In this document: in pieces, positions 1 to 64,000 of the stretch
Layout of the letters: each line of letters opens with the position of its first letter
How positions within the stretch are numbered: the stretch's first letter is position 1
IMG/VR virus record: IMGVR_UViG_3300033186_000010
Location: 1-64,000 of that record
DNA: 64,000 nucleotides
Reading direction: 5' to 3' (one strand)
DNA from: a virus
The notes under the pieces: generated by a model
Told to the model about the DNA's origin: nothing
The model's input: the letters and a program-made list of their open reading frames with translations, nothing else
Databases searched by the model: none
Program-made: the position numbers and the translations under genes

Positions 1-9
1 AAAAAATAG

Positions 10-39
10 TTTGCAATTAAAAAATTTGTTGTATGTTTG
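10..39 (+). promoter_or_regulatory. Bacteroidetes-type promoter (-33 TTTG / -7 TAnnTTTG) upstream of ORF 123..650
   Basis: TTTG at 10-13 and TATGTTTG at 32-39, 18 nt apart. This matches the known Bacteroidetes sigma-A consensus. It lies about 85 nt upstream of the ATG at 123. Confidence 0.4.
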
Positions 40-122
40 TAATGTCAAACGATCACAAATGCATTTGACGAAAACAAACAAACAAATAAGTATTATTAAT
101 TATTACATTAAAAATTGAAAAC

Positions 123-650
123 ATGAAAACTAAAGAACAAAAAACAACTGCAAAAGAATCAAAGAAAGATTTAAACCTAAATTTAAATGATGGTGAATTA
201 GTAAACTTTGATTTAAACAATCTTGATGCAATTTTAGAAAAGAGCAAAAAGATTACAGAACAAAAAACAAATACAAATACTCAAAAAGGATTATACAAAT
301 TTGTTTTTGCAACTGATATTGAAGATTTAATTTTTGTAAATGCAAAATCACATATTAAATCTTTAAATTTTGAAAAACGCAATTCATCTGGTCAACGTTC
401 AAAATTCAGAAAACATTTAAAACAAATTATCACTTCTTACAATAATGCTGAAAAAGAAGAAAAACAAGTTTTAACAATTGGATTTTTGAAATATTATAAA
501 GATTGTTATTTAATTAATGATTTTACGCCTGAATCATTATGCAATATTTCAAGTCAAGATTATGACCTTATTTGTAATTTCTTAGATGAAATTAAAAAAT
601 TCAAAATGCAAAAAGCAGATTTAAAAACTGTATTTGCAAAAATCGGATAA
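123..650 (+). CDS. hypothetical protein (Lys/Asn-rich) in a very AT-rich island
   Basis: 175-aa ORF with an ATG start, a promoter-like motif upstream and a hairpin plus T-run downstream. No family recognised by eye. Confidence 0.6.
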   Translation: MKTKEQKTTAKESKKDLNLNLNDGELVNFDLNNLDAILEKSKKITEQKTNTNTQKGLYKFVFATDIEDLIFVNAKSHIKSLNFEKRNSSGQRSKFRKHLKQIITSYNNAEKEEKQVLTIGFLKYYKDCYLINDFTPESLCNISSQDYDLICNFLDEIKKFKMQKADLKTVFAKIG

Positions 651-683
651 TTAAGTGAACCTTTATTATAAGTAGCCAAAATT

Positions 684-720
684 AGGGAGATTAAATCCGC
701 AAACAATCTCCCTAATAATT
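684..720 (+). terminator. rho-independent terminator-like hairpin
   Basis: AGGGAGATT (684-692) pairs with AATCTCCCT (705-713): 9-bp stem, 12-nt loop, followed by AATAATTTT. It lies 34 nt after the stop of ORF 123..650. Confidence 0.6.
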
Positions 721-747
721 TTAAAAATTAATTAAATACTAGATATT

Positions 748-933
748 ATGAAAAAGTTTATTGTTGTTTTAATCCTGTTAACACTATGTATCATTAGAAT
801 GTATTCAGAATTATTTAATAATTTAGAATTATTACCAATGCAAGAAATGTTTTTATGCTTAGGGATTATTTTATTAAAAGGAATAGGAATGTATTTAATA
901 TTATTATTATGCAATCGGACATCAGTAAACTAG
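748..933 (+). CDS. small hydrophobic (membrane) protein, hypothetical
   Basis: 61-aa ORF, MKKFIVVLILLTLCII N-terminus plus a second hydrophobic segment. Same strand as the flanking terminators. The competing antisense ORF 732..914 is less plausible. Confidence 0.35.
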   Translation: MKKFIVVLILLTLCIIRMYSELFNNLELLPMQEMFLCLGIILLKGIGMYLILLLCNRTSVN

Positions 934-1000
934 AAAAGATATTTTTATTATTATTCTTTTTATATTTAGTATTTCAAACTATAAGAATATTTATTTAAAA

Positions 1001-1038
1001 ATAGAGGGGGTGAAATTTTGTTTTGTCCCCTATTTTTC
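1001..1038 (+). terminator. terminator-like hairpin with T-run
   Basis: ATAG(A)GGGG ... CCCCTAT stem with one bulge (1001-1033), followed by TTTTTC. Confidence 0.4.
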
Positions 1039-1076
1039 TTATATTATTTTTTTAATTATCAAATACCATCCGGGTT

Positions 1077-1460
1077 TTAGAAAACCACAAATTGGCCCCG
1101 TACGTTAAGCCTGATCCCTGATCCTTGATACCTGATAGGTTGATACCTGATACCTTTAAGGCCCCAACCACATATTGAAAACCGAAACCCCATCCCCACT
1201 ACAAAATAAAAATTGGGAACCCCTATATACGTTAAGCCTCTGTAGCCTTCAACCCAGGTCCCAATCCCCCCCATTCCTTTCATGCTTTGTTTCACGGATG
1301 CCAGCCGCAGTCCTCATACCCTACTCGGATCAGAGATCCTCGTATCGCCTTTCAGTATCCCGTTTCACGGTCTACCTACGGACTTAGCTAGGTACCGATC
1401 ACAAACACAAAAAGAGGATCAGAGATAATTAAATCCCTAATCCCTTTACAGAAAAAATAA
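1077..1460. repeat. repeat-dense non-coding region; candidate pac/ori/regulatory region or structured RNA
   Basis: No credible ORF. Contents: a heptamer array at 1110-1152; imperfect direct repeats AAATTGG..CCCC..TACGTTAAGCCT at 1089-1112 and 1210-1239; GTTTCACGG at 1289-1297 and 1362-1370; GGATCAGAGAT at 1327-1337 and 1416-1426; six GATC sites. GC content is clearly higher than in 1-1060. Confidence 0.7.
1110..1152. repeat. tandem heptamer array (C)CTGAT(C/A), six units
   Basis: Read directly: CCTGATC CCTGATC CTTGATA CCTGATA GGTTGATA CCTGATA. Confidence 0.85.
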
Positions 1461-1474
1461 CTTAGTAATGTTAG

Positions 1475-1624
1475 TTATGGGTTCATATCTTTGCCTCCTT
1501 CCTTCTTTTCTGGTTTTCGTATTCTTATTACACCTTCTCCCCAGCATCTGTCGCATAGCTGGCCTTCTTTTCTTCCTCTCCCTTGGCATTCAGGGCAGGT
1601 TTCTTCAGGATGTTTTACTCCCAT
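1475..1624 (-). CDS. small DnaJ-type zinc-finger protein (49 aa); too short for the ORF track
   Basis: Hand translation of the minus strand gives MGVKHPEETCPECQGRGRKEGQLCDRCWGEGVIRIRKPEKKEGGKDMNP. It has two CxxCxGxG repeats. The ATG lies 2 nt after the stop of the upstream minus-strand ORF 1627..1956. Confidence 0.45.
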   Translation of the reverse strand: MGVKHPEETCPECQGRGRKEGQLCDRCWGEGVIRIRKPEKKEGGKDMNP

Positions 1625-1626
1625 GT

Positions 1627-1956
1627 CTATTTATGTTTTGCGATTTTAGCTACCAGTGATCCTGGGTTGATGTTATTCATTGATCCTATAATTTCCCTTG
1701 CCTCTTTCTCGTGCTTAGCCCAGCACAGTTCTCGGCAATAGGTATTTTTGATGATGCTCTCTACGAGGAATAGGAATTCTGGTTCCTCATCCTTTTTAGG
1801 TATAGGGATACCGGTACCTAAGTTATAGTCCTTAGATAGGATTTCCCTAGCCTTAAGCCAGTCTAATCTATCTACTATTACGTGATCATCATCCAAGCCT
1901 TTCTCTTTCTCGGTCATTGGGTGATTATGTAGGAAGTTACATGTAAGTGATTCCAT
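1627..1956 (-). CDS. hypothetical protein
   Basis: 109-aa ORF in the minus-strand operon. No family recognised. Confidence 0.55.
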   Translation of the reverse strand: MESLTCNFLHNHPMTEKEKGLDDDHVIVDRLDWLKAREILSKDYNLGTGIPIPKKDEEPEFLFLVESIIKNTYCRELCWAKHEKEAREIIGSMNNINPGSLVAKIAKHK

Positions 1957-2051
1957 GGTTATGGATTTAAAGGGTTATTAAAATGATAATGTCTGGGATG
2001 ATGGATAGTAGGAATATCCCCACTATCCACTTAGTTCTTTTGTTCATGGCA

Positions 2052-2918
2052 TTAATTAAAAGGGTTGCCTACCAAGCCTGTTCTATGGTAGGTGATTCTG
2101 TTCAGGACTATATCTTCCTTGTATTCTTCTAGTATATTCTCCGGAATAAAGAATCCATCTAAAAGCATTGCAGTAAATTGGTTTCTAGCATGTATTCTAA
2201 ATTTGAGAGGTTTATGCTTACGAGCATCATGCATAGTTCTTTTCTCTGGTTGAGCATATAAATTTAACCATTGTTTAGCGGCTGCAACTTCCCTGTACTG
2301 CAATGGGATCAGGTTAGTTAGGATCCTGTAGGACATAACCTCCACCATGGCCTCTTTGAGGTTCTTATTATCCGGATCATGCTTAACCTGATGGGCAATA
2401 TACTTATATGGAGGCATATCTTCAATTAGGAAATAATCCGCAGATTGGTCTATCTTCTTAACCAGTTTCGATCTTTCCTCTTGTTGGGATTGGGATACCA
2501 TAGCCTTCTCCATACCCTTATCGGTCATCGGCTCGATATGCTTAACTTTGGATTTACCATCAGCATCACCCCATTCTCGGTCTTTGTTGATCTCCAACTT
2601 CCTTGTGGTGGCATGTAGTAAATCATCGAAGCTAAAGCCCATTTTGCGGGTGATATCCATCAGTAACATCAAATTATCCGCAGCTTCCTCGAGGATATGC
2701 TCCTTTAATGCAGTAATATCCGAAACTTTCGGATAAGTATGCCCGTTTTGGATTAGACCTACTACATTAGATACTGCAGTTCTCAGCTCTGTAGATTCCT
2801 CTACCAAGTGATCACTCATTCCTAAAACTCTTACCCAACTTTCTCCAAATTGGGCATCTGACCACTCAGCAATATCATTTACCAATCCCTGAGGGTCTAT
2901 TGATTTTCTTGTTTCCAT
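2052..2918 (-). CDS. MazG-like all-alpha NTP pyrophosphohydrolase domain fused to an unknown C-terminal domain
   Basis: The N-terminal 120 aa carry the MazG/DUF550-type pattern: W..AQFGE, LVEESTEL, LEEAADNLMLLMDI, KLEINKDREWG. The C-terminal 160 aa are unrecognised. Confidence 0.6.
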   Translation of the reverse strand: METRKSIDPQGLVNDIAEWSDAQFGESWVRVLGMSDHLVEESTELRTAVSNVVGLIQNGHTYPKVSDITALKEHILEEAADNLMLLMDITRKMGFSFDDLLHATTRKLEINKDREWGDADGKSKVKHIEPMTDKGMEKAMVSQSQQEERSKLVKKIDQSADYFLIEDMPPYKYIAHQVKHDPDNKNLKEAMVEVMSYRILTNLIPLQYREVAAAKQWLNLYAQPEKRTMHDARKHKPLKFRIHARNQFTAMLLDGFFIPENILEEYKEDIVLNRITYHRTGLVGNPFN

Positions 2919-3462
2919 CTTCTTGATCTTTTAATGCGTCCTTTAATGCTTTATGAGGATCTCCAATTGGGGGTTCCTTAATGATGTCTGGGTTAACTTT
3001 ATCCTCATCCGAGAAATCCCCACAGTATAATTTCTGAAATTCCTCAGTTGACATACCCTTTTTTAGGTTTTCTATGTATACCCCCCGTTGTTCTTTAGAG
3101 TTATACTTAGGCCAGATTAATGCTACTTCCTCAGCACTCATGGGTCTAACCTCATCATTCATCTTAAGGAAATCAGGTAAGTGGCCTATGGATTTATACA
3201 TTAATTCGATAGTAGATTCTGGCTTATGTGAAATCCTTGGCTTACCCCAAGTTACAGGGGGAAGTGGTACAGCCTCGTATTCCTTAGCCAATTTCTCCAC
3301 AAGTTTCTTAAACTCCTTTTCCTTTTCATCCCGATGTGGTTGCATTTCATGAAGTGAGGAGTGGATGATCTCAGAATGACCATTCTCATGCTTCATCACT
3401 ATTATAGCCCCCTTATCAAGGCCAACACCAGGATCACAGGATATAAATATCTTATCCTCCAT
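2875..3462 (-). CDS. hypothetical protein; weak RuvC/RNase H-like N-terminal motif
   Basis: Start trimmed to the ATG at 3462 (MEDKIFISCDPGVGLDKGAIIVM), directly after the stop of ORF 3465..3809. The motif resembles the IDPG..G start of RNase H-fold nucleases, but only weakly. Confidence 0.5.
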   Translation of the reverse strand: MEDKIFISCDPGVGLDKGAIIVMKHENGHSEIIHSSLHEMQPHRDEKEKEFKKLVEKLAKEYEAVPLPPVTWGKPRISHKPESTIELMYKSIGHLPDFLKMNDEVRPMSAEEVALIWPKYNSKEQRGVYIENLKKGMSTEEFQKLYCGDFSDEDKVNPDIIKEPPIGDPHKALKDALKDQEDGNKKINRPSGIGK

Positions 3463-3464
3463 GA

Positions 3465-3809
3465 TTACCAGATTAAAACGATGATGAATATGATGGCCAC
3501 CACTATTCTTAGGTAATATAGGATTACAGCAAAGATAGTATAAGCCTGTTGCCAATAGTAATAGCAAACCCCTTTATTGGTTACCCTACATCTGTATGTT
3601 GGGGTTGGGACATTGATTCTGAAAGCAGTGATATGCCCGGTTAGCCTAAGCAATTTAATTAGCCAGATATCAGTATAAATATTCCAATAGGATTCGGAAT
3701 AAGGTATTTGCATATCATGGCTATGGTCGATTACATTCTTATCAAGGGTTCTCAAAAACTCAGCTTTGTACTTCGGATAGTTTAATAATTTCTTAAAAAT
3801 CTTTTTCAT
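3465..3809 (-). CDS. hypothetical protein with C-terminal transmembrane segment
   Basis: 114-aa ORF with a hydrophobic C-terminus, FAVILYYLRIVVAIIFIIVLIW. Confidence 0.5.
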   Translation of the reverse strand: MKKIFKKLLNYPKYKAEFLRTLDKNVIDHSHDMQIPYSESYWNIYTDIWLIKLLRLTGHITAFRINVPTPTYRCRVTNKGVCYYYWQQAYTIFAVILYYLRIVVAIIFIIVLIW

Positions 3810-3862
3810 CTTATTAAAGTTTAAAAAAGGGCCGGGCTATACCCGAACCCTAAATTAGAAAC

Positions 3863-4063
3863 CTATTTCTTAAATTCTTTTCTTGCAGCAACTCCCACAG
3901 AGCCACCAACTAGTATTCCCAACCCAATTAGGCATAGCCCATCGATAGTATCATGTTGGATTAGGCATGCTCCCAACATTACACTTCTGAACGAAGCATA
4001 AAGGAATACTAGGTAGGTAATGATTAGGGATATCCATTCCCATTTCTTATTCTTCATCCTCAT
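3863..4063 (-). CDS. small membrane protein (two predicted TM helices)
   Basis: 66-aa ORF with hydrophobic stretches ISLIITYLVFLYA and LCLIGLGILVGGSVGV. Confidence 0.5.
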   Translation of the reverse strand: MRMKNKKWEWISLIITYLVFLYASFRSVMLGACLIQHDTIDGLCLIGLGILVGGSVGVAARKEFKK

Positions 4064-4307
4064 CCTCCTCTCTACATGCTTTGGGATATTTTAACCTGTG
4101 ATATTTTTCATAGGTAAATATCCACATACAGGACATTATAACCAGCATACATCCAATCATCTGGGAATTTTGAACACTGGTAGCTAAGATTTTATCTGGG
4201 GTAAACATACATACTACTCCCATTGCTAGGGTAGCCATTGATATTAGCCCCTCGAGGATAAATACGAATATCCGGGATAATAGTATTATTGATCTAATTA
4301 ATTTCAT
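4047..4307 (-). CDS. small membrane protein
   Basis: 86-aa ORF with several hydrophobic helices and an acidic tail EEDEDEE. Overlaps its neighbours in operon style. Confidence 0.5.
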   Translation of the reverse strand: MKLIRSIILLSRIFVFILEGLISMATLAMGVVCMFTPDKILATSVQNSQMIGCMLVIMSCMWIFTYEKYHRLKYPKACREEDEDEE

Positions 4308-4713
4308 CGTCTATGATTATTAGTTCCATCAGCCCAGCGTTATCTGTTATCCATTCGGCATAGAATTTAGCATGGGGTACTGATAGATTATTGGGGAATA
4401 ACTCAACCATAACTTTTTCATGGTTATAAAAATCTGTCCAAACTTCATGATTTGGAAATTTACCAGAGAGTAAGGTAAGCCCTAGTTTTTGCTCTTCTTC
4501 GATGAAGATCGATGGGTTTACAGTAGCAATTGGGAAGAACTCATCTACTTTATTCGGATCGTAGATTTTCATGTTATAAACCTGGTTTAGGTGAATCATA
4601 CCATGAGACCCAGGAAATACGTTATCTAATTTAACGCATTGAATTCCCGCTAACTTCGGGTTTTCTGAAAGTTTTCGGAAATTGTGTTCTCCTTGTGTGA
4701 CGGTTTTACACAT
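4294..4713 (-). CDS. hypothetical protein; first gene of the minus-strand operon
   Basis: 139-aa ORF. No family recognised. Confidence 0.55.
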   Translation of the reverse strand: MCKTVTQGEHNFRKLSENPKLAGIQCVKLDNVFPGSHGMIHLNQVYNMKIYDPNKVDEFFPIATVNPSIFIEEEQKLGLTLLSGKFPNHEVWTDFYNHEKVMVELFPNNLSVPHAKFYAEWITDNAGLMELIIIDDEIN

Positions 4714-4843
4714 ATTTTAATATTTTTAAAGGTTTCATAATCAAATAGTACTTGAGTAACTAGCTCGTTTCTAGGGTAGTTAACCCTAAGGCTGCAGGAA
4801 CGGCAATACTAACTCCACATTATCAAACATTTAATACTGAATT

Positions 4844-5857
4844 ATGAAAGTACTTGGCGTATGCGGGGGTAATGGCGTTTTGCTATACCCCTTTAGGAAA
4901 TATCTAATAGGAAATATAGAACCCAGATCAGCCTTCAAAACCCCTGACAATATACAATGGAAACTAAACTTCGGTGACATTCCCTTAGAATATGAACTGG
5001 ATGCTATACCTTTCAATGGTGAAAATCCAGATGTCATTATTGGAGCTCCCGATTGTGGCCATTCATCTATCTTATCTTATTCTCGAGCTAAGAAACTTGG
5101 AGATCCTACAAAAAACGATTCTCTAAACATGTTTTTTGCCTCACTATGGCTTTACAAACCCAAAGCATTCTTAATGGAAAATCTCCCAGTAATGTTACAA
5201 AACCTTGGCGATGAGAGATTAACGGAACTTAAGAAGGAATATCATTTGGTGATTTTTAAGGATTCTGTATCAAAATTTGGAAACTCTCAAATTACGAGGG
5301 AGAGGTTGGTAATAATCGGAGTAAATAGGCAAAGTCTAGTAAACGCTAGAAGAGTAACTAAACTTTTTAAAAGAATTTATCCAGTTAGGGAGTTAAAGAC
5401 TTCTAGCGAGCTAATAAACGACCTACCTTTTGAGAATAAGTTCTTCGGTCAAATAAGGGAATCTGATGATACTGTGGTTTGCATGTCCTACAAAGGCAAA
5501 AAACTTAACTTAGGTGAGGTAAGGGAAATCTGGAATAATGAATATGAAGGCCAGAAACAATGGGCTATGCCGGGAACCAAAATGAAAAACCTTCCCGGTG
5601 TCTATAGGAACTTACCAGACCAACCCCCAAAAACAGTTAGGAAACAGAACAGGCAATTTACTCCAGAAGGTTATCAAATGTCACCGAGGGAAATGGCTAG
5701 AATTCAGGGAGTACCTGACAAATTTAAGATTTGGATAGACCTGGAAAGACTAGGTTACTCAATCAATAAGGGACGGGTTACTGTAACCAAATGTCCCCCT
5801 TACGAAATCGGAAGATGGTTTTACAAACAACTTAAAAAGTCGGAAATATGGAAGTAA
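4844..5857 (+). CDS. DNA (cytosine-5)-methyltransferase-like protein
   Basis: Motif I LGVCGGNG, motif IV-like GAPDCGHSS, motif VI LMENLP, motif VIII QITRERLVIIG, C-terminal SPREMARIQGVPDKF. Confidence 0.8.
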   Translation: MKVLGVCGGNGVLLYPFRKYLIGNIEPRSAFKTPDNIQWKLNFGDIPLEYELDAIPFNGENPDVIIGAPDCGHSSILSYSRAKKLGDPTKNDSLNMFFASLWLYKPKAFLMENLPVMLQNLGDERLTELKKEYHLVIFKDSVSKFGNSQITRERLVIIGVNRQSLVNARRVTKLFKRIYPVRELKTSSELINDLPFENKFFGQIRESDDTVVCMSYKGKKLNLGEVREIWNNEYEGQKQWAMPGTKMKNLPGVYRNLPDQPPKTVRKQNRQFTPEGYQMSPREMARIQGVPDKFKIWIDLERLGYSINKGRVTVTKCPPYEIGRWFYKQLKKSEIWK

Positions 5858-6339
5858 TCAAAATGGGGAAATTGGAAAATAACCCAAACATCAAAATGAT
5901 CGAAACTCGTAGGAATGAGTTCTTCGAAAATACCACCATCGGGGAAGTTTATACTGATGGAGAATATTTTAGCCTCTCTCTGGAGGATGCTGTTAGACCT
6001 TTCGGAGTGAAAGTGAACAAGAGAACAGCTATACCGGAACTTGTATACCGAGTAATAGTCACCGACTCGACTAGATTTGGTAGACCCATGATCCAGCTCT
6101 ATAACGCTAAAGATGATGATGGCCAGCTGATATGTACAGATGGTAAGATCAAATTCACTGGAGTAAGGAATCATGGAGGTAATACTCATCACGACACCGA
6201 AGGTTGCCCTATCACTGCTTACAATAGGATTTCGGAAACTGTGATTCAGGGCCGTAGCGATGAGGAACTTTTCGAAAAAGTACAGGCCTGGATAGATCAA
6301 GGCTTTGAAGTATACTGGAAATTCAGGAATATTGTCTAG
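5848..6339 (+). CDS. DUF5675-like (YkuD-fold-like) protein
   Basis: Pattern IPELVYRV...STRFGRPM...GVRNHGGNTHHDTEGCPI resembles the IP.G.Y...IH.GN..DT.GCI signature of DUF5675 and L,D-transpeptidase-like proteins. The start could instead be the ATG at 5863. Confidence 0.45.
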   Translation: MEVIKMGKLENNPNIKMIETRRNEFFENTTIGEVYTDGEYFSLSLEDAVRPFGVKVNKRTAIPELVYRVIVTDSTRFGRPMIQLYNAKDDDGQLICTDGKIKFTGVRNHGGNTHHDTEGCPITAYNRISETVIQGRSDEELFEKVQAWIDQGFEVYWKFRNIV

Positions 6340-6401
6340 GATTCTGATCCCCTTATACGCGCGCTAAAGGGAAGTTATCTCATAAATAAAAATTATTATA
6401 C

Positions 6402-6432
6402 GCATTTTTATACTTAAAGTATATAAAAATGC
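6402..6432. repeat. AT-rich imperfect palindrome inside an almost pure A/T block (about 6376-6500)
   Basis: GCATTTTTAT (6402-6411) pairs with ATAAAAATGC (6423-6432), with inner ACTT/AAGT pairing. It is followed by TA-rich low-complexity sequence. Confidence 0.6.
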
Positions 6433-6523
6433 TATAATTTTAATTTATTAATGAATTAAAAATAAATATATATTATATATATTATATTTTTGATTCAAAA
6501 TCCGAACCTGTTAAATAGAATCT

Positions 6524-6570
6524 GATCTGGGATCAGAGATCCCAGAATAAAGGATCTGGCGATCCTTTAT
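6524..6570. promoter_or_regulatory. two adjacent perfect hairpins carrying five GATC sites
   Basis: TCTGGGATC-AGA-GATCCCAGA (6526-6546) and ATAAAGGATC-TGGC-GATCCTTTAT (6547-6570). GATC at 6524, 6531, 6538, 6553 and 6561. Contains GGATCAGAGAT, also found at 1327 and 1416. Confidence 0.7.
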
Positions 6571-6601
6571 TAATTTGTTAATCACTAAACATAGATAAGC
6601 C

Positions 6602-7312
6602 ATGAACACAAAAAAGATGGATAAAGTTAAAACTATCATCATCCTCATCCTGTTAACCATACTGGTGAAGATGATTGGAGGATTCTTCAAAAAGGATCCC
6701 GAGCCTGTAATCAGGTATGAATATCAAACCGATACGATCAGGGTACCTGAAATTGCCCCGATTGTTAATCCCAACGATCAGGGTACACTTACTATGCCCA
6801 AGTATCAGTACTACTACAAGGAAGTGGATAACACCGATACTATCTCAATCAAGGAACTTAGGGATTCATTAATGCTGGTAATCAACGGCCTACAGTCGGA
6901 TATCTGGATCAGTAAACAATTCCTAAAGAGGTACCCACGTTCAAATAAACTGGTAAGTATGAGTTTATCACAAGATTCATTGAGACTCAACATGTTGCAG
7001 ATAAATGGGTCCGTGATTGGTATGGAGTATCCAATATACTTGACCGAGTTCGACTATTACTTTTCAAACAACAAACTTCATCGAATTCCGGTAAAACGAC
7101 AACTCCCACCTCAACCTAAAGATCCTCGACTCCGAAGGATAAACGGATATACCGGATTCGGCTATGGATTCCTTACTGAGCAACCAAAAGCAGTAGTTGG
7201 GTTGGAGATACCAGTGAGACGTTTTTCTTTACAACTTGAAAGCCGACTAGGACTATTAGATTATGATGATAACGATATAGAACTAACGCTGAAGTATAGG
7301 ATATGGCAGTAG
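6602..7312 (+). CDS. hypothetical membrane-anchored protein; first gene of the structural operon
   Basis: 236-aa ORF with N-terminal TM KTIIILILLTILVKMIGGFF. No terminase small subunit features recognised. Confidence 0.55.
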   Translation: MNTKKMDKVKTIIILILLTILVKMIGGFFKKDPEPVIRYEYQTDTIRVPEIAPIVNPNDQGTLTMPKYQYYYKEVDNTDTISIKELRDSLMLVINGLQSDIWISKQFLKRYPRSNKLVSMSLSQDSLRLNMLQINGSVIGMEYPIYLTEFDYYFSNNKLHRIPVKRQLPPQPKDPRLRRINGYTGFGYGFLTEQPKAVVGLEIPVRRFSLQLESRLGLLDYDDNDIELTLKYRIWQ

Positions 7313-8790
7313 CTGACAGGTTAATAAAAAGGGGTTTAACGAAGACGGAATTTGAGTCCCTGCGTAAAGTTAAGCAAGATCCTTACTACTTCTCGAATTT
7401 CATTTACGTTATTAACCCTGTTCACGGTAGGGTACCTTTTGGGCTCTACCCATACCAAAAGAGAACACTTTGGTATTTCCTTACAAAGAGATTTAATATA
7501 GTTCTTAAGTTCCGGCAGGCTGGGCTTACAGAGCTTATTTCCATGTATTGCCTATGGCTGGCAATGTTTCACAACAATAAGAATATCCAGATTATATCCA
7601 TCAAGGATAGGGTAGCTAAGAAGGTACTTAAGAAAATCAAATTCATGTACCGGAACCTACCCGATTATATGCAAGTTGCGGTAGTAAATGGTAGAGCCGG
7701 AGAATATGGGACTTCTACTGAAATGGAATTTGCAAATGGGTCACTAATTACTTCTATCCCAACTACGGAGGATGCGGGTAGATCGGAAGCTGTATCACTT
7801 TTGGTAATTGACGAGGCGGCAATTGTACGCTGGGCCAATACCATTTGGGCTGCAGCTTTCCCGACGTTATCAACTGGGGGATCAGCGATTATTAACTCTA
7901 CTCCTTACGGGGTAGGTAACTGGTTCCACTCTACTTGGGTAGATGCGATTGCAGGAGGTAACGAGTTTAACCCCATTCGATTACACTGGCAAATGCACCC
8001 TGAAAGGGATCAAAATTGGTATGATACCATGGCATCCGGTTTGGGGCCAAGAAGAACGGCACAGGAAATTGATGGTGACTTCTTATCTTCAGGTCACACA
8101 GTATTTGACTTGGAGGATATCAAGGCTATTGAGGATATGCTTACTGAGTGGGAAGCAATTGAGAAACGTCGTAATGGTACTTTAGTAATCACCGATCGAC
8201 CTAAACCAAATACTTATTATTATATCGGAGCTGACGTTGCAACTGGTAGGTCACGAGATTACTCAGCATTTAGTATTATGGACCGTGAAGGTAACGAATG
8301 CGGGTACTATAAAGGTAAAATCCCAGTTGGGGAATTTGCCGACCTACTTATGGAATGGGGAAGGTATTTCAATAATGCCCTCATCGCTCCGGAAACCAAT
8401 GATATTGGTTTAGCAGTAACCACCAAAATCCAAGAATCTGGATATCCTAATCTCTACTACACAAAACAATTCCTTAAAAAGAAAGGTAAGAGTAAACCAG
8501 AAGAACAACTGGTACCAGGTTGGTTAACAACCGGTGCTACTCGTCCGGTTATTATCGATGCTTTGGAGGATGATGTTAGGAGAGAATTGGTAACCATCAA
8601 GGACCCATTCTTTGTTCAGGAGGCATATACCTTTATTTATAATAACAATAATAAAGCTATTGCCCTTGGGAAAGATGAAGCGAAGGATGATGATGATGAG
8701 TATTACACTGATGATGCAATACTGGCTAAATCAATAACAAACCACATTCGTAAATCACCTTTAAGAACTTCGGTAATGACACCGAGATAA
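7303..8790 (+). CDS. terL: terminase large subunit
   Basis: Walker A-like LKFRQAGLTE, Walker B LLVIDEAA, C-terminal RNase H-like nuclease region IGADVATGRSRDYSAF. 495 aa, immediately upstream of a portal-sized gene. Confidence 0.9.
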   Translation: MAVADRLIKRGLTKTEFESLRKVKQDPYYFSNFIYVINPVHGRVPFGLYPYQKRTLWYFLTKRFNIVLKFRQAGLTELISMYCLWLAMFHNNKNIQIISIKDRVAKKVLKKIKFMYRNLPDYMQVAVVNGRAGEYGTSTEMEFANGSLITSIPTTEDAGRSEAVSLLVIDEAAIVRWANTIWAAAFPTLSTGGSAIINSTPYGVGNWFHSTWVDAIAGGNEFNPIRLHWQMHPERDQNWYDTMASGLGPRRTAQEIDGDFLSSGHTVFDLEDIKAIEDMLTEWEAIEKRRNGTLVITDRPKPNTYYYIGADVATGRSRDYSAFSIMDREGNECGYYKGKIPVGEFADLLMEWGRYFNNALIAPETNDIGLAVTTKIQESGYPNLYYTKQFLKKKGKSKPEEQLVPGWLTTGATRPVIIDALEDDVRRELVTIKDPFFVQEAYTFIYNNNNKAIALGKDEAKDDDDEYYTDDAILAKSITNHIRKSPLRTSVMTPR

Positions 8791-8801
8791 AACTTAAGCA
8801 A

Positions 8802-10325
8802 ATGATTGAAACAATAATGAATGCCTTGGGATACTCAAAATCAGAACCGGGTGTCCCAAAGATGAAGGATCCACCACCTCCTCCTCCTAAGCCAATGAAG
8901 GAAAAGAAAACTACTGCTGTTCCCAAAAGTGGTAGGATATCTCGTCCCGAGATACCTTACTCTACTATGGTAAAGGGGTTGGAGAAGAAGGTAAGGGTAT
9001 TACAACCCAAATACCTGAGAACTTTAATCCCCATTATCAGGAAGGCTTCTAAGTTTGATGCAGACATAGGTCAGGCATTATATGATACCGTAACCCTGGT
9101 TAATACCGGTCATAAGATTTACTTCGATGACTCGGTACCACAGGCTAAGGTTGATAAAATGAGGAAGCACTTACGAGAGAAAGGAAAATCTTGGGGTGAT
9201 GGAGTTGCAGGAATACACGGGATAGTAAATAAGATTATTTCCCAAATCATGATTTCTGGTGCCTTATCTGTAGAATGGGTCCCAGAAGTTGCTGCAAGGG
9301 GAGGTATACCTAAGACTCTTGACAACTTAGTATTAGTCAATCCGGAAACAATTGAGTTTGGTTGGAATAAATCTAGAAAACGATTTGAACCATACCAAAG
9401 AAGAACATACTCTACAGATAATAAAGTTACTAAAGAGCTTTATAAATTGAACCAGAACACGTTCAATTTTTTCTGTTTAATGGGTGACGAGGAAAATCCA
9501 TATCCTATCCCTCCTTATATGACTGCTTTAAGGAATATCGAAACCGGTTTAACCATGGATGTCAACATCGAAAAGATCATGGATCAACTGGGACTTTTGG
9601 GGTTCTTCGAGGCAAAGGTAGAAGTACCAGATAGGAGAGGGGATGAATCCGATGCTCAGGCTGAAATGAGAGCCGAGAAACATTTGGATGATACCAAAGA
9701 TGCTCTGAAATCCGGATTAAAGGATGGAATAGTAGTAGGGATCAAGGATCAACATGATTTCCAATTCCATGCTACTAGTAAAGACTTAAATGGAGTTGGA
9801 GAAATATATAACCAAAATAAGAGAAATATTGCTACAGGAGTTAAAACCCCACCAGAATTTATGAATGTAACTGGGGGAAAGGGGACTGAAACCAGTATTA
9901 CAGTAATTTTCTCTAAAATGGTATCCCAATCCAAGAATATCCAAACTATGGTTGCTGCCTGCCTTGAATTCGGGTATGCACTTGAGTTAAGATTGGCGGG
10001 ATTCAGTTTTGATAACCTAAAGGTTAAATTTAACCCAACAACCATTTCCGATGACCTAAAAATACAACAGGCTCTGGAGGTTAAAATCCGTAACCTTCAA
10101 GCTCTGTGGAACCAAGGTATAATAGGTCAAGAACAATTCGCAGATGATTTGGGGTATGATAAACCTGATAAAAAGGAACCTCGAGTATCTACCCAAAACC
10201 CTGATCTTTCTGGGGATGCCCAAAAGAAAAAGAAAAGGGAAGAGGACAAGGATAAGTCCGATAGAAAAGTGAGAGACAAAAATAAACCTGTACCGAAAGA
10301 CAAAGACGCTGACGGTAAAAAATAA
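8802..10325 (+). CDS. portal protein (by size and position)
   Basis: 507 aa, directly after TerL and before the protease/scaffold gene. Charged Lys-rich C-terminal tail. Confidence 0.65.
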   Translation: MIETIMNALGYSKSEPGVPKMKDPPPPPPKPMKEKKTTAVPKSGRISRPEIPYSTMVKGLEKKVRVLQPKYLRTLIPIIRKASKFDADIGQALYDTVTLVNTGHKIYFDDSVPQAKVDKMRKHLREKGKSWGDGVAGIHGIVNKIISQIMISGALSVEWVPEVAARGGIPKTLDNLVLVNPETIEFGWNKSRKRFEPYQRRTYSTDNKVTKELYKLNQNTFNFFCLMGDEENPYPIPPYMTALRNIETGLTMDVNIEKIMDQLGLLGFFEAKVEVPDRRGDESDAQAEMRAEKHLDDTKDALKSGLKDGIVVGIKDQHDFQFHATSKDLNGVGEIYNQNKRNIATGVKTPPEFMNVTGGKGTETSITVIFSKMVSQSKNIQTMVAACLEFGYALELRLAGFSFDNLKVKFNPTTISDDLKIQQALEVKIRNLQALWNQGIIGQEQFADDLGYDKPDKKEPRVSTQNPDLSGDAQKKKKREEDKDKSDRKVRDKNKPVPKDKDADGKK

Positions 10326-10333
10326 TAGATTCT

Positions 10334-11899
10334 ATGGCAAAAATTAAAGGAGGAACCGATTACATCAATCTGGGTTCAGGTCATAGTAGGATAATGGGTC
10401 ACAAACCAAATAAGGTCCAACTTCAACAAATCCATAATGCAATCGCTAAAGAAGAGGGTGCACAAAGGATAGGAGAAATGGGACTGGGATTTTGGGATTC
10501 ATCTTCTCCAAACTATACCACCTATTACCCAGAGGCTACACCGGAAGACTTCACTCCAGCTGAAGAGGATTTTATTGAGCCAGTCTTTAGAGCATTATCC
10601 GCTGTAACAGTACACAAAAACTGGAATCCTGTATATTTTCCAGAGGAAGTACTTAAAGAATCCATGCCTTTGTTAGTGGGTCAAACCATTAACATCGACC
10701 ATGAAACAGCATTAGGTAATGCGATAGGGTCTGTAAAATCTGTAGAATGGCAAGATAAGTATAAGACTAAGGGAAAAGAAATTCCTGGAGGGATTAACTT
10801 CGTAGCCATGATAGATGCGAAATCTAATCCTCGTATTGCAAGGGGAATCCAAATGGATCCACCTTCAATCCACTCCAATTCTGTAACAGTACAATTCACT
10901 TGGGAACCTTCCCATCCACAAATGGAATCCGATGATTTCTGGAGAAAACTCGGAACCTATGATGAGGATGGTAAATTAATACAAAGGGTGGCCAAGAAAG
11001 TTGTAGGTTACAAGGAAACCTCTTTAGTAAATCATGGTGCTGATCCATTTGCTAAACAAATCAAGGATGGTAAGATTGTACATCCAACGATGGCCCAACG
11101 TCAGTATTATGGTATTACTTCAAACTCTGCATTATCTGACTATAGTGAGGAAAAGAAAAAGAGAGCCTTCTCTGATGCTTTCATCGAATTTAAGAGCTTC
11201 TCAGAAACTTCCTTAACAGCAGATCATACAATACCGGAAGAACTAACTAATAATAAATCAACACAAGAAAATTCTCAAAACATGAAAGAGTACTTAGCAC
11301 AATTAACAGTGATGCTAATTGCAGCAGGTGTAACTGAGGCAAATGTAACTGAAGAAAATTTTGCAGAGAAGTTCAAGGAACTTAATACTGCAATTACCGG
11401 CTTAAAAGCTAAAGCCGATGCGGGAACTAAGGATCCTGAAAAAGTTGAGTTTAGCTTTGGTGGAGAAAACTTCTCTGAGAAGGAAACCATCCAAAATAAA
11501 ATTAATGCCTTAGAACTTAAGGCTGGGGTAGCTGATAAAGCTTTAACTACTTTACGTGAGAATACTTTGGCTTCTTACAAAATCGTAGTTGGTGATAAGG
11601 AAGATGCCAACATGGTAAAACTTATCGAAACTGCTGATTACGATATTGCACTGGCTTTGGGTGAGCAATATGGAGCACAGGCCGAAGAAAAATTCGAGCT
11701 TACTTGTACTAAGTGTGGTTCACACGATGTAACTCGTGCATCTGCATCACCAAAAGGTGGTAAAGAAAATGACGAGGAAGACGATGACCTTGAAAACACT
11801 GAAATCGTTGAGGACGATAAAGCTGCTGAAACTATCCGTAACAAAGCCCGTAATAAAAATCGACCTTCCTTTGCCAGAGACCAAAAGGAAGAAGAGTAG
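10334..11899 (+). CDS. prohead protease-like domain fused to a coiled-coil, acidic scaffold-like C-terminus
   Basis: INIDHETALGNAIGSVKSVEW resembles the S78/HK97-type prohead protease His motif. The C-terminal half is Ala/Glu/Lys-rich and coiled-coil-like. Lies between the portal and capsid genes. Confidence 0.5.
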   Translation: MAKIKGGTDYINLGSGHSRIMGHKPNKVQLQQIHNAIAKEEGAQRIGEMGLGFWDSSSPNYTTYYPEATPEDFTPAEEDFIEPVFRALSAVTVHKNWNPVYFPEEVLKESMPLLVGQTINIDHETALGNAIGSVKSVEWQDKYKTKGKEIPGGINFVAMIDAKSNPRIARGIQMDPPSIHSNSVTVQFTWEPSHPQMESDDFWRKLGTYDEDGKLIQRVAKKVVGYKETSLVNHGADPFAKQIKDGKIVHPTMAQRQYYGITSNSALSDYSEEKKKRAFSDAFIEFKSFSETSLTADHTIPEELTNNKSTQENSQNMKEYLAQLTVMLIAAGVTEANVTEENFAEKFKELNTAITGLKAKADAGTKDPEKVEFSFGGENFSEKETIQNKINALELKAGVADKALTTLRENTLASYKIVVGDKEDANMVKLIETADYDIALALGEQYGAQAEEKFELTCTKCGSHDVTRASASPKGGKENDEEDDDLENTEIVEDDKAAETIRNKARNKNRPSFARDQKEEE

Positions 11900-11925
11900 C
11901 GGGGTTTACTACTTAGGATGGAATT

Positions 11926-11944
11926 AATTTTGTAAATCTTTAAT
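11926..11944 (+). promoter_or_regulatory. conserved upstream element AATTTYGTAAATCTTT(T)AAT, copy 1
   Basis: AATTTTGTAAATCTTTAAT ends 10 nt before the ATG at 11955. A near-identical copy sits at 12424-12443 with the same spacing to its ATG. Confidence 0.5.
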
Positions 11945-11954
11945 ACATAATATT

Positions 11955-12407
11955 ATGTCAGGATTAGGTCCTAAACAAAGTTTAACAGCTTTTGGTTCAG
12001 AAACCAAAAGACTATGGGTAAAAGATGAGTCCCATAAATTACACCAGGGTTTTTACGTAGAGAATGCGGTAAAAGCCGGTCAACCGGTAATGCTACATAC
12101 CAATGGTAAAATTAAACCTTGGGATGGAGTTAGTGAGCACACTTGCATTGGAGTAAGTTTGCATTCAATCGATCCAGCTACTCCAGAGGAAGCTATCAAA
12201 CGATGCACAGTTAAAACCCGTGGATTCGTTATCATCGAAGCTCTTTCTGATGGTGTTATCACAACCGGACCGGTTAAATATACAGGCATGGATGCCTCTG
12301 GTTTGGCTAAATACTCAGTTTCTGGGGTAACTATTTCCAACACTGTTGGTTGGGCACTAGAAGCTGTTGGAGATAAATCCAGGGTTAAGATCATGGTTAA
12401 GAACTAA
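11955..12407 (+). CDS. head decoration-like protein (DUF2190-like)
   Basis: 150 aa, Gly/Val-rich beta-type sequence, immediately upstream of the major capsid gene. Confidence 0.4.
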   Translation: MSGLGPKQSLTAFGSETKRLWVKDESHKLHQGFYVENAVKAGQPVMLHTNGKIKPWDGVSEHTCIGVSLHSIDPATPEEAIKRCTVKTRGFVIIEALSDGVITTGPVKYTGMDASGLAKYSVSGVTISNTVGWALEAVGDKSRVKIMVKN

Positions 12408-12423
12408 CCTGGGTGAGTTAATC

Positions 12424-12443
12424 AATTTCGTAAATCTTTTAAT
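12424..12443 (+). promoter_or_regulatory. conserved upstream element AATTTYGTAAATCTTT(T)AAT, copy 2
   Basis: AATTTCGTAAATCTTTTAAT ends 10 nt before the ATG at 12454. Confidence 0.5.
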
Positions 12444-12453
12444 TAGTTATAAA

Positions 12454-13566
12454 ATGACTGAGAAGAAAAAATTAGACCCTATCTCTGGGGAACAGTTAAA
12501 GGATCTTCACCAATTCGCTGAGAATCTACGTAACGATAAAACTCGTCCGGTAGACTGCTCTTTATCTGAAGCGGTAGAAGCCAAGTTCCAAATGTCAATG
12601 GAAGCATTCTATGACCACATCGGCGTAGACTTCCAAGCTGATACTTTGGAGAACCTGCTTACAGTAAGTAAGGTTGATGTACGTTATATCGTACCTGAAA
12701 TTATTCGTGAGGCAATCACAGAAGGATTCCGTATGGCTCCTATCTGGCCAAATATCACGGCAGTAGAGGAACAAATGAGAGGTATGTCTCAGATTATCCC
12801 TCAGATCAATATGTCTGATGCGGTACCTGAAATCATCGGGGAAGCGGAAACTATTCCATTAGGGGATATTTCTTACGGACATAAAACCTTCTCCATTAAG
12901 AAAATGGGTAAAGGTTTGAAATTGACTGATGAGATCAGAAGATACTCTTCAATCAATGTCCTTGCCATCTTCTTGAGAGACTTCGGTATCAAGATGGGAC
13001 ATGGATTGGATACCATGGCTATCGATGTATTGCTTAACGGTGATCAGGCTGATGGTTCCGAATCTGCCCCAGTAATTGGGCTTACCACTGCAAATAACCT
13101 TGTATACAAGGATTATTTGAGAATATGGGCTAGACTATCCAGAATGGGTAGAAGAGCTAACGTTGGTATCGGTGGAGAAGATATCATGATGGAAGCTTTG
13201 GATTTACCAGAATTCAAAACTCCTGTACAGGGTTCTCCATTACACCGTTTGAACCTAAGAACTGCTATCCCAAGGGATTTGGATTTCTTCGTTCACGATG
13301 CGGTTCCTGCTAACCAGCAAATTCTTTTGGATCCTACAATGGCATTGGCTAAGTATACTGCTAAGCCTTTAACATTGGAAACTGAGAGAATCGTTTCTGC
13401 TCAATTCGATGCTACTTATGTATCAACTGAGTTGGGTTTTGCTAAACTATTCCGTGATGCATGTTTCATTTTGGATTCAACCAAATCATTTGTTGCCGGT
13501 GGTGCAAATGGATTCCCAGCATTCTTAAATGTGGGTGAATTTGAAGCCAACACTGTGATTAAGTAA
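12454..13566 (+). CDS. major capsid protein
   Basis: 370 aa after trimming the ORF-track start (12367) to the ATG at 12454 (MTEKKK). Position follows protease/scaffold and decoration genes. A strong terminator follows. Confidence 0.7.
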   Translation: MTEKKKLDPISGEQLKDLHQFAENLRNDKTRPVDCSLSEAVEAKFQMSMEAFYDHIGVDFQADTLENLLTVSKVDVRYIVPEIIREAITEGFRMAPIWPNITAVEEQMRGMSQIIPQINMSDAVPEIIGEAETIPLGDISYGHKTFSIKKMGKGLKLTDEIRRYSSINVLAIFLRDFGIKMGHGLDTMAIDVLLNGDQADGSESAPVIGLTTANNLVYKDYLRIWARLSRMGRRANVGIGGEDIMMEALDLPEFKTPVQGSPLHRLNLRTAIPRDLDFFVHDAVPANQQILLDPTMALAKYTAKPLTLETERIVSAQFDATYVSTELGFAKLFRDACFILDSTKSFVAGGANGFPAFLNVGEFEANTVIK

Positions 13567-13572
13567 TTTATA

Positions 13573-13602
13573 AGGAGCATCTAACCAGGTGCTCCTATTT
13601 TT
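13573..13602 (+). terminator. rho-independent terminator after the capsid gene
   Basis: AGGAGCA (13573-13579) pairs with TGCTCCT (13590-13596), then ATTTTT. Confidence 0.7.
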
Positions 13603-13628
13603 CATTGAATAACTAAACAATTCCTACT

Positions 13629-14111
13629 ATGGAAAAAGTATATGTAAAGTTGGGTCCAAAAGCTGCTTCATTCTATGACCCAAAAACCAGATTGCAGCTA
13701 TGCCACGGGGAAGTAAAGGCAGTTGAGCCTTGGGTTATTGATTCTCCAAAAGTAAATAAGCACCTATTAGCTGGTGGCCTTAAACAGGTTCAGGAAAAGG
13801 ACTTCTTAGAATACCAAGAAGCTGTTAAGGAATCTCAACCTGCAGCTCAAAAGATAACCTCAGATAACACTGAGTATATCCAGGACTTGGAAGAAAAAGC
13901 TACTAAGGCTGAGCAGGATAAAGTAGCTGCTGAAACTAAGGCAGATGAGGAAAGAGAAAAAGCCTTAACTGCTGAGAAGAAAGCTTTGTATTTCCAAATC
14001 CAAGCTGAATACGAATTGGACGAAGCTCAGGAGGCTGAACTTGAGAAAATCAAGAATAACAAATCCAAGCTGGAGGATATGTTAAAAGAGCTTGAAGAGA
14101 ACGCTGAGTAA
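13629..14111 (+). CDS. hypothetical structural-module protein with coiled-coil acidic C-terminus
   Basis: 160-aa ORF with a Glu/Lys/Ala-rich C-terminal half. Confidence 0.5.
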   Translation: MEKVYVKLGPKAASFYDPKTRLQLCHGEVKAVEPWVIDSPKVNKHLLAGGLKQVQEKDFLEYQEAVKESQPAAQKITSDNTEYIQDLEEKATKAEQDKVAAETKADEEREKALTAEKKALYFQIQAEYELDEAQEAELEKIKNNKSKLEDMLKELEENAE

Positions 14112-14848
14112 TGTCTTTACAGGCTCACTTTACTTACAAGGGTGATGGCCTAAAGGTTAGCTTCAAATCTAATACCTCAACTGGGGTTACTCCATCTGAC
14201 ACATTCAAGTGGGAATTTGGAGACAATTCAACCTCAACTGATCAGAACCCAGACCATACTTATAATGGCTCTGGGTTTTTTTTGGTCAAGCTAACAATAA
14301 CAGCCGGATCCGAAACTGAATCTTTCCAAAGAACTATCGGGGTTGCTAATACAGGTCAACCTCTTTCTAAACCTCTTTATCAGGTCGTGGATGATTACCT
14401 TCCAGCAGGTTTCACAATGGATCCCGAGGATAAAGAAATAAAGATTCAGAAATGGCAATTATTTCTCTCTGCACTAGTAAACCATGAAATTCCATTGGAA
14501 GATATCTATGATGAATTCGCATATACTCCACTAGAAAATACACTGGTAGCACAATTAATTGCATACGAGCAAATAATTGAAGCAGCATCTAAATACTTAA
14601 TTACAACTGGGCAAGCCGGAGGTAAAGAAATTAAGAAAATGGTCCAAGGCCCGATGGAAACTGAGTGGTTCCAAGGATCAGACTCACTCTCTAAGGTATT
14701 CAAAAAGGGAGGTTCATTCGAGTCTTTAGCTCAAGCTATATGCGGGTTAGCTAAAAGGTTAAGGATATATATCCCTGGTATATGCCCAGATCCTGGTGCT
14801 CCTGTAATACCTTTCATCGTTTCAAAAATCGATACTCATGGTTCCTAA
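14111..14848 (+). CDS. PKD-domain-containing virion-associated protein
   Basis: N-terminal FKWEFGDNSTSTDQNPDHTYNGSGFFLVKLTI is a classic PKD-domain signature. The start overlaps the upstream stop (TAATG). Confidence 0.65.
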   Translation: MSLQAHFTYKGDGLKVSFKSNTSTGVTPSDTFKWEFGDNSTSTDQNPDHTYNGSGFFLVKLTITAGSETESFQRTIGVANTGQPLSKPLYQVVDDYLPAGFTMDPEDKEIKIQKWQLFLSALVNHEIPLEDIYDEFAYTPLENTLVAQLIAYEQIIEAASKYLITTGQAGGKEIKKMVQGPMETEWFQGSDSLSKVFKKGGSFESLAQAICGLAKRLRIYIPGICPDPGAPVIPFIVSKIDTHGS

Positions 14849-15290
14849 ATCACAACTAGATGAATTCAGAGCTTTACACAAAGAATACTTTGATGATCAG
14901 GCTTTGCAACCCATAATCCATAAGAAGAAAACTCGTAGGATATCTCGAAGAGGATCAGATGATTCCACTAAATTTACTAACGTAAGTATGGTGGGGATTA
15001 TATCCTACAACTTTTTTAGGACATGGCCTAGTACTAAGAATGATGTACAAGGGGATTGGGATAATCAAAACATGGTACTTATGTTCCACAAAGATTACCT
15101 AATCGAAAATAACTTTGTAAATGAAAAAGGTAACCTTGATTACAGTCCGGGTGAGGATAAGTTTATAATAAATGGGGTAATCTACAAGGATGCCGGATTC
15201 ACAGATGTATCTCAAGTAGCAAATAGTCCAATATTCGAACATATCATCCTTTGCCCAGATAGAGTAGAAACAGGAACTAAACCTCACTAA
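14838..15290 (+). CDS. hypothetical head-tail joining module protein
   Basis: 150-aa ORF in the connector region. No motif recognised. Confidence 0.45.
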   Translation: MVPKSQLDEFRALHKEYFDDQALQPIIHKKKTRRISRRGSDDSTKFTNVSMVGIISYNFFRTWPSTKNDVQGDWDNQNMVLMFHKDYLIENNFVNEKGNLDYSPGEDKFIINGVIYKDAGFTDVSQVANSPIFEHIILCPDRVETGTKPH

Positions 15291-15291
15291 C

Positions 15292-15870
15292 ATGGCAGTA
15301 CATAAGCGGTTAAGAGCTAAAACTATGTCCGGTAACATCTCCATTAAACTGGAGGGTGACTGGGATAAACTAATGAATATGCTCGACCAAATGCCTACAG
15401 AAATGGCCCGCCAAGTGGATAGGGGTATGCATAATGCAGCTAAAGAATACCGAAAAATAGTTAGAAGGAACATAAGAACTCATGGGGTAAAGTTAGGCTA
15501 TACCCCATCTTCTTCTGCTATCTCAGGAAACTATGCTGCATACAAACGTAGGAATGCTGCCTATCAGGGATTACTTATGTTCTCGGGAAGGATACACAGA
15601 TCAGTATCTGTAATGAAAACCCAAAGGGGTAATTATACTGTGGGTATCCCAAGGACTAATAACACTAAAGGTAAAACCGGGCTAACCGCTTTTGAGGCTG
15701 CTTACCTCTTAGAAAATGGTACCAAGTATGCTCAGAAATATCCTGTATTCAGGGATAGCTTTAGTAGAAAAGACCAATTTGGGGGAAAAAAGAGAATCCT
15801 CCGTTTTATACAAAGGAATATCAGTATACATTACCGAAAGAGATACGGCATTAAACTAAGGATAAGATGA
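15292..15870 (+). CDS. HK97 gp10-like head-tail/tail-completion protein
   Basis: 192 aa. The pattern AAKEYRKIVRRNI ... GIPRT ... AAYLLENGT resembles the gp10 family. The position fits. Confidence 0.45.
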   Translation: MAVHKRLRAKTMSGNISIKLEGDWDKLMNMLDQMPTEMARQVDRGMHNAAKEYRKIVRRNIRTHGVKLGYTPSSSAISGNYAAYKRRNAAYQGLLMFSGRIHRSVSVMKTQRGNYTVGIPRTNNTKGKTGLTAFEAAYLLENGTKYAQKYPVFRDSFSRKDQFGGKKRILRFIQRNISIHYRKRYGIKLRIR

Positions 15871-16547
15871 ACATTAATATACCACAAATTGAGGATCAAG
15901 TGGACTTTGCTTTCTTCAAGGCTATCATGGATTTATGTGTAGCTTTAGGATACACTGCAAATGAAATGGATGATACTCTATATCCTGATACTGATGACGG
16001 ATATAATAAACTAAAGCAAGACATAGAGAATATCAAATCCACAAAAGGGTTTGCTATTGGTGTTTTTGGGGTAGGAAATACAGATGATAAGGGGTACGAA
16101 ACATACCCCAGAATTGTACTTGCCAGTAGAGCCTTTCTTGCTGGTGATGTTGGTAATAATCCTGATCCTGTATATACTAAGGACCCCAAAACAAATACTT
16201 TTAATGTAGATACCTTACCACCAAGGACATCGGATTACTATTTAAATGTCCACGTAATCTCAGGGAGTGCTAGCCAAAAGAATTTACTAAACGGAATAAT
16301 TGCTAATGCACTACCTAAAAGAGGCTACATCGATTTGCCGGATGTACCAGGTCGTAAGATATTCATACATGAAATAAATACTACTACTCCAGAAGACCCT
16401 GAACGTGGAATTATGGAGAGAATCTACTCATACGAGATTAAAGACCTTTGGGAATCAACTCCTGTTAGAAAACCAGAAGCTGTTCCCCCAATTAATCAGG
16501 TTGATATTCTTGGTAATAATTTTGAAACTATCACAATTAAAAAATAG
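15867..16547 (+). CDS. hypothetical structural protein
   Basis: 226-aa ORF overlapping the upstream stop. Lies between connector genes and the sheath. Confidence 0.45.
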   Translation: MNINIPQIEDQVDFAFFKAIMDLCVALGYTANEMDDTLYPDTDDGYNKLKQDIENIKSTKGFAIGVFGVGNTDDKGYETYPRIVLASRAFLAGDVGNNPDPVYTKDPKTNTFNVDTLPPRTSDYYLNVHVISGSASQKNLLNGIIANALPKRGYIDLPDVPGRKIFIHEINTTTPEDPERGIMERIYSYEIKDLWESTPVRKPEAVPPINQVDILGNNFETITIKK

Positions 16548-16550
16548 ACA

Positions 16551-16805
16551 ATGGAAACTAGGGAAAACAAACCAGCCGGCTATCTTCATGAAAAGGATGG
16601 CACAAAGAGTTCAACCAGATTAAAGAGTTTTTTAACCTTAATCTTTTCGTTCATCTTCTTGATGACCATCATCATCAAAGGTGATCAGATTAACCTTTAT
16701 GTAATTGGGATGATGCTAATACTATTGGTAGCAGCCTTCGTACCACAACATCTTAAGAATATTGCCGATCTTAAGACATTCTCAGGATTACGAAATAAAA
16801 CCTGA
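16551..16805 (+). CDS. small membrane protein
   Basis: 84-aa ORF with two hydrophobic helices (FLTLIFSFIFLMTIII, VIGMMLILLVAAF). Confidence 0.45.
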   Translation: METRENKPAGYLHEKDGTKSSTRLKSFLTLIFSFIFLMTIIIKGDQINLYVIGMMLILLVAAFVPQHLKNIADLKTFSGLRNKT

Positions 16806-16844
16806 GTACAATACTAAATCCATTAAAATAAAACATTTTATACT

Positions 16845-18359
16845 ATGGCAGATTCTAGTAAAGTTAAAGTAAACGTAATCAGTAAAATAACTGGTGTTAC
16901 TGAGCCTGTACTGGGTGTTTCCTTCTTTATAGGTGAAACCCAAAGAGGGCCTGTAGGAGATCCAAAGGATCTTATTAAATCCTGGCCACAATTCCAGGCA
17001 TTATACGGTGGAGAACTTCTGACTAGTAAGTTTCCAACAATGATGAAAAGATATTTCGAATCAGGTGGTACTGCGAGGGTATGTAGGGTAGTTCCTTCAG
17101 ATGCTGCATTACCTGGCGATATCGATATCAAAAACGGAGAATCAACTCCGGATACCCTATTTAAACTTCAATCCAAGGAAATAGGAACTATCTCTCACGA
17201 CTGGGATATCTCTATTGAGGCTCCTAGTAATGGGGAAACTAATTACTTCGACTTGGTAATTGATCCAGGTGATGGTAGAGCAGAACACTACCGTAACTTG
17301 GTAATCGTGGGAAAAGACTTCGATGCTCAGGACCCTTATCACTTCTTGGACGATGTTATCGAAAGAAGTAAGTTAGTAACTCCAAAATATATTACTATCG
17401 ATTTTGATTCCATTGCCTCAACCGCACCAAAAGAGGATTCATATGAATTTGAAAATGGTGATAACGGAACTGCTCTTACTGCTGCGGGCTACACCAATAC
17501 TCATTTCAAAACCTTCGATAATTATTCGGAAGCATACCATATTGCTGTTCCGGGTATCTACGATGATGCAGTACATAAATTGGGAGTAAACTATGCCCAA
17601 CAACGTAAGGATTTATTCTATTTTGCTGAGTTGGATCCTGGTAAACTTACTCCCACAGAGATCAAAGCTGAAGCTACTTCGGTGGGTAGTAAATCCCAAT
17701 ATACCCGATATTTTACAGGTGCTTTAGAATATACCCAAAGAGGTAAGGATTCTACGGTGGGTAATATTGCCGATGTATGTTCTAAAGCTGTTATCAGTGA
17801 AATAGAATATAACCCATGGCTATCCTTCTCGGGAAGAAAACGTGGGGTATTGGCAAATGTAAATAAGGTGGTACCTAACTTTGGTTCACCAGCAAGTGTC
17901 CTTGATCTGGATGAATTGGCTAATGCCCAAATCAATGCGGTGGTACAAAGAGCTGGAGAGGTATATCTAACAGGTAACTTCACTGCCCTTAACTACAATG
18001 ACCAACAACAATGGGCTAACGTAGTTAAATTGGTTATGTACCTACGTAAAACTCTGGTACCTACTTTGGAGAATTATCTTGAGGAACCCAATGATATCCC
18101 AACATGGAGTACTATTTATTACACCATTAAACCTTTCTTCGACAGGTTATCAACTGGGCTTAACAGAGCTCTATTCGATTACTCTTGGGAGGGTGATCAA
18201 TTTGCCTCATCCTTAGATGATTTGCAAATAAATGATAAAGACGAAGTACTTCAGGGTAAATACAAAGTAAAGCTTACTATTACCCCAGTAGCAAGTATGC
18301 AGGAATTCAGCTTGGATATTATCCTGGATACTACTACAGGAACTGCTCAAATCGTTTAA
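16845..18359 (+). CDS. contractile tail sheath protein
   Basis: 504 aa, immediately upstream of a tube-sized gene. Downstream lie a chaperone, tape measure and baseplate genes of myovirus type. Confidence 0.7.
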   Translation: MADSSKVKVNVISKITGVTEPVLGVSFFIGETQRGPVGDPKDLIKSWPQFQALYGGELLTSKFPTMMKRYFESGGTARVCRVVPSDAALPGDIDIKNGESTPDTLFKLQSKEIGTISHDWDISIEAPSNGETNYFDLVIDPGDGRAEHYRNLVIVGKDFDAQDPYHFLDDVIERSKLVTPKYITIDFDSIASTAPKEDSYEFENGDNGTALTAAGYTNTHFKTFDNYSEAYHIAVPGIYDDAVHKLGVNYAQQRKDLFYFAELDPGKLTPTEIKAEATSVGSKSQYTRYFTGALEYTQRGKDSTVGNIADVCSKAVISEIEYNPWLSFSGRKRGVLANVNKVVPNFGSPASVLDLDELANAQINAVVQRAGEVYLTGNFTALNYNDQQQWANVVKLVMYLRKTLVPTLENYLEEPNDIPTWSTIYYTIKPFFDRLSTGLNRALFDYSWEGDQFASSLDDLQINDKDEVLQGKYKVKLTITPVASMQEFSLDIILDTTTGTAQIV

Positions 18360-18379
18360 TCTCTATAAATCCTTAAGAT

Positions 18380-18844
18380 ATGGCTGAAAAAGTAGATCCA
18401 AGGAAGAAGCATAACTTTTCGATATCAATAGCACCGGACCCAATTAATCCGATGCTATTTCAGAAAGTAACTCTTCCTGACATGGATATAGCAGTGGCAG
18501 AACATGGCCACACAAACCACAACATTAAAACAGGTGGTAGAGTATCTTTCTCAAACCTATTGGCTGAGAAACTTCTTTCTTCTAAAGAAGCTGATACCTA
18601 CATGTGGAACTGGGCAGCATCAGTTGCCGATCCTCTTATTGGGGGTGGAACCATTCCCGAAATTTATAAAAAGGTAATAATCGTAACGGAGTTTGCAGAA
18701 GATGGAACAACTCCTGTCGATCAACACATTTATGAAGGTTGCTGGCCTTGTAAAATAAACGGGCAAGAATTAGACCGGATGAGTGATGCCGATAACTCAA
18801 TTGAATCAGTTGAGTTTTGTGTAGACACCGGCCATAAACTTTAA
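18380..18844 (+). CDS. tail tube protein
   Basis: 154 aa following the sheath. The N-terminal HNFSISI...FQKVTLPDMDIAV resembles contractile tail tube families. Confidence 0.6.
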   Translation: MAEKVDPRKKHNFSISIAPDPINPMLFQKVTLPDMDIAVAEHGHTNHNIKTGGRVSFSNLLAEKLLSSKEADTYMWNWAASVADPLIGGGTIPEIYKKVIIVTEFAEDGTTPVDQHIYEGCWPCKINGQELDRMSDADNSIESVEFCVDTGHKL

Positions 18845-18873
18845 TCCATCTGTAAGTAGTTTAGTTAGCTAGG

Positions 18874-18898
18874 CCTTCCCCTACGGGGGAGGGTTTTT
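18874..18898 (+). terminator. rho-independent terminator after the tube gene
   Basis: CCTTCCCC-TACG-GGGGAGGG: 8-bp stem with one G-T wobble, followed by TTTTT. Confidence 0.7.
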
Positions 18899-18948
18899 CT
18901 CTATTCTACTTATCAGTGTTTTATAACTTAACTAAACTTACAGTAAAA

Positions 18949-19716
18949 ATGGACATTAAAATTAACACCAAGGAATTTTATGTTCCTTCAGGAATCAAGG
19001 CTGTCATCAGAGAACAGAATGGAAATGATGACGAGGTAATCACAAGAACTTCAGATGTTAAAGCTCACCTTGCTTTTAACAAATTTATCCAAGGAATTCT
19101 AGTAGAATGGAATGGGGAGTCTAATGTGAAATTACAACAAGTAAAAGAAATGCGACTACGTGATAAATATTATATCCTGTTGCAATCCAGAATCTTCTCA
19201 TTAGGAGCAGACTTCCATTTTAATTGGGACTGGGAAGGAAAAGGTAATCCAACCGAATATGCCGAAGACCTTAACAAATACACCTTTGACTATTCAAAGC
19301 CTGAAACATTTCCACATACCCCAGATGAAGAAGGATATTTCCAATTCTTAATTCCTCCATACAAAAGCCAAGATAAACATCATGAGTTCACCACTAGGTC
19401 AGGTAAAACCCTAAGATTTAGATACCAAGATGGACTTTCTGAAATGTATATGATGGAAGCAACTGAGGAAACCAATACTCAGAACACTGAGCTTTATGCA
19501 AGGGGTTTAGAAATGAAATTGGATGGTAATGATACCTGGATTAAGGTAGCCAGTTTCAAAAACTTCTCAGCTAGGGATATGAGAGAAATCCGTACTCAGG
19601 TAAAAATCCATGACCCAGCTGCAGAATTAATCACACAAATCGAAAGTGATAAAGGAGAAATACAAAACATTCCGTTAGTGATGATCGGGGATTTCTACTT
19701 TCCGGTGGAGATTTAA
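18949..19716 (+). CDS. tail assembly chaperone candidate (by position)
   Basis: Start trimmed to the ATG at 18949 (MDIKINTKEF). Lies between the tube and tape measure genes. Confidence 0.4.
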   Translation: MDIKINTKEFYVPSGIKAVIREQNGNDDEVITRTSDVKAHLAFNKFIQGILVEWNGESNVKLQQVKEMRLRDKYYILLQSRIFSLGADFHFNWDWEGKGNPTEYAEDLNKYTFDYSKPETFPHTPDEEGYFQFLIPPYKSQDKHHEFTTRSGKTLRFRYQDGLSEMYMMEATEETNTQNTELYARGLEMKLDGNDTWIKVASFKNFSARDMREIRTQVKIHDPAAELITQIESDKGEIQNIPLVMIGDFYFPVEI

Positions 19717-19748
19717 AGCGGGAATGGTTTTATCTACTTCAGAATAAG

Positions 19749-19877
19749 ATGAACTTTTCATGGAGTGAATTCCTATCTCTTCCGGTTACAGAGAGGGTAG
19801 GCTTCCTCAAAATCTGTGATGATAACCAAGCCTTCATAGAAAAAGAACTCAACAAAGTTAAACTAAAAAGAAACTAA
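19749..19877 (+). CDS. small ORF, or -1 frame extension of the chaperone gene
   Basis: Hand-translated 42-aa ORF MNFSWSEFLSLPVTERVGFLKICDDNQAFIEKELNKVKLKRN. It is in the -1 frame relative to 18949..19716, and that frame is open from 19653. Confidence 0.3.
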   Translation: MNFSWSEFLSLPVTERVGFLKICDDNQAFIEKELNKVKLKRN

Positions 19878-19883
19878 TATAAC

Positions 19884-21992
19884 ATGATAGGATCTAGCTC
19901 AACTATAGGTATTGGAGTTGGGATGTTTCTTAGGGACCAATTCTCTGGTCCCTCAAGAACTATCAAGGCTAATGCTCAGTCATTACGTAGGGAAATGAAA
20001 GAATGGGAGAAAGCCCAACTTACTACTGTACGTAATGTTAATGCTGCATGGGCCATGACTGGTGTTGCTGCAATACGAGGAATGGCTCAGTGGACTAAGG
20101 TAGGAGCCCAATTCGGATATACCATGAAATTCGTTGAGGCTGTAACCAAAAAGGCAGGCCCAGTAACTAATGCTGAGCTTATGAGATTAGATTCTACGGC
20201 TCTAAAACTGGGCCGTAGTACTATGTTTACTGCCCAACAGGTTGCATCTGCAGAACACTTCATGGCTAAAGCCGGTATGTCTGCACAGGAGATCCTAACA
20301 AGTTTGAAATCAACCGTAGATTTAGCAGGGGCAACTGGTACCTCACTTGGAGGGGTAGGGGGAGCTGCTGATATTATGACTAACATAATGAGGGCATTTG
20401 ATATCCCTACTGCTCAGGCTGGTAGGGTATCAGATATCTTGGTAACTGCTACCAATGCTGCCAACGTTACACTTCCTATGTTGGGAGAATCTACAAAATA
20501 TGCTGCTAATACATTACACCAGCTTAATGTAGGCCTAGAAGATACTGCTGCAATGTTCATGTTAATGGGTAATGCGGGTATCCAAGGTTCCATGGCTGGT
20601 ACTGCTGTTGATAATAGTTTCAGGTATTTATCTAAAACTTTAACTGAGTTTGCAACAGGTAGACAAAGCAAGGCTCTGAGTATTCTAGGGTTGGGGATGG
20701 AAGATCTTAAAACCCGATCTGGGGAATTAAAACCTGTATCTGAGATATTTAAAATCATCGGACAACAGGCTCAGAATCTTGGTACCCTTGAAAAACAAGG
20801 GGTAGTTGAGGCTATCTTTGGAGTACGTGGTAAACGTAATGCTCTGATGATGATCAACTCAATGACCAACTATGATAAGCTACTCAAGAAAGTAAAAGAG
20901 GATTCACCAGGTGAGGCTGCCCGATTAATGAGCGAGATGATGGACAGTTTACAGGGTAATATAATGGAGGCTACCTCTGCTATTGAAACCTTTAAAGTTG
21001 CCTTCACTAAAGGGGTTGAACCAGTACTTAAGCCTATGCTTAAACTATTTACTGGGGTAATGGATGTACTGGTGGGTATTATAAATACTCCAGTAATAGG
21101 TCCCGGTTTAGTAACCATGGTTGGGCTATGGATTTCTGTTAAAACCGCTGCTACCGCCTACAGGGCCGTAAAAGCAGGACTAAGAGTTATATCCTTAAAT
21201 AACCAAACTGCATTCTCATCAAGGGTAAGATCCACAGTAGCTGGTTATGCAAGGATGTCAGCAGCTGCAAAATCCTATGGTATGTCAGCTGGGGCCACTC
21301 AAATGGCGGGAATGCCAGGAATGGCTGGTATGACAAGGTACGGGGCATTTAGATCCGCTCTTGCTGCTAGAGGGGTACAGTCTGTAACTCCGATGGCAAC
21401 TAGGGGAGGTATGAGATATATGGCTAGATATGCAGGGGGCGGAACAGGATTTGCTTCCAGAACTATGGCTGTACAAGCTCGATACATGGCAATGCATGGA
21501 TCTAAGATTGGTACTCTTGCTAGGGTAGGATCTAGAATGGTGGGACCTTTATCTAAATTAGCTCCACTATTTGGTAGGGCTTTAGGATTCTTAGGAGGAC
21601 CATGGGGTATGGCAATTAGCTTCTTATTGCCCGGTGCTATCAACCTACTTACTAAGGCTTTGGGTAAAAATACTAAAGCTCAGGAGGACGAAGCAAGGCA
21701 AAGGAGATTATCTATCCCAAAGGGAGCTTATACCTATCAGTCTGATTTTGATTACCGAAAAACAGATGAAATAAAAACCTACAAAACCATGGGTGATGCT
21801 ATTGCAGTTGCCCGAGATATGGTGGAAGTAGTTCAAAAAGGGGCATTAGCTTCGGATATGGGATTCCAACAAACACGTCAGGGTAGGGATTTAATCCTAA
21901 TGTTACCTGATGGTGAAACTATATTTAGAGCCCCACTTGATAACCTTATTCAAAACGAATTAGATAATAGCTTAGGAAACTTAAGTGAATAA
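19884..21992 (+). CDS. tail tape measure protein
   Basis: 702 aa. TP901-type core pattern STMFTAQQVASAEHFMAKAGMSAQEIL...VDLAGATG, with a Gly/Ala/Met-rich hydrophobic C-terminal half. Confidence 0.85.
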   Translation: MIGSSSTIGIGVGMFLRDQFSGPSRTIKANAQSLRREMKEWEKAQLTTVRNVNAAWAMTGVAAIRGMAQWTKVGAQFGYTMKFVEAVTKKAGPVTNAELMRLDSTALKLGRSTMFTAQQVASAEHFMAKAGMSAQEILTSLKSTVDLAGATGTSLGGVGGAADIMTNIMRAFDIPTAQAGRVSDILVTATNAANVTLPMLGESTKYAANTLHQLNVGLEDTAAMFMLMGNAGIQGSMAGTAVDNSFRYLSKTLTEFATGRQSKALSILGLGMEDLKTRSGELKPVSEIFKIIGQQAQNLGTLEKQGVVEAIFGVRGKRNALMMINSMTNYDKLLKKVKEDSPGEAARLMSEMMDSLQGNIMEATSAIETFKVAFTKGVEPVLKPMLKLFTGVMDVLVGIINTPVIGPGLVTMVGLWISVKTAATAYRAVKAGLRVISLNNQTAFSSRVRSTVAGYARMSAAAKSYGMSAGATQMAGMPGMAGMTRYGAFRSALAARGVQSVTPMATRGGMRYMARYAGGGTGFASRTMAVQARYMAMHGSKIGTLARVGSRMVGPLSKLAPLFGRALGFLGGPWGMAISFLLPGAINLLTKALGKNTKAQEDEARQRRLSIPKGAYTYQSDFDYRKTDEIKTYKTMGDAIAVARDMVEVVQKGALASDMGFQQTRQGRDLILMLPDGETIFRAPLDNLIQNELDNSLGNLSE

Positions 21993-21994
21993 TC

Positions 21995-22750
21995 ATGGCA
22001 GCAAGAATACCAAGAATAGATAAACTCAATAAGCTTAAAGAGATACACAAGTTTACAGGATATGGTCAGAGAGCTTCTATCCTCGTAACAAGGGCTTTAG
22101 GTAAGAGCCGTATAAGACCAAGTGTAAAGCCTTATAAGCAGGACCATCAGGATATAATAAATGAGAGTAGACAGGAGGGACAGAAGGTAACTTTTGATGA
22201 GCCTTTAAGAGCTGACATCGATAAGATTACTATCTTTGACTTAGATGTTAAAACTGCTAAGGTTGGGGAAAGAAAATATCAATATCTCGAACTTCCCTTT
22301 ATCCCCGATGAAGTAAACATGGATCCTGCTTCAACATTCAAAGCTATTGCCTCACCAGGTAGGAATAATCCTCATTACCAATATAATGGTTCTGAGGATA
22401 CTTTGGAGTTTACAGTACAATGGTTTGCTAAGCAAGAGGATAGAAAGGATGTTATACAGAATTGCAGATGGTTGGAGGCTTTAACTAAAGCTGATGGTTA
22501 TTCAGAGGATCCCCATAAAGTAAGAATAATGTGGGGAAGAAATGCAACACTATTCGATAAGGATCAATGGCTATTAGTACATGCCCCATATAAATTAACC
22601 CAGTTCATTAATGGGTACAAAGGTAAGAACGGAGAATTCGTTAGTACTGATTTACTTCCACAAATGGCTGAGCAAAAACTAACTTTTAAAAGAGTGGCAA
22701 GAACCAACAGAACAGCTAAAGAAATAATAACCGACATAAATTCTTCATAG
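21995..22750 (+). CDS. hypothetical tail/baseplate protein
   Basis: 251-aa ORF between the tape measure and the LysM protein. Confidence 0.45.
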   Translation: MAARIPRIDKLNKLKEIHKFTGYGQRASILVTRALGKSRIRPSVKPYKQDHQDIINESRQEGQKVTFDEPLRADIDKITIFDLDVKTAKVGERKYQYLELPFIPDEVNMDPASTFKAIASPGRNNPHYQYNGSEDTLEFTVQWFAKQEDRKDVIQNCRWLEALTKADGYSEDPHKVRIMWGRNATLFDKDQWLLVHAPYKLTQFINGYKGKNGEFVSTDLLPQMAEQKLTFKRVARTNRTAKEIITDINSS

Positions 22751-22751
22751 T

Positions 22752-23021
22752 ATGAGCACCAGGACAATGTATGACAGAAGTTTTATAGTACATTATAAAG
22801 AGGGGGATTCCTCACTTGAGATAATCCCTGAAAACTATATACCGACTGAGTCTGATAAAATCCACAAGGTAGTAGAGGGGGATACACTGGTTAGAATTGC
22901 AGAGGACTTTTATGGTACACCAGAACCATGGTTCATTATAATGCAGGCCAATGATATCATTCAGCCTTGGGATTTAACACCCGGTCAAGTATTAATAATT
23001 CCAACTATAGAAAATGAGTAG
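22752..23021 (+). CDS. LysM-domain tail protein (P2 gpX-like)
   Basis: HKVVEGDTLVRIAEDFYGTPEPWFIIMQANDI...PGQVLIIP is a LysM motif. 89 aa, in the position typical of gpX. Confidence 0.8.
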   Translation: MSTRTMYDRSFIVHYKEGDSSLEIIPENYIPTESDKIHKVVEGDTLVRIAEDFYGTPEPWFIIMQANDIIQPWDLTPGQVLIIPTIENE

Positions 23022-24966
23022 TGTAATTAAGAGGGGGTATGGCACCCCCTTTGTTGTTGTATACAACTCCGAGAAAAAAGCTTTGGCTGCCAACGAATCC
23101 ACTGCTAAGGCTTTTATCACCAATTTCCTATATAAATATAAAGAGGACGATGATGATGAATGTACCATTTCCATCTTCCTCCGGAATCATCAGGAAATTG
23201 ACAGAATGAAAATCAAACACCGAACTAAACTATTCCTAAGATGGGGATGGTTAAAAGTAGCTGATTCCGGTATCCTCCCAGTAACTGTCAAATCATTCAA
23301 GAGAAGGTACAGCGTAGGAGGCGTATTTTACATTATAACTTGCTCTGATCTAGTATCCCAATTGAAATACACCAAAGATAATAACACAAAGAAAACTACT
23401 TTGCTAGAATATCTGGAGGAAATTACAAGTGGAAGATATAATCTCAGAATAGAGAATCAGGGAAAACTGATATATAATCGACCAATAAAAGTACATGAAC
23501 TTAAGCCTACCGAGATACCCCATGCTGATGCGGGTAATGTAGAAGCTGATGAAGATTATGCTCAAAGGTTCAGGAGTATATATGCAGATACTACTCAGGA
23601 TTGGGATAAACTATCAGACTTGGAAAAAGCTAGGGCCAACAAAAAAGAGATAGTTAACCAGCTAGGAATTGAAACTAAAAAGGTTAAGAAACTAACCGAA
23701 GATATTCCATATGAGGAAAGAGATGTTTTGGGAATTGCTGATGCAAGGTATAAGATATTACAACTCAAATATCAAGAATCCCAAGTGGATAAGGAAATAG
23801 AAGATCTTACAGCTCTATCTGAGAAAAGGGAATTAAACTCTATCTTCGGTAGATTCATATCAGCCAAACCCTTAGAAATGGTACCGTTCTCATCATCTCC
23901 TTATCAGATGATAGAATCACACTTAAAGAGTGCTCCAGATGGGCCATGGTATATTGATGGTACTGGGGATACTCTATTAATCCATAACCGTCACCTAGAA
24001 AGAGATCCTAGGTATAGTTATGGGTACCGAGAAGAGCCTGGGGATTTATTGGAATTTACTCCGGATATGAAATTCAAACCCAACCGAATTAACAACTATC
24101 TCAGGACAACTGCTTTGGATGAAACTAAGGGATTCACCACTATGTATCACTATCTTCATGCTCTTAAAAACCTGAGACCTCTTCCCGAAATACTTGCTGA
24201 TCCCGATATTGGGGATTATATGAAAGCCGACGAAGTTAGGACTTGGTACATGGCTTACTTAGCCCATGATAAATATGGGATATTCCAAAGGGTGGAATCT
24301 ATTAAGGAATACCCAGATGGAAAAAGGCCTGAAGAGAAACCGGAAGATTGGGAAGGATTGGATAACACTATACTGGGTAAACTGGATTTACACAGGGTAT
24401 ACGTAAGACGAGAGGAAGATGCTGATGCTGAGAGGGATTCTATCTCCAATAAGCAAAGAGAGGTGGATATGGAAAAGAGTAAAGCCACTCTTAAAATCAT
24501 TGGTAACCCTATCCTAAAAAACAAGGATACTCTATATATCCATAACGTTTCCTCTGAAGATCTTGGTAATTATTACATAAAGGAAATCGAACATCACATT
24601 TCACCAACTTCCGAATACACCTGTACAGGGGAATTAATAAAAGCTATCCCATTCAGTGGTATCACTTCGGTTATAAATCCTACTAAGGTGGATAAAGAGG
24701 GTAAGATTATCGAGGAAGATTATAAGAAAAGGTATGACCGAGAAAAGATGATATTCAAACCTGGTGTTAGGATTAGTAGCATTGACTTAGGTAGTACCTA
24801 TGCAGCTGGTACAGGGGGATATGATGCCTCGGTTAATTACACTGGGGATATAGTAAATGCTATAGATATCCTAGATAACCCAGATCAACCTCTGGACTTA
24901 AACGTTAAAACCCTAATCGATAAATACAATGAGGGAGATACTAAAACCAACGTAGAAAATTACTAA
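23014..24966 (+). CDS. baseplate hub / late control gpD-like protein (by position)
   Basis: 650 aa, between gpX-like and gpV-like genes. Confidence 0.45.
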   Translation: MSSVIKRGYGTPFVVVYNSEKKALAANESTAKAFITNFLYKYKEDDDDECTISIFLRNHQEIDRMKIKHRTKLFLRWGWLKVADSGILPVTVKSFKRRYSVGGVFYIITCSDLVSQLKYTKDNNTKKTTLLEYLEEITSGRYNLRIENQGKLIYNRPIKVHELKPTEIPHADAGNVEADEDYAQRFRSIYADTTQDWDKLSDLEKARANKKEIVNQLGIETKKVKKLTEDIPYEERDVLGIADARYKILQLKYQESQVDKEIEDLTALSEKRELNSIFGRFISAKPLEMVPFSSSPYQMIESHLKSAPDGPWYIDGTGDTLLIHNRHLERDPRYSYGYREEPGDLLEFTPDMKFKPNRINNYLRTTALDETKGFTTMYHYLHALKNLRPLPEILADPDIGDYMKADEVRTWYMAYLAHDKYGIFQRVESIKEYPDGKRPEEKPEDWEGLDNTILGKLDLHRVYVRREEDADAERDSISNKQREVDMEKSKATLKIIGNPILKNKDTLYIHNVSSEDLGNYYIKEIEHHISPTSEYTCTGELIKAIPFSGITSVINPTKVDKEGKIIEEDYKKRYDREKMIFKPGVRISSIDLGSTYAAGTGGYDASVNYTGDIVNAIDILDNPDQPLDLNVKTLIDKYNEGDTKTNVENY

Positions 24967-24967
24967 T

Positions 24968-25849
24968 ATGCAATCACTAAAAAGCTTTTTTAAATCACTA
25001 CTATACCATGGCTTGGAATCATTCGGTAAATATTATTCCACTTACCAAGCCTTGGTAACAAATGTAGATGATCCAGAGAATAGAAATAGGATCAAGGTAA
25101 TCATCCCAAATATTACCCAGAAAACTGAGCATACTAAATGGGTAGTTGCTAAGAGTCAATTCTCTGGAAAAGACTATGGGGCCCATGTACTACCAAATGT
25201 TGGGGACTTGGTAGAGGTATCATTTGATTATGGGGATGTAAGATTTCCAAGATGGGAATTCTCTGGATACCTACGGGATGAGAAACCTGAGGAATTCATA
25301 GCAGGTAGCTACGGATTTAAAACTCCAGGTGGTCACATGGTAATCTTAAATGATACTGACAATATTATTGGAGTTACTCACAAAGACGGGGCAATACTTA
25401 GAATTGAAAAAGAGAGAATTCTAGTAGAACACTCAGATACATGCAACATTATTCTACATGATGAATATATTAAAGCACTATACGGGGAGAAAACTATCGA
25501 GGTAAATACAGACAAAATTCATATTACCCACTCAGATGGTAGGGATATCTTAATGGACCCCAATAATGTGGCTATTAATCATTCCGATGGTAGGGATATC
25601 TTAATGAGCAAGGATAACATCACTGTTAATGGTGGAGAACAATTGGGAGTACCATTATCCCAGAAAGTGGTAGATAAACTTAATGCTCTGGAGAAAGCTC
25701 ATAACAAACTGGCTACTGATTATAAAACACATACCCATACCTCTTCTTCACCCGGATCACCTACTTCACCCTTGGTTAAGCCATATACTGAGACTAATCT
25801 CCAAGAAACTAAAACTCAGGACATTGCAAATGAAACCTTGATCCAATAG
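24968..25849 (+). CDS. baseplate spike protein (gpV / gp5 OB-fold type)
   Basis: VGDLVEVSFDYGDVRFPRW is an OB-fold motif. An internal 51-nt duplication (25535-25555 and 25586-25606 are identical) encodes HSDGRDILM beta-helix-like repeats. Confidence 0.7.
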   Translation: MQSLKSFFKSLLYHGLESFGKYYSTYQALVTNVDDPENRNRIKVIIPNITQKTEHTKWVVAKSQFSGKDYGAHVLPNVGDLVEVSFDYGDVRFPRWEFSGYLRDEKPEEFIAGSYGFKTPGGHMVILNDTDNIIGVTHKDGAILRIEKERILVEHSDTCNIILHDEYIKALYGEKTIEVNTDKIHITHSDGRDILMDPNNVAINHSDGRDILMSKDNITVNGGEQLGVPLSQKVVDKLNALEKAHNKLATDYKTHTHTSSSPGSPTSPLVKPYTETNLQETKTQDIANETLIQ

Positions 25850-25886
25850 GTAGAGACCAGGATCACTAAATTTAAATATAAACGTT

Positions 25887-26255
25887 ATGGCTTTTGAATA
25901 TAAAGGAATAGCCTATCCCTGGATACTAACCAATGGTAAACTCGAATTGAGCAGTACCAATGAGATGATAAAGAGCTCACTGAGTATACTGTTAAGCTGG
26001 GAGATAAGGCAAAGGTATAGAAGAACTAATTACGGATCGAGGATCCCAACTATCTTAGAAGAACCCAATGACTTCACTACACAGGCATTGATCAGGTTCT
26101 TCATAATCGATGTGGTGGAACTATGGGAACCTAGGGTTGAATTCCAAAAGGTAATTACTTCTAGGGTGGATGCAACTTCTATCTCAGCTACCATCCAGTA
26201 TATAATATTACCAACCAACGAACCTGATACATTAACTACTTTAATAAACTTGTAA
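25887..26255 (+). CDS. baseplate wedge protein, GPW/gp25 family
   Basis: 122 aa. The pattern IKSSLSILLSWEIRQRYRRTNYGSRIPTILEEPND is typical of gp25-like proteins. Confidence 0.75.
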   Translation: MAFEYKGIAYPWILTNGKLELSSTNEMIKSSLSILLSWEIRQRYRRTNYGSRIPTILEEPNDFTTQALIRFFIIDVVELWEPRVEFQKVITSRVDATSISATIQYIILPTNEPDTLTTLINL

Positions 26256-26257
26256 AG

Positions 26258-27946
26258 ATGAAATTTTCCAATGAATGGGTAACCTACCTAGACAGGGGTT
26301 ACAATAGGGTTAGGGACTCTCTGATAGCTAGGCTAAAAATAAAGGTACCTGAGATTACAGATTTTTCTGAGAACCATATCCTGATAGTGATTATCGAAAT
26401 GTTTTCTGGTATCTCAGAACAAATCAATGCCTACATAGATAACCTATCTAGAGAATCCTTCTTGTCATCCGCAAGGAGGTTTAGTAGTGTTTTAAAACAT
26501 GCAAGAGCCTACGACTATCATATTAAGTCGAGGATTCCTGCTTCAGTAGATTTAACCTTCTACTTAGAAAACTCGGATGGTTCTATACCAACAAATAATG
26601 CTGAACAGGTAATCCCAGTTGGTACCATAATAGAGGCTGGAGGGGTACAATTCATAACCATAGATCAAGGCTATATTCCTGCGGGTAGTACCGAAGTAAC
26701 TGTACCAGCCTACCAACAAGAATCGGTAGTTAATGATAACATAGGTAGAACAAATGGATTTGCTAATCAGATACTAAGATTACCTGCTAACATCTCGGAG
26801 GGAACTCTCCAATTGGTAATCGATGGGCAAATCTATATATTTAAAGAAACCTTAGCTAAGTCGGATTACATGGATGCTCATTTCACTACAACCCTTGCTG
26901 TTGACAAAACTCCGGTAGTGGTATTTGGAAATGGGATACAAGGGGTAATTCCTAATCGTGATAAGGATGTTATAGCCACATACAAAACCACATTGGGTAA
27001 AGATGGAAATGATGTTCAGGCTTTAACTATCGATACAATAACCTCCCAAATCTCATTAACAGGGTTGGACGATGATTTACTAAAGGTTAAAAATGAGTTA
27101 GCTCCAACAGGGGGATCGGAAGTAGAATCCATGGAATCGATTAGGAAGAACTCAGTACTAAGCCTAAGAACATTGGAATATGCAGTAACCGAATCTGACC
27201 ATGAAGATATTGCCAAGCTGGCACCTGGGGTTGCAGATGCTGTACTAAGATATACCCACCCAAGATATCTGGAGATATTCATCAGCCCGATTAATGGTGG
27301 AGCTGCTTCCTCAGCCCTTATACAAAGTACATACGATTATATCTTTAGCCGAAGATTACTGGGCAGAAACATTACAGTAAAATCAGCTGGGCAAACTGAA
27401 ATACTTTTATCTTTTACCCTTGCTACAAAGTTCAGGCATGATGCTACTACCAACACCAACGAGGTAGCTTTAGCCCTACTGGATTTCTATTCTGCCCAGA
27501 AATCTAACATCAACAGGGCCATCAGATACTCAGATATAATCTCAATCATAGAAGAGAATCAGTCTACGGATTATGTTACCATTACTAAGTTGAGTACAAA
27601 GCCATTACCTAAACCTTTGGGTAATAATACAAAAACTTTAATAGCTACTACACTAGAAGTACTCCCTACATCAACGGAAAGAGCTTCATGGAGGATTAGT
27701 TATGCGGGTACTCAATTTGTATTATACCGAGACGGAAAAGCTCAATTGGCTGTGGCATTCGATACAGAATATACCTCAGCCGATGGGTCCTTACAATTGA
27801 GAATCCCAAATGGGGCTTATGATACTGGGGATACTTGGGAATTTAATACCTACCCATATAATAATGATATGGAGATTAATGATTATACCCTACCAGTACT
27901 ATCGGTAACAAACCTTAATATTCACAACGTAGAGAAAATCGTATAA
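26258..27946 (+). CDS. baseplate J-like wedge protein
   Basis: 562 aa, directly after the gp25-like gene, as in the P2/Mu-type W-J-I order. Confidence 0.65.
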   Translation: MKFSNEWVTYLDRGYNRVRDSLIARLKIKVPEITDFSENHILIVIIEMFSGISEQINAYIDNLSRESFLSSARRFSSVLKHARAYDYHIKSRIPASVDLTFYLENSDGSIPTNNAEQVIPVGTIIEAGGVQFITIDQGYIPAGSTEVTVPAYQQESVVNDNIGRTNGFANQILRLPANISEGTLQLVIDGQIYIFKETLAKSDYMDAHFTTTLAVDKTPVVVFGNGIQGVIPNRDKDVIATYKTTLGKDGNDVQALTIDTITSQISLTGLDDDLLKVKNELAPTGGSEVESMESIRKNSVLSLRTLEYAVTESDHEDIAKLAPGVADAVLRYTHPRYLEIFISPINGGAASSALIQSTYDYIFSRRLLGRNITVKSAGQTEILLSFTLATKFRHDATTNTNEVALALLDFYSAQKSNINRAIRYSDIISIIEENQSTDYVTITKLSTKPLPKPLGNNTKTLIATTLEVLPTSTERASWRISYAGTQFVLYRDGKAQLAVAFDTEYTSADGSLQLRIPNGAYDTGDTWEFNTYPYNNDMEINDYTLPVLSVTNLNIHNVEKIV

Positions 27947-27948
27947 CC

Positions 27949-28635
27949 ATGCTAAAAGATCTATTCAACAGTTTCTTTCAAATCTATGAAAAGGAAGCTG
28001 ATACATACAAGGATACAGATGGCCGGGGTATTTTCGAAAGGTATATTGAGATATTCCAAATAGAATTAACCAGTGAGATAATACCAGCTGGGGAAAACTT
28101 CTTGGATATGAAGGATGCCTGGAATACTCCAGAAAGATTTCTCACCGTAATCTCGGAAAGTTTTGGTAATCCCCCAAACCTACTAGCTAATAATGCAATT
28201 GGGAAGGATCATTTCAATAGGGGCTTACTTCAGCATTATGTACCTCTGAGAAAACTAAAGGGTACCTACGAGGGGATAAGGATGATATTTGCATATCTGG
28301 GATACCGAGTAACTATAAATGAGAAATTAGAAACTGAGTTTTATTATGACTCTGTTGATACTGGGAAACTATACCATAAATATGACGATGGCCATTTTTA
28401 TGATTCCCCAATACCCGATTTCGGGACTTACGATGTGGCCATCATCTCACATCATCCCGATGCGTTACCATTAACCGATGACCTTATCACAAAGATATAT
28501 CCTATAATACACTGGATGGAGCCTATAGATATGAGGCTAAAATCCATAAGTACTGCTTCTCAAATAATCATGTTGGAAAGTGGGTTAGGTATATTGAGTA
28601 CAGAACAAGGTGCTTACTTCGAAGTTGAATCCTAA
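27949..28635 (+). CDS. baseplate/tail protein I-like (by position)
   Basis: 228 aa following the J-like gene. Confidence 0.45.
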   Translation: MLKDLFNSFFQIYEKEADTYKDTDGRGIFERYIEIFQIELTSEIIPAGENFLDMKDAWNTPERFLTVISESFGNPPNLLANNAIGKDHFNRGLLQHYVPLRKLKGTYEGIRMIFAYLGYRVTINEKLETEFYYDSVDTGKLYHKYDDGHFYDSPIPDFGTYDVAIISHHPDALPLTDDLITKIYPIIHWMEPIDMRLKSISTASQIIMLESGLGILSTEQGAYFEVES

Positions 28636-28649
28636 AATCCAAAATACAA

Positions 28650-29399
28650 ATGGCCACAATAGCTGAATTAGAAATACAAATCCAACAATTACAGAATTCA
28701 TTTACTAGGTTGGAACAGTCCCTGAATAAAACCAAAATCTCTGAATTGGTATCAGCGGACTCAATAAATGATACAGATATTATCCCAATGGTTCAGGCTG
28801 GGGTAACTAAACGTATCACACGACAAACTTTCTTATCTGGGCTAAACTTACACTTAGCTGCGGATAAGGATTATGATACTATACAAGATAGGGATGCGGA
28901 TAAAGCTAACCTTACTCATGGGGAAAATGTCTTTGTGGAAGATGCCTCTGGGGACCCCACCGTAAACCATGGATGGGCTATCTATAGATATGACAAACCC
29001 AAAGATGTTTTCCACAAACTATCGGAACAGGAGGGTATAGACTTCTCCTTAACCGACTACCTTAAAAAGAGTGATAATCTAGCTGGGCTGACAGATAAAG
29101 CTGCTGCAAGGAGTAATCTGGATATCTTCAGTACAACTGAGATGAATTCCAAGTTAACTACCATCCAGAATATGATCAAGGTCAGGACCCAAGCTATTAG
29201 CGGCAATACCCTAATATCATTAACAGGGCAATCTGATGCTAACTACTATGTTCAGATCATCGAATATGTAGGTACTTCAGGGAACAGAGTATGGTCTGGG
29301 TATCAGGTAACGAGCCAGCAACAAAACTCATTCAACTTTGTACCCCCAACAAGGTATTCATCAGGAACTTTATATTATAGAATTGTAAACAAAGATTAA
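28650..29399 (+). CDS. tail fiber-associated protein with N-terminal coiled coil
   Basis: 249-aa ORF with N-terminus IAELEIQIQQLQNSFTRLEQSL. Confidence 0.4.
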   Translation: MATIAELEIQIQQLQNSFTRLEQSLNKTKISELVSADSINDTDIIPMVQAGVTKRITRQTFLSGLNLHLAADKDYDTIQDRDADKANLTHGENVFVEDASGDPTVNHGWAIYRYDKPKDVFHKLSEQEGIDFSLTDYLKKSDNLAGLTDKAAARSNLDIFSTTEMNSKLTTIQNMIKVRTQAISGNTLISLTGQSDANYYVQIIEYVGTSGNRVWSGYQVTSQQQNSFNFVPPTRYSSGTLYYRIVNKD

Positions 29400-29412
29400 A
29401 AACGTGAAAACT

Positions 29413-32400
29413 ATGAGAAAATTACTATTGCTAGTGGTATTACTTACCACATTTATTATTTCTTCTCAAGCTCAATATCATGAAGAGCTAGAAACAGAGA
29501 AATTAACTGTATTCCCAAATACTCTGGGAGCTGTAGAACAGGCAGGAACATTTAAAGTAGGAACAGATAACTTCCTATATATCTCTGACGGTACCCAGTG
29601 GAATAAAATTCCTAAGGGCCAAGTAGAAACTTTGATAGATAACTTAACCATCGGTAAGAGAGCTGATGGTTCCATTGTTTCTATCGATAATATAAGACCT
29701 TACACAAGTGATGCTCAATTCAGGGGAGATTATGTTGGGGTAGCTTACGCCGAGGATGGAGATCCTACTATCTACATGGAATCTTATAATACGGGTAAAG
29801 CCAAAGAATTCATGGTATTATCGGATTATAATAACGAAGGTATAATAGCTACATACCAAGCCGGGACCAGTATATATGAAGCCGGTAGCAGCACTACTCA
29901 GGGAAAGAGAATGTATAGGGTAATCAGCTTTAAATACTATTCAGGAGAAGATGGCCTAAGCTATGATAGAAGTACTCATCCTGTAGATGTCCAGGTTACT
30001 GATGCTACTGAGTATATCCCCGATCTTCAGATATTACCCACGGATTTGGAAAGTGATGCCTATGTACCTATGTTCTTAATCTCTTACATAATGCCGGCAC
30101 CCGGGGCTGATATACCAACAGGAAGTGTAAGATTAGTGAATCTATTCCGGAAGTATCAATTCAAGGAATTCGATGGTGGTACAATAAGATATAATGACTG
30201 GGGAACTATTAGGGCTAGTCAGGGCTTAGATGAATGCTATTTTTCTAAGGGGGCATTTGTATTAAATGAGCCTACCTTCAGTGTAACACTATCGGGAGCA
30301 GCTTTATTAAACTATACCTCAGATATACCGGTTAAATTACTTTCGTATGGGGCCACTACAACTGTACACGATTATACTATAAACCGATCCACAAACTTTC
30401 AAAGTCAACTAAATAGGCCTGGTATAAATTACGGTATAACTACGGTAGTGATAGATACTAGGGGCCAGGTAGAAACTAAGAATTTCTTTACCACTCAACA
30501 TACAGTTACCCCAAACTGGTACTCAGTGATGAATACCCTAGATGGTAGAGAAAATGTACCATTATTTACCTTGGTATACTCATACTCTAACGGGGTTATT
30601 GACTCAAAGAGTCTTAAAATATATAACTGGGTAACACAGGGATTACAAGATGCAGGTGGTGGAGGAGCTTCACATGATCCTGTAACTGTCTCAGGTAAAA
30701 CCTATGCTACTCTAACAGATCAACACTTAACCCTAAATGATATAAACCTATCCACAGATGTAACAAATATCCTAGGCACCAGTCATGGGGGTACGGGTAG
30801 TTCTACAAAAAACTTTGTTGACTTATCCAGTTCCCAAACTGTAAGGGGGATGAAGAACTTCTATAGCTGGCTTAGGGCTAATGATGGGGCTCAGATATCT
30901 AACTCAGTATCTACATCCTCTGATCCTATATTATCCCTAAGGAATACCTATTCCACACCGGGTAGGAATGTTAACTTTATACAGTCAGCTAAAAACTCTT
31001 CCAGCCAATACGTAAATACAGCTATCTTCCAAAGTAGGTTAATAACCTATGATGATGGTAGTGAGAATTCTTTGGCTAAGATTCTGGTTTTAAACAATGG
31101 AGCTACCAACTCATACGTATTTAACCCAGATGGTACCTTTACTACACCGGGCTTATTAATCTCTACTAATCCTGGAACTGGTAAGGTATTAACTTCAGAT
31201 CAATTTGGTAATGCAACTTGGCAAGATGCCTCTGGAGGTGGTGGGACTTTACAGAGTGTTACAGAAGCAGGAGCAACTACCAACCAAAACGTAACTTTTA
31301 ATGGTCAGGTTGAGGTATTATATGCGAGTGATAATAGCCCAAAATATCAGGTAAATATTTCAAATGAGGATGAAACTGAGTTTAGTAACTTAGTTATTAA
31401 TCATACAAAAACCACTATTACCACTGAGAGTGAGGATGATTATAACCAACTTATTATACATCCCGATAAAACTACTTTTAGGACCTCGATCCTAGAATTA
31501 GGGACAGGGAGCCCAGGCTCAGACAAAATCCTTTATGCCAATAATGGAGATACCTATAGACCCTACTTCAAATATGACGAAAGTGAAAATGCCTGGAAGT
31601 TTTCTAATGATGGCCAAACATCTGTCAGTTTAGGTGGAGGTGGATCAGCTGGTACTCTACAGAGTGTTACAGATGGTGGGGCCACTACCACTAACGCATT
31701 AACCTTAAGCGGGGGATTAAATATAGCCAATGATCTTAGGGCTTATACAGGTAATGCGGTTAAAGGTTGTATAAGATTAATTGAGCAATCACCCGGTGCA
31801 GCCTATACACTAGGGGGATACATATGTTCAAATGGGGTTAATAACTCGGTTACTATTGGGGTTCATAATGCCTTCGATCAAAATCCTTCTAATGACAAGG
31901 ATTGTATAATAATGCCTAGGTCGGGTGCTACAGTAGAACTATATGCTAATACCGTAAAGAGATTTGAAACCAACTATAGTGGGGCTGAGATTTTTGGTAG
32001 GACTGTTACTGATGACTTAACCATTCAAACTGGGGCTGGAGCTGGTAAGGTTTGGACTTGCTCCGATGCAAATGGAGTTGGGTCATGGCAAGATGCCTCT
32101 GGGGGAAGTCAATTTAATGAGGCTTGGCAAACACCTTCTGGAGCAGCCCCAACCATAGACCTTTCACAGGGTATAAATCTAGAAATGACTTTCACCAGTG
32201 CCACAGCAATTACCTTTAATAATGCCCAAGATGGTATGCAAGGTATAATGATAATACACCAAGATGCTACAGGGGGTAGGGATATAATCTTTAATGATCC
32301 TCACAAGGTAATCAACGGGGGTAATGGTCAGGTACAATTAACCCAAACAGGTACAGCCACAGATATCATTACATGGGTATACCGTAACGGTACATTCTAT

Positions 32401-32427
32401 ATTAACACTGGAAATAACTACAACTAA
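29413..32427 (+). CDS. large tail fiber-like protein with signal-peptide-like N-terminus
   Basis: About 1004 aa from the ATG at 29413 (the ORF track uses GTG at 29404). N-terminus MRKLLLLVVLLTTFIISSQAQ. Repeated W-QDASGGGGTLQSVT-GATT modules occur near nt 31210, 31630 and 32090. Confidence 0.6.
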   Translation: MRKLLLLVVLLTTFIISSQAQYHEELETEKLTVFPNTLGAVEQAGTFKVGTDNFLYISDGTQWNKIPKGQVETLIDNLTIGKRADGSIVSIDNIRPYTSDAQFRGDYVGVAYAEDGDPTIYMESYNTGKAKEFMVLSDYNNEGIIATYQAGTSIYEAGSSTTQGKRMYRVISFKYYSGEDGLSYDRSTHPVDVQVTDATEYIPDLQILPTDLESDAYVPMFLISYIMPAPGADIPTGSVRLVNLFRKYQFKEFDGGTIRYNDWGTIRASQGLDECYFSKGAFVLNEPTFSVTLSGAALLNYTSDIPVKLLSYGATTTVHDYTINRSTNFQSQLNRPGINYGITTVVIDTRGQVETKNFFTTQHTVTPNWYSVMNTLDGRENVPLFTLVYSYSNGVIDSKSLKIYNWVTQGLQDAGGGGASHDPVTVSGKTYATLTDQHLTLNDINLSTDVTNILGTSHGGTGSSTKNFVDLSSSQTVRGMKNFYSWLRANDGAQISNSVSTSSDPILSLRNTYSTPGRNVNFIQSAKNSSSQYVNTAIFQSRLITYDDGSENSLAKILVLNNGATNSYVFNPDGTFTTPGLLISTNPGTGKVLTSDQFGNATWQDASGGGGTLQSVTEAGATTNQNVTFNGQVEVLYASDNSPKYQVNISNEDETEFSNLVINHTKTTITTESEDDYNQLIIHPDKTTFRTSILELGTGSPGSDKILYANNGDTYRPYFKYDESENAWKFSNDGQTSVSLGGGGSAGTLQSVTDGGATTTNALTLSGGLNIANDLRAYTGNAVKGCIRLIEQSPGAAYTLGGYICSNGVNNSVTIGVHNAFDQNPSNDKDCIIMPRSGATVELYANTVKRFETNYSGAEIFGRTVTDDLTIQTGAGAGKVWTCSDANGVGSWQDASGGSQFNEAWQTPSGAAPTIDLSQGINLEMTFTSATAITFNNAQDGMQGIMIIHQDATGGRDIIFNDPHKVINGGNGQVQLTQTGTATDIITWVYRNGTFYINTGNNYN

Positions 32428-33038
32428 TGAGAACTTTACTAACTATATTAATACTTATTCTGAGCCTAAGTGGGAGGGCTCAGAATATTGCTATGTTCCA
32501 CGGACATAATGCTACTATCCCAGAACTACATGTCCAACCCCCAATGTACTACTTGTACCAAAGTTATCCCGATGATCCGGGTATTACTTACCTATATCCT
32601 CAGGGATACCCATCACTACTAATATCCCAATGGAAAGTAACAACGGATGTGGATATTTATACCACATTTCATTTACCAACTATCCCCGCTAATGCTGAAA
32701 AGGTAATAGTAAATTTTTACATCGATAGGATTAGTTCTGATGTAACTGGTCAACTACCAGCAATCGGGGTATACTTTGTGGATTGGTCAACAGGTACTCC
32801 AAGTAAAGATGATTTTGTCCTAGCTGCCAACAAGGTATACCCAATAAGTTTTCAAGGCCCAGGTAAGTATAGAGTAATACTCCCAGCATCAGAATGCAGG
32901 TTACATCCCAGCTTAGGTATTGGGGGGTTAGCTTTCTTCGGTGGGGAGCTACCTCCAGATAGCGGAAGATACTCAGCGTACCTAGAAACAGGTAAAGTAG
33001 CTAATACCGGAAGGATTACATTCCTATTCCTATACTAA
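32427..33038 (+). CDS. hypothetical protein with signal-peptide-like N-terminus
   Basis: 203 aa, MRTLLTILILILSLSGRAQ. The start overlaps the upstream stop (TAATG). Confidence 0.45.
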   Translation: MRTLLTILILILSLSGRAQNIAMFHGHNATIPELHVQPPMYYLYQSYPDDPGITYLYPQGYPSLLISQWKVTTDVDIYTTFHLPTIPANAEKVIVNFYIDRISSDVTGQLPAIGVYFVDWSTGTPSKDDFVLAANKVYPISFQGPGKYRVILPASECRLHPSLGIGGLAFFGGELPPDSGRYSAYLETGKVANTGRITFLFLY

Positions 33039-33118
33039 GTATCCAGAGCGAACAATATCAATGGTGCTTAATATAATAGCTATGTCAAATCACACCGAAT
33101 ATTAAAAAATCTCTCACA

Positions 33119-33397
33119 ATGGACGGATTCATTAACTACCTGGAAGTCTTTTCCGAGAAATTATATCCTGTATTACAAAAACATTTCCTATCTGGGTCAG
33201 GTGGGATTGGGGGTATAGTTTATGGCCTTAATTCAAAAGTAATCCTATTGGATATTACATTACCTGGCCTCACCGATGCAATCATATTGGCAGCAGTGGG
33301 TTCATTAATTGGTATCATAGTGGGAGAAATATATAAAGGGTTAAAAAAACTCTTTAAATCTCTTTGGAAATCACTAGTAAATAAATTAAGAAGATAA
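33119..33397 (+). CDS. small membrane protein; holin candidate
   Basis: 92 aa with two hydrophobic segments and a basic C-terminus KGLKKLFKSLWKSLVNKLRR. Confidence 0.35.
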   Translation: MDGFINYLEVFSEKLYPVLQKHFLSGSGGIGGIVYGLNSKVILLDITLPGLTDAIILAAVGSLIGIIVGEIYKGLKKLFKSLWKSLVNKLRR

Positions 33398-35142
33398 TGT
33401 CAACTAATTCACGACAGTTTAATAAGTACAAAGATCCAGTACTATCCTTCGATAGATTACTGGAGAGGGCTGGGATTATGCCTCCTGGAAGATACCGAGG
33501 CTTTGATACCATAGCTCCATCTGCTAGCCCTGTATCAGGGAAGATAGCTATTAAACTACAGCATACAACATCGGGGGTACAGGTAATAACCCAGTCAGGT
33601 ACACTTAGTGATCTTATTGGAATTGCCATAACCCCACAAGGGACAATTATACATGAGGAGGGAGAACTTGATCTTCCTTCTCTTGTTGTTGATTTTAACC
33701 AAGGTACTAAAGCTCGTAGGGATATCCTGGTATTGGAACATACCTATCAGGATAATATCCCAGGTGAGAATCCTCCAACCTACCTAATCATAAAAGGTAC
33801 ACCGGCGAATACTCCAGTTGAGCCATCCTTAACTAACCCAGATACTCAATTAATCTTGGGCTATATCGATGTACCGATAAACTCAACCACAGTTAGTGAT
33901 ATATACTATCACCCTGCAGTGGTACCTGAGTTTTCAAAGTCCGGTAGGATAACGGCACTGGAAGATGTATTTGATAAAGCTGCTACTCTTCAAAAGATAG
34001 GTACCCACAATGTAAATGTTTACGAGGGTATAACCAATGTGGAGGGAGAGGGTACATCTATTTATGATGATGCTACCAACCAGCTAAAAATACACGATGA
34101 TGGTAATATATTTAAGTTAGCTGCTGATATCCCATCTGGTGCTATGATTAAGCATATCTACCCAGAGACGGGGAATTGGCTTAGACCAAATACAATTATC
34201 TTTGTAGTAAATAACTCGACTAAACCTGTAAGATTAGTTGAGGGGGGTAATATTAAAATACTAGCAGATGGTACTACAGACCACCCACAAGGGCTAACTC
34301 TAAAGGGTCCACATGGGGCCATAGCATTAGCCTACAACTTGGGGGCTTGGGTACCAGCTCACTCCTATATACAAAGGCAATTGAGATACTTAAGAGAGGA
34401 AGTAGACAGGAAAGCTTACAGGGATCATGTCTATACCAGGGTCGAAATCGATGCTGCTCACTTAGGTATGATCGAGGCTTTAAAGAAGTGGGTAACTGAT
34501 AACTTCGAACTTAAAGGAGGAGATCCACCACCAATCCCTGTAGACATTTCTATAAACGTGGACAATAGCCAAATCGAAATACCTTCAGACCTTGTTACTC
34601 AGGACTTCGAAGTAACAGTACAAGGGGGTACAACTAACAAGTGGGAGATAGTATCTAAACCAACATGGGTCACTTTGGATAACTCAATAGGGGATGAACT
34701 ACCATCTGGATCAGCAGTTAGGGTAGATGCATCTGCAAACGATACAGGCAACGACAGAGAAGGAACCATTTCTGTAAGGTCGGTAGAAGATACTTCTAAA
34801 ACTCTAGATATCAAGGTAATTCAAAGGAGTGTAGAACTTGCGGTGGTACCCCAGTATACCGTGAAGTCAATAGGACGTGGAGGAGGAAGTTTGAGTTACG
34901 TATCTGTATCCGTGGAGGGATCTTCTCAGGGATTTACTGTTCAAACAATATACCCAGAATCTACATGGGGAACTGGCTGGATGACCGCAACACCAGGACA
35001 GCACTCTTCAGGAGCTAGGTATGTTACTATGGAGTACCTTGCGAATTCACATCCGCATTCCCGAAAAGTGCTGGTTAAATTAATATCTGAAGAAGATCCT
35101 TCAGTATCTGCAATAATTACTATAACTCAAGCGAGGAGTTAA
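33397..35142 (+). CDS. tail fiber / receptor-binding candidate with two C-terminal BACON-like domains
   Basis: 581 aa. WEIVSKPTWVTLDNS...DREGTISVRS...DIKVIQ and a second repeat WMTATPG...SRKVLVKLIS...ITITQ fit the BACON pattern. Confidence 0.5.
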   Translation: MSTNSRQFNKYKDPVLSFDRLLERAGIMPPGRYRGFDTIAPSASPVSGKIAIKLQHTTSGVQVITQSGTLSDLIGIAITPQGTIIHEEGELDLPSLVVDFNQGTKARRDILVLEHTYQDNIPGENPPTYLIIKGTPANTPVEPSLTNPDTQLILGYIDVPINSTTVSDIYYHPAVVPEFSKSGRITALEDVFDKAATLQKIGTHNVNVYEGITNVEGEGTSIYDDATNQLKIHDDGNIFKLAADIPSGAMIKHIYPETGNWLRPNTIIFVVNNSTKPVRLVEGGNIKILADGTTDHPQGLTLKGPHGAIALAYNLGAWVPAHSYIQRQLRYLREEVDRKAYRDHVYTRVEIDAAHLGMIEALKKWVTDNFELKGGDPPPIPVDISINVDNSQIEIPSDLVTQDFEVTVQGGTTNKWEIVSKPTWVTLDNSIGDELPSGSAVRVDASANDTGNDREGTISVRSVEDTSKTLDIKVIQRSVELAVVPQYTVKSIGRGGGSLSYVSVSVEGSSQGFTVQTIYPESTWGTGWMTATPGQHSSGARYVTMEYLANSHPHSRKVLVKLISEEDPSVSAIITITQARS

Positions 35143-35783
35143 ACCTCTAAACAACATCCAGATTCCTTAAAATATGAGCGGGCTTGTTTTATAGCCATAT
35201 TAATTTCTTCCCGCAATTCATTAACATATTCTAAAGAATCTCTGCTATTACCCAAACTTAAGAACTCAGCTAAAACCGAAGTTGGGATTCGAGAGTTTGG
35301 GTTTTTTAGCCGTTTTAAAATAAACGGTGGTGGGTTTAATTGAAGTTCATAAATTAGGAGAGCATTCTCTGTTAAAGCCTTCTGCATAAATGCATGAGCT
35401 AATTCCAAAAATAGCTCGGCTTCATTAATCTCACTTTCATCTGGTATAATATTGATGAGTTCTTTCTCACCTTCAAGCTCTACCAAATTCTCATGAATAT
35501 CCGCCTGGTAGGCTTTTCTCAAAATTCTATATTTAAATGTAGAAAGAGAATTTAGAATGAACCCTTTAAGGGCATCAGGTTCTTTTTCTTCACAGTATTT
35601 ATTAAATACGTAGATGATTTTATCATCAAACCAGGATGCAACTATATCCTTAGATACTCCTAATCTTCGGCAGTCGATTTGGGATACTAAACGATGTTTT
35701 AATGGTTGGACTTCTTTGTAAAGCTTATTAAAAAGTTTTTCAGAATAGCCCGGCTTCATAGGTTTAAGTCTATGTGTTTCCAT
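35139..35783 (-). CDS. ECF-like sigma factor candidate
   Basis: Region 2-like LFNKLYKEVQPLKHRL...SKDIVASWFDDKIIYVFNKY...LKGFILNSL..YRILRKAY. Region 4-like IPTSVLAEFLSLGNSRDSLEYVNELREEINMAIKQAR. Confidence 0.45.
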   Translation of the reverse strand: METHRLKPMKPGYSEKLFNKLYKEVQPLKHRLVSQIDCRRLGVSKDIVASWFDDKIIYVFNKYCEEKEPDALKGFILNSLSTFKYRILRKAYQADIHENLVELEGEKELINIIPDESEINEAELFLELAHAFMQKALTENALLIYELQLNPPPFILKRLKNPNSRIPTSVLAEFLSLGNSRDSLEYVNELREEINMAIKQARSYFKESGCCLEV

Positions 35784-35830
35784 GTTAACTATTTATATTA
35801 ATACTATCTTTTGTTTGTTTAATTACTATA

Positions 35831-35838
35831 CAAATATA
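35831..35838 (-). promoter_or_regulatory. -7 box TATATTTG on the minus strand upstream of the sigma-like gene
   Basis: Plus-strand CAAATATA at 35831-35838 reads TATATTTG on the minus strand, 48 nt upstream of the start at 35783. Confidence 0.35.
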
Positions 35839-35959
35839 TATTAAAAAATACAAAGTAAAATGAATTTCAGGGTAAAATCTGGAGTACTAATATTCTAACT
35901 CATTGACTAAGAATAAAGTAACTACTATTAAACCCTAGTACTATTTAATACTGCATTAT

Positions 35960-35980
35960 ACTAAATTAAATTACGATGGC
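35960..35980 (+). promoter_or_regulatory. 21-nt leader/start-region element ACTAAATTAAATTACGATGGC, copy 1
   Basis: Identical 21-mer at 59826-59846. In both cases the ATG inside the element is the start codon. Confidence 0.6.
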
Positions 35981-37412
35981 TAAGAATAAAGGGATTAAGT
36001 TCGAATTTACTGCGGAGTTTCAAGAGGACTTAATCAGATTTACTTTAACCGACAGGACATTAGGTCCCAAGGTAATAAACCTCTATGAGTATCATTATTT
36101 TACTCTACTAAATCACAATATAATTGCCTATGCACTTAAGAAATACTTTAAGAAAAACCGAAAAGTCCCGAGTAAATCTATACTACTTGAGGAACTACGG
36201 GAAACTTACTTAAAACGGGAATATGCTGAGCATTTAACTAAAGAAGATACTAGTGAGATAAATAGCTTAGTTAAAAAATTATATAATAAACCTGCGGAAG
36301 ACGGCCAGGCGATACTTAAGAAAGCTGAAACCTTTGCCCAATTCGTTGAGCTAAAGAATATAATGGAGTCGGTGGATTTAACTGACTACAAAAACTATAA
36401 CCAGTTATCCCAGAAAGTACAGAAAGCTGTATCCCAAAAACTTAAAACCAAGAAGGAAGAGGGAACTTACCTTATCCAAGATATCAAGGTAAGGCAGGCT
36501 GAAAGACAATCCGAGGGAGTCATATACCCAACTCCATTCAAACAAATAAATGATTTAACCAATGCGGGGGGATATGAAAAAGGATCCACACTAGTAGTAG
36601 TAGATAGGCCCAAGAAATTTAAGACAGGTGCCATGGTTAATATCATTCGGGGTTATCTTAAACGTAAATATAAGATAGCTGTATTTGACCTTGAGAACGG
36701 TCAGGATGGTTTTACTTTACGTGTGGAGCAATCCATCATGAACAAAAGTAAAAAGGAATTAATGAGTGGGCAATACGATAAGGATGTCCAAAAGAGATTA
36801 AGGAAATATAAAAGATTAGGTGGTGAGGTATTCATCAAAAGATTACCGGCCTTCAGTACTGCAAATGATATTAGATATATACTGGATGAGCAGAAGAGGG
36901 AGACGGGATTTGAACCAGAGATATTAATTATCGACTACATCGGGTTGATGGGTTCTATCTCAGGAAAAGAGGATGATCACAATAGGATATCAGATGCTTA
37001 TCTGGATATTGCTAACCTATCCGTGGAAAGGGAGATTATCCATACTTGGACTCCTCACCATATTAAATCAGAGGCTTATAAAAAGAGAGCCACACGATAT
37101 GAATCAAATGACCTAGCCAAGTGTACCGAGATTGGTAGACACGTTCATGCAATGTTTGGCCTGAACCGTACGGAAGAGGAAGTGGAGCAGGGAGTGATGA
37201 GAATGGAGTTAATTGAGCAGCGAGACGGTTTCCAGGATGGTAGAGCTCTATTCATGGTGAACGAATCTACCCAGGTGATGAATGAATTCACGGCAGAACA
37301 GAGAAAACTATGGGATGAGAATTGGGCAGGATTCTCAGGGGATAAGTTATCCGGATTCAAGGATGAGGATAATGATAATCCTAAGAAGAAGAAAGGAGGG
37401 GATCTTGGCTAG
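35976..37412 (+). CDS. DnaB-family replicative helicase-like protein
   Basis: C-terminal RecA-like domain: VVVDRPKKFKTGAM (degenerate Walker A) and ILIIDYIGLM (DnaB-type Walker B, as in IDYLQLM). 478 aa, followed by the primase. Confidence 0.65.
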   Translation: MAKNKGIKFEFTAEFQEDLIRFTLTDRTLGPKVINLYEYHYFTLLNHNIIAYALKKYFKKNRKVPSKSILLEELRETYLKREYAEHLTKEDTSEINSLVKKLYNKPAEDGQAILKKAETFAQFVELKNIMESVDLTDYKNYNQLSQKVQKAVSQKLKTKKEEGTYLIQDIKVRQAERQSEGVIYPTPFKQINDLTNAGGYEKGSTLVVVDRPKKFKTGAMVNIIRGYLKRKYKIAVFDLENGQDGFTLRVEQSIMNKSKKELMSGQYDKDVQKRLRKYKRLGGEVFIKRLPAFSTANDIRYILDEQKRETGFEPEILIIDYIGLMGSISGKEDDHNRISDAYLDIANLSVEREIIHTWTPHHIKSEAYKKRATRYESNDLAKCTEIGRHVHAMFGLNRTEEEVEQGVMRMELIEQRDGFQDGRALFMVNESTQVMNEFTAEQRKLWDENWAGFSGDKLSGFKDEDNDNPKKKKGGDLG

Positions 37413-38379
37413 GTTTACTCGAGAAATAAAGAACAAGTTATATAAGTACTTCCTTGCCCGAATGGGTATGCATAAATACCGTAATGGGTGGTTAAAGGGA
37501 GATTGTCCTGCATGTGGCAAACATGATAAGTTTGGGGTTCACATAGGTAGAGACAAAAGTAATTGCTTTGTATGTGGGTATGGGCCAAAGCTTATGCAAC
37601 TTATCTCAGAATATGAGCAGGTTGAATATAACGAGGCATACAAACTGATAAGCAAACAGGAACAATTAGAATACAAAGAACCCAAGGCTAAACTGGTAGA
37701 GCCAAAGTCCGACTCTATCTTGCCTGAATCCTACAAACTGGTAACATTAGGGGGAAGTGAGACCTCCAAACTAATGCGAAGATATGTTCAGAAAAGAGGA
37801 TTCAAACCAAATAAGGTATCACTTAAAGGATGGGGATACTGTACTAAAGGAAAATATAAAGGACATCTAATAATACCCTACTATTTAAATGGTAGGGTTG
37901 TTTACTTTAATGCCCGGAGGGTTGTAGGTAATGGGCCAAAGTTTAATAACCCGACAATGGATGATATCGGAGTCGGTAAATCTATGGCTATATATAATAT
38001 AAGTGCCCTTAAACTATACAAAAAGATATACCTTGTGGAATCAGCAATGAATGCTGAAACCCTTGGAGATCATGCAATTGGAACAGGGGGTAAGAAATTA
38101 TCTCCGTGGCAAAAGGATAAGATATTAAACTCATCCGCTGAGAAAATAGTTATTATCCTGGACCCTGATGCTCTAAAGGAAGCTATAGACTTAGCCTTAG
38201 AATTATCCTTTCATAAGAAGATAAAGGTATTAATGTTACCCGAGGACAATGATGTTAATGATATTGGTAAAAAAGCAACCAAGGCATTAGAGGATCAGGC
38301 TAAATGGTTAAGTTACATGGAATTATTAAAACTTAAAAACGACTTACTGTATGAAGAGAGATCCAAGCATACACGTTAG
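37363..38379 (+). CDS. DNA primase (zinc ribbon + TOPRIM)
   Basis: CPACGKHDKFGVHIGRDKSNCFVCG zinc ribbon. TOPRIM-like YLVESAMNAE and IILDPDALKEA. The start is ambiguous: ATG at 37363, 37372 or 37462, or TTG at 37405. Confidence 0.75.
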   Translation: MRIMIILRRRKEGILARFTREIKNKLYKYFLARMGMHKYRNGWLKGDCPACGKHDKFGVHIGRDKSNCFVCGYGPKLMQLISEYEQVEYNEAYKLISKQEQLEYKEPKAKLVEPKSDSILPESYKLVTLGGSETSKLMRRYVQKRGFKPNKVSLKGWGYCTKGKYKGHLIIPYYLNGRVVYFNARRVVGNGPKFNNPTMDDIGVGKSMAIYNISALKLYKKIYLVESAMNAETLGDHAIGTGGKKLSPWQKDKILNSSAEKIVIILDPDALKEAIDLALELSFHKKIKVLMLPEDNDVNDIGKKATKALEDQAKWLSYMELLKLKNDLLYEERSKHTR

Positions 38380-39205
38380 GGAATCCCAACTAAATCTAGT
38401 ATTACAAGATGTATTGGGGGTAGAAAACTTTGGAGAAAAAGAACTGAAAGGACTAGCAAAATTAATAGTTGAGAGGTCCAAGAAGTATTCCCAAGTTAAT
38501 CGCTCAATGGTTATAACAAATGAGAGGATGGAAAGGAAAGCTAAATCCATTCTTAAAGCCGATAAGAGTGATGCTTACTTAATGGCCAAGATAATTCATG
38601 CGGTTAGAAATAAGGCCAGACATAGGGGTGTAAGATTATTAACCCAAGAATCACGAGAATGGTCTATAATAAAAGAGATAACCGCACAGGCATTGGATTT
38701 TGCTAATGCTTTTGGGATAAGTAAGAAAGAGGGATTTACTATCTACATTACTAAGGCCATGCAAAAAATGCAGAAGTTCTCCCTTAACAAAATCCCAAAC
38801 ATGTACGAGGGTATTTCCAACTCTTATGAGGCTGATACCATCATACAAAAGGATGATAAGCCTAAAGCTACTCGTTCTATCCATGATTACTATGTACAGA
38901 AGATAGCCAAGAAAACAGGCTTAGCCGAAACCTATCTGGAGAACCCAGAAAAATATGTATGCTTCTATAAAACCAGAATCATAGCTGAGGAAATAGGGGT
39001 AACCTACAAAGATTACCTGGAATCTCAATTCGAGGGATTCAGCTACAGGGATGGGATACCTGATCCAGTACAATTGATTGGGGACAATGCCAAGAAAAGA
39101 TTATCCAAATACCTATACGAAAATAACCTAAAAGTGAACCCTGCCAAGAAGAAGGAAGCTAACTCTGACTTCTGGGCTAAACTAAAATCTTTATCCGATG
39201 AGTAG
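38351..39205 (+). CDS. hypothetical replication-module protein
   Basis: 284-aa ORF between primase and helicase. No family recognised. Confidence 0.5.
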   Translation: MKRDPSIHVRESQLNLVLQDVLGVENFGEKELKGLAKLIVERSKKYSQVNRSMVITNERMERKAKSILKADKSDAYLMAKIIHAVRNKARHRGVRLLTQESREWSIIKEITAQALDFANAFGISKKEGFTIYITKAMQKMQKFSLNKIPNMYEGISNSYEADTIIQKDDKPKATRSIHDYYVQKIAKKTGLAETYLENPEKYVCFYKTRIIAEEIGVTYKDYLESQFEGFSYRDGIPDPVQLIGDNAKKRLSKYLYENNLKVNPAKKKEANSDFWAKLKSLSDE

Positions 39206-40673
39206 AATAAGAATTGGTATCACCAACAAACAGTGTTACTTAACTGGGGATAGAAAACTTATAAATTCCGCCTATAAGGAATTCTCAGTTAGGCATCCAT
39301 CCGCCTTTCATATCCGAAGATATATGCCAAAGGGATGGGACGGAAAATTCCATTACATTAACGATAGGGGAGCCTTCAGAACTGGGCTACTAGATAAGGT
39401 AATTGCTTTCTTAAATTCCAAAGGGGCATCTATAGAATATGAGGATGAAAGGGATGATGTTGTAACAGATGCTAAGGTACCCAGCATAGTGGGGGGCCTT
39501 ACCCCTAGACCCTATCAGAACGAGGCCATTGGTTCTATAGTATATAATACTATACCTGGAACCGATATCCCATTCCCAAGGGGGGTTATTAAAGCTGCTA
39601 CTAATGCCGGTAAGACAATGATCTCAGCTGGTATCTATGAGGCTTTTCACCGTAAGAAAAAAGCTTTGGTCCTAATCAATGACTCGGACTTATATAACCA
39701 ATTCCATGTTGAGATTCCCGAACTGGTTGGAGATGATGCTGGATTTGTAAGGGGTAAAGAAAAGGACTGGAATAACTTTACAGTGGGTATGGTACAAACT
39801 ATATCCCAGAACTTGGCTAAAATGAAAGGGATGCTGGCTAAGTATGAGATAGTCCTGGTAGATGAGGCCGACTTGGCAGATAATAAATCCTACAAAAGAG
39901 TATTGGATGCCTGTATTAATGCAACCATTCGAGTAGGGTTATCAGGATCTATCTTCATGAGTAAACTGGCTAAGGATAAACCAAAAAACTATAACCTAGA
40001 ATCCTACTTTGGGCCAGTTAGATTTGAGATAACCAAAAGAGAAATGGTTGACTTGGGTTATTCAACTGAGCCAGTAATCAAGGTAACACCCGGAAATGGG
40101 ATTAAGGAAACTACCGGAAACTGGAAAGAGGATTATGATGTATGTATAACCCGTAACAAGGATCGAAATAAGAAGGTACTTAACAGGGCCATTTTCAATT
40201 TGGAGAGGGATAGATTTCCAATGCTAGTAGTCGCTCAATTCCATGAGCATATTGAAATACTTGAAGAGCTATTCCAAAAAGAACTAGGCGGGAAGTATCT
40301 CATTAAATCTGTGCACCATAAGACACCAGGCAGAAAGCAGATAATAGAGGAGTTCAAGGTTGGGGACATCGATATACTAATCTCATCCTATATTATCAAA
40401 CGAGGAAAGAACTTACCGTTAATCAAATGTATTAATAATGCTGCAGCGGGTGACTCTCAAGAAACCATATCCCAGATTATGGGTCGTGGAGAAAGATCTC
40501 ATAAGTCCAAGAATAAAGTTTATATCGAAGATTACATGGACGAGGGAAAATACCTAAAAAGACATGCTAAGCATAGGGTTAACTATTACAAAGCAGAGAA
40601 GTTTAAAGTGATCGAGCTATACAAAAAAGTACTATTAAAAATAAAAAACCATGGCAAAAAAAAGAAAAAGTAA
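39198..40673 (+). CDS. superfamily 2 DEAD/DEAH-box helicase
   Basis: RPYQNEAI (Q motif), ATNAGKT (Walker A), LVDEAD (Walker B), LSGS (motif III), QIMGRGER (motif VI). Confidence 0.8.
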   Translation: MSRIRIGITNKQCYLTGDRKLINSAYKEFSVRHPSAFHIRRYMPKGWDGKFHYINDRGAFRTGLLDKVIAFLNSKGASIEYEDERDDVVTDAKVPSIVGGLTPRPYQNEAIGSIVYNTIPGTDIPFPRGVIKAATNAGKTMISAGIYEAFHRKKKALVLINDSDLYNQFHVEIPELVGDDAGFVRGKEKDWNNFTVGMVQTISQNLAKMKGMLAKYEIVLVDEADLADNKSYKRVLDACINATIRVGLSGSIFMSKLAKDKPKNYNLESYFGPVRFEITKREMVDLGYSTEPVIKVTPGNGIKETTGNWKEDYDVCITRNKDRNKKVLNRAIFNLERDRFPMLVVAQFHEHIEILEELFQKELGGKYLIKSVHHKTPGRKQIIEEFKVGDIDILISSYIIKRGKNLPLIKCINNAAAGDSQETISQIMGRGERSHKSKNKVYIEDYMDEGKYLKRHAKHRVNYYKAEKFKVIELYKKVLLKIKNHGKKKKK

Positions 40674-41073
40674 TCCTGAAAGGGAACCAAGGGATACTAT
40701 CTCAGAAACTGGGGTAGATTTACTAAAACCAATCTCAGCTGATATCTTCAAGCTGGGATCTTCTGATGATCCTTGCTTTGGTAAACTCCATGATCTAACG
40801 GATTCAGTCTGTAGAAGATGTGGGGATAACGAATTATGCCAAGCAGTGATGGCTCAGAACCTGCATAAGACCAGGAATGAAGTTGAGAAAACTCAGGCAT
40901 TCAAGGATAAGGAACAACCTTATGAGAAAGTAAAACCTGAGCATCATGAAATGAAGATGTGGATGAAAAAGAAGGTTGCTAAAGACCTTGACAAAAAGCT
41001 TATTATTAAGAGAGCTATGAAGAGATATGATGTATCTCGTGCAGTAGCTAGGCAAGTATACAAAAACTTATAA
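40651..41073 (+). CDS. hypothetical protein with Cys cluster
   Basis: 140-aa ORF with the Cys cluster CFGK...CRRCGDNELC. No family recognised. Confidence 0.45.
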   Translation: MAKKRKSNPEREPRDTISETGVDLLKPISADIFKLGSSDDPCFGKLHDLTDSVCRRCGDNELCQAVMAQNLHKTRNEVEKTQAFKDKEQPYEKVKPEHHEMKMWMKKKVAKDLDKKLIIKRAMKRYDVSRAVARQVYKNL

Positions 41074-41086
41074 AAAGGAGAAGACT

Positions 41087-41848
41087 ATGGACATCCAAAC
41101 AGCACCAAAGCTACCCGAAAAAATTGCGGAACGGGTATTATTGGGAGAAGGTTTGCCAGTATTATTCGAGTTACAGCTCGAATTAATGGCTGAATATGTT
41201 AAGGTAGAAAAGCTACCACAATGGCCTATCAATTCCCATGAACCAAAGAACCAAGTTATCCTTAAGGATTTCATTGGGAGAGTGGCTGAGGAATTAGGAG
41301 AATCATGGGAATACTATGAGAATCTGAGAGACGGTAAAATAACCATCGCAAATTTATCTGGTTTCAATGAGGAGATCGCAGATGTAACTGCATTCCTACT
41401 TGAGACCTTGATTTATGTTGGGGTAACACCTGAAGAATTACATAAAGCTATCGAACCGGATAAGGATGATGCTTTGGGTTATCTATACAATAACCCTAAT
41501 TTCCGAAGCAGGACTACTATCCCTAGAAACTTACATGAGGACAGGGATTATATCGAAGCAGGAATTGGTAGGTTTATGTATACCTCAGAATATAGTAATC
41601 ACCTAGCTAAGACTTTCTGGAATTTCAACTACCTATTACAGATGTCCAAGAATGTATTGAAAAACAAACCTTGGAAGGTACATCAGGTAATGACGGATGA
41701 AAATAAATTCCGATCAAAGCTGCTTACTGCATCAGTAGAGTTCTTCAGAATGGCTACTCGAGAATTGGAGATGTCTCCACTGGGGTTAGTCACGGTATAT
41801 TATAAAAAGAACAGAGTAAACCTGTTCAGAATTAAATCCAAGTATTAA
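41087..41848 (+). CDS. all-alpha NTP pyrophosphatase, dimeric dUTPase-like
   Basis: The acidic helices AEELGESWEY and NEEIADVTAFLLETL plus the LKNKPWKVHQ motif resemble the dimeric dUTPase/dCTPase family. Confidence 0.5.
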   Translation: MDIQTAPKLPEKIAERVLLGEGLPVLFELQLELMAEYVKVEKLPQWPINSHEPKNQVILKDFIGRVAEELGESWEYYENLRDGKITIANLSGFNEEIADVTAFLLETLIYVGVTPEELHKAIEPDKDDALGYLYNNPNFRSRTTIPRNLHEDRDYIEAGIGRFMYTSEYSNHLAKTFWNFNYLLQMSKNVLKNKPWKVHQVMTDENKFRSKLLTASVEFFRMATRELEMSPLGLVTVYYKKNRVNLFRIKSKY

Positions 41849-42723
41849 TGAAAGAGTTAAAATTCTCAAACACCCAGGAAGCTTGGGAGGGTATTAATGA
41901 ATATCTTGCCTTGAAATCGGAAGAGGTAATGGAAACAGGGGGTTCACTATATGGGCCAGAAATCATAGCCTACGACCATTACATCAAAATTAATAAGGTA
42001 TGGGTGGATCCAGAATTTGACTTCGGTTCAGTCTTCGGATATACAACTGCTAAGTGGACTAAGTTAATCAATAACTACCTCCACTTAGATTATCTTGACT
42101 TAATCAAATCGCAGATACTAGCAAGGGAGAAATCGAGAGCAACTAATTACAATATTAGTTACCTATTCGATAACTCCCATGGTTCTGGTAAAGGGTGCCT
42201 CCTTACTCTTACCTTCTCAAGAAGAGTGGATAGGGATGCACCTATTCTGTATATGACCCTGAGATCTTCTGAGGTAACTAAAAGGTTGTTATTCGATTTC
42301 CTACTAGTTCAAAGGATAGCTGAGTATGTGTACGGGAAAGATCAATGCGTTTCTTTGGAAATGTTTTGCCCAAACATATACCTAGTTGCTGAGGCCTTTG
42401 TAATGTATGATAACTACAAAAGCATTGATAAGCTATTCAGGAAAAAGAAGAAAAAGGGCCTAAGTAAATTTGAGAAAAAGATCCTGGATACCTTACACCA
42501 TTTTAAAACTGTAGACCCTAGCACGATTAAATACAAGGTCCACTTGAGAAGTGTTAATCAGTTGCAGGAAGATGAAGATGGTAAGAAGATTTCTGGTAGG
42601 AAACCTTTATTGGTAAAAAATCTTCACCTCTATAAAGAAAACATGGAGTATCCCGAAGATTGTATCAGTCCGTCTGCAAGGAAGGCTTATCGTCGAAAGC
42701 ATAATAAAACACTAGGAAAGTAA
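41848..42723 (+). CDS. divergent thymidylate-synthase-fold protein
   Basis: GKGCLLTLTF...PILYMTLRSSEVTKRLLFDFLLVQRIAEYV aligns by eye with ThyA PCHAFFQF...[31 protein letters not shown]. Other ThyA motifs are not evident. Confidence 0.4.
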   Translation: MKELKFSNTQEAWEGINEYLALKSEEVMETGGSLYGPEIIAYDHYIKINKVWVDPEFDFGSVFGYTTAKWTKLINNYLHLDYLDLIKSQILAREKSRATNYNISYLFDNSHGSGKGCLLTLTFSRRVDRDAPILYMTLRSSEVTKRLLFDFLLVQRIAEYVYGKDQCVSLEMFCPNIYLVAEAFVMYDNYKSIDKLFRKKKKKGLSKFEKKILDTLHHFKTVDPSTIKYKVHLRSVNQLQEDEDGKKISGRKPLLVKNLHLYKENMEYPEDCISPSARKAYRRKHNKTLGK

Positions 42724-42759
42724 GTACTATTCAAATCTATAACAATAAAATTAATTACT

Positions 42760-43065
42760 ATGTTGGAATTAAAAAACGTTCACGTTGGAGCAATCCAAGG
42801 AAAAAGATTATTGCTTAAAGCTACCACTCCCCCAGCTAGAGAGGGAGCTAATGATCCTAACTCAAAATCTCGTTGGGGAGAAGTTATCCAAGCTGGAGAG
42901 GATGTAGAGGGTATCAAAGTTGGGCATATGTGCATGTACCATGAGAATTCTTGTACTGAGTTCCCATTCCAAATTAAGCCAGAGAATGGTATTTCCATGA
43001 TTGAGAATTACGATATCCTAACTCAGTCGGATATCATTTATGTTGTTGACCCTAAAAATAATTAA
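42760..43065 (+). CDS. GroES-like co-chaperonin
   Basis: 101 aa. GKRLLLKA...SRWGEVIQAGEDVEGIKVGHMCMY...ILTQSDIIYVV parallels GroES DRVIVKR...TRGEVLAVG...VKVGDIVIF...IMSESDILAIV. Confidence 0.55.
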   Translation: MLELKNVHVGAIQGKRLLLKATTPPAREGANDPNSKSRWGEVIQAGEDVEGIKVGHMCMYHENSCTEFPFQIKPENGISMIENYDILTQSDIIYVVDPKNN

Positions 43066-43069
43066 TAAC

Positions 43070-43792
43070 ATGAGGATATTCAGTAGTTGCCGAGAATTGA
43101 TGTCTGAGATTATGAGAGATGTATCTGAACATGGTACAATCGTCCATCCTCAAACAATGCAAAATAAGGTAGTAGCTGATAACGAGGAGTTCCAAACTAA
43201 GGAGCTCCTTAACTACAGTTATTGCCTAACCAATAGAACTGATCAGGAGAAACTGTTCATTTCTAATCCCACTCAAAATTACCTATGGTGTCAGGAAGAG
43301 TTTAAAGAAAGGGTATCCCGTAGCTATGTTAATCCAGGTAAAGCCTGGTTGATTCGTAAAGATACTTGGGCCACATTCTTAAACTCAGAAGGTGGGTTCT
43401 GTTATACCTACAATGAGAGGTTAAACTATCGACACAATCTTAATAAGATTATCGATGAATTAAAACGTCACCCAGATTCCCGACAATGTTATTTACCTGT
43501 ATTCCATCCGGAAGATGTATCTTTCATAGGTGCAGAACGTAGAGTACCATGTACTTTGGGTTATCAATTTATTATCCGTGATAATAAACTTCATATCGTA
43601 TACTCCCAAAGATCAGCCGATGTATTTCTTCACTTTGGTAATGACATCTGGTTGGCCTGGGAACTTATGAGTTATGTGGCTAAGAGATTAGCTATAGAGG
43701 AGGGATATCTTTATCACAATATTACTTCCCTACATTCTTACAAAAGGGATTGGGAAGGTTTAAAAACCTGTATAGACGAACTCTATGAATAA
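43070..43792 (+). CDS. thymidylate synthase family enzyme (ThyA or pyrimidine hydroxymethylase)
   Basis: Start trimmed to the ATG at 43070. HPDSRQCYLPVFHP, RVPCTLGYQFIIRDNKLHIVYSQRSADVFLHFGNDI and SLHSY match the ThyA/dCMP-hydroxymethylase core motifs. Confidence 0.75.
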   Translation: MRIFSSCRELMSEIMRDVSEHGTIVHPQTMQNKVVADNEEFQTKELLNYSYCLTNRTDQEKLFISNPTQNYLWCQEEFKERVSRSYVNPGKAWLIRKDTWATFLNSEGGFCYTYNERLNYRHNLNKIIDELKRHPDSRQCYLPVFHPEDVSFIGAERRVPCTLGYQFIIRDNKLHIVYSQRSADVFLHFGNDIWLAWELMSYVAKRLAIEEGYLYHNITSLHSYKRDWEGLKTCIDELYE

Positions 43793-44087
43793 AAAGGATG
43801 AGAAGAAAATCCTAAAGGGGTATGTGAAGCTCAGGGGTAAGAAATACTTTATTACCAAAACCATTGAGGAAATGGCTGAGCTTACACAGAACCTGGCTAA
43901 GGGTATTAATAATCCAAAAGATTTGCAGGATCCAAACCTACAAGCTGAAATGGCACAGGTAAAGTTATTCCTACAAACTCTGGAGGATCATGTATTCAAT
44001 AGCCCCTTAGAGGAACAGGCCAGGAAACGTGAACGTAGAGATAAGCTCACATTATTCAATCAACGAATTAAAGAGGCTCAGAAATGA
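43785..44087 (+). CDS. small MazG-like protein candidate
   Basis: 100 aa. The EEMAELTQNLAK and AEMAQVKLFLQTLEDHV helices resemble single-domain MazG-like NTP-PPases. Weak. Confidence 0.3.
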   Translation: MNKKDEKKILKGYVKLRGKKYFITKTIEEMAELTQNLAKGINNPKDLQDPNLQAEMAQVKLFLQTLEDHVFNSPLEEQARKRERRDKLTLFNQRIKEAQK

Positions 44088-46306
44088 AATCAATCTACAA
44101 GATAATAACCAAAGAAAAACAACTTTGGCAATTAATCAGATATTGTAAGAAAACTGGTTACGCCTCAGTCGATTTCGAAACAACTACCCGAGATGATGAG
44201 GGAGCATTTTGTGATCCGGAAGGATATCCTACTATCATGGGCTGTAGCTTTCAACCGGGCAGTGGTTGGGTATTACCTTTAGGACATTTCGATTCACCTT
44301 TTAAGAAAGCCGATAAGTGGGTTAAACTATTACAGATCTTTGGTAGAGAAGTAATGGAGGATCCTAACATAGTTAAGATAGCCCACAATGCTTCATTTGA
44401 GATGAAGTGGTTCAAGAGATTCGGTATCATTCCAAAAGGTTATTGGTTTGATACCATCTTGGCTAAATATCTTTTGGATGAAGAAAGGCCACATGGTTTG
44501 AAAGAGCAGGTAGGAAGATTCTTACCTGACTTTGATGGTTATGAAGATTACGAGGGAAGTAAATTACCTTGGAATAAAAAGCCATTAGAAGGATTATCAA
44601 AGTACTGTGCATTGGACTGCGATTCTACATTAAGGTTATGGCTATACTTCGAACCAAAGCTAATGGAATTTGGCTTCTACCCGTTATTCAGAAACCTTCT
44701 GATGATGAACCTAAGAGTTCTATCGGAATCTGAGTATACGGGTATGATTGTGAATAGGGAATACCTAAAGAACTTGGTTGATACTTATGGTAAGAAAATC
44801 GAGGATTCTGAAAAAGGATTATATGACTTGAAAGTGATCAGGAAATATAATGCTAAGAAAGTTAAGAAAGCCAAGAAGCAACTTATCAAAGAAGTCAAAC
44901 AAGAGATAAAGGCACTTAAACGGGAAGAAAAAGAAGAAGACGTAGATAACTCTAGAAAGATAAAATCTCGAGAAGATAAAGTTAGCAGATATATAGCTGG
45001 GGAGTTTACTACGAAGAAGGAAAGAACTGCCGTCTCAGAATTGAATTTGGGTAGTCCTGCTCAATTAAAGGAACTGTTATACTACAGTAAGCATGGATTC
45101 CAATTTACTGAGGTCAAGGAAAAGAATAAGAAAAAGGAATGGGTAGTATCCACTGCGGAATCAGCTTTACTAAAAATCCAGAAATCCGGAGAGGATACAC
45201 ATGGGTTTGTAAAAAGGATGCTGGAACATAGAGGACTATCTAAACTGTACTCCACTAACATCAAGGGTATGTATGATATCTTGGGTGAGGATAACAGGCT
45301 TCATACTTCTTATAAAATCTTTGGTACGGTAACAGGTAGACTATCTTCTGTAGAACCTAACTTACAAAACATTCCAAGAGCAACTACCAACTCAGATATC
45401 AAACCAATGTTCAGGCCTCCAAAGGGTATGCTCATGGTGGAGTTTGACTACTCCCAAGCTGAGATGAGGGTAGTGGCTGAGATGTCTAAGGATAAAAACC
45501 TTATCGATGCATTTGCCTCGGGACTTTCACTTCACGTATACACTGCAACACGAGCTGAGTTTCCTAACCTAACTGGTGATGCTCTATATAAAAAATACGA
45601 AGAGGTATATGCGATGACCAAGGATGAAGATCATAAGGATCACATCTTCTGGACTAAACGTAAGAAAAGGGCCAAGACAATTGGATTCGGTATCTTATAT
45701 GGGCAATCGGATAAAATGTTAGCTGAAACTATTGGGTGTAGCGAAGAGGAAGCAGGACAATTCAAAAAGGACTGGTTCAAGGCTTATCCAAAGGTTGAGA
45801 AATGGATTAAAGGTCAACACAAAAAAGCCAAGAAGAATGGCTATGTAAGAACTCTATTTGGTAGGAAACGAAGATTACCAAATATCTATTCTGATATAAT
45901 CGGGATTAGGTCGGAAGCTGAGAGACAATCGGTAAATGCTCCTATTCAGGGAACATCTTCGGATTACACTCAGTTCTCAAGTATTCTAGTACGAGAGAAA
46001 CGACTACAGGGAGAATTTCCATCATACTTTCAACAATGTTATACTGTACATGACTCCTTGGGTTACTATGTCAAACCAAAAGATATCCACAAATTGGTGG
46101 GGCCAATGGTTAAGATATGTTCTAACCCCCAAACAAAGAAATGGTTTGGATTCCAGGCTAAACATGTAAACATGAAAGTAAGCTGCGAGTTGGGTCCTAC
46201 ATGGGGTAACTACCATGATTATGACAAGGATACTGATTATGTAGAATTAACCAAGAAATGGGAAATGGAACTCTACGGGGAAACCTGGGTAGAGGATTAC
46301 GATTAA
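44084..46306 (+). CDS. family A DNA polymerase with 3'-5' exonuclease domain
   Basis: Exo motifs VDFETT, HNASFEMKW, YCALDCDSTLRL. Pol motif A FDYSQAEMRV, motif B RAKTIGFGILYGQS, motif C YTVHDS. Confidence 0.9.
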   Translation: MKSIYKIITKEKQLWQLIRYCKKTGYASVDFETTTRDDEGAFCDPEGYPTIMGCSFQPGSGWVLPLGHFDSPFKKADKWVKLLQIFGREVMEDPNIVKIAHNASFEMKWFKRFGIIPKGYWFDTILAKYLLDEERPHGLKEQVGRFLPDFDGYEDYEGSKLPWNKKPLEGLSKYCALDCDSTLRLWLYFEPKLMEFGFYPLFRNLLMMNLRVLSESEYTGMIVNREYLKNLVDTYGKKIEDSEKGLYDLKVIRKYNAKKVKKAKKQLIKEVKQEIKALKREEKEEDVDNSRKIKSREDKVSRYIAGEFTTKKERTAVSELNLGSPAQLKELLYYSKHGFQFTEVKEKNKKKEWVVSTAESALLKIQKSGEDTHGFVKRMLEHRGLSKLYSTNIKGMYDILGEDNRLHTSYKIFGTVTGRLSSVEPNLQNIPRATTNSDIKPMFRPPKGMLMVEFDYSQAEMRVVAEMSKDKNLIDAFASGLSLHVYTATRAEFPNLTGDALYKKYEEVYAMTKDEDHKDHIFWTKRKKRAKTIGFGILYGQSDKMLAETIGCSEEEAGQFKKDWFKAYPKVEKWIKGQHKKAKKNGYVRTLFGRKRRLPNIYSDIIGIRSEAERQSVNAPIQGTSSDYTQFSSILVREKRLQGEFPSYFQQCYTVHDSLGYYVKPKDIHKLVGPMVKICSNPQTKKWFGFQAKHVNMKVSCELGPTWGNYHDYDKDTDYVELTKKWEMELYGETWVEDYD

Positions 46307-46317
46307 TACAAACTATT

Positions 46318-46953
46318 ATGGATGCAAAAAACATTAAAGTAGCATGCTGTGGACCATCAGGTTCAGGTAAAACAACCCTATGTCAAGGATTACAAAAAGA
46401 ACTAGGGTTAAGATTTATTCCCTCATCAGTAGGATTAATCTTTGGAGAAAGCCAAAAGAAAAAGCTTGCTGAGTTTGGGTATGAGAATAAGGGCCATCAG
46501 AATGTAATCAACATGTCTAATGCTAACCCTGAATTCGGAAAGTTATTCCAGGAATATGCTTTAGAGGCTAGGAATAGTTTAATCAGTAATGGGGCTGACC
46601 AATTAATAGTAGATAGAAGCCCGGTAGATAATGTAACCTACGCTTCTCTTCAATGCCTACACAATTGGACAGAAGAAGAATTCGAGAAGTTCTATGGATT
46701 TGCGTTGGATTCACTATGCCACTTAACCCACATCATCTACGTTAAGTCGGTATGCCCAGATATTGAGGTAAACTTCTCAAGGGTAGCTAACAAACATTAC
46801 CAACATATGGTGGATCAGGTATTTGAATACTACCTAGCTAAGATGAGCAGGGAAGCTGGTATTCATGGTCCTAAGATATTGGTAATTGATACTTGGCCAG
46901 AGAATCCAATGGACAGGGTTATTCAGGCTAAAGAGTTTATCCTAGAGGACTAA
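46318..46953 (+). CDS. P-loop (deoxy)nucleotide kinase-like protein
   Basis: Start trimmed to the ATG at 46318 (MDAKNIK). Walker A CCGPSGSGKTT and a DRSPVD motif as in dNMP/dNK-type kinases. Confidence 0.55.
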   Translation: MDAKNIKVACCGPSGSGKTTLCQGLQKELGLRFIPSSVGLIFGESQKKKLAEFGYENKGHQNVINMSNANPEFGKLFQEYALEARNSLISNGADQLIVDRSPVDNVTYASLQCLHNWTEEEFEKFYGFALDSLCHLTHIIYVKSVCPDIEVNFSRVANKHYQHMVDQVFEYYLAKMSREAGIHGPKILVIDTWPENPMDRVIQAKEFILED

Positions 46954-46996
46954 ATACTATTTCCTCGAAGTACTATTATATATTAAACGGAATATA

Positions 46997-47461
46997 ATGG
47001 GAAAGAAGAAACTACTGGACCTTGCAAAGGAATCCAAACTAAATAATATTAGGATTAAACTCGGAAAAGAGACAATTCGGTTCAATCTCTTTGAAGAGTT
47101 AATAGTTAATGAGAATAAGTTAACCGACGAATCGTTAGAGCAACCCTTGGTATATGGCTACTTAGGGATGGTTCACCAGAAACTTACTCGGCTCTGTGCC
47201 GATGCTCAACAAGAAGTTGACAAACTGAAATCATTAGCATTAGTCAGGGCAAAGGGGGTGGCGGATCCCCTTTCCCTCAGGGCTAAATCCAAAGAACTGG
47301 CCGAAGCAGAAGCCGAAATCGATGAAGAATATCAGGATGCTTTAACAACCCTGCATACTCTTAAACATCAAAAGGGTATTTTATATACCTGTTTAAAAAG
47401 CTTCGAACAGAGAAAGGATTTAATTCAAACGGTATCCGCCAATGTTAGAAAGGAAATTTAA
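46997..47461 (+). CDS. hypothetical protein; possible UvsY-like recombination mediator (position only)
   Basis: 154-aa helical protein directly upstream of the SSB and RecA-like genes. Confidence 0.3.
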   Translation: MGKKKLLDLAKESKLNNIRIKLGKETIRFNLFEELIVNENKLTDESLEQPLVYGYLGMVHQKLTRLCADAQQEVDKLKSLALVRAKGVADPLSLRAKSKELAEAEAEIDEEYQDALTTLHTLKHQKGILYTCLKSFEQRKDLIQTVSANVRKEI

Positions 47462-47479
47462 TTACTAATATTTTAAACC

Positions 47480-48280
47480 ATGGCTAAAGACACAGTTAGA
47501 GAAAAACTGAAGAAGAGAAAAAAGCAATTGGAATCTAAAGGGGGTTCCGGAAATATTACCTACATCAAAGAAGGTACTATTCGTGTTAGAATCCTACCTG
47601 TACAGGGGGAAGAGGAATTTGCTTTCAAGGTAACTCAATTCTACCTTGGTGCTGAGCTTAAAGGAGTATTCTCTCAATCCTCAATTGATAACGGAGAATG
47701 CCCAATTCTTGATAAGTATCACGAGTTAATGGAGTCGGAGGACGAGGACGATAAGGACTTGGCAAAAACCCTTAAACCTAAGTCGAAGTACCTAATGCCT
47801 TGTATTGTTTACAAGGATCAGAAAGGTAAAGAGATTGACGAGGAAAAAGGGATTACTCTGGTACAAATTACTCCATCACTTTACAATGATCTTATCGATC
47901 ACTGGTTGGATGATGATGATTGGGGGGATATGACTGATCCTAAAAAAGGTTACGATGTTAAACTTACTCGTAAGGGATCAGGTCAATTCGATACGGAGTA
48001 CACAATGTCTCCATGTCCTAAGACACCTTTGAAAAAGAAAAAGTATGCTAAGGAAATTAACCTTACAGAACTTATTTCAAAGATCATCCCATCTTATGAA
48101 GATGCCCAGGATAAGTTAAACCAGTTCCTTCACTTGGATGGAGAAGAGGATGAGGCTCCAAAAAAGAAAAAGAAAAAAGGTAAGGATAAGGACAAGAAAA
48201 AACCGGTTAAGAAAACCAAGAAACCGGTTAAGAAAAAAGGTAAGAAAAAGAAAAAAGACGACGACGATATACCATTTTAA
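47480..48280 (+). CDS. gp32-like single-stranded DNA-binding protein with bacterial SSB-type C-terminal tip
   Basis: IRVRILPVQG, ECPILDKY, KPKSKYLMPCIVYKD and GYDVKLTRKGSGQFDTEY parallel T4 gp32 blocks. The C-terminus is a Lys-rich linker ending DDDDIPF. Confidence 0.7.
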   Translation: MAKDTVREKLKKRKKQLESKGGSGNITYIKEGTIRVRILPVQGEEEFAFKVTQFYLGAELKGVFSQSSIDNGECPILDKYHELMESEDEDDKDLAKTLKPKSKYLMPCIVYKDQKGKEIDEEKGITLVQITPSLYNDLIDHWLDDDDWGDMTDPKKGYDVKLTRKGSGQFDTEYTMSPCPKTPLKKKKYAKEINLTELISKIIPSYEDAQDKLNQFLHLDGEEDEAPKKKKKKGKDKDKKKPVKKTKKPVKKKGKKKKKDDDDIPF

Positions 48281-48290
48281 ATCCTGAACC

Positions 48291-49439
48291 ATGGCTAAGA
48301 AGGAAAATAAAAAGAATAAGGTACTTAGTGCTAAAGAGCTGCACAAAAAGTATCCTGGATTCGGAATTGCAAGTGAGATATCATTGCTACCCGAAAACAT
48401 GCCATGGTTACCCTCAAGGAATATGGCCCTCAACTATACATTAGGTGGGGGCATTCCTTTTGGTAAAATCTTGGAACTGTTCGGGGAAGAATCCTCAGGA
48501 AAATCTTTAATGGCTATCGACTTTGCATATTGCTGCCAGAAACTGGGAGGGGTAGTAATCTGGGAAGATGCTGAACAGGCATTTGATAGATATTGGATGG
48601 AGAAAAATGGCTTAAACATGGATCAACTGGTAGTTTGGAATCAGACTGCAGTGGAACCTATCTCCGATTGGGTTGCCGACATGGCCCTTTACTGGAGAGC
48701 CAAACTTACTAATAACGAACCTATCTTATTTGTACTGGATTCAGTTGCTGCCTTAGATTGCCTGGCTAACATTGACTCAGAACAAACGGATGCTAAAGCT
48801 GAAATGGGAAACAGGGCTAAGGCAATTTATAAATTCCTTAGAATCCGAAACCAATTGCTGGCTGAGTTAGGTATCACATGTATTTTTATTAACCAACTTC
48901 GTAAGAAGGTAGGAGCTACCCAATGGGAGGATCCAGATGCAACCCCAGGTGGGGCTGCTATGAAATTCTATGCTTCACAAAGGGTAGGAGTTTACGGGGG
49001 TAAACAGATTAAGAAAAAGATGCATGGGTTCGAGGAAAGGGTTGGTAGAAACGTTTCTGTAAGGATTAAGAAAAATAAAGTTGCTCCCCCAAAACCCACA
49101 TTTAAAACTGAGGTATACTTCCATGAGGATTACAAAATCGGATTCGATAAGTATCTAGGCTTGGAAGAGATACTATTCAAGGAGGGGGTAATTACCAAAA
49201 AGAGTTCAACAGCGAGAAATTTCTTCTTTAAGGGGAAAGTAATTGCAGGGAGTAAAGATGAACTACTAGAAGTAATTGCATCCAACGGGGATTTGAGAAA
49301 GAAGATGCTTCGTAAAGCAGGCATAAACACTATCTCAAAAACCAAAAGAGTTTTGGAGAAACTTGAAAAGAACCTATTCCCAGTTACAGATAAGTTAGTT
49401 AAACTATCTAAGAAAGGAAAACAGGATGAAGAAGAATAA
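48291..49439 (+). CDS. RecA/UvsX-like recombinase
   Basis: Walker A GEESSGKS, Walker B ILFVLDSVAAL, FINQLRKK as in RecA INQIR. Confidence 0.85.
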   Translation: MAKKENKKNKVLSAKELHKKYPGFGIASEISLLPENMPWLPSRNMALNYTLGGGIPFGKILELFGEESSGKSLMAIDFAYCCQKLGGVVIWEDAEQAFDRYWMEKNGLNMDQLVVWNQTAVEPISDWVADMALYWRAKLTNNEPILFVLDSVAALDCLANIDSEQTDAKAEMGNRAKAIYKFLRIRNQLLAELGITCIFINQLRKKVGATQWEDPDATPGGAAMKFYASQRVGVYGGKQIKKKMHGFEERVGRNVSVRIKKNKVAPPKPTFKTEVYFHEDYKIGFDKYLGLEEILFKEGVITKKSSTARNFFFKGKVIAGSKDELLEVIASNGDLRKKMLRKAGINTISKTKRVLEKLEKNLFPVTDKLVKLSKKGKQDEEE

Positions 49440-50337
49440 AGTATTATTGCTGATGGATGGAAACCATCTTCTTCATAGATCCTATCACAAGTTTCGGGGA
49501 TTTAAATCTATGGATGGCAGGGGAAGTGCCTGCCTCTATGGGTTCCCACTTGTATTGCAATCTATGTTAAAGCAATTCGAACCCACTAAAGTTATTACAG
49601 TATTCGATGGCCATAGTCATAAAATCCGGAAAGAACTATTACCTGGCTATAGAGATAGAACTCAGAATATTCGAGTGGATTTTGACTATGAGGATTTCAT
49701 GGCCCAAAAGAAAGGGGTAATGGAACTTATGGCTGCACTGGGTATTTCAGTTGCAATGGATCCACATGGAGAAGCAGATGATATTATCTACGCTATTTCT
49801 ATGAAGTACCTAAAGCTAGGGTACAAGATAGTAATAGTATCTGGGGATAAGGATTTTAACCAAATGCTTATTCATCCCGAGATCACTATCTATCATGCAG
49901 GTAAACAGGCCAAGATTACACATAAAACCATAATGAGGCATTATGGGTATCGGGCTGAACAAACAGTTGATTTCTTAACCCTACTCGGGGATAAATCAGA
50001 TAAAATACCTGGCTTACCCGGCTGTGGGGAAAAGACAGCAATAGAATTCTTAGAACAATGGGATAGTATAGAGAGGTATATACACCCCAAAGCTAAGGAA
50101 AAATTCCCAAGGGTAGATCGAGAAAAACTTAAGGATATCTACCAACTACATAACCAGCTAATCAATCTGGATTACATGTACCAAAGGGAATATCGGGGAA
50201 AGAAAACCCCATATAAGTATAAGAATCCTGAATTTGATTGGCCTAAGGTATTGGACATTGCTGCCAAATACAACATAAGGCTTTTCACTAAAACTAAAGA
50301 TTTCAAAAAACTATTCAAGGACTTACATGATGGCTAA
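49426..50337 (+). CDS. 5'-3' exonuclease / flap endonuclease (FEN, PIN + H3TH)
   Basis: LLLMDGNHLLHRSYH, GEADDII, VSGDKDFNQM and GDKSDKIPGLPGCGEKTA (H3TH). Confidence 0.85.
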   Translation: MKKNKVLLLMDGNHLLHRSYHKFRGFKSMDGRGSACLYGFPLVLQSMLKQFEPTKVITVFDGHSHKIRKELLPGYRDRTQNIRVDFDYEDFMAQKKGVMELMAALGISVAMDPHGEADDIIYAISMKYLKLGYKIVIVSGDKDFNQMLIHPEITIYHAGKQAKITHKTIMRHYGYRAEQTVDFLTLLGDKSDKIPGLPGCGEKTAIEFLEQWDSIERYIHPKAKEKFPRVDREKLKDIYQLHNQLINLDYMYQREYRGKKTPYKYKNPEFDWPKVLDIAAKYNIRLFTKTKDFKKLFKDLHDG

Positions 50338-51325
50338 AAGAAAACGAATAGCAATACTAACCGGGGATATCCACTTAAATGATTGGAACCAGTTTAACAT
50401 GGATTTTAGAAGAACCGACATGACCATCCAGTATCTAGATAACCTTCTATCACTTTCCGCCAGATATGGGGTACCTATCTTAAATACTGGAGATTTTTGG
50501 CATACACCTGAACACTTAACTACCAAGTTAATGCACCATGTTATGCCACAACTAAAATCCCTAGATTCCGACATAGCAAATATCCTGGAATCAATCTGGG
50601 GTATCTCCGGTAATCATGAAATGCCACAAATCAATTCTATTAATAACCAAAGATCACCATCACTATGGGAAGTTAGCTCAGTACTATTCCCAAACTTATT
50701 CCACAACTTAGACTTTACTTCTAAGGAATTCAAAGCCCACAACATGGTTGTATATGGATTACCATACATCGATCATAACGTGGGCTTCGTTGATTATGTC
50801 AAAGGCCTTAAACTGGATAAGAGTAAATTCAATGTACTTCTAGTACATACCGATTTACATGGTGCAAAAGATCCTTCTGGTAGAATTGTAAATACTACTG
50901 AGAACATATACCGACAAATGAGGATGGTATTTAAGAAGTTCGATGTAGTTGCAGCTGGGCATATACATAAACCCCAAAAGCTGGGTAAGAATATCTACAT
51001 GATAGGATCACCAGATCAACAGAGAAGAAGTGATGCTGGATGCCAGATGGGGTATTGGGTATTATATGATGATGCTACTATGAGATTCCAACCTTGGGAG
51101 GCTCCCCAATTTAAATTCTATAGGGAGGGTGAGGAACCAGAAGATGATTACAATTACTGGACAATGGTTCCCAAGCCACGAGCTATAGAAAATAAAAAGG
51201 GAGTACAGATCAAGGATACTCAGGATAGGATATCGGTAGGTAAATCTTACTGCAAAGCTAAGAAGGTAAAGAGTAAGGCTAAGAAAGAAGCTTTAGCTTC
51301 ACTACTTAAAGAAACGGAGGATTGA
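50327..51325 (+). CDS. Mre11/SbcD-like nuclease
   Basis: Phosphoesterase motifs GDIHLND, GDFWH, GNHE, LLVHTDLHG and AGHIH. Confidence 0.8.
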   Translation: MMAKRKRIAILTGDIHLNDWNQFNMDFRRTDMTIQYLDNLLSLSARYGVPILNTGDFWHTPEHLTTKLMHHVMPQLKSLDSDIANILESIWGISGNHEMPQINSINNQRSPSLWEVSSVLFPNLFHNLDFTSKEFKAHNMVVYGLPYIDHNVGFVDYVKGLKLDKSKFNVLLVHTDLHGAKDPSGRIVNTTENIYRQMRMVFKKFDVVAAGHIHKPQKLGKNIYMIGSPDQQRRSDAGCQMGYWVLYDDATMRFQPWEAPQFKFYREGEEPEDDYNYWTMVPKPRAIENKKGVQIKDTQDRISVGKSYCKAKKVKSKAKKEALASLLKETED

Positions 51326-51327
51326 TA

Positions 51328-53199
51328 ATGTTAAATTTCAGGGAAATAGAAATAGAGGGGTTTGGGTCATTCCAAATCCCTTTCACGTTTAAATTAGACC
51401 ATCCGGGCCTAACGGTAATCAAGGCTCCAAATGGTACAGGAAAAACTACTATACTATCCGCACTGTCTTGGGTATGTACAGGTTACCCACTTAAAGAGGG
51501 TGCCACCATTGAGACTTGGGAACATCTGAGAACCAAGATATGGAGGGGAACCAAAGTACGGGTAGCATTTGAAAAGAACGGGACGGACTATGAAGTTATC
51601 CGATGTAAGGAGTTTACTGGAAAAGTTAACGGGGCCAAAGGTAAAAACAGGTTAATCCTGATGAAAAATGGACAGGAAATTTCTGAAGCAAAGTCTAAAG
51701 GTGCTGCTAAAGAACTACTTACGGAGATATTAGGGTTCAGCTATAACCTATTTAAAAGTGCACTGGCAATGGGTCAGAAAGTTAAAGGTTTAGTTGAGGA
51801 GGACAACTCTTCCCGAGTGAAAATATTTGAGGAAGCATTTAACGTGGCGTATATAAATAAGGCACGGGACATAGGTAAACAGAAAGTTAAACATGAGCGA
51901 GACAAAGTACAGAAGCTGGGGTCAGAACTCTCTCAGCTTGAATCAAAGATCGAAGGAAAGGAAGAACTCTTGGAAGAACTTACCCAGCAACGAGATAACT
52001 TCACAAAAGACAAAAAGGCCAAGGTACTCAAGTATAAGTCAAAGCTTAAAAAGGTTCGATCTAAGTTGTCAAAAATCACGGGAACAACGGATAAGGAAAA
52101 TGATTCAGGGAAAATAATTATCCTAAAAGCCCACATCAAAAGCATTAAAAAAGGTAAAGAGGAGGCTCACAAGCTGGAGATTAAAATCACTAAGAAAAAG
52201 AGCTCATATAAATACCTAGAAAAGAATTGCCACAACCTTGAATGCGATTTAATCGAGGCTAACACTAAACTGGCAGATATGCCTACAACCTGTTTCGAAT
52301 GCGGGAAGGAATATACTAAACAGGAATTAAAACTCAGAAACAAGGTAGTCAAGGCTAACCAAAAAGCTGCTGAGAATGCCCACAAAGCTGCTAAGGAGGA
52401 ATTGGATACTCTAAAAACTGAGATTGATACTCTATCTCAACAACTTACTAGTAAAAAGGAGAATTACACTGAGCTAAATTCATTGGAGACTAAACTCAAA
52501 AAACTAGAAAAGAAACGGGATAAAGCTAATTCCAAGAAAAAGCTTAAGGAAGAGTATCAGGCACAGGAACAGGAGATACTTGAGGAATTATCTGAGGTAA
52601 AGAAAAGTAAATTTACTGGTGACCCTGAGAAGGTGGAGAAACAACTTGAGAAGTTAATCAGTGAAAAGAAACCTATTAAGAAATTATATAGGAGAGCCAG
52701 TAGGAAATTGGAGGCATTGCAATGGTGCATCGATGACCCATTATCTAATTCTGGTATCAAGGCTTTTATCTTTGATCAGATGATGGAGGATTTTAATGAG
52801 TTACTACTGGAGTATGCAGATATCCTAGGATTCCAGGTAAGATTCGAAGTTAATATGGAGTCAGCAAGAAAATCTATTGAGGCCTACATCTTAAGAGGTG
52901 GGTCAGAAATACCTCAAAAGGATTTATCAGGGGGACAAGGTCAACTGGTAAATATTGCTGCTGCATTTGCATTACATGATGTAGTTAACAAAGTATTAAA
53001 TACTAATATACTTTTTATTGACGAAGCATTTGAATCGCTAGACTCCAATAATATCGAGCTGGTTTCTGAGATAATCCAAAAGAAAGCAGATACAAAATCT
53101 GTTACTCTAATTACACACCAAAAAGCATTTGCCCCTACCAATGCCCGTATGATGGCTTTGAGATTACATCAAGGTGTTACTCAATACGATAGACCCTAA
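51328..53199 (+). CDS. Rad50/SbcC-like ATPase
   Basis: Walker A APNGTGKTT, a long coiled coil with a central CFECG zinc-hook-like motif, signature LSGGQGQL, Walker B LFIDEAFESLD. The start is the ATG at 51328 or TTG at 51322. Confidence 0.85.
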   Translation: MLNFREIEIEGFGSFQIPFTFKLDHPGLTVIKAPNGTGKTTILSALSWVCTGYPLKEGATIETWEHLRTKIWRGTKVRVAFEKNGTDYEVIRCKEFTGKVNGAKGKNRLILMKNGQEISEAKSKGAAKELLTEILGFSYNLFKSALAMGQKVKGLVEEDNSSRVKIFEEAFNVAYINKARDIGKQKVKHERDKVQKLGSELSQLESKIEGKEELLEELTQQRDNFTKDKKAKVLKYKSKLKKVRSKLSKITGTTDKENDSGKIIILKAHIKSIKKGKEEAHKLEIKITKKKSSYKYLEKNCHNLECDLIEANTKLADMPTTCFECGKEYTKQELKLRNKVVKANQKAAENAHKAAKEELDTLKTEIDTLSQQLTSKKENYTELNSLETKLKKLEKKRDKANSKKKLKEEYQAQEQEILEELSEVKKSKFTGDPEKVEKQLEKLISEKKPIKKLYRRASRKLEALQWCIDDPLSNSGIKAFIFDQMMEDFNELLLEYADILGFQVRFEVNMESARKSIEAYILRGGSEIPQKDLSGGQGQLVNIAAAFALHDVVNKVLNTNILFIDEAFESLDSNNIELVSEIIQKKADTKSVTLITHQKAFAPTNARMMALRLHQGVTQYDRP

Positions 53200-53242
53200 C
53201 TACAATACTGTAGCGCTAGCGGACTATTAAAAATAAAACACT

Positions 53243-53791
53243 ATGGCGGTAAACTCAAAAAACAAGGGAAACAAAAATGAACTGGCACTATCCAAACTAT
53301 TTATAGCCTGGACAGGAAAGGAGTTCTCCAGAGTACCACAGTCTGGGGGGCTCCACTGGCAGTCGAAGAATTCATCAGGGGATATAATCTGCACTGATGA
53401 TAAACACTCGAGATACTTCACATTATCTATCGAGGCTAAACACCATAAGGACATCTCATTCGAGGGACTAATAGATGGGTCGGTTGGGTCAAAGAAAACT
53501 AAGATAAAGGAATTCTGGGCTCAGTCATTATCCGATGCTACTGATCACAAACTAATCCCCATAGTATTCATGAGGTATGATAGAATGCCAAAGAATATGC
53601 ACTTCGTAGTGATAGACTCTACTTTCTACCAAGAAATAGCTCCTATCTGTCCCAACTCCTACGGTATCCTAAGATTCTTAGACGGAGAAGATACTTCCCT
53701 AGTACTAATGAATTCTATGGATTTCTTCTCAATGGACTACAAGAAATTCCACAAAATTGCTAAAGCTTACAAAAAACATATCTACCGATGA
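53243..53791 (+). CDS. PD-(D/E)XK nuclease; Holliday junction resolvase-like
   Basis: KGNKNELALSKLF...GDIICTDD...LSIEAKHHK fits the D...E.K nuclease core. Position follows the recombination genes. Confidence 0.5.
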   Translation: MAVNSKNKGNKNELALSKLFIAWTGKEFSRVPQSGGLHWQSKNSSGDIICTDDKHSRYFTLSIEAKHHKDISFEGLIDGSVGSKKTKIKEFWAQSLSDATDHKLIPIVFMRYDRMPKNMHFVVIDSTFYQEIAPICPNSYGILRFLDGEDTSLVLMNSMDFFSMDYKKFHKIAKAYKKHIYR

Positions 53792-54516
53792 GAATACGAA
53801 AAGAAGGTTTCATCTGGGTTATAGCTTATGTCAATAGGAAATTCCTGGATACTCTACAAGAGGACCTAAACTCTAATGGATTTGAGGAAGTAACTTCATA
53901 CGTTCCCATGATCCGAGTACTTAAGAAGTGCTTTAAAAACAAAAAAGAATACGAGGACATCCCAATGCTATTCAACTTTGGATTCTTACAGATACCTGAG
54001 CAAATGGTATATAATCCTGTAAAGCTTAGGGAAATGCAAAGGCTGATAAACGGGATTCATGGTTGGGTAAAAGATCCTGCCCGTATGCTATACGATGAAG
54101 ATGCGGATTCAACTATAGGTATCCACAATATTTCAGTAGTTACCCCAAGGGAAATACGACAGATGAGAAGATCCTGTAAGAATATGTCTATCTTCAATGA
54201 CTTAGAACTGGGGGACATTAATAAAGGTGATGAAATTTCATTGAAAGGTTATCCCTTTGACGGTCTAGTAGGTACTATAGTAAAGATAGATAAAGAGGAA
54301 CATAAAATTGAACTAGACTTAATAATAGGTACCAACCCCACAAAGGTTACGGTGGACTTCGAAAATGTATTCTATACTGTATACGAGGACTACGAGGATA
54401 AACCAATGCGGGAAGATAGCTTAGAAGAACTATCCGGATATGGACCACGAGTAATAGATAAATTATATGCTAACTTAATCTACGAACAGGAGGAACCAGA
54501 AAATGAATGGGATTGA
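53788..54516 (+). CDS. NusG/RfaH-like transcription elongation/antitermination factor
   Basis: NGN-like N-terminus FIWVIAYVNRKF... and KOW motif GDEISLKGYPFDGLVGTIVKID. Confidence 0.55.
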   Translation: MRIRKEGFIWVIAYVNRKFLDTLQEDLNSNGFEEVTSYVPMIRVLKKCFKNKKEYEDIPMLFNFGFLQIPEQMVYNPVKLREMQRLINGIHGWVKDPARMLYDEDADSTIGIHNISVVTPREIRQMRRSCKNMSIFNDLELGDINKGDEISLKGYPFDGLVGTIVKIDKEEHKIELDLIIGTNPTKVTVDFENVFYTVYEDYEDKPMREDSLEELSGYGPRVIDKLYANLIYEQEEPENEWD

Positions 54517-55486
54517 AGCTTGGAAAATACTCACCGAAGAGGAACAGAATGCCATTAACCTCTCAATCCAACACGGTAAATCAACATGGCAAGCAGGAGA
54601 AATCCTAAAGAAATCACATTACAAATACCTAGAAATCCTCGATAGGGCTAAAACCTTTCTGAGGATTTTTACATTACACTACAAAAAATATGGGGCCCTA
54701 ATCCCGCCTGGAGTTCCGATATCCCAAAACTTTAAACTCTACCTAGCATATCTAATGGAGGATAGGGTTCCAATGAAAATGGCTGTAAAAAGGTTGGATG
54801 ATAAAAGGTATATCATCAAAACCGCAAGGGATAGGAAAATCTATCAGGAGATGTTCAACATCATAAACACAAACAACGAAGCCTGCGAAGATCTATTCCA
54901 ATTAATCATGGAATTCGATAGATGGAATAACTTCAGGATCCTACCCGAAGATCTACAAGAACCTTCTGCATTTAAAAGGAGAGCTAAAGCTAGGTTCCAA
55001 AAATACCTAAAGAACCTAACCACACTTCCCTCTACCACTCTATTCCTAATCAAGGAAAAATATAAATACGGGGGTAACCATGAAAGACTTTGGGTAGCTC
55101 TGGTAAACCCAGAATATACTCCCACTATGTATAAACTTATCCCGGTAAAAAATACCCAGATGTCAAGGGATTACTTTGGCAAACTGGGATTACCAATGTA
55201 TAGAGAGGAGAAAAAGGCCATAGAATTCGGTCAACTCATTGCCCAATACTATTTAACAGAGGATAAGAAAACCCCAAGATTAGGTCAGAAATTCTGGCAA
55301 ACTTTCCGACTAATGCTCAAAGATGCTATTAACTATGAATCCATAGAACACATTAAAAAGACGAGAGCCCATATATTAAGGACTGTAGATTTTAATGACA
55401 AGGCTCTTCATAGTAAATCCAAATCTAAGAAACAAAAACTAGAGGGAGAAAAAAGAGTTGATGATGATTTCTTCCATGGTAAATAA
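54503..55486 (+). CDS. putative transcription regulator with sigma region 4 / LuxR-type HTH at the N-terminus
   Basis: LTEEEQNAINLSIQHGKSTWQAGEILKKSHYKYLEILDRAKTFL fits the sigma-4 HTH pattern. The remaining 270 aa are unrecognised. Confidence 0.4.
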   Translation: MNGIEAWKILTEEEQNAINLSIQHGKSTWQAGEILKKSHYKYLEILDRAKTFLRIFTLHYKKYGALIPPGVPISQNFKLYLAYLMEDRVPMKMAVKRLDDKRYIIKTARDRKIYQEMFNIINTNNEACEDLFQLIMEFDRWNNFRILPEDLQEPSAFKRRAKARFQKYLKNLTTLPSTTLFLIKEKYKYGGNHERLWVALVNPEYTPTMYKLIPVKNTQMSRDYFGKLGLPMYREEKKAIEFGQLIAQYYLTEDKKTPRLGQKFWQTFRLMLKDAINYESIEHIKKTRAHILRTVDFNDKALHSKSKSKKQKLEGEKRVDDDFFHGK

Positions 55487-55500
55487 AGTACCCTACTAGA

Positions 55501-55532
55501 TTTGCACAGGGATTTAAAAGTTATTATATTTG
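55501..55532 (+). promoter_or_regulatory. Bacteroidetes-type promoter (-33 TTTG / -7 TATATTTG)
   Basis: TTTG at 55501-55504 and TATATTTG at 55525-55532, 20 nt apart. The ATG at 55559 follows. Confidence 0.55.
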
Positions 55533-55558
55533 CATTATACAATTTAATAATTATAGAT

Positions 55559-55999
55559 ATGAATAATCAAACAATTAAATTAGTCTTATTAAAGACACAC
55601 AAATTCGAGGAAAGTAATAACATCAGTAAGGCTGAGACTTTCATCAGAACCCTACCGGAACTGGTTAAATTCCCAACTAACTTATGGGATAAATCAGATC
55701 TCAGTATTACCATCGAACTGAAAGGTAATACCACAGAGGAAATCCAAAAATACATTGCTGATATCCTATACCCATTCGGGCTGGAAAAGGTAATTAATTT
55801 ACCGGATGACCTAATCAGGGTAGAAACTGGTATTAAATTAATCCGAACGGAGGATACTAATGAGTTATATCTTGATTCAAAGGGCATCGTAGAACATCTT
55901 AAGAAGATCCATTCTATCACCCAATGCCAACATGTAGAGAAATTTATTAAGGATATTATTTCTATGGAGGAGGAAGAAAATGGCGAAGAAGAGAAATAG
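55559..55999 (+). CDS. hypothetical protein
   Basis: Start trimmed to the ATG at 55559 (MNNQTIKL), because the ORF-track TTG start lies inside the promoter. Confidence 0.5.
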   Translation: MNNQTIKLVLLKTHKFEESNNISKAETFIRTLPELVKFPTNLWDKSDLSITIELKGNTTEEIQKYIADILYPFGLEKVINLPDDLIRVETGIKLIRTEDTNELYLDSKGIVEHLKKIHSITQCQHVEKFIKDIISMEEEENGEEEK

Positions 56000-56555
56000 A
56001 AATAGGCCTAAGAAAATAAACAAGGGTACCTACCAAGAAAGGGCCCTTGCCGAATTGGATAATATGACTATCCGTCAAATCCAAAGAGAATGTGCTTTAC
56101 GAGGATTAAGCCCACGTAGAGTAGTAAAATGGGATATCCCAAAACTTTCAGGATGGTTTATCGAACATTTCCTAGATGATAGAGATCCTCAAAACCTAAT
56201 TGAACATGATAAGGCGGTTGAGGAATTAATCAGGAAAAGAAATACCAAACTGGGTAAGGAAACTATCCCTGAACTATTCCATCCATCCTTAAAACTAGCT
56301 TATGTAGGTGGGGATGAGAACTCTGGTAGAAAACCAAGAGTACCTAAGATAAAAGGGTTCAAGGCTCCAAAGAAAAAACGGGAGAGAACCGAACAAGGGG
56401 TATTCAAGGGTACTAAAAAGGCATTAACATTCGAGCTTGCAGCAAGTGGAATGGAGAAAGCTGATGTAATTAAGAAAGTCCTAGAGGAGTTTCCCGATGC
56501 AAGGGAGAAATCTATAGGTATTTGGTATAACAAAGCACTAAAGGAAAAGAAATAA
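55980..56555 (+). CDS. hypothetical basic protein with SAP/HeH-like motif
   Basis: MTIRQIQRECALRGLSPRR resembles SAP/Rho-N type helix-extension-helix motifs. Lys/Arg-rich. Confidence 0.35.
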   Translation: MAKKRNRNRPKKINKGTYQERALAELDNMTIRQIQRECALRGLSPRRVVKWDIPKLSGWFIEHFLDDRDPQNLIEHDKAVEELIRKRNTKLGKETIPELFHPSLKLAYVGGDENSGRKPRVPKIKGFKAPKKKRERTEQGVFKGTKKALTFELAASGMEKADVIKKVLEEFPDAREKSIGIWYNKALKEKK

Positions 56556-57509
56556 ATGGCCTTAGGGGTTGTATGGAATAGGCCTTATTCAGTTAAGTTC
56601 AAACCAAGGCTGGGATATCATTATGTAGTGGACTTTAAGAACCCGGATAGTCCTGGCCTGGTAAGGAGACACTTCTATAATAGAGCTCTTGCACAGGTAT
56701 GGATGGATAATCTATCCAAACATCCTAAGTTCAAGGCTCATATGGAATCCTTCGTTATAGTGCCTTATTCCAAGATCAAAGATTTAGAGATACGAGCACC
56801 ACTATTCATCCTTACCGCTAAATGGTTCGATGAAAGGTATAAAGTGGATAAATATACCTATCCTCCTGGCTTAACGGATAGGCAAAAGCTGCAATGGAGA
56901 ACAAAGATTAGGAGGAAACAGGTTTATAACCAAAAACAATATAACGACATGGACCCAAACAAAGTAATTGAGGGGAAACCGAATCTGTTCGTTACTCGGT
57001 ATGTAAAATACTATCGAGACAACGAACTGGCCTTTAGTAAACCGGTAAACTGTTATACCAAAATAAAACAGGCCTTAAAAAGAGAGAAAGCCTATTACCC
57101 GAGAGAGGTAGTAATGGTAACCAACATAATCAGGATGCTGGATCGATTTTATCCCGGTCACTATTCTAGAATTAAGGTTGCTATTAAACTATACAAGAAA
57201 TATCGGGACCAGATTAATAATAGGATATCAAGGTACCGAAATGCTTTATTTAATCGAGGTAAACGGGTATGCTTTCATTGCTCTAATGCTGAGGCTAAGG
57301 AAGAGTTAATTGCAAGAGGATTCTTACCTGCTAACAGGGTGGGATACTCAAATGGCTCAACCATAACCTCAATCGATGGGAAATTAATATACCCAACTAT
57401 CTTTGGCCCTATAGACGGGGTTCAGGAATCGGATATGACAAATGTATATCACGAACATGGCAAATATGGGTTATCGGGCCATACTCGGGTAAATATATCG
57501 GAGAACTAG
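56556..57509 (+). CDS. hypothetical protein
   Basis: 317-aa ORF. No family recognised. Confidence 0.5.
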   Translation: MALGVVWNRPYSVKFKPRLGYHYVVDFKNPDSPGLVRRHFYNRALAQVWMDNLSKHPKFKAHMESFVIVPYSKIKDLEIRAPLFILTAKWFDERYKVDKYTYPPGLTDRQKLQWRTKIRRKQVYNQKQYNDMDPNKVIEGKPNLFVTRYVKYYRDNELAFSKPVNCYTKIKQALKREKAYYPREVVMVTNIIRMLDRFYPGHYSRIKVAIKLYKKYRDQINNRISRYRNALFNRGKRVCFHCSNAEAKEELIARGFLPANRVGYSNGSTITSIDGKLIYPTIFGPIDGVQESDMTNVYHEHGKYGLSGHTRVNISEN

Positions 57510-57563
57510 AACCCGGAATTCTATTAAGTAATGTAAATATAATTTAATTAACACAAGGAAAAA

Positions 57564-58169
57564 ATGAAAAAGTTAACAGGAAAGAAACTACAGGAAGTGA
57601 TTGAACTGGAAAATGGATTTGCTATCCTAGTATTTTCAGATGGCACAAAAATCATTGTAATGTTAGGTGGAGAACTTCCAGCAATGGGAGAATCTGATTC
57701 AGAAGATGAGGCTGAGGACTCAGATGACGAAGATGAGGATGAAGACGAAGATGAGGATGAAGACGAGGACGAAGATGAGGACTCGGATGACGAAGATGAG
57801 GACGAGGATGAAGACGAGGATGAACTTTCCATTGAGGAAATGAAGGACCAACTTTTCGAGGAGAAAATCGCCAAGAAAAAGGACCTTAAGAAAATGTCCG
57901 ACGAGGAAATCCAGGAAATGTGGGAAGAAAACTTCGGAGATGACGATGACGAGGACGAAGATGAGGACGACGAGGAAGAAGAAACTACCTGGGAAGACCT
58001 TGAGGGAATGGACTCGGAAGAACTTGAGGAATTCTGCGACGAAAACGACTTAAACACCGACCCTGAAGATTTCGAGGATGACGAAGATGGTTTCAGAAGA
58101 GCAATTGCTGAGGAACTGGATATCGAGGCTCCAAAGAAAAAGAAAAAAGGTGGTAAGAAAAAGAAGTAA
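57564..58169 (+). CDS. hyper-acidic protein with long Asp/Glu tracts and a poly-Lys tail
   Basis: 201 aa. Tracts DSDDEDEDEDEDEDEDEDEDEDSDDEDEDEDEDEDE and DDDDEDEDEDDEEEE. Ends APKKKKKGGKKKK. ATG start with a hairpin downstream. Confidence 0.6.
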   Translation: MKKLTGKKLQEVIELENGFAILVFSDGTKIIVMLGGELPAMGESDSEDEAEDSDDEDEDEDEDEDEDEDEDEDSDDEDEDEDEDEDELSIEEMKDQLFEEKIAKKKDLKKMSDEEIQEMWEENFGDDDDEDEDEDDEEEETTWEDLEGMDSEELEEFCDENDLNTDPEDFEDDEDGFRRAIAEELDIEAPKKKKKGGKKKK

Positions 58170-58189
58170 TCCACTTCTAAATTAATTCT

Positions 58190-58216
58190 AAAGGGCTGGC
58201 ATAGTTTCAGCCCTTT
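58190..58216 (+). terminator. hairpin after the acidic-protein gene (terminator or processing signal)
   Basis: AAAGGGCTG (58190-58198) pairs with CAGCCCTTT (58208-58216). Only a short T-run follows, and the tRNA-like gene starts 5 nt later. Confidence 0.4.
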
Positions 58217-58220
58217 ATCT

Positions 58221-58305
58221 GGAAAATTAGCTCAGTTGGTAGAGCATTGCATAGGGTCGGGGGCGGCACATGCAAAGGTCAAGGGTTCGAGTCCTTTATT
58301 TTCCA
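58221..58305 (+). tRNA. tRNA-like gene with a 19-nt anticodon loop (12 extra nt); isotype undetermined
   Basis: Cloverleaf parts read by hand:
- Acceptor stem GGAAAAT/ATTTTCC, 7 bp.
- D arm GCTC-AGTTGGTA-GAGC.
- Anticodon stem TTGCA/TGCAA enclosing TAGGGTCGGGGGCGGCACA.
- Variable loop AGGTC.
- T arm AAGGG-TTCGAGT-CCTTT.
- Discriminator A.
No CCA is encoded. Confidence 0.6.
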
Positions 58306-58522
58306 CTATGTTCAACTACGAGGAGAACTGGGGTTAATCTGCAGCAGGTTAATCCCAAACGGCTAATCCCTCCGACATGGGATTATCAAAGGCTAATGGG
58401 TAACTTCATATTCATATCTACAAACATTTTCTCAGAAAAGGTCATTAGCTTTAATACAATGCCAACTGGTAACTTTAGTAACATGCTAGGGGAATAGGAT
58501 TAGGTCCCTATTCCCCTTTTTT
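58306..58522 (+). ncRNA. candidate structured non-coding RNA between the tRNA-like gene and a strong terminator
   Basis: No credible ORF. GGYTAAT occurs four times. There is a perfect hairpin TAATCCC-TCCGACAT-GGGATTA and a possible long-range GCTAATG/CATTAGC pairing. The region ends at the terminator at 58489-58522. Confidence 0.35.
58489..58522 (+). terminator. strong rho-independent terminator
   Basis: GGGGAATAGG (58489-58498) pairs with CCTATTCCCC (58507-58516), followed by TTTTTT. Confidence 0.8.
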
Positions 58523-58598
58523 GATTTTAAAATTTCGAAGGACCCATATACACGTTTTGTTATGTTTAGTAGGCTGGATTATGAGTTCCTTGCATCGA

Positions 58599-58620
58599 GT
58601 TATTAATTTATCTATATTTG
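58599..58620 (+). promoter_or_regulatory. phage promoter family GTTATTA-N7-TATATTTG
   Basis: GTTATTA at 58599-58605 and TATATTTG at 58613-58620. The ATG at 58647 lies 27 nt downstream. Confidence 0.55.
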
Positions 58621-58646
58621 TTGTATAAATAAAAAAGATATAAAAA

Positions 58647-59423
58647 ATGCCTTTAACAAATTTTAAGGTCTCAGACCATCAGAAGAAACATATCCATCTG
58701 GTCACTCAGTATTTAAAACTTACTGAAAAAGGGGCTCATAAAATCCCGGATAGGATGGTGGCCAGCACTAAGGCAGTAATTGCTGCTATGGCGGATAAGG
58801 TTAAGGAAAAATCTATAAAGGGTAACAATGTATATGTTGGATTACCCTACTCAGTCAAAAGAACTAATGCCACTTACCTAAGCCCACTACGTAGAAGGCA
58901 ATCTTCTATCGAATCCACTCAACCAATCACCCATGAACATTCGGAAATATTGGTTATGGTATGTGAACTATTCCATATCAGGATAATGTGGAAATATGTC
59001 ATGGCTGGGGATAATGCTATAAAGAGTATAGCGTTGGTAGGATCCCAAAACCACGTTGCAGCTGCAGCAGAGTTCTTGGATCACTATTTCCTTCAACTCC
59101 AAACCTACAGGGTATACAGAAGGATGGAATATCACAGTAAAAGGCATAATGGTGAGGATATGTCATTATTCACTGATGCTAAGGATTATTCTAGTACTTT
59201 TATAAAGGAATTAGTTCTCATTTGTAATGATACTATTAGAAAAGAACTAGAAAATCACCTGTTAAATCGTATGCATCCATCCCAAGCTACTCTATTGGAG
59301 CAATGGATTCCAAATGCGATAAAACTTGACTATAGGGACTATCACTATCAGACAAAGCCGATGTATCACAATGCCCTAAGTAAGAAATGGCATGACAAAA
59401 GATTTTTACCATGCGAGCTTTAG
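58647..59423 (+). CDS. hypothetical protein
   Basis: 258-aa ORF downstream of a promoter-family motif. No family recognised. Confidence 0.55.
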   Translation: MPLTNFKVSDHQKKHIHLVTQYLKLTEKGAHKIPDRMVASTKAVIAAMADKVKEKSIKGNNVYVGLPYSVKRTNATYLSPLRRRQSSIESTQPITHEHSEILVMVCELFHIRIMWKYVMAGDNAIKSIALVGSQNHVAAAAEFLDHYFLQLQTYRVYRRMEYHSKRHNGEDMSLFTDAKDYSSTFIKELVLICNDTIRKELENHLLNRMHPSQATLLEQWIPNAIKLDYRDYHYQTKPMYHNALSKKWHDKRFLPCEL

Positions 59424-59764
59424 AATTAGTAGAGAAACTTAAGGCCTGTCAAAGGGAACTGAAGGAAATAGCTGAATTAAGGAAGGATAATCCTAAATCG
59501 AGGACCTACTTAATGAGGTATAATCAGCTTAAGGATAAAACCGAAGTATTAACCCGTAGGCTTAAGGCTTATGGGACTAAGGGAGAACTATACATAGTGT
59601 CATGGACTCAGGAAAATAAAACCTGTTACGTGATGTACAACGATTTGGCTTCAGAATCAGAAGCTACAGCATTATTCAAAATAAAAATGCCCCATATAAC
59701 TGAGTTCACAGTCAGGGCGTTACAACCAGGAAAGATTTATAATTACTCAAGTACTGGAAAGTAA
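59411..59764 (+). CDS. hypothetical protein
   Basis: 117-aa ORF overlapping the upstream stop. No family recognised. Confidence 0.5.
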   Translation: MRALELVEKLKACQRELKEIAELRKDNPKSRTYLMRYNQLKDKTEVLTRRLKAYGTKGELYIVSWTQENKTCYVMYNDLASESEATALFKIKMPHITEFTVRALQPGKIYNYSSTGK

Positions 59765-59825
59765 AATACTATTGTAAAATGTAACCAGGATATATAAACC
59801 TGACAGAGAATAGATTTATTAATAA

Positions 59826-59846
59826 ACTAAATTAAATTACGATGGC
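59826..59846 (+). promoter_or_regulatory. 21-nt leader/start-region element ACTAAATTAAATTACGATGGC, copy 2
   Basis: Identical to 35960-35980. Contains the ATG at 59842. Confidence 0.6.
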
Positions 59847-60414
59847 AACGAAGAAAAAAACATCCGCCAAAAAAGAAAGCAAAGAGTTAACTCCAGAAGA
59901 AATCTTGGAACAATTAACTGCTGCAAAACAAGAACTTAAAGAGGCTCGTACTCCGGTTAAAAAAATCCGCATGAAGCATAAGTGCATGAAGTCGGGTTCA
60001 GTACCTAAGGACAAAAAGGTTGCTACGGAACTGAAAAAATTGGAAAAAGTGGTTGAGGCTTGCGTTGCAAAACGTGACGAACTTCAGGAAGCTTACGATG
60101 CTGTAAAACCTAAGAAAGCTGCTGGTGAGAGAAACACCAAATACGAATACCCTGAAGGTCTTTCGGATGCGGAAAAGAAAAAGTTCCGTGCCAAAATGAG
60201 AAGAGAGGCCAAAGCTGCTGAAGGTGGTGAGGAAAAAACCTCAAAGAAATCATCTAAGAAAAAGGATGAGGCTAAAGAGGAAAAATCATCAAAGAAAAAA
60301 GGTGGTAAAAAGAAAGTAAGCAAGGACCAGGAAGAGGCTCACGATGCTGCTAAGAAAGTTACCAAAAAGAAAGGTAAAAAAGGTAAAAAGGAAACTGAAG
60401 AAGAGGATGATTAA
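59842..60414 (+). CDS. Lys-rich highly charged protein (histone H1-like composition)
   Basis: 190 aa with many KKK/KKKG tracts and an acidic end EEEDD. A terminator follows. Confidence 0.6.
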   Translation: MATKKKTSAKKESKELTPEEILEQLTAAKQELKEARTPVKKIRMKHKCMKSGSVPKDKKVATELKKLEKVVEACVAKRDELQEAYDAVKPKKAAGERNTKYEYPEGLSDAEKKKFRAKMRREAKAAEGGEEKTSKKSSKKKDEAKEEKSSKKKGGKKKVSKDQEEAHDAAKKVTKKKGKKGKKETEEEDD

Positions 60415-60449
60415 TCCTCAGTAAGTTCTTTTTTATATTCACTTGGGAA

Positions 60450-60482
60450 AGGCTTACTCTATTAGGGAGTAGGCCTTTTTTT
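60450..60482 (+). terminator. rho-independent terminator
   Basis: AGGCTTACTC pairs with GAGTAGGCCT (10-bp stem with one T-G wobble), followed by TTTTTTT. Confidence 0.7.
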
Positions 60483-60499
60483 CATTAACAGTAAAGCAA

Positions 60500-61261
60500 A
60501 TGAAGAAAAAGCTGAGATTACAACTATTCAATAAAGAGGGAGTACCCTGCCTAGAAAAGTGGGTAGATCAGGCAACAGAGTTCTATGCTGGACCTAAGGA
60601 AGCACATGATGGGCTAATCAGGGTAGAGTTTACTTTGGGAGATCAGGGGGATGTGGAGAAAGCTAAAAGATACCTTGACCAATTAACTGGGAACTTAGAA
60701 TTGCCTCGTAAGAGAGGTAGAACTGCTGTAAATAATAACAATGATATTGAGATGTCTGCTGATCAAAGAAAAGAATTATTAGATGTGGCCTGCAAGAAAA
60801 AGGATCAAAATGCCTTTTTCGATTACCTAAGAAACGAGGGGGACTTCAGGTTCGTAGATCAATCCTTCCTTAAGAGCCTTGGGCTATGGGGTAAATTAGG
60901 ATTGAGTAAGATCCATGAGGATGTGAAATATTCTTACATGATGCGAGCAATCAAGTTTGCAAAAGATCCAAAGAATGATAAATACGACCCACAAATGGTA
61001 GTCGTTGCTAGATTAATTGGAAAACGCATGGAAAGGATTACCCTTTACCTCAACGGGGAGAAGTATAAAGTTATTAAGCTGTCAATTCCTAAACACCAAA
61101 CCGAGGTACTTAAAACCAATGGGGCTTTTAAATTTGATAAGGCCATGACTGAGGATGAGAGGGATAGATTCCGAAAGGAACATAGAGAATTGGTAAATGG
61201 TAAACCAGCTAAGTCTAAATTCTACAGAAGGTGGGAGCCTTTCGTAAAAATGCCTAAGTAA
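60500..61261 (+). CDS. hypothetical protein
   Basis: 253-aa ORF followed by a terminator. No family recognised. Confidence 0.55.
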   Translation: MKKKLRLQLFNKEGVPCLEKWVDQATEFYAGPKEAHDGLIRVEFTLGDQGDVEKAKRYLDQLTGNLELPRKRGRTAVNNNNDIEMSADQRKELLDVACKKKDQNAFFDYLRNEGDFRFVDQSFLKSLGLWGKLGLSKIHEDVKYSYMMRAIKFAKDPKNDKYDPQMVVVARLIGKRMERITLYLNGEKYKVIKLSIPKHQTEVLKTNGAFKFDKAMTEDERDRFRKEHRELVNGKPAKSKFYRRWEPFVKMPK

Positions 61262-61264
61262 TAG

Positions 61265-61290
61265 GGGGAGCTAAGGAGGCTCCCTTTCTT
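61265..61290 (+). terminator. terminator-like hairpin
   Basis: GGGAGC (61266-61271) pairs with GCTCCC (61279-61284), followed by TTTCTT. Confidence 0.5.
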
Positions 61291-61326
61291 GTTAGAAAAT
61301 CGGTTAGCACTGGGAAGTTAAACCCG

Positions 61327-61348
61327 GTTATTATTTTTTATATATTTG
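61327..61348 (+). promoter_or_regulatory. phage promoter family GTTATTA-N7-TATATTTG
   Basis: GTTATTA at 61327-61333 and TATATTTG at 61341-61348. The ATG at 61373 follows. Confidence 0.55.
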
Positions 61349-61372
61349 TATTATCAAATCAAAATAATAAGA

Positions 61373-61759
61373 ATGACAAAAATTATTAAACTATCCGAGA
61401 AGTGCACTACGGTGGACCAAATTATCCGAGAAGTATGCGGGGAACTTATTAAATCTCTGGATTCAATCGACCAGGATAAAAAGTATACCGATCAGTTCAT
61501 GGATATTATATCTCAAAGGGATTGCACTCCAAAGGATTTCGATAACTCCTTAAACCAGATTAGGGATACATTTAAAGATATCATTAGGGAGCCATCTTCT
61601 ATTAGGGATTTACCTGCTGGCCCAGAAAAATCCTTATTCTCTACTGCTCTTAATCATTTAGAGCCAAGATTCTCCAAATCCGAGCATAACAGGCATAACC
61701 TAGCAAAGGTTTGGAAGAGACTATTGATAAATAATCAACCAATATTAAAAATAAGCTAG
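61373..61759 (+). CDS. hypothetical protein
   Basis: Start trimmed to the ATG at 61373 (MTKIIKL), because the ORF-track TTG start lies inside the promoter motif. Confidence 0.5.
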   Translation: MTKIIKLSEKCTTVDQIIREVCGELIKSLDSIDQDKKYTDQFMDIISQRDCTPKDFDNSLNQIRDTFKDIIREPSSIRDLPAGPEKSLFSTALNHLEPRFSKSEHNRHNLAKVWKRLLINNQPILKIS

Positions 61760-61761
61760 CC

Positions 61762-62046
61762 ATGAAAAGACAAACACCTCAAGTAAGTAAGTTTAAAATG
61801 CAGGAAGTAGATTCCTCCAACATCAAGGCAATTGGACATTCAAAATCCAACAATGTACTAAAGGTAGAATTCCATAATGGATCTGCCTATACCTACTATC
61901 CCGTAGCTAGGGGGATTTATAAGGCCTTACTAAAGGCTGAATCGGTAGGAAAGGAATTCAACCAGGTAATCAGGTCCAACAAGAAACTGGAATCCATTCA
62001 GGTACAGAACAAGAATGGGGAACAAATGGATGAGATGTCATGCTAG
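61762..62046 (+). CDS. KTSC-domain protein
   Basis: VDSSNIKAIGHSKSNNVLKVEFHNGSAYTYYPVARGIYKALLKAESVGKEFNQVIR matches the KTSC domain pattern. Confidence 0.7.
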   Translation: MKRQTPQVSKFKMQEVDSSNIKAIGHSKSNNVLKVEFHNGSAYTYYPVARGIYKALLKAESVGKEFNQVIRSNKKLESIQVQNKNGEQMDEMSC

Positions 62047-62217
62047 AAGACCAGGTGCTATTAATATACTCATACAGCAAATACCATTGCTTCTTCGGTA
62101 GGGAAGTGATTAGGTAGTTTAATTATTTTTATTTATACTATGAACAGAAGCCAATGCCTCGGGTAAAACCGGGGTTTTGGTGATGAAAAGGTACTATGTT
62201 TAACCAAACTTAAAACC

Positions 62218-62850
62218 ATGAGTAAGAATACAGCCTATGGGATTATTCTGGTACTGGCCTTAGCAAATGTAATTGCTATATCCTGTGCTATACAGAATAA
62301 TCCTAAACAGTTCAACCTTACCGGTGAGGGATTAATTACAGAGTTCCCAACACTTGAACAAGAATCAACCGAATTCCGGATAATTAAGGATCAAGTGATC
62401 CTGGCTAAGAAGCCAAAGCCTGATGCACCAACTATTAAATGGGCCAAGGACACCCTAATTGCTCAGGCTATCTATAGAAAAATACAAGATTTGGACATTC
62501 AACATCCGGACATCGTCCTATGCCAGGTAATCCTGGAAACTGGTCACTTTTCTAGCTATGCTTATCGCCATAGAAACAACCTACTGGGGATAGGAGGAGA
62601 CTATAGTAATAACCGAAGATTCCAAAGCAAGGACGAATCTCTGGAATATTACAAAAGATGGCAGGAAAAGCTATACAACGAATCAACCAAAAAATCTACC
62701 CAATGGTCGGGTTATTACGATTTCTTGGAAAGATTATTTCAGGATAATCGTAATAGGTGGTTAAGGTACGCAGAAGACCCCAAATACGTGTATAAATTGA
62801 AACGTATCCACAGAATGGTTTTCGGGAAACCTCCTACTGCATTAGGTTAA
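62218..62850 (+). CDS. endolysin, glucosaminidase (LytD/FlgJ-type) family, with N-terminal signal/anchor
   Basis: CQVILETGHFSSYAYRHRNNLLGIGG matches the glucosaminidase active-site region (ILESGWG...NN.FGIK). N-terminus YGIILVLALANVIAISCA is hydrophobic. Confidence 0.65.
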   Translation: MSKNTAYGIILVLALANVIAISCAIQNNPKQFNLTGEGLITEFPTLEQESTEFRIIKDQVILAKKPKPDAPTIKWAKDTLIAQAIYRKIQDLDIQHPDIVLCQVILETGHFSSYAYRHRNNLLGIGGDYSNNRRFQSKDESLEYYKRWQEKLYNESTKKSTQWSGYYDFLERLFQDNRNRWLRYAEDPKYVYKLKRIHRMVFGKPPTALG

Positions 62851-62969
62851 AAACCGGAAGAAAGAGAAGACAATACAAAATATAAACTAGGTTTATACTG
62901 TGATATTTTTCTCTGCCTATATCAACAAAATGAAATTTTGTGCAAATTTCAGAATATTTAAGTTAGAGC

Positions 62970-63003
62970 AAAGGCTTCTCCTAATCCGAGAAGCCTTTCT
63001 TTG
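62970..63003 (+). terminator. rho-independent terminator
   Basis: AAAGGCTTCTC (62970-62980) pairs with GAGAAGCCTTT (62988-62998), followed by CTTTG. Confidence 0.65.
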
Positions 63004-63040
63004 TGTTGGATACTGGGATGGATCTGGGAATTAAAATCAG

Positions 63041-63062
63041 GTTATTATTTTTATTATATTTG
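63041..63062 (+). promoter_or_regulatory. phage promoter family GTTATTA-N7-TATATTTG
   Basis: GTTATTA at 63041-63047 and TATATTTG at 63055-63062. The ATG at 63084 follows. Confidence 0.55.
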
Positions 63063-63083
63063 TATAAACAAACAATAAAAAAT

Positions 63084-63227
63084 ATGAAAGATGAAATTTA
63101 TACCGATTACCCATATCAACCCCGCAAACGGGAAAACCGCATTAAAAGATTAGGTATATATCTAGCGGGACTTGGGGTAATTGCTTTTATGATTCTTATA
63201 ATATTGATATTTTTAATACTAGGATAA
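63084..63227 (+). CDS. small membrane protein
   Basis: 47 aa from the ATG at 63084 (MKDEIYTDYPYQ...), with C-terminal TM LGIYLAGLGVIAFMILIILIFLILG. The ORF-track start at 63003 lies upstream of the promoter. Confidence 0.45.
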   Translation: MKDEIYTDYPYQPRKRENRIKRLGIYLAGLGVIAFMILIILIFLILG

Positions 63228-63728
63228 ATGACACGAGTAAATTATGGAGTCCATCCATCCAAGCTAATCGATAAATTAGTTAGGGCTGAGCACAGAGAAA
63301 TCGTTAGGGTACCAAATGACTTTGCCAAACGAATGGCAATTGATCATCCTATGAATGACATCCCTCCTAGGGTATTATTAAATAAAGGCCATGTCAAATA
63401 CTTCATGGCACATGGCAAACATACCCACGAACGGCTACTTTTATTACAGGAGGAAATGATCATCAGGAAAATGAACTTTACCGATTACTCTAGTGCTTGG
63501 GATATTTACGAGGAGTATCCTGAATGGTATAATGAGGTACCACCTCAACCACATGGGTATAAAATATTACAAGAGCGATTATTTGAACGTATCGATGGCT
63601 ATGTAAAACCCAATAGGTATTTCGGTAAGGAGATATCCAAGGATGATGCTAAAAAGCTAATCATCGAACCCAATTTCGAACACACATTAAAAATGAGGCT
63701 CAACATTGATCAGAGCCTCATATACTAA
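63228..63728 (+). CDS. denV: pyrimidine dimer DNA glycosylase (T4 endonuclease V family)
   Basis: MTRVNYGVHPSKLIDKLVRAEHREIVRVPN parallels T4 EndoV [27 protein letters not shown]. 166 aa. Confidence 0.8.
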   Translation: MTRVNYGVHPSKLIDKLVRAEHREIVRVPNDFAKRMAIDHPMNDIPPRVLLNKGHVKYFMAHGKHTHERLLLLQEEMIIRKMNFTDYSSAWDIYEEYPEWYNEVPPQPHGYKILQERLFERIDGYVKPNRYFGKEISKDDAKKLIIEPNFEHTLKMRLNIDQSLIY

Positions 63729-63738
63729 AAATAAAGGT

Positions 63739-64000
63739 TATGAATACAGCAGAGGAAACTACCAAAGTAAAACTTACCACAAAGGGTAAAAAATTAAACC
63801 AACAGATTAATGGGCCCAAAACTCGTAGGGATTATTCCAAACTAAAATCCTTGCTAGGGTATGGGGAATGGTCGGAATTACCTAGTAATACTAGAATAGA
63901 GGCCAGGGTATTAATCGGTAAAGCCTCACGAGAAGAGGAGGTACCGGAAAGTAAAATGCTGACCAAGTTCATTAAAAAAGGTTTAATCGAGGTAATCCCT
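63739..64000 (+). CDS. hypothetical protein, 5' partial (runs off the window)
   Basis: Hand translation from the ATG at 63739 (MNTAEETTKVKLTTKGKKLNQQ...) stays open to the window end. Confidence 0.4.

Follow-up and report, generated by a model that had tools for sequence, protein, structure and literature searches.

Why does a virus keep two proteins of the thymidylate synthase (TS) fold, one of them strongly divergent, beside nucleotide pyrophosphatases, a P-loop kinase, and the polymerase of its replication module? The window analyzed here, i.e., the whole stretch of 64,000 nucleotides from the 82.6 kb genome of an uncultured phage (the part beyond the window was covered by Pfam matches), raises this question at positions 41087-46953, for which a preliminary description had suggested a pathway of pyrimidine replacement or hypermodification. 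Our results support this idea and narrow the base to cytosine: With a probability of around 0.55, we read the block as a T4-type pre-replicative cytosine-replacement pathway set within the replication module. The targeted base is predicted to be cytosine, neither uracil nor thymine, and the replacement base is probably a 5-substituted cytosine of the hydroxymethyl type.

A conserved gene block in the replication module

The block comprises the first seven genes below, and the last two are distant genes that had been linked to it:

41087..41848, plus strand: predicted all-alpha NTP pyrophosphatase (PPase; PHROG 12184, nucleotide pyrophosphohydrolase, 3e-15)
41848..42723, plus strand: TSdiv, orphan protein of the TS fold as modeled (AF2 model, Foldseek)
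42760..43065, plus strand: Cpn10/GroES-like co-chaperonin (HMM of syntenic family, 3e-7)
43070..43792, plus strand: TS-family enzyme, predicted to be dCMP-specific (Pfam PF00303 Thymidylat_synt, 1.5e-16)
43785..44087, plus strand: small MazG-like NTP pyrophosphatase (PHROG 2245 NTP-PPase, 2.4e-8)
44084..46306, plus strand: family A DNA polymerase with 3'-5' exonuclease (PolA; Pfam DNA_pol_A, 2.4e-84; DNA_pol_A_exo1, 1.5e-18)
46318..46953, plus strand: P-loop deoxynucleoside/dNMP-kinase-like protein (Pfam dNK, 27.8 bits vs a cut-off of 27; PHROG 2107 thymidylate kinase, 3.8e-12)
2052..2918, minus strand: protein with a PF04447 (MazZ-type dATP/dGTP pyrophosphohydrolase) domain (Pfam, 2.3e-13)
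4844..5857, plus strand: atypical C5 DNA cytosine methyltransferase (Pfam PF00145, 3.5e-15)

All seven consecutive ORFs of 41087-46953 were found at the coordinates given in the preliminary description, and profile searches and structure prediction bore out the identities proposed there: a dimeric-dUTPase-like NTP pyrophosphatase, a strongly divergent TS-fold protein, a GroES-like protein, a member of the ThyA/hydroxymethylase family, a small MazG-like protein, a family A polymerase, and a dNMP-kinase-like P-loop protein. The block is far from chance. In all 82 related loci (28-87% amino-acid identity), TSdiv, TS, and PolA keep synteny, with TSdiv before TS in every one and PolA after the TS gene in 80. 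The PPase stop and the TSdiv start overlap as TAATG, and a search for promoter or terminator excess inside the block found none.

Two of the genes seem peripheral. The protein at 42760..43065 had no match in a direct Pfam search; the syntenic family whose HMM it matches is itself Pfam Cpn10 (5e-15), and this gene, which in the window's subclade sits between TSdiv and TS and takes that position in around 28 loci, is probably outside the chemistry. The small MazG-like gene was detected by tblastn in 3 of 82 loci, the closest relatives only, and is accessory. The P-loop and DR motif of the kinase are kept in 56 orthologues, and in Yersinia phage P744 a kinase gene lies directly upstream of that of the PPase. 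By analogy to T4 gp1, the kinase is predicted to phosphorylate modified dCMP.

A pyrophosphatase of the T4 gp56 type

The protein at 41087..41848 scores 20.4 bits against Pfam dUTPase_2, just below the cut-off of 22.9 that its orthologues exceed, and an HMM of its family matches the C-terminus of T4 gp56 (5e-11). Its metal-binding acidic residues (ExxE...ExxD; E69, E72, E96, D99) are kept in at least 90% of 78 PPase sequences, across which a KNKPWK motif and a C-terminal Y..K..N..R..Y motif are conserved as well. These marks place it among the all-alpha NTP pyrophosphatases related to dimeric dUTPase and T4 gp56 (dCTPase), and we predict that it converts dCTP, possibly dUTP too, to the monophosphate. 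Gut relatives encode a trimeric dUTPase separately, which argues for a role of this PPase beyond that of a dUTPase.

The TS homologue has a dCMP-type active site

The start of the TS homologue was placed at 43070 and not at 43040 because its homologues begin at MRIF/MRIY. The match to PF00303 spans only profile positions 107-222 of 266, and the protein stays below every NCBIfam ThyA equivalog cut-off (64.3 vs 174.6 at best; otherwise 34-49 vs 108-427). The catalytic set of ThyA (Cys146, R166, S167, and D169) is present. C161, R181, D184, D192, R158, and H188 of the window protein are conserved in 80-82 of 82 aligned partner ORFs (D184, at the D169 position, in 80) and S182 in 77. Asp192 aligns with E. 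coli N177 and L. casei N229, and also with the L. casei N229D dCMP-methylase mutant, which is among the PDB sequences that best match the protein. Of the 82 aligned partner ORFs, 81 have this Asp, and the remaining one ends before the site. N177D is an established switch from dUMP to dCMP specificity (PMC13326640, PMC8670742), and contigs with modified cytosine show a statistical association with TS genes of the D177 type (PMC8670742).

Besides the Asp, the protein shares with T4 gp42-type dCMP hydroxymethylases a residue other than His at the H147 position (Thr or Ser, T162 in the window protein) and a short C-terminus: It ends 16 residues past the H.Y motif, so that the folate-closing segment of ThyA, around 45 C-terminal residues, is missing. 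The mark of this type that it does not carry is an acidic residue at the L143 position of E. coli, which in hydroxymethylases is thought to let water in (PMC13326640) and which is Arg158 here (Arg in 81 of 82 aligned partner ORFs); the G173 position is His188. As this Arg is neither acidic as in known hydroxymethylases nor hydrophobic as in ThyA, hydroxymethyl and methyl transfer both stand. The AF2 model (pLDDT 94) finds its best PDB match in MilA (TM 0.81, rmsd 2.8 Å). We predict from these residues a gp42/MilA-like, dCMP-specific pyrimidine C5 one-carbon transferase with 5-hydroxymethyl-dCMP as its product type, and a methylase would also be possible. A bona fide ThyA was rejected on three grounds: the Asp at N177, the short C-terminus, and the NCBIfam scores below cut-off. 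Databases label the TS "thymidylate synthase".

TSdiv is a phage-only protein modeled with a TS fold

The 43070 protein joins the TS superfamily by PF00303 and TSdiv by its model. Sequence and profile searches of Pfam, NCBIfam, and PDB gave no match for TSdiv, and PF00303 was absent from it and from all 31 distant members scanned against Pfam. The AF2 model (pLDDT 92.6, pTM 0.88) displays the TS fold that the preliminary description had suspected, and all top-50 PDB matches in Foldseek belong to the TS superfamily (best E 4e-5, probability 1.0, TM 0.39-0.54), with the dCMP hydroxylase AfhB, the T4 dCMP hydroxymethylase, and MilA at the top. As modeled, TSdiv has a TS fold that is nearest to dCMP/CMP-specific enzymes.

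Alignment by hhalign and hmmalign brings C117, R139, E142, and D150 of TSdiv into register with C146, R166, D169, and N177 of ThyA. The TSdiv-TS profile match is weak alone (hhalign probability 5%); the register is backed by hhalign, by cross-HMM matches, and by the same 11-residue spacing from Arg to Asp. At identities as low as 15%, all four residues remain invariant or close to it, and such constancy among members that are 15-29% identical is what a functional active site shows. Equivalents of Y94 and W80 of TS are retained. The partner-subunit Arg pair R126'/R127' was not found, the aligned segment (S..YN) having no conserved Arg, and the H207/Y209 deoxyribose motif has another residue for the His and retains only a Tyr, so the ligand may be other than free dNMP. 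The C-terminal tail is basic (net charge +5), with an AT-hook in some members.

Among 1.84 billion proteins, the TSdiv family forms 188 clusters at the 50% identity level, and some phages carry two paralogues. Across cellular collections (genomes of 185,579 species), there were 2 matches, both on phage-sized, mis-binned MAG contigs, so the family is phage-only. By its cytosine-type active-site signature, TSdiv would be a second active, putative cytosine-nucleotide enzyme. That it constitutes a new branch of TS-fold enzymes, making or needed for a cytosine derivative undescribed in DNA, is a tentative reading that we regard as possible but rather doubtful.

A mobile gene set and its neighbors

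Together with the gp56-like PPase, the two TS-fold genes make up a mobile set that is conserved. PPase, TSdiv, and TS recur in this order among related loci, and in distant phages they adjoin UDG-PolA or PolIII-alpha, i.e., unrelated replicases. The full set is present in cultured phages of Clostridium perfringens, Serratia, and Yersinia, among them P21/CPD4, Tlacuache, and P744, respectively, which makes it testable; in the Pseudomonas STP12 phage only TSdiv followed by TS was detected, and one distant contig has PPase and TSdiv with no TS within its 10 kb. A dCMP-family deaminase stands between TS and PolA in around 32 related loci and also follows TS in the Serratia and Yersinia phages; none was found in the window's own subclade. 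Gut relatives have IspD-like and LicD genes inserted between TS and PolA, which is consistent with a base whose hydroxyl is decorated at a later stage. Should the bolder reading of TSdiv hold true, PPase, TSdiv, and TS would move as one module that serves a novel base, and this base would be further decorated in some gut phages by phospho-alcohol transfer of the IspD/LicD type.

The link to the two distant genes has fared differently. Their domains were recovered (PF04447 at 2052..2918, PF00145 at 4844..5857), but neither gene occurs in the ±10 kb flanks of any related locus and they are not demonstrably parts of the pathway. The methyltransferase scores 30.6 bits against NCBIfam dcm (cut-off 100) and has PDCG as motif IV along with ENL and QxxRxR; it is paradoxical here, as a pathway that blocks every C5 would leave it without a substrate. 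A Z-genome (2-aminoadenine, PurZ/MazZ/DatZ) system was considered for 2052-2918 and rejected since neither the ORFs scanned nor the Pfam matches of the rest of the genome included a PurZ (adenylosuccinate-synthetase homologue). Pfam and tblastn scans of part of the window's ORFs and the rest-of-genome Pfam matches included no DHFR, deaminase, ThyA, or ThyX, and for DHFR the related loci were negative as well. A point against the favored reading is that the window holds no recognizable glycosyl- or other group-transferase. Arabinosylation or UDP-sugar genes are likewise absent.

Proposed pathway and alternatives

For the cytosine-replacement pathway that we favor, we infer the following substrates, products, order of steps, and possible complex. 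The gp56-like PPase would first hydrolyze dCTP to dCMP, keeping canonical C out of the phage DNA and supplying substrate. The gp42/MilA-like TS would then place a one-carbon unit from methylene-tetrahydrofolate on C5 of dCMP, most likely yielding 5-hydroxymethyl-dCMP, which the P-loop kinase together with the host NDP kinase may convert to the modified triphosphate. The adjoining family A polymerase would have to accept this modified dCTP and incorporate it. TSdiv, translationally coupled to the PPase, may bind a cytosine nucleotide for attack of Cys117 on C6, and most likely it would generate a 5-substituted dCMP or remodel one, acting by itself or complexed with PPase and TS. A candidate route starts with the addition of Cys117 to C6, either of dCMP or of 5-hydroxymethyl-dCMP, after which the exocyclic-methylene intermediate is trapped by a nucleophile other than water or hydride. 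The substrate of TSdiv might instead be DNA cytosine at the replication fork, because its basic or AT-hook tail is combined with missing contacts to the phosphate and 3'-OH of a dNMP.

Among the competing explanations, the one that survives best, unlikely as we consider it, takes the 43070 protein for a dCMP methylase like that of phage Xp12, so that C is replaced by 5-methylcytosine, dTTP is drawn from 5-methyl-dCTP where a deaminase is encoded, and TSdiv is an accessory. D177-type TS beside a dCMP-family deaminase and PolA, from "modified" metavirome contigs, gave 5mdCMP in 5 of 7 tests (bioRxiv 10.1101/2024.12.05.627091), and exactly this gene order recurs in the 32 related loci and the Serratia and Yersinia phages; moreover, the L143-position rule is not strict, as Xp12 itself has Asn there in our alignment. 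However, the window's subclade has no deaminase, no DHFR was found in the genome while Xp12 and its genus encode one (PMC9206674), and Xp12 carries neither TSdiv nor a gp56-like PPase. In addition, the subclass of TS seen here has no ThyA-like C-terminal segment of the kind that Xp12 TS and ThyA keep, the structure closest to its model is a hydroxymethylase (MilA), and the IspD/LicD genes of relatives imply an acceptor hydroxyl.

Gene content also parallels T4 gp56, gp42, td, and gp1 (plus the cd deaminase in many relatives), and the genome scans yielded no other ThyA and no ThyX, which could be taken to mean that the set is a complete T4-style one: The 43070 protein would be the dCMP hydroxymethylase and TSdiv, which retains the Cys, R166, Y94, and W80 equivalents, a very divergent thymidylate synthase (td analogue) turning dUMP into dTMP. 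We give this only a small chance, as the N177-register residue of TSdiv is an invariant Asp, which excludes dUMP in all characterized TS enzymes (PMC13326640). Glu in place of D169, the missing R126'/R127' pair and H207, and the cytosine-specific enzymes, not ThyA, as nearest structures likewise speak against dTMP synthesis, for which, as a housekeeping function, two paralogues in some phages would be needless.

Still less credence goes to TSdiv as a structural or regulatory partner, be it as the mate of the TS homologue in a pseudo-dimer or as a scaffold by which PPase and TS are tethered to DNA or the replisome. This would suit the obligate dimers that TS enzymes form, the constant adjacency of TSdiv to TS and its coupling to the PPase, the absence of the Arg pair that is donated across the dimer interface, and the basic tail with its occasional AT-hook, but it sits poorly with a putative nucleophile (Cys117) and ligand-binding residues (Arg139, Glu142, Asp150) that are invariant at 15-29% identity and with the contig on which PPase and TSdiv have no TS beside them. 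Ordinary nucleotide-pool housekeeping (dUTP sanitation and dTMP supply, with canonical virion DNA) is hardly credible: dUTPase, ThyA, and kinase are common in phages without DNA modification and the database label of the TS would agree with it, but both TS-fold proteins are missing the Asn required for dUMP, the 43070 protein falls short of all ThyA cut-offs, relatives have their separate trimeric dUTPase, and D177-type TS genes go along with modified-cytosine contigs (PMC8670742).

Comparison with known systems

E. coli and L. casei ThyA (EC 2.1.1.45) share with the 43070 protein the fold, the PF00303 match, the catalytic Cys, and the equivalents of R166-S167, D169, and Y94, whereas TSdiv has no detectable sequence match of any kind. 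The 5-methyl-dCMP synthase system of Xp12 / Pamexvirus, composed of a TS homologue, a dCMP-family deaminase, DHFR, and a PPase, resembles the block in its D177-type TS within a replication module and, for around 32 relatives of the window, in the deaminase after TS. It differs in the long ThyA C-terminus and the Gly at position 173 that Xp12 TS keeps and in its adjacent DHFR. As the 43070 protein has neither a ThyA-like C-terminal segment nor a companion DHFR, we did not assign it to the Xp12-type dCMP methylases.

The likeness to T4 gp56, gp42, and gp1 extends over the C-terminal gp56 motif of the PPase, the short 43070 protein with its Cys, Asp at N177, and Thr at H147 but no ThyA C-terminus, the location of the kinase with replisome genes, and tblastn matches of gp42 to the TS partner in 27 loci. 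The 43070 protein departs from gp42 at two sites, the L143 position, which is Arg and not Asp/Glu, and the G173 position, which is His; the kinase is dNK/TMPK-like and not demonstrably gp1-like, the window has no glucosyltransferase, its polymerase is of family A while that of T4 is of family B, and TSdiv is an additional obligatory TS-fold gene that T4 lacks.

MilA, the CMP 5-hydroxymethylase of mildiomycin biosynthesis (PDB 5jnh, 5b6d), owes its cytosine specificity to an Asp at the N177 position (PMC13326640) and provides the best structure for the 43070 model as well as one of the top matches of TSdiv. It differs in acting on a ribonucleotide in a Streptomyces antibiotic pathway, in its Asp at L143, and in a sequence identity of 18-20%. 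AfhB, RB69 gp48, and DLP3 gp80 (PDB 9iqu, 9iqc; PMC13326640) form a group of TS-fold enzymes that depend on flavin to make 5-hydroxy-dCMP. Short and phage-encoded like the two proteins of the window, they have the dCMP specificity that is predicted there, and AfhB is the top Foldseek match of TSdiv (E 4e-5) and a strong match of the 43070 model. Identity with these synthases was rejected for both proteins because the Asn at the D169 position that is diagnostic for them (PMC13326640) is Asp184 in the 43070 protein and Glu142 in TSdiv. What this group does illustrate is that chemistry without folate is possible on the TS fold.

Genomic context of the gene set

The window represents most of the ~82.6 kb genome of an uncultured tailed phage whose relatives are metagenomic contigs of 75–85 kb, with only very distant kin in GenBank. 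All seven plus-strand ORFs that the preliminary description had singled out as a candidate pathway for DNA base replacement or hypermodification are present. They sit in a single tightly packed, co-directional replication block, in which genes for a DnaB-like helicase, a primase, and a ResIII helicase come before them and those for a gp32-like SSB, RecA/UvsX, FEN, and SbcCD after them. Promoter- or terminator-like sites are not enriched within the block. These ORFs and two peripheral genes are as follows:

41087–41848, +: all-alpha NTP pyrophosphatase (PPase; PHROG nucleotide pyrophosphohydrolase, 3e-15)
41848–42723, +: TSdiv, an orphan protein with predicted thymidylate synthase (TS) fold
42760–43065, +: Cpn10/GroES-like protein (transitive homology: 3e-7 to a syntenic family that itself matches Pfam Cpn10 at 5e-15)
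43070–43792, +: TS-family protein, not a thymidylate synthase (PF00303, 1.5e-16)
43785–44087, +: small MazG-like PPase
44084–46306, +: PolA with proofreading exonuclease
46318–46953, +: dNK/TMPK-like P-loop kinase (P-loop and DR motif conserved)
2052–2918, −: PF04447 (MazZ-type dATP/dGTP pyrophosphohydrolase) protein (domain at residues 77–130 of 288; no assignment for the C-terminal half)
4844–5857, +: homologue of C5 DNA cytosine methyltransferases whose motif IV is atypical (PDCG for PPCQ)

Sequence searches of the PDB returned no match for either the PPase or the GroES-like protein. Pfam, PHROG, and tblastn scans of the window (Pfam on ORFs outside a structural block at ~12–33 kb) detected neither a glycosyltransferase nor a TET/JBP, carbamoyltransferase, DHFR, ThyX, or deaminase, and none is among the precomputed Pfam matches for the rest of the genome. 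For the PF04447 gene, a Z-genome system was considered and rejected as no PurZ was found among the scanned ORFs or those precomputed matches. Elsewhere in the window are genes for a pyrimidine-dimer DNA glycosylase resembling T4 endonuclease V (63228–63728, +; PHROG 2e-19, Pfam Pyr_excise 3e-5), a glucosaminidase-type lysin (62218–62850), and a 581-residue protein (33397–35142, +) whose weak precomputed BACON-domain match hints at a Bacteroidota host.

Distribution and synteny of PPase, TSdiv, and TS

Using a TSdiv profile, we recovered 82 related loci. A D177-type TS gene, encoding Asp at the position of N177 (ThyA residues are given in E. coli numbering), lies directly 3′ of TSdiv in all 82, PolA then comes after TS in 80 of them, and a PPase gene is found upstream of TSdiv in every locus whose contig reaches far enough. 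The stop codon of the PPase overlaps the TSdiv start codon (TAATG in the window), as it does in several distant loci. The same gene order recurs in phages with different replication machinery and a TSdiv that is only ~15–20% identical; these distant sets adjoin a RepB-primase/UDG-PolA module or PolIII-alpha, and one contig carries PPase-TSdiv with no TS adjacent. This strict linkage and translational coupling argue that TSdiv would act in the same pathway as PPase and TS.

The full set is also encoded by cultured phages: ten of Clostridium perfringens, including P21, CP3, CPD4, CPAS-15, and Clo-PEP-1, Yersinia phage P744, and Serratia phages, among which it was confirmed in Tlacuache, while for Serbin and Opt-155 the match was to the TS query alone. 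GenBank labels the P744 orthologue of TSdiv “pyrimidine hmase synthase”, on which the P744 phage paper is silent, and the CPAS-15 orthologue is annotated as “colanic acid biosynthesis glycosyltransferase”. In Pseudomonas phage STP12, where TSdiv lies ~1.2 kb from the record start, only TSdiv-TS was detected, with no PPase HMM match. Among the genomes of 185,579 cellular species, TSdiv occurs in only two 77–82 kb MAG-bin contigs, CALNCH010000036.1 and CALFLM010000093.1 (L091 and L092; in the bins of one Spirochaetaceae and one Romboutsia MAG), which are almost certainly whole phage genomes that were mis-binned.

The gene set comes in two variants. The subclade of the window has the Cpn10 gene between the two TS-fold genes and no deaminase; the other variant, seen in ~32 loci as well as the Serratia and Yersinia phages, has a dCMP-family deaminase between TS and PolA. 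In Tlacuache (NC_074757), this deaminase ORF directly after TS (L089, about 7365–7829, +) is unannotated, and the record shows a small opposite-strand gene (gp40) at the site. MT121964-like relatives from the human gut (L080, 7400–13575; also L001, L079, L081, and L082) encode, from PPase to PolA, a trimeric dUTPase, two TSdiv paralogues in tandem (35% identical), a D177-type TS, an IspD-like cytidylyltransferase (Pfam, 1e-26), and a LicD-family transferase (8e-39). The pairing of the latter two resembles a CDP-ribitol synthase with a ribitol-phosphate (or phosphocholine) transferase and, by this analogy, suggests that a hydroxyl-bearing DNA base may receive a phospho-alcohol decoration. An intein that contains an HNH/NUMOD homing-endonuclease domain splits the PolA of these gut relatives (L080, 13696–16974, +).

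A gp56-like pyrophosphatase and a predicted dCMP-directed TS homologue

The PPase scores 20.4 bits against Pfam dUTPase_2, slightly below a cut-off that its orthologues pass. Conservation across 78 orthologues extends to the metal-binding residues E69, E72, E96, and D99 and to two motifs, KNKPWK and, at the C-terminus, Y..K..N..R..Y. The C-terminus of the family HMM aligns with the T4 dCTPase/dUTPase gp56 (E 5e-11). Since a separate trimeric dUTPase adjoins the PPase in the human-gut relatives, it is unlikely that the PPase is just a dUTPase.

The TS-family protein of 43070–43792 falls far under all the ThyA equivalog cut-offs of NCBIfam. Among PDB sequences, its best matches include the engineered dCMP methylase L. 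casei N229D, and Asp192, which corresponds to N177, aligns at the mutated position. C161, R181, D184 (= D169), and D192 (= N177) are each kept in 80–82 of the 82 partner ORFs at related loci, and so are Arg158 and His188 at the positions of L143 and G173. An AF2 model (pLDDT 94) superposes best on MilA (TM 0.81, rmsd 2.8 Å) and next best on AfhB, a CMP 5-hydroxymethylase and a flavin-dependent dCMP hydroxylase, respectively. When aligned with T4 gp42, E. coli ThyA, and the 5-methyl-dCMP synthase of the 5mC phage Xp12, the protein ends ~16 residues past the H.Y motif; ThyA and the Xp12 enzyme keep a C-terminal segment of ~45 residues that it lacks, whereas T4 gp42 is similarly short. In TS homologues, N177D marks dCMP-directed enzymes and a kept D169 speaks against 5-hydroxy-dCMP synthases (PMC13326640, PMC8670742), and by these published diagnostic residues the protein is classified as dCMP-directed and not as a 5-hydroxy-dCMP synthase. 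The latter reading was rejected for TSdiv as well, as the D169N signature is absent from both proteins.

For the reaction product, we favor a hydroxymethyl-type group because the C-terminus of ThyA and the Xp12 enzyme is missing, no DHFR was found in the whole genome, MilA is the structural match, and the IspD/LicD genes of relatives imply an acceptor hydroxyl. An Xp12-like 5-methyl product is kept in play, at low probability, by the Arg in place of L143 and by the deaminase that many relatives encode; this Arg matches neither the “methyl” nor the “hydroxymethyl” pattern.

TSdiv is a divergent family with a conserved putative active site

TSdiv matches no entry in Pfam or NCBIfam and no PDB sequence: neither phmmer nor a 46-sequence profile found anything relevant among PDB sequences, 32 family members searched against Pfam gave no TS match, and a direct BLASTP comparison with the 43070–43792 protein yielded no significant similarity. 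Its PHROG is of “unknown function”, and an HMM run exhaustively over 1.84 billion representative proteins recovered only 188 clusters. An AF2 model built with 46 homologues (pLDDT 92.6, pTM 0.88) retrieved exclusively TS-superfamily structures among its top 50 Foldseek matches in the PDB, with modest TM scores of 0.39–0.54, and the best of them are cytosine-specific (AfhB at E 4e-5, T4 dCMP hydroxymethylase, and MilA). In a weak hhalign alignment of TSdiv with the 43070-type family (probability 5%), GKGC117 pairs with the catalytic PC161, R139-S-S-E142 with R181-S-A-D184, and D150 with D192. The same register was obtained with a TS-family HMM on TSdiv ORFs, and the Arg and Asp lie 11 residues apart, exactly as R166 and N177 do.

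Even in family members only 15–29% identical to the window protein, K69, Y77, C117, R139, and D150 are invariant and N17, Y65, W70, and E142 nearly so, which we read as the signature of a live active site binding a cytosine nucleotide. TSdiv lacks R126′/R127′, the two Arg residues contributed to TS by the other subunit of the dimer, as well as the His among the contacts to the sugar (H207/Y209). Conservation of the Cys/Arg/Glu/Asp constellation argues for TSdiv acting catalytically on a cytosine nucleotide. That TSdiv is merely a divergent dTMP synthase is less likely given the invariant Asp at the N177 position, and the conserved active site likewise disfavors a role as non-catalytic partner.

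The last 40 residues of TSdiv (42600–42723 in the window) are basic, with a median net charge across the family of +5 vs. +1 for the TS partner, and three members (P0234, P0250, and P0270) contain AT-hook-like GRP motifs. This tail hints at DNA or replisome association and, together with the duplication of TSdiv in some phages, at diversification or such an association. No natural TSdiv-TS or TSdiv-PPase fusions were found among long family members, whose extra length is low-complexity basic tail.

A proposed pathway of cytosine modification

T4 logic offers the simplest mechanism using all parts, with substrates and products inferred from sequence, structure prediction, and synteny. The gp56-like PPase would cleave dCTP to dCMP, the gp42/MilA-like TS would derivatize its C5, the kinase together with host NDK would phosphorylate the modified nucleotide, and the adjacent PolA would incorporate it. 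That the genes of the block serve housekeeping only is less likely and disfavored on several counts. The C5 methyltransferase homologue is hard to reconcile with the predicted block of cytosine C5 before replication; this gene and the PF04447 gene fall outside the ±10 kb flanks searched in related loci.

Oligonucleotide skew

An analysis of palindrome avoidance covering the window, L088, L089, L094, and L004–L087 says nothing as a proxy about modification of C, but it revealed a depletion of GCG/CGC. Across positions 1–64,000, the observed/expected ratio is 0.51 for CpG, 0.19 for GCG/CGC, 0.03 for GCGC (3 sites in 64 kb), and 0.02 for CGCG, with normal values for CCGG and GGCC and no accompanying TG/CA excess. 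Similar GCG depletion is seen in other phages with the gene set (C. perfringens P21, 0.05; Serratia Tlacuache, 0.39 at 50% GC; Yersinia P744, 0.43) that infect very different hosts, though host bias is a possible contributor, whereas T4 (1.03) and Xp12 (0.88) show none. GATC is the most under-represented 4-bp palindrome of the window (223 observed vs. 332 expected under a Markov model, z about −6) and is almost absent from several relatives (L010, L084, L087, and L089; O/E 0–0.02).

Comparison with known systems

Replacement of DNA bases enables phages to defeat restriction and CRISPR defenses, and both epigenetic sequencing and synthetic biology draw on the enzymes involved. The TS fold has recently been shown to be chemically more versatile than once thought, with methyl, hydroxymethyl, and flavin-dependent hydroxyl products. 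If the phages described here carry modified cytosine, this would have consequences for how they are sequenced and for phage therapy with them, for which C. perfringens phages are being developed. Since hosts are available in culture, it is directly testable which base is present and what the second enzyme does.

Searches of the literature for the GenBank relatives (MT121964), AfhB/HY126, the Clostridium phages, and P744 yielded nothing about TSdiv or about modified DNA in these phages. In the literature searched, there appears to be no description of the TSdiv family, of its obligate pairing with a C-terminally truncated Arg143/His173/Asp177 subclass of TS and a gp56-like PPase, or of the mobility of the PPase-TSdiv-TS set across unrelated phages. 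A pathway of dCTPase, TS homologue, and kinase is as such already known, and the reference 5mC phage Xp12 has neither TSdiv nor a gp56-like PPase. To these systems, our analysis adds a sizeable phage-only TS-fold family named by no profile library and a genetic lock between this family, a gp56-like dCTPase, and the Arg143/His173/Asp177 subclass of dCMP-directed TS homologues, in a gene set common to marine and gut metagenomic phages and to cultured phages of Clostridium perfringens, Serratia, Yersinia, and Pseudomonas.
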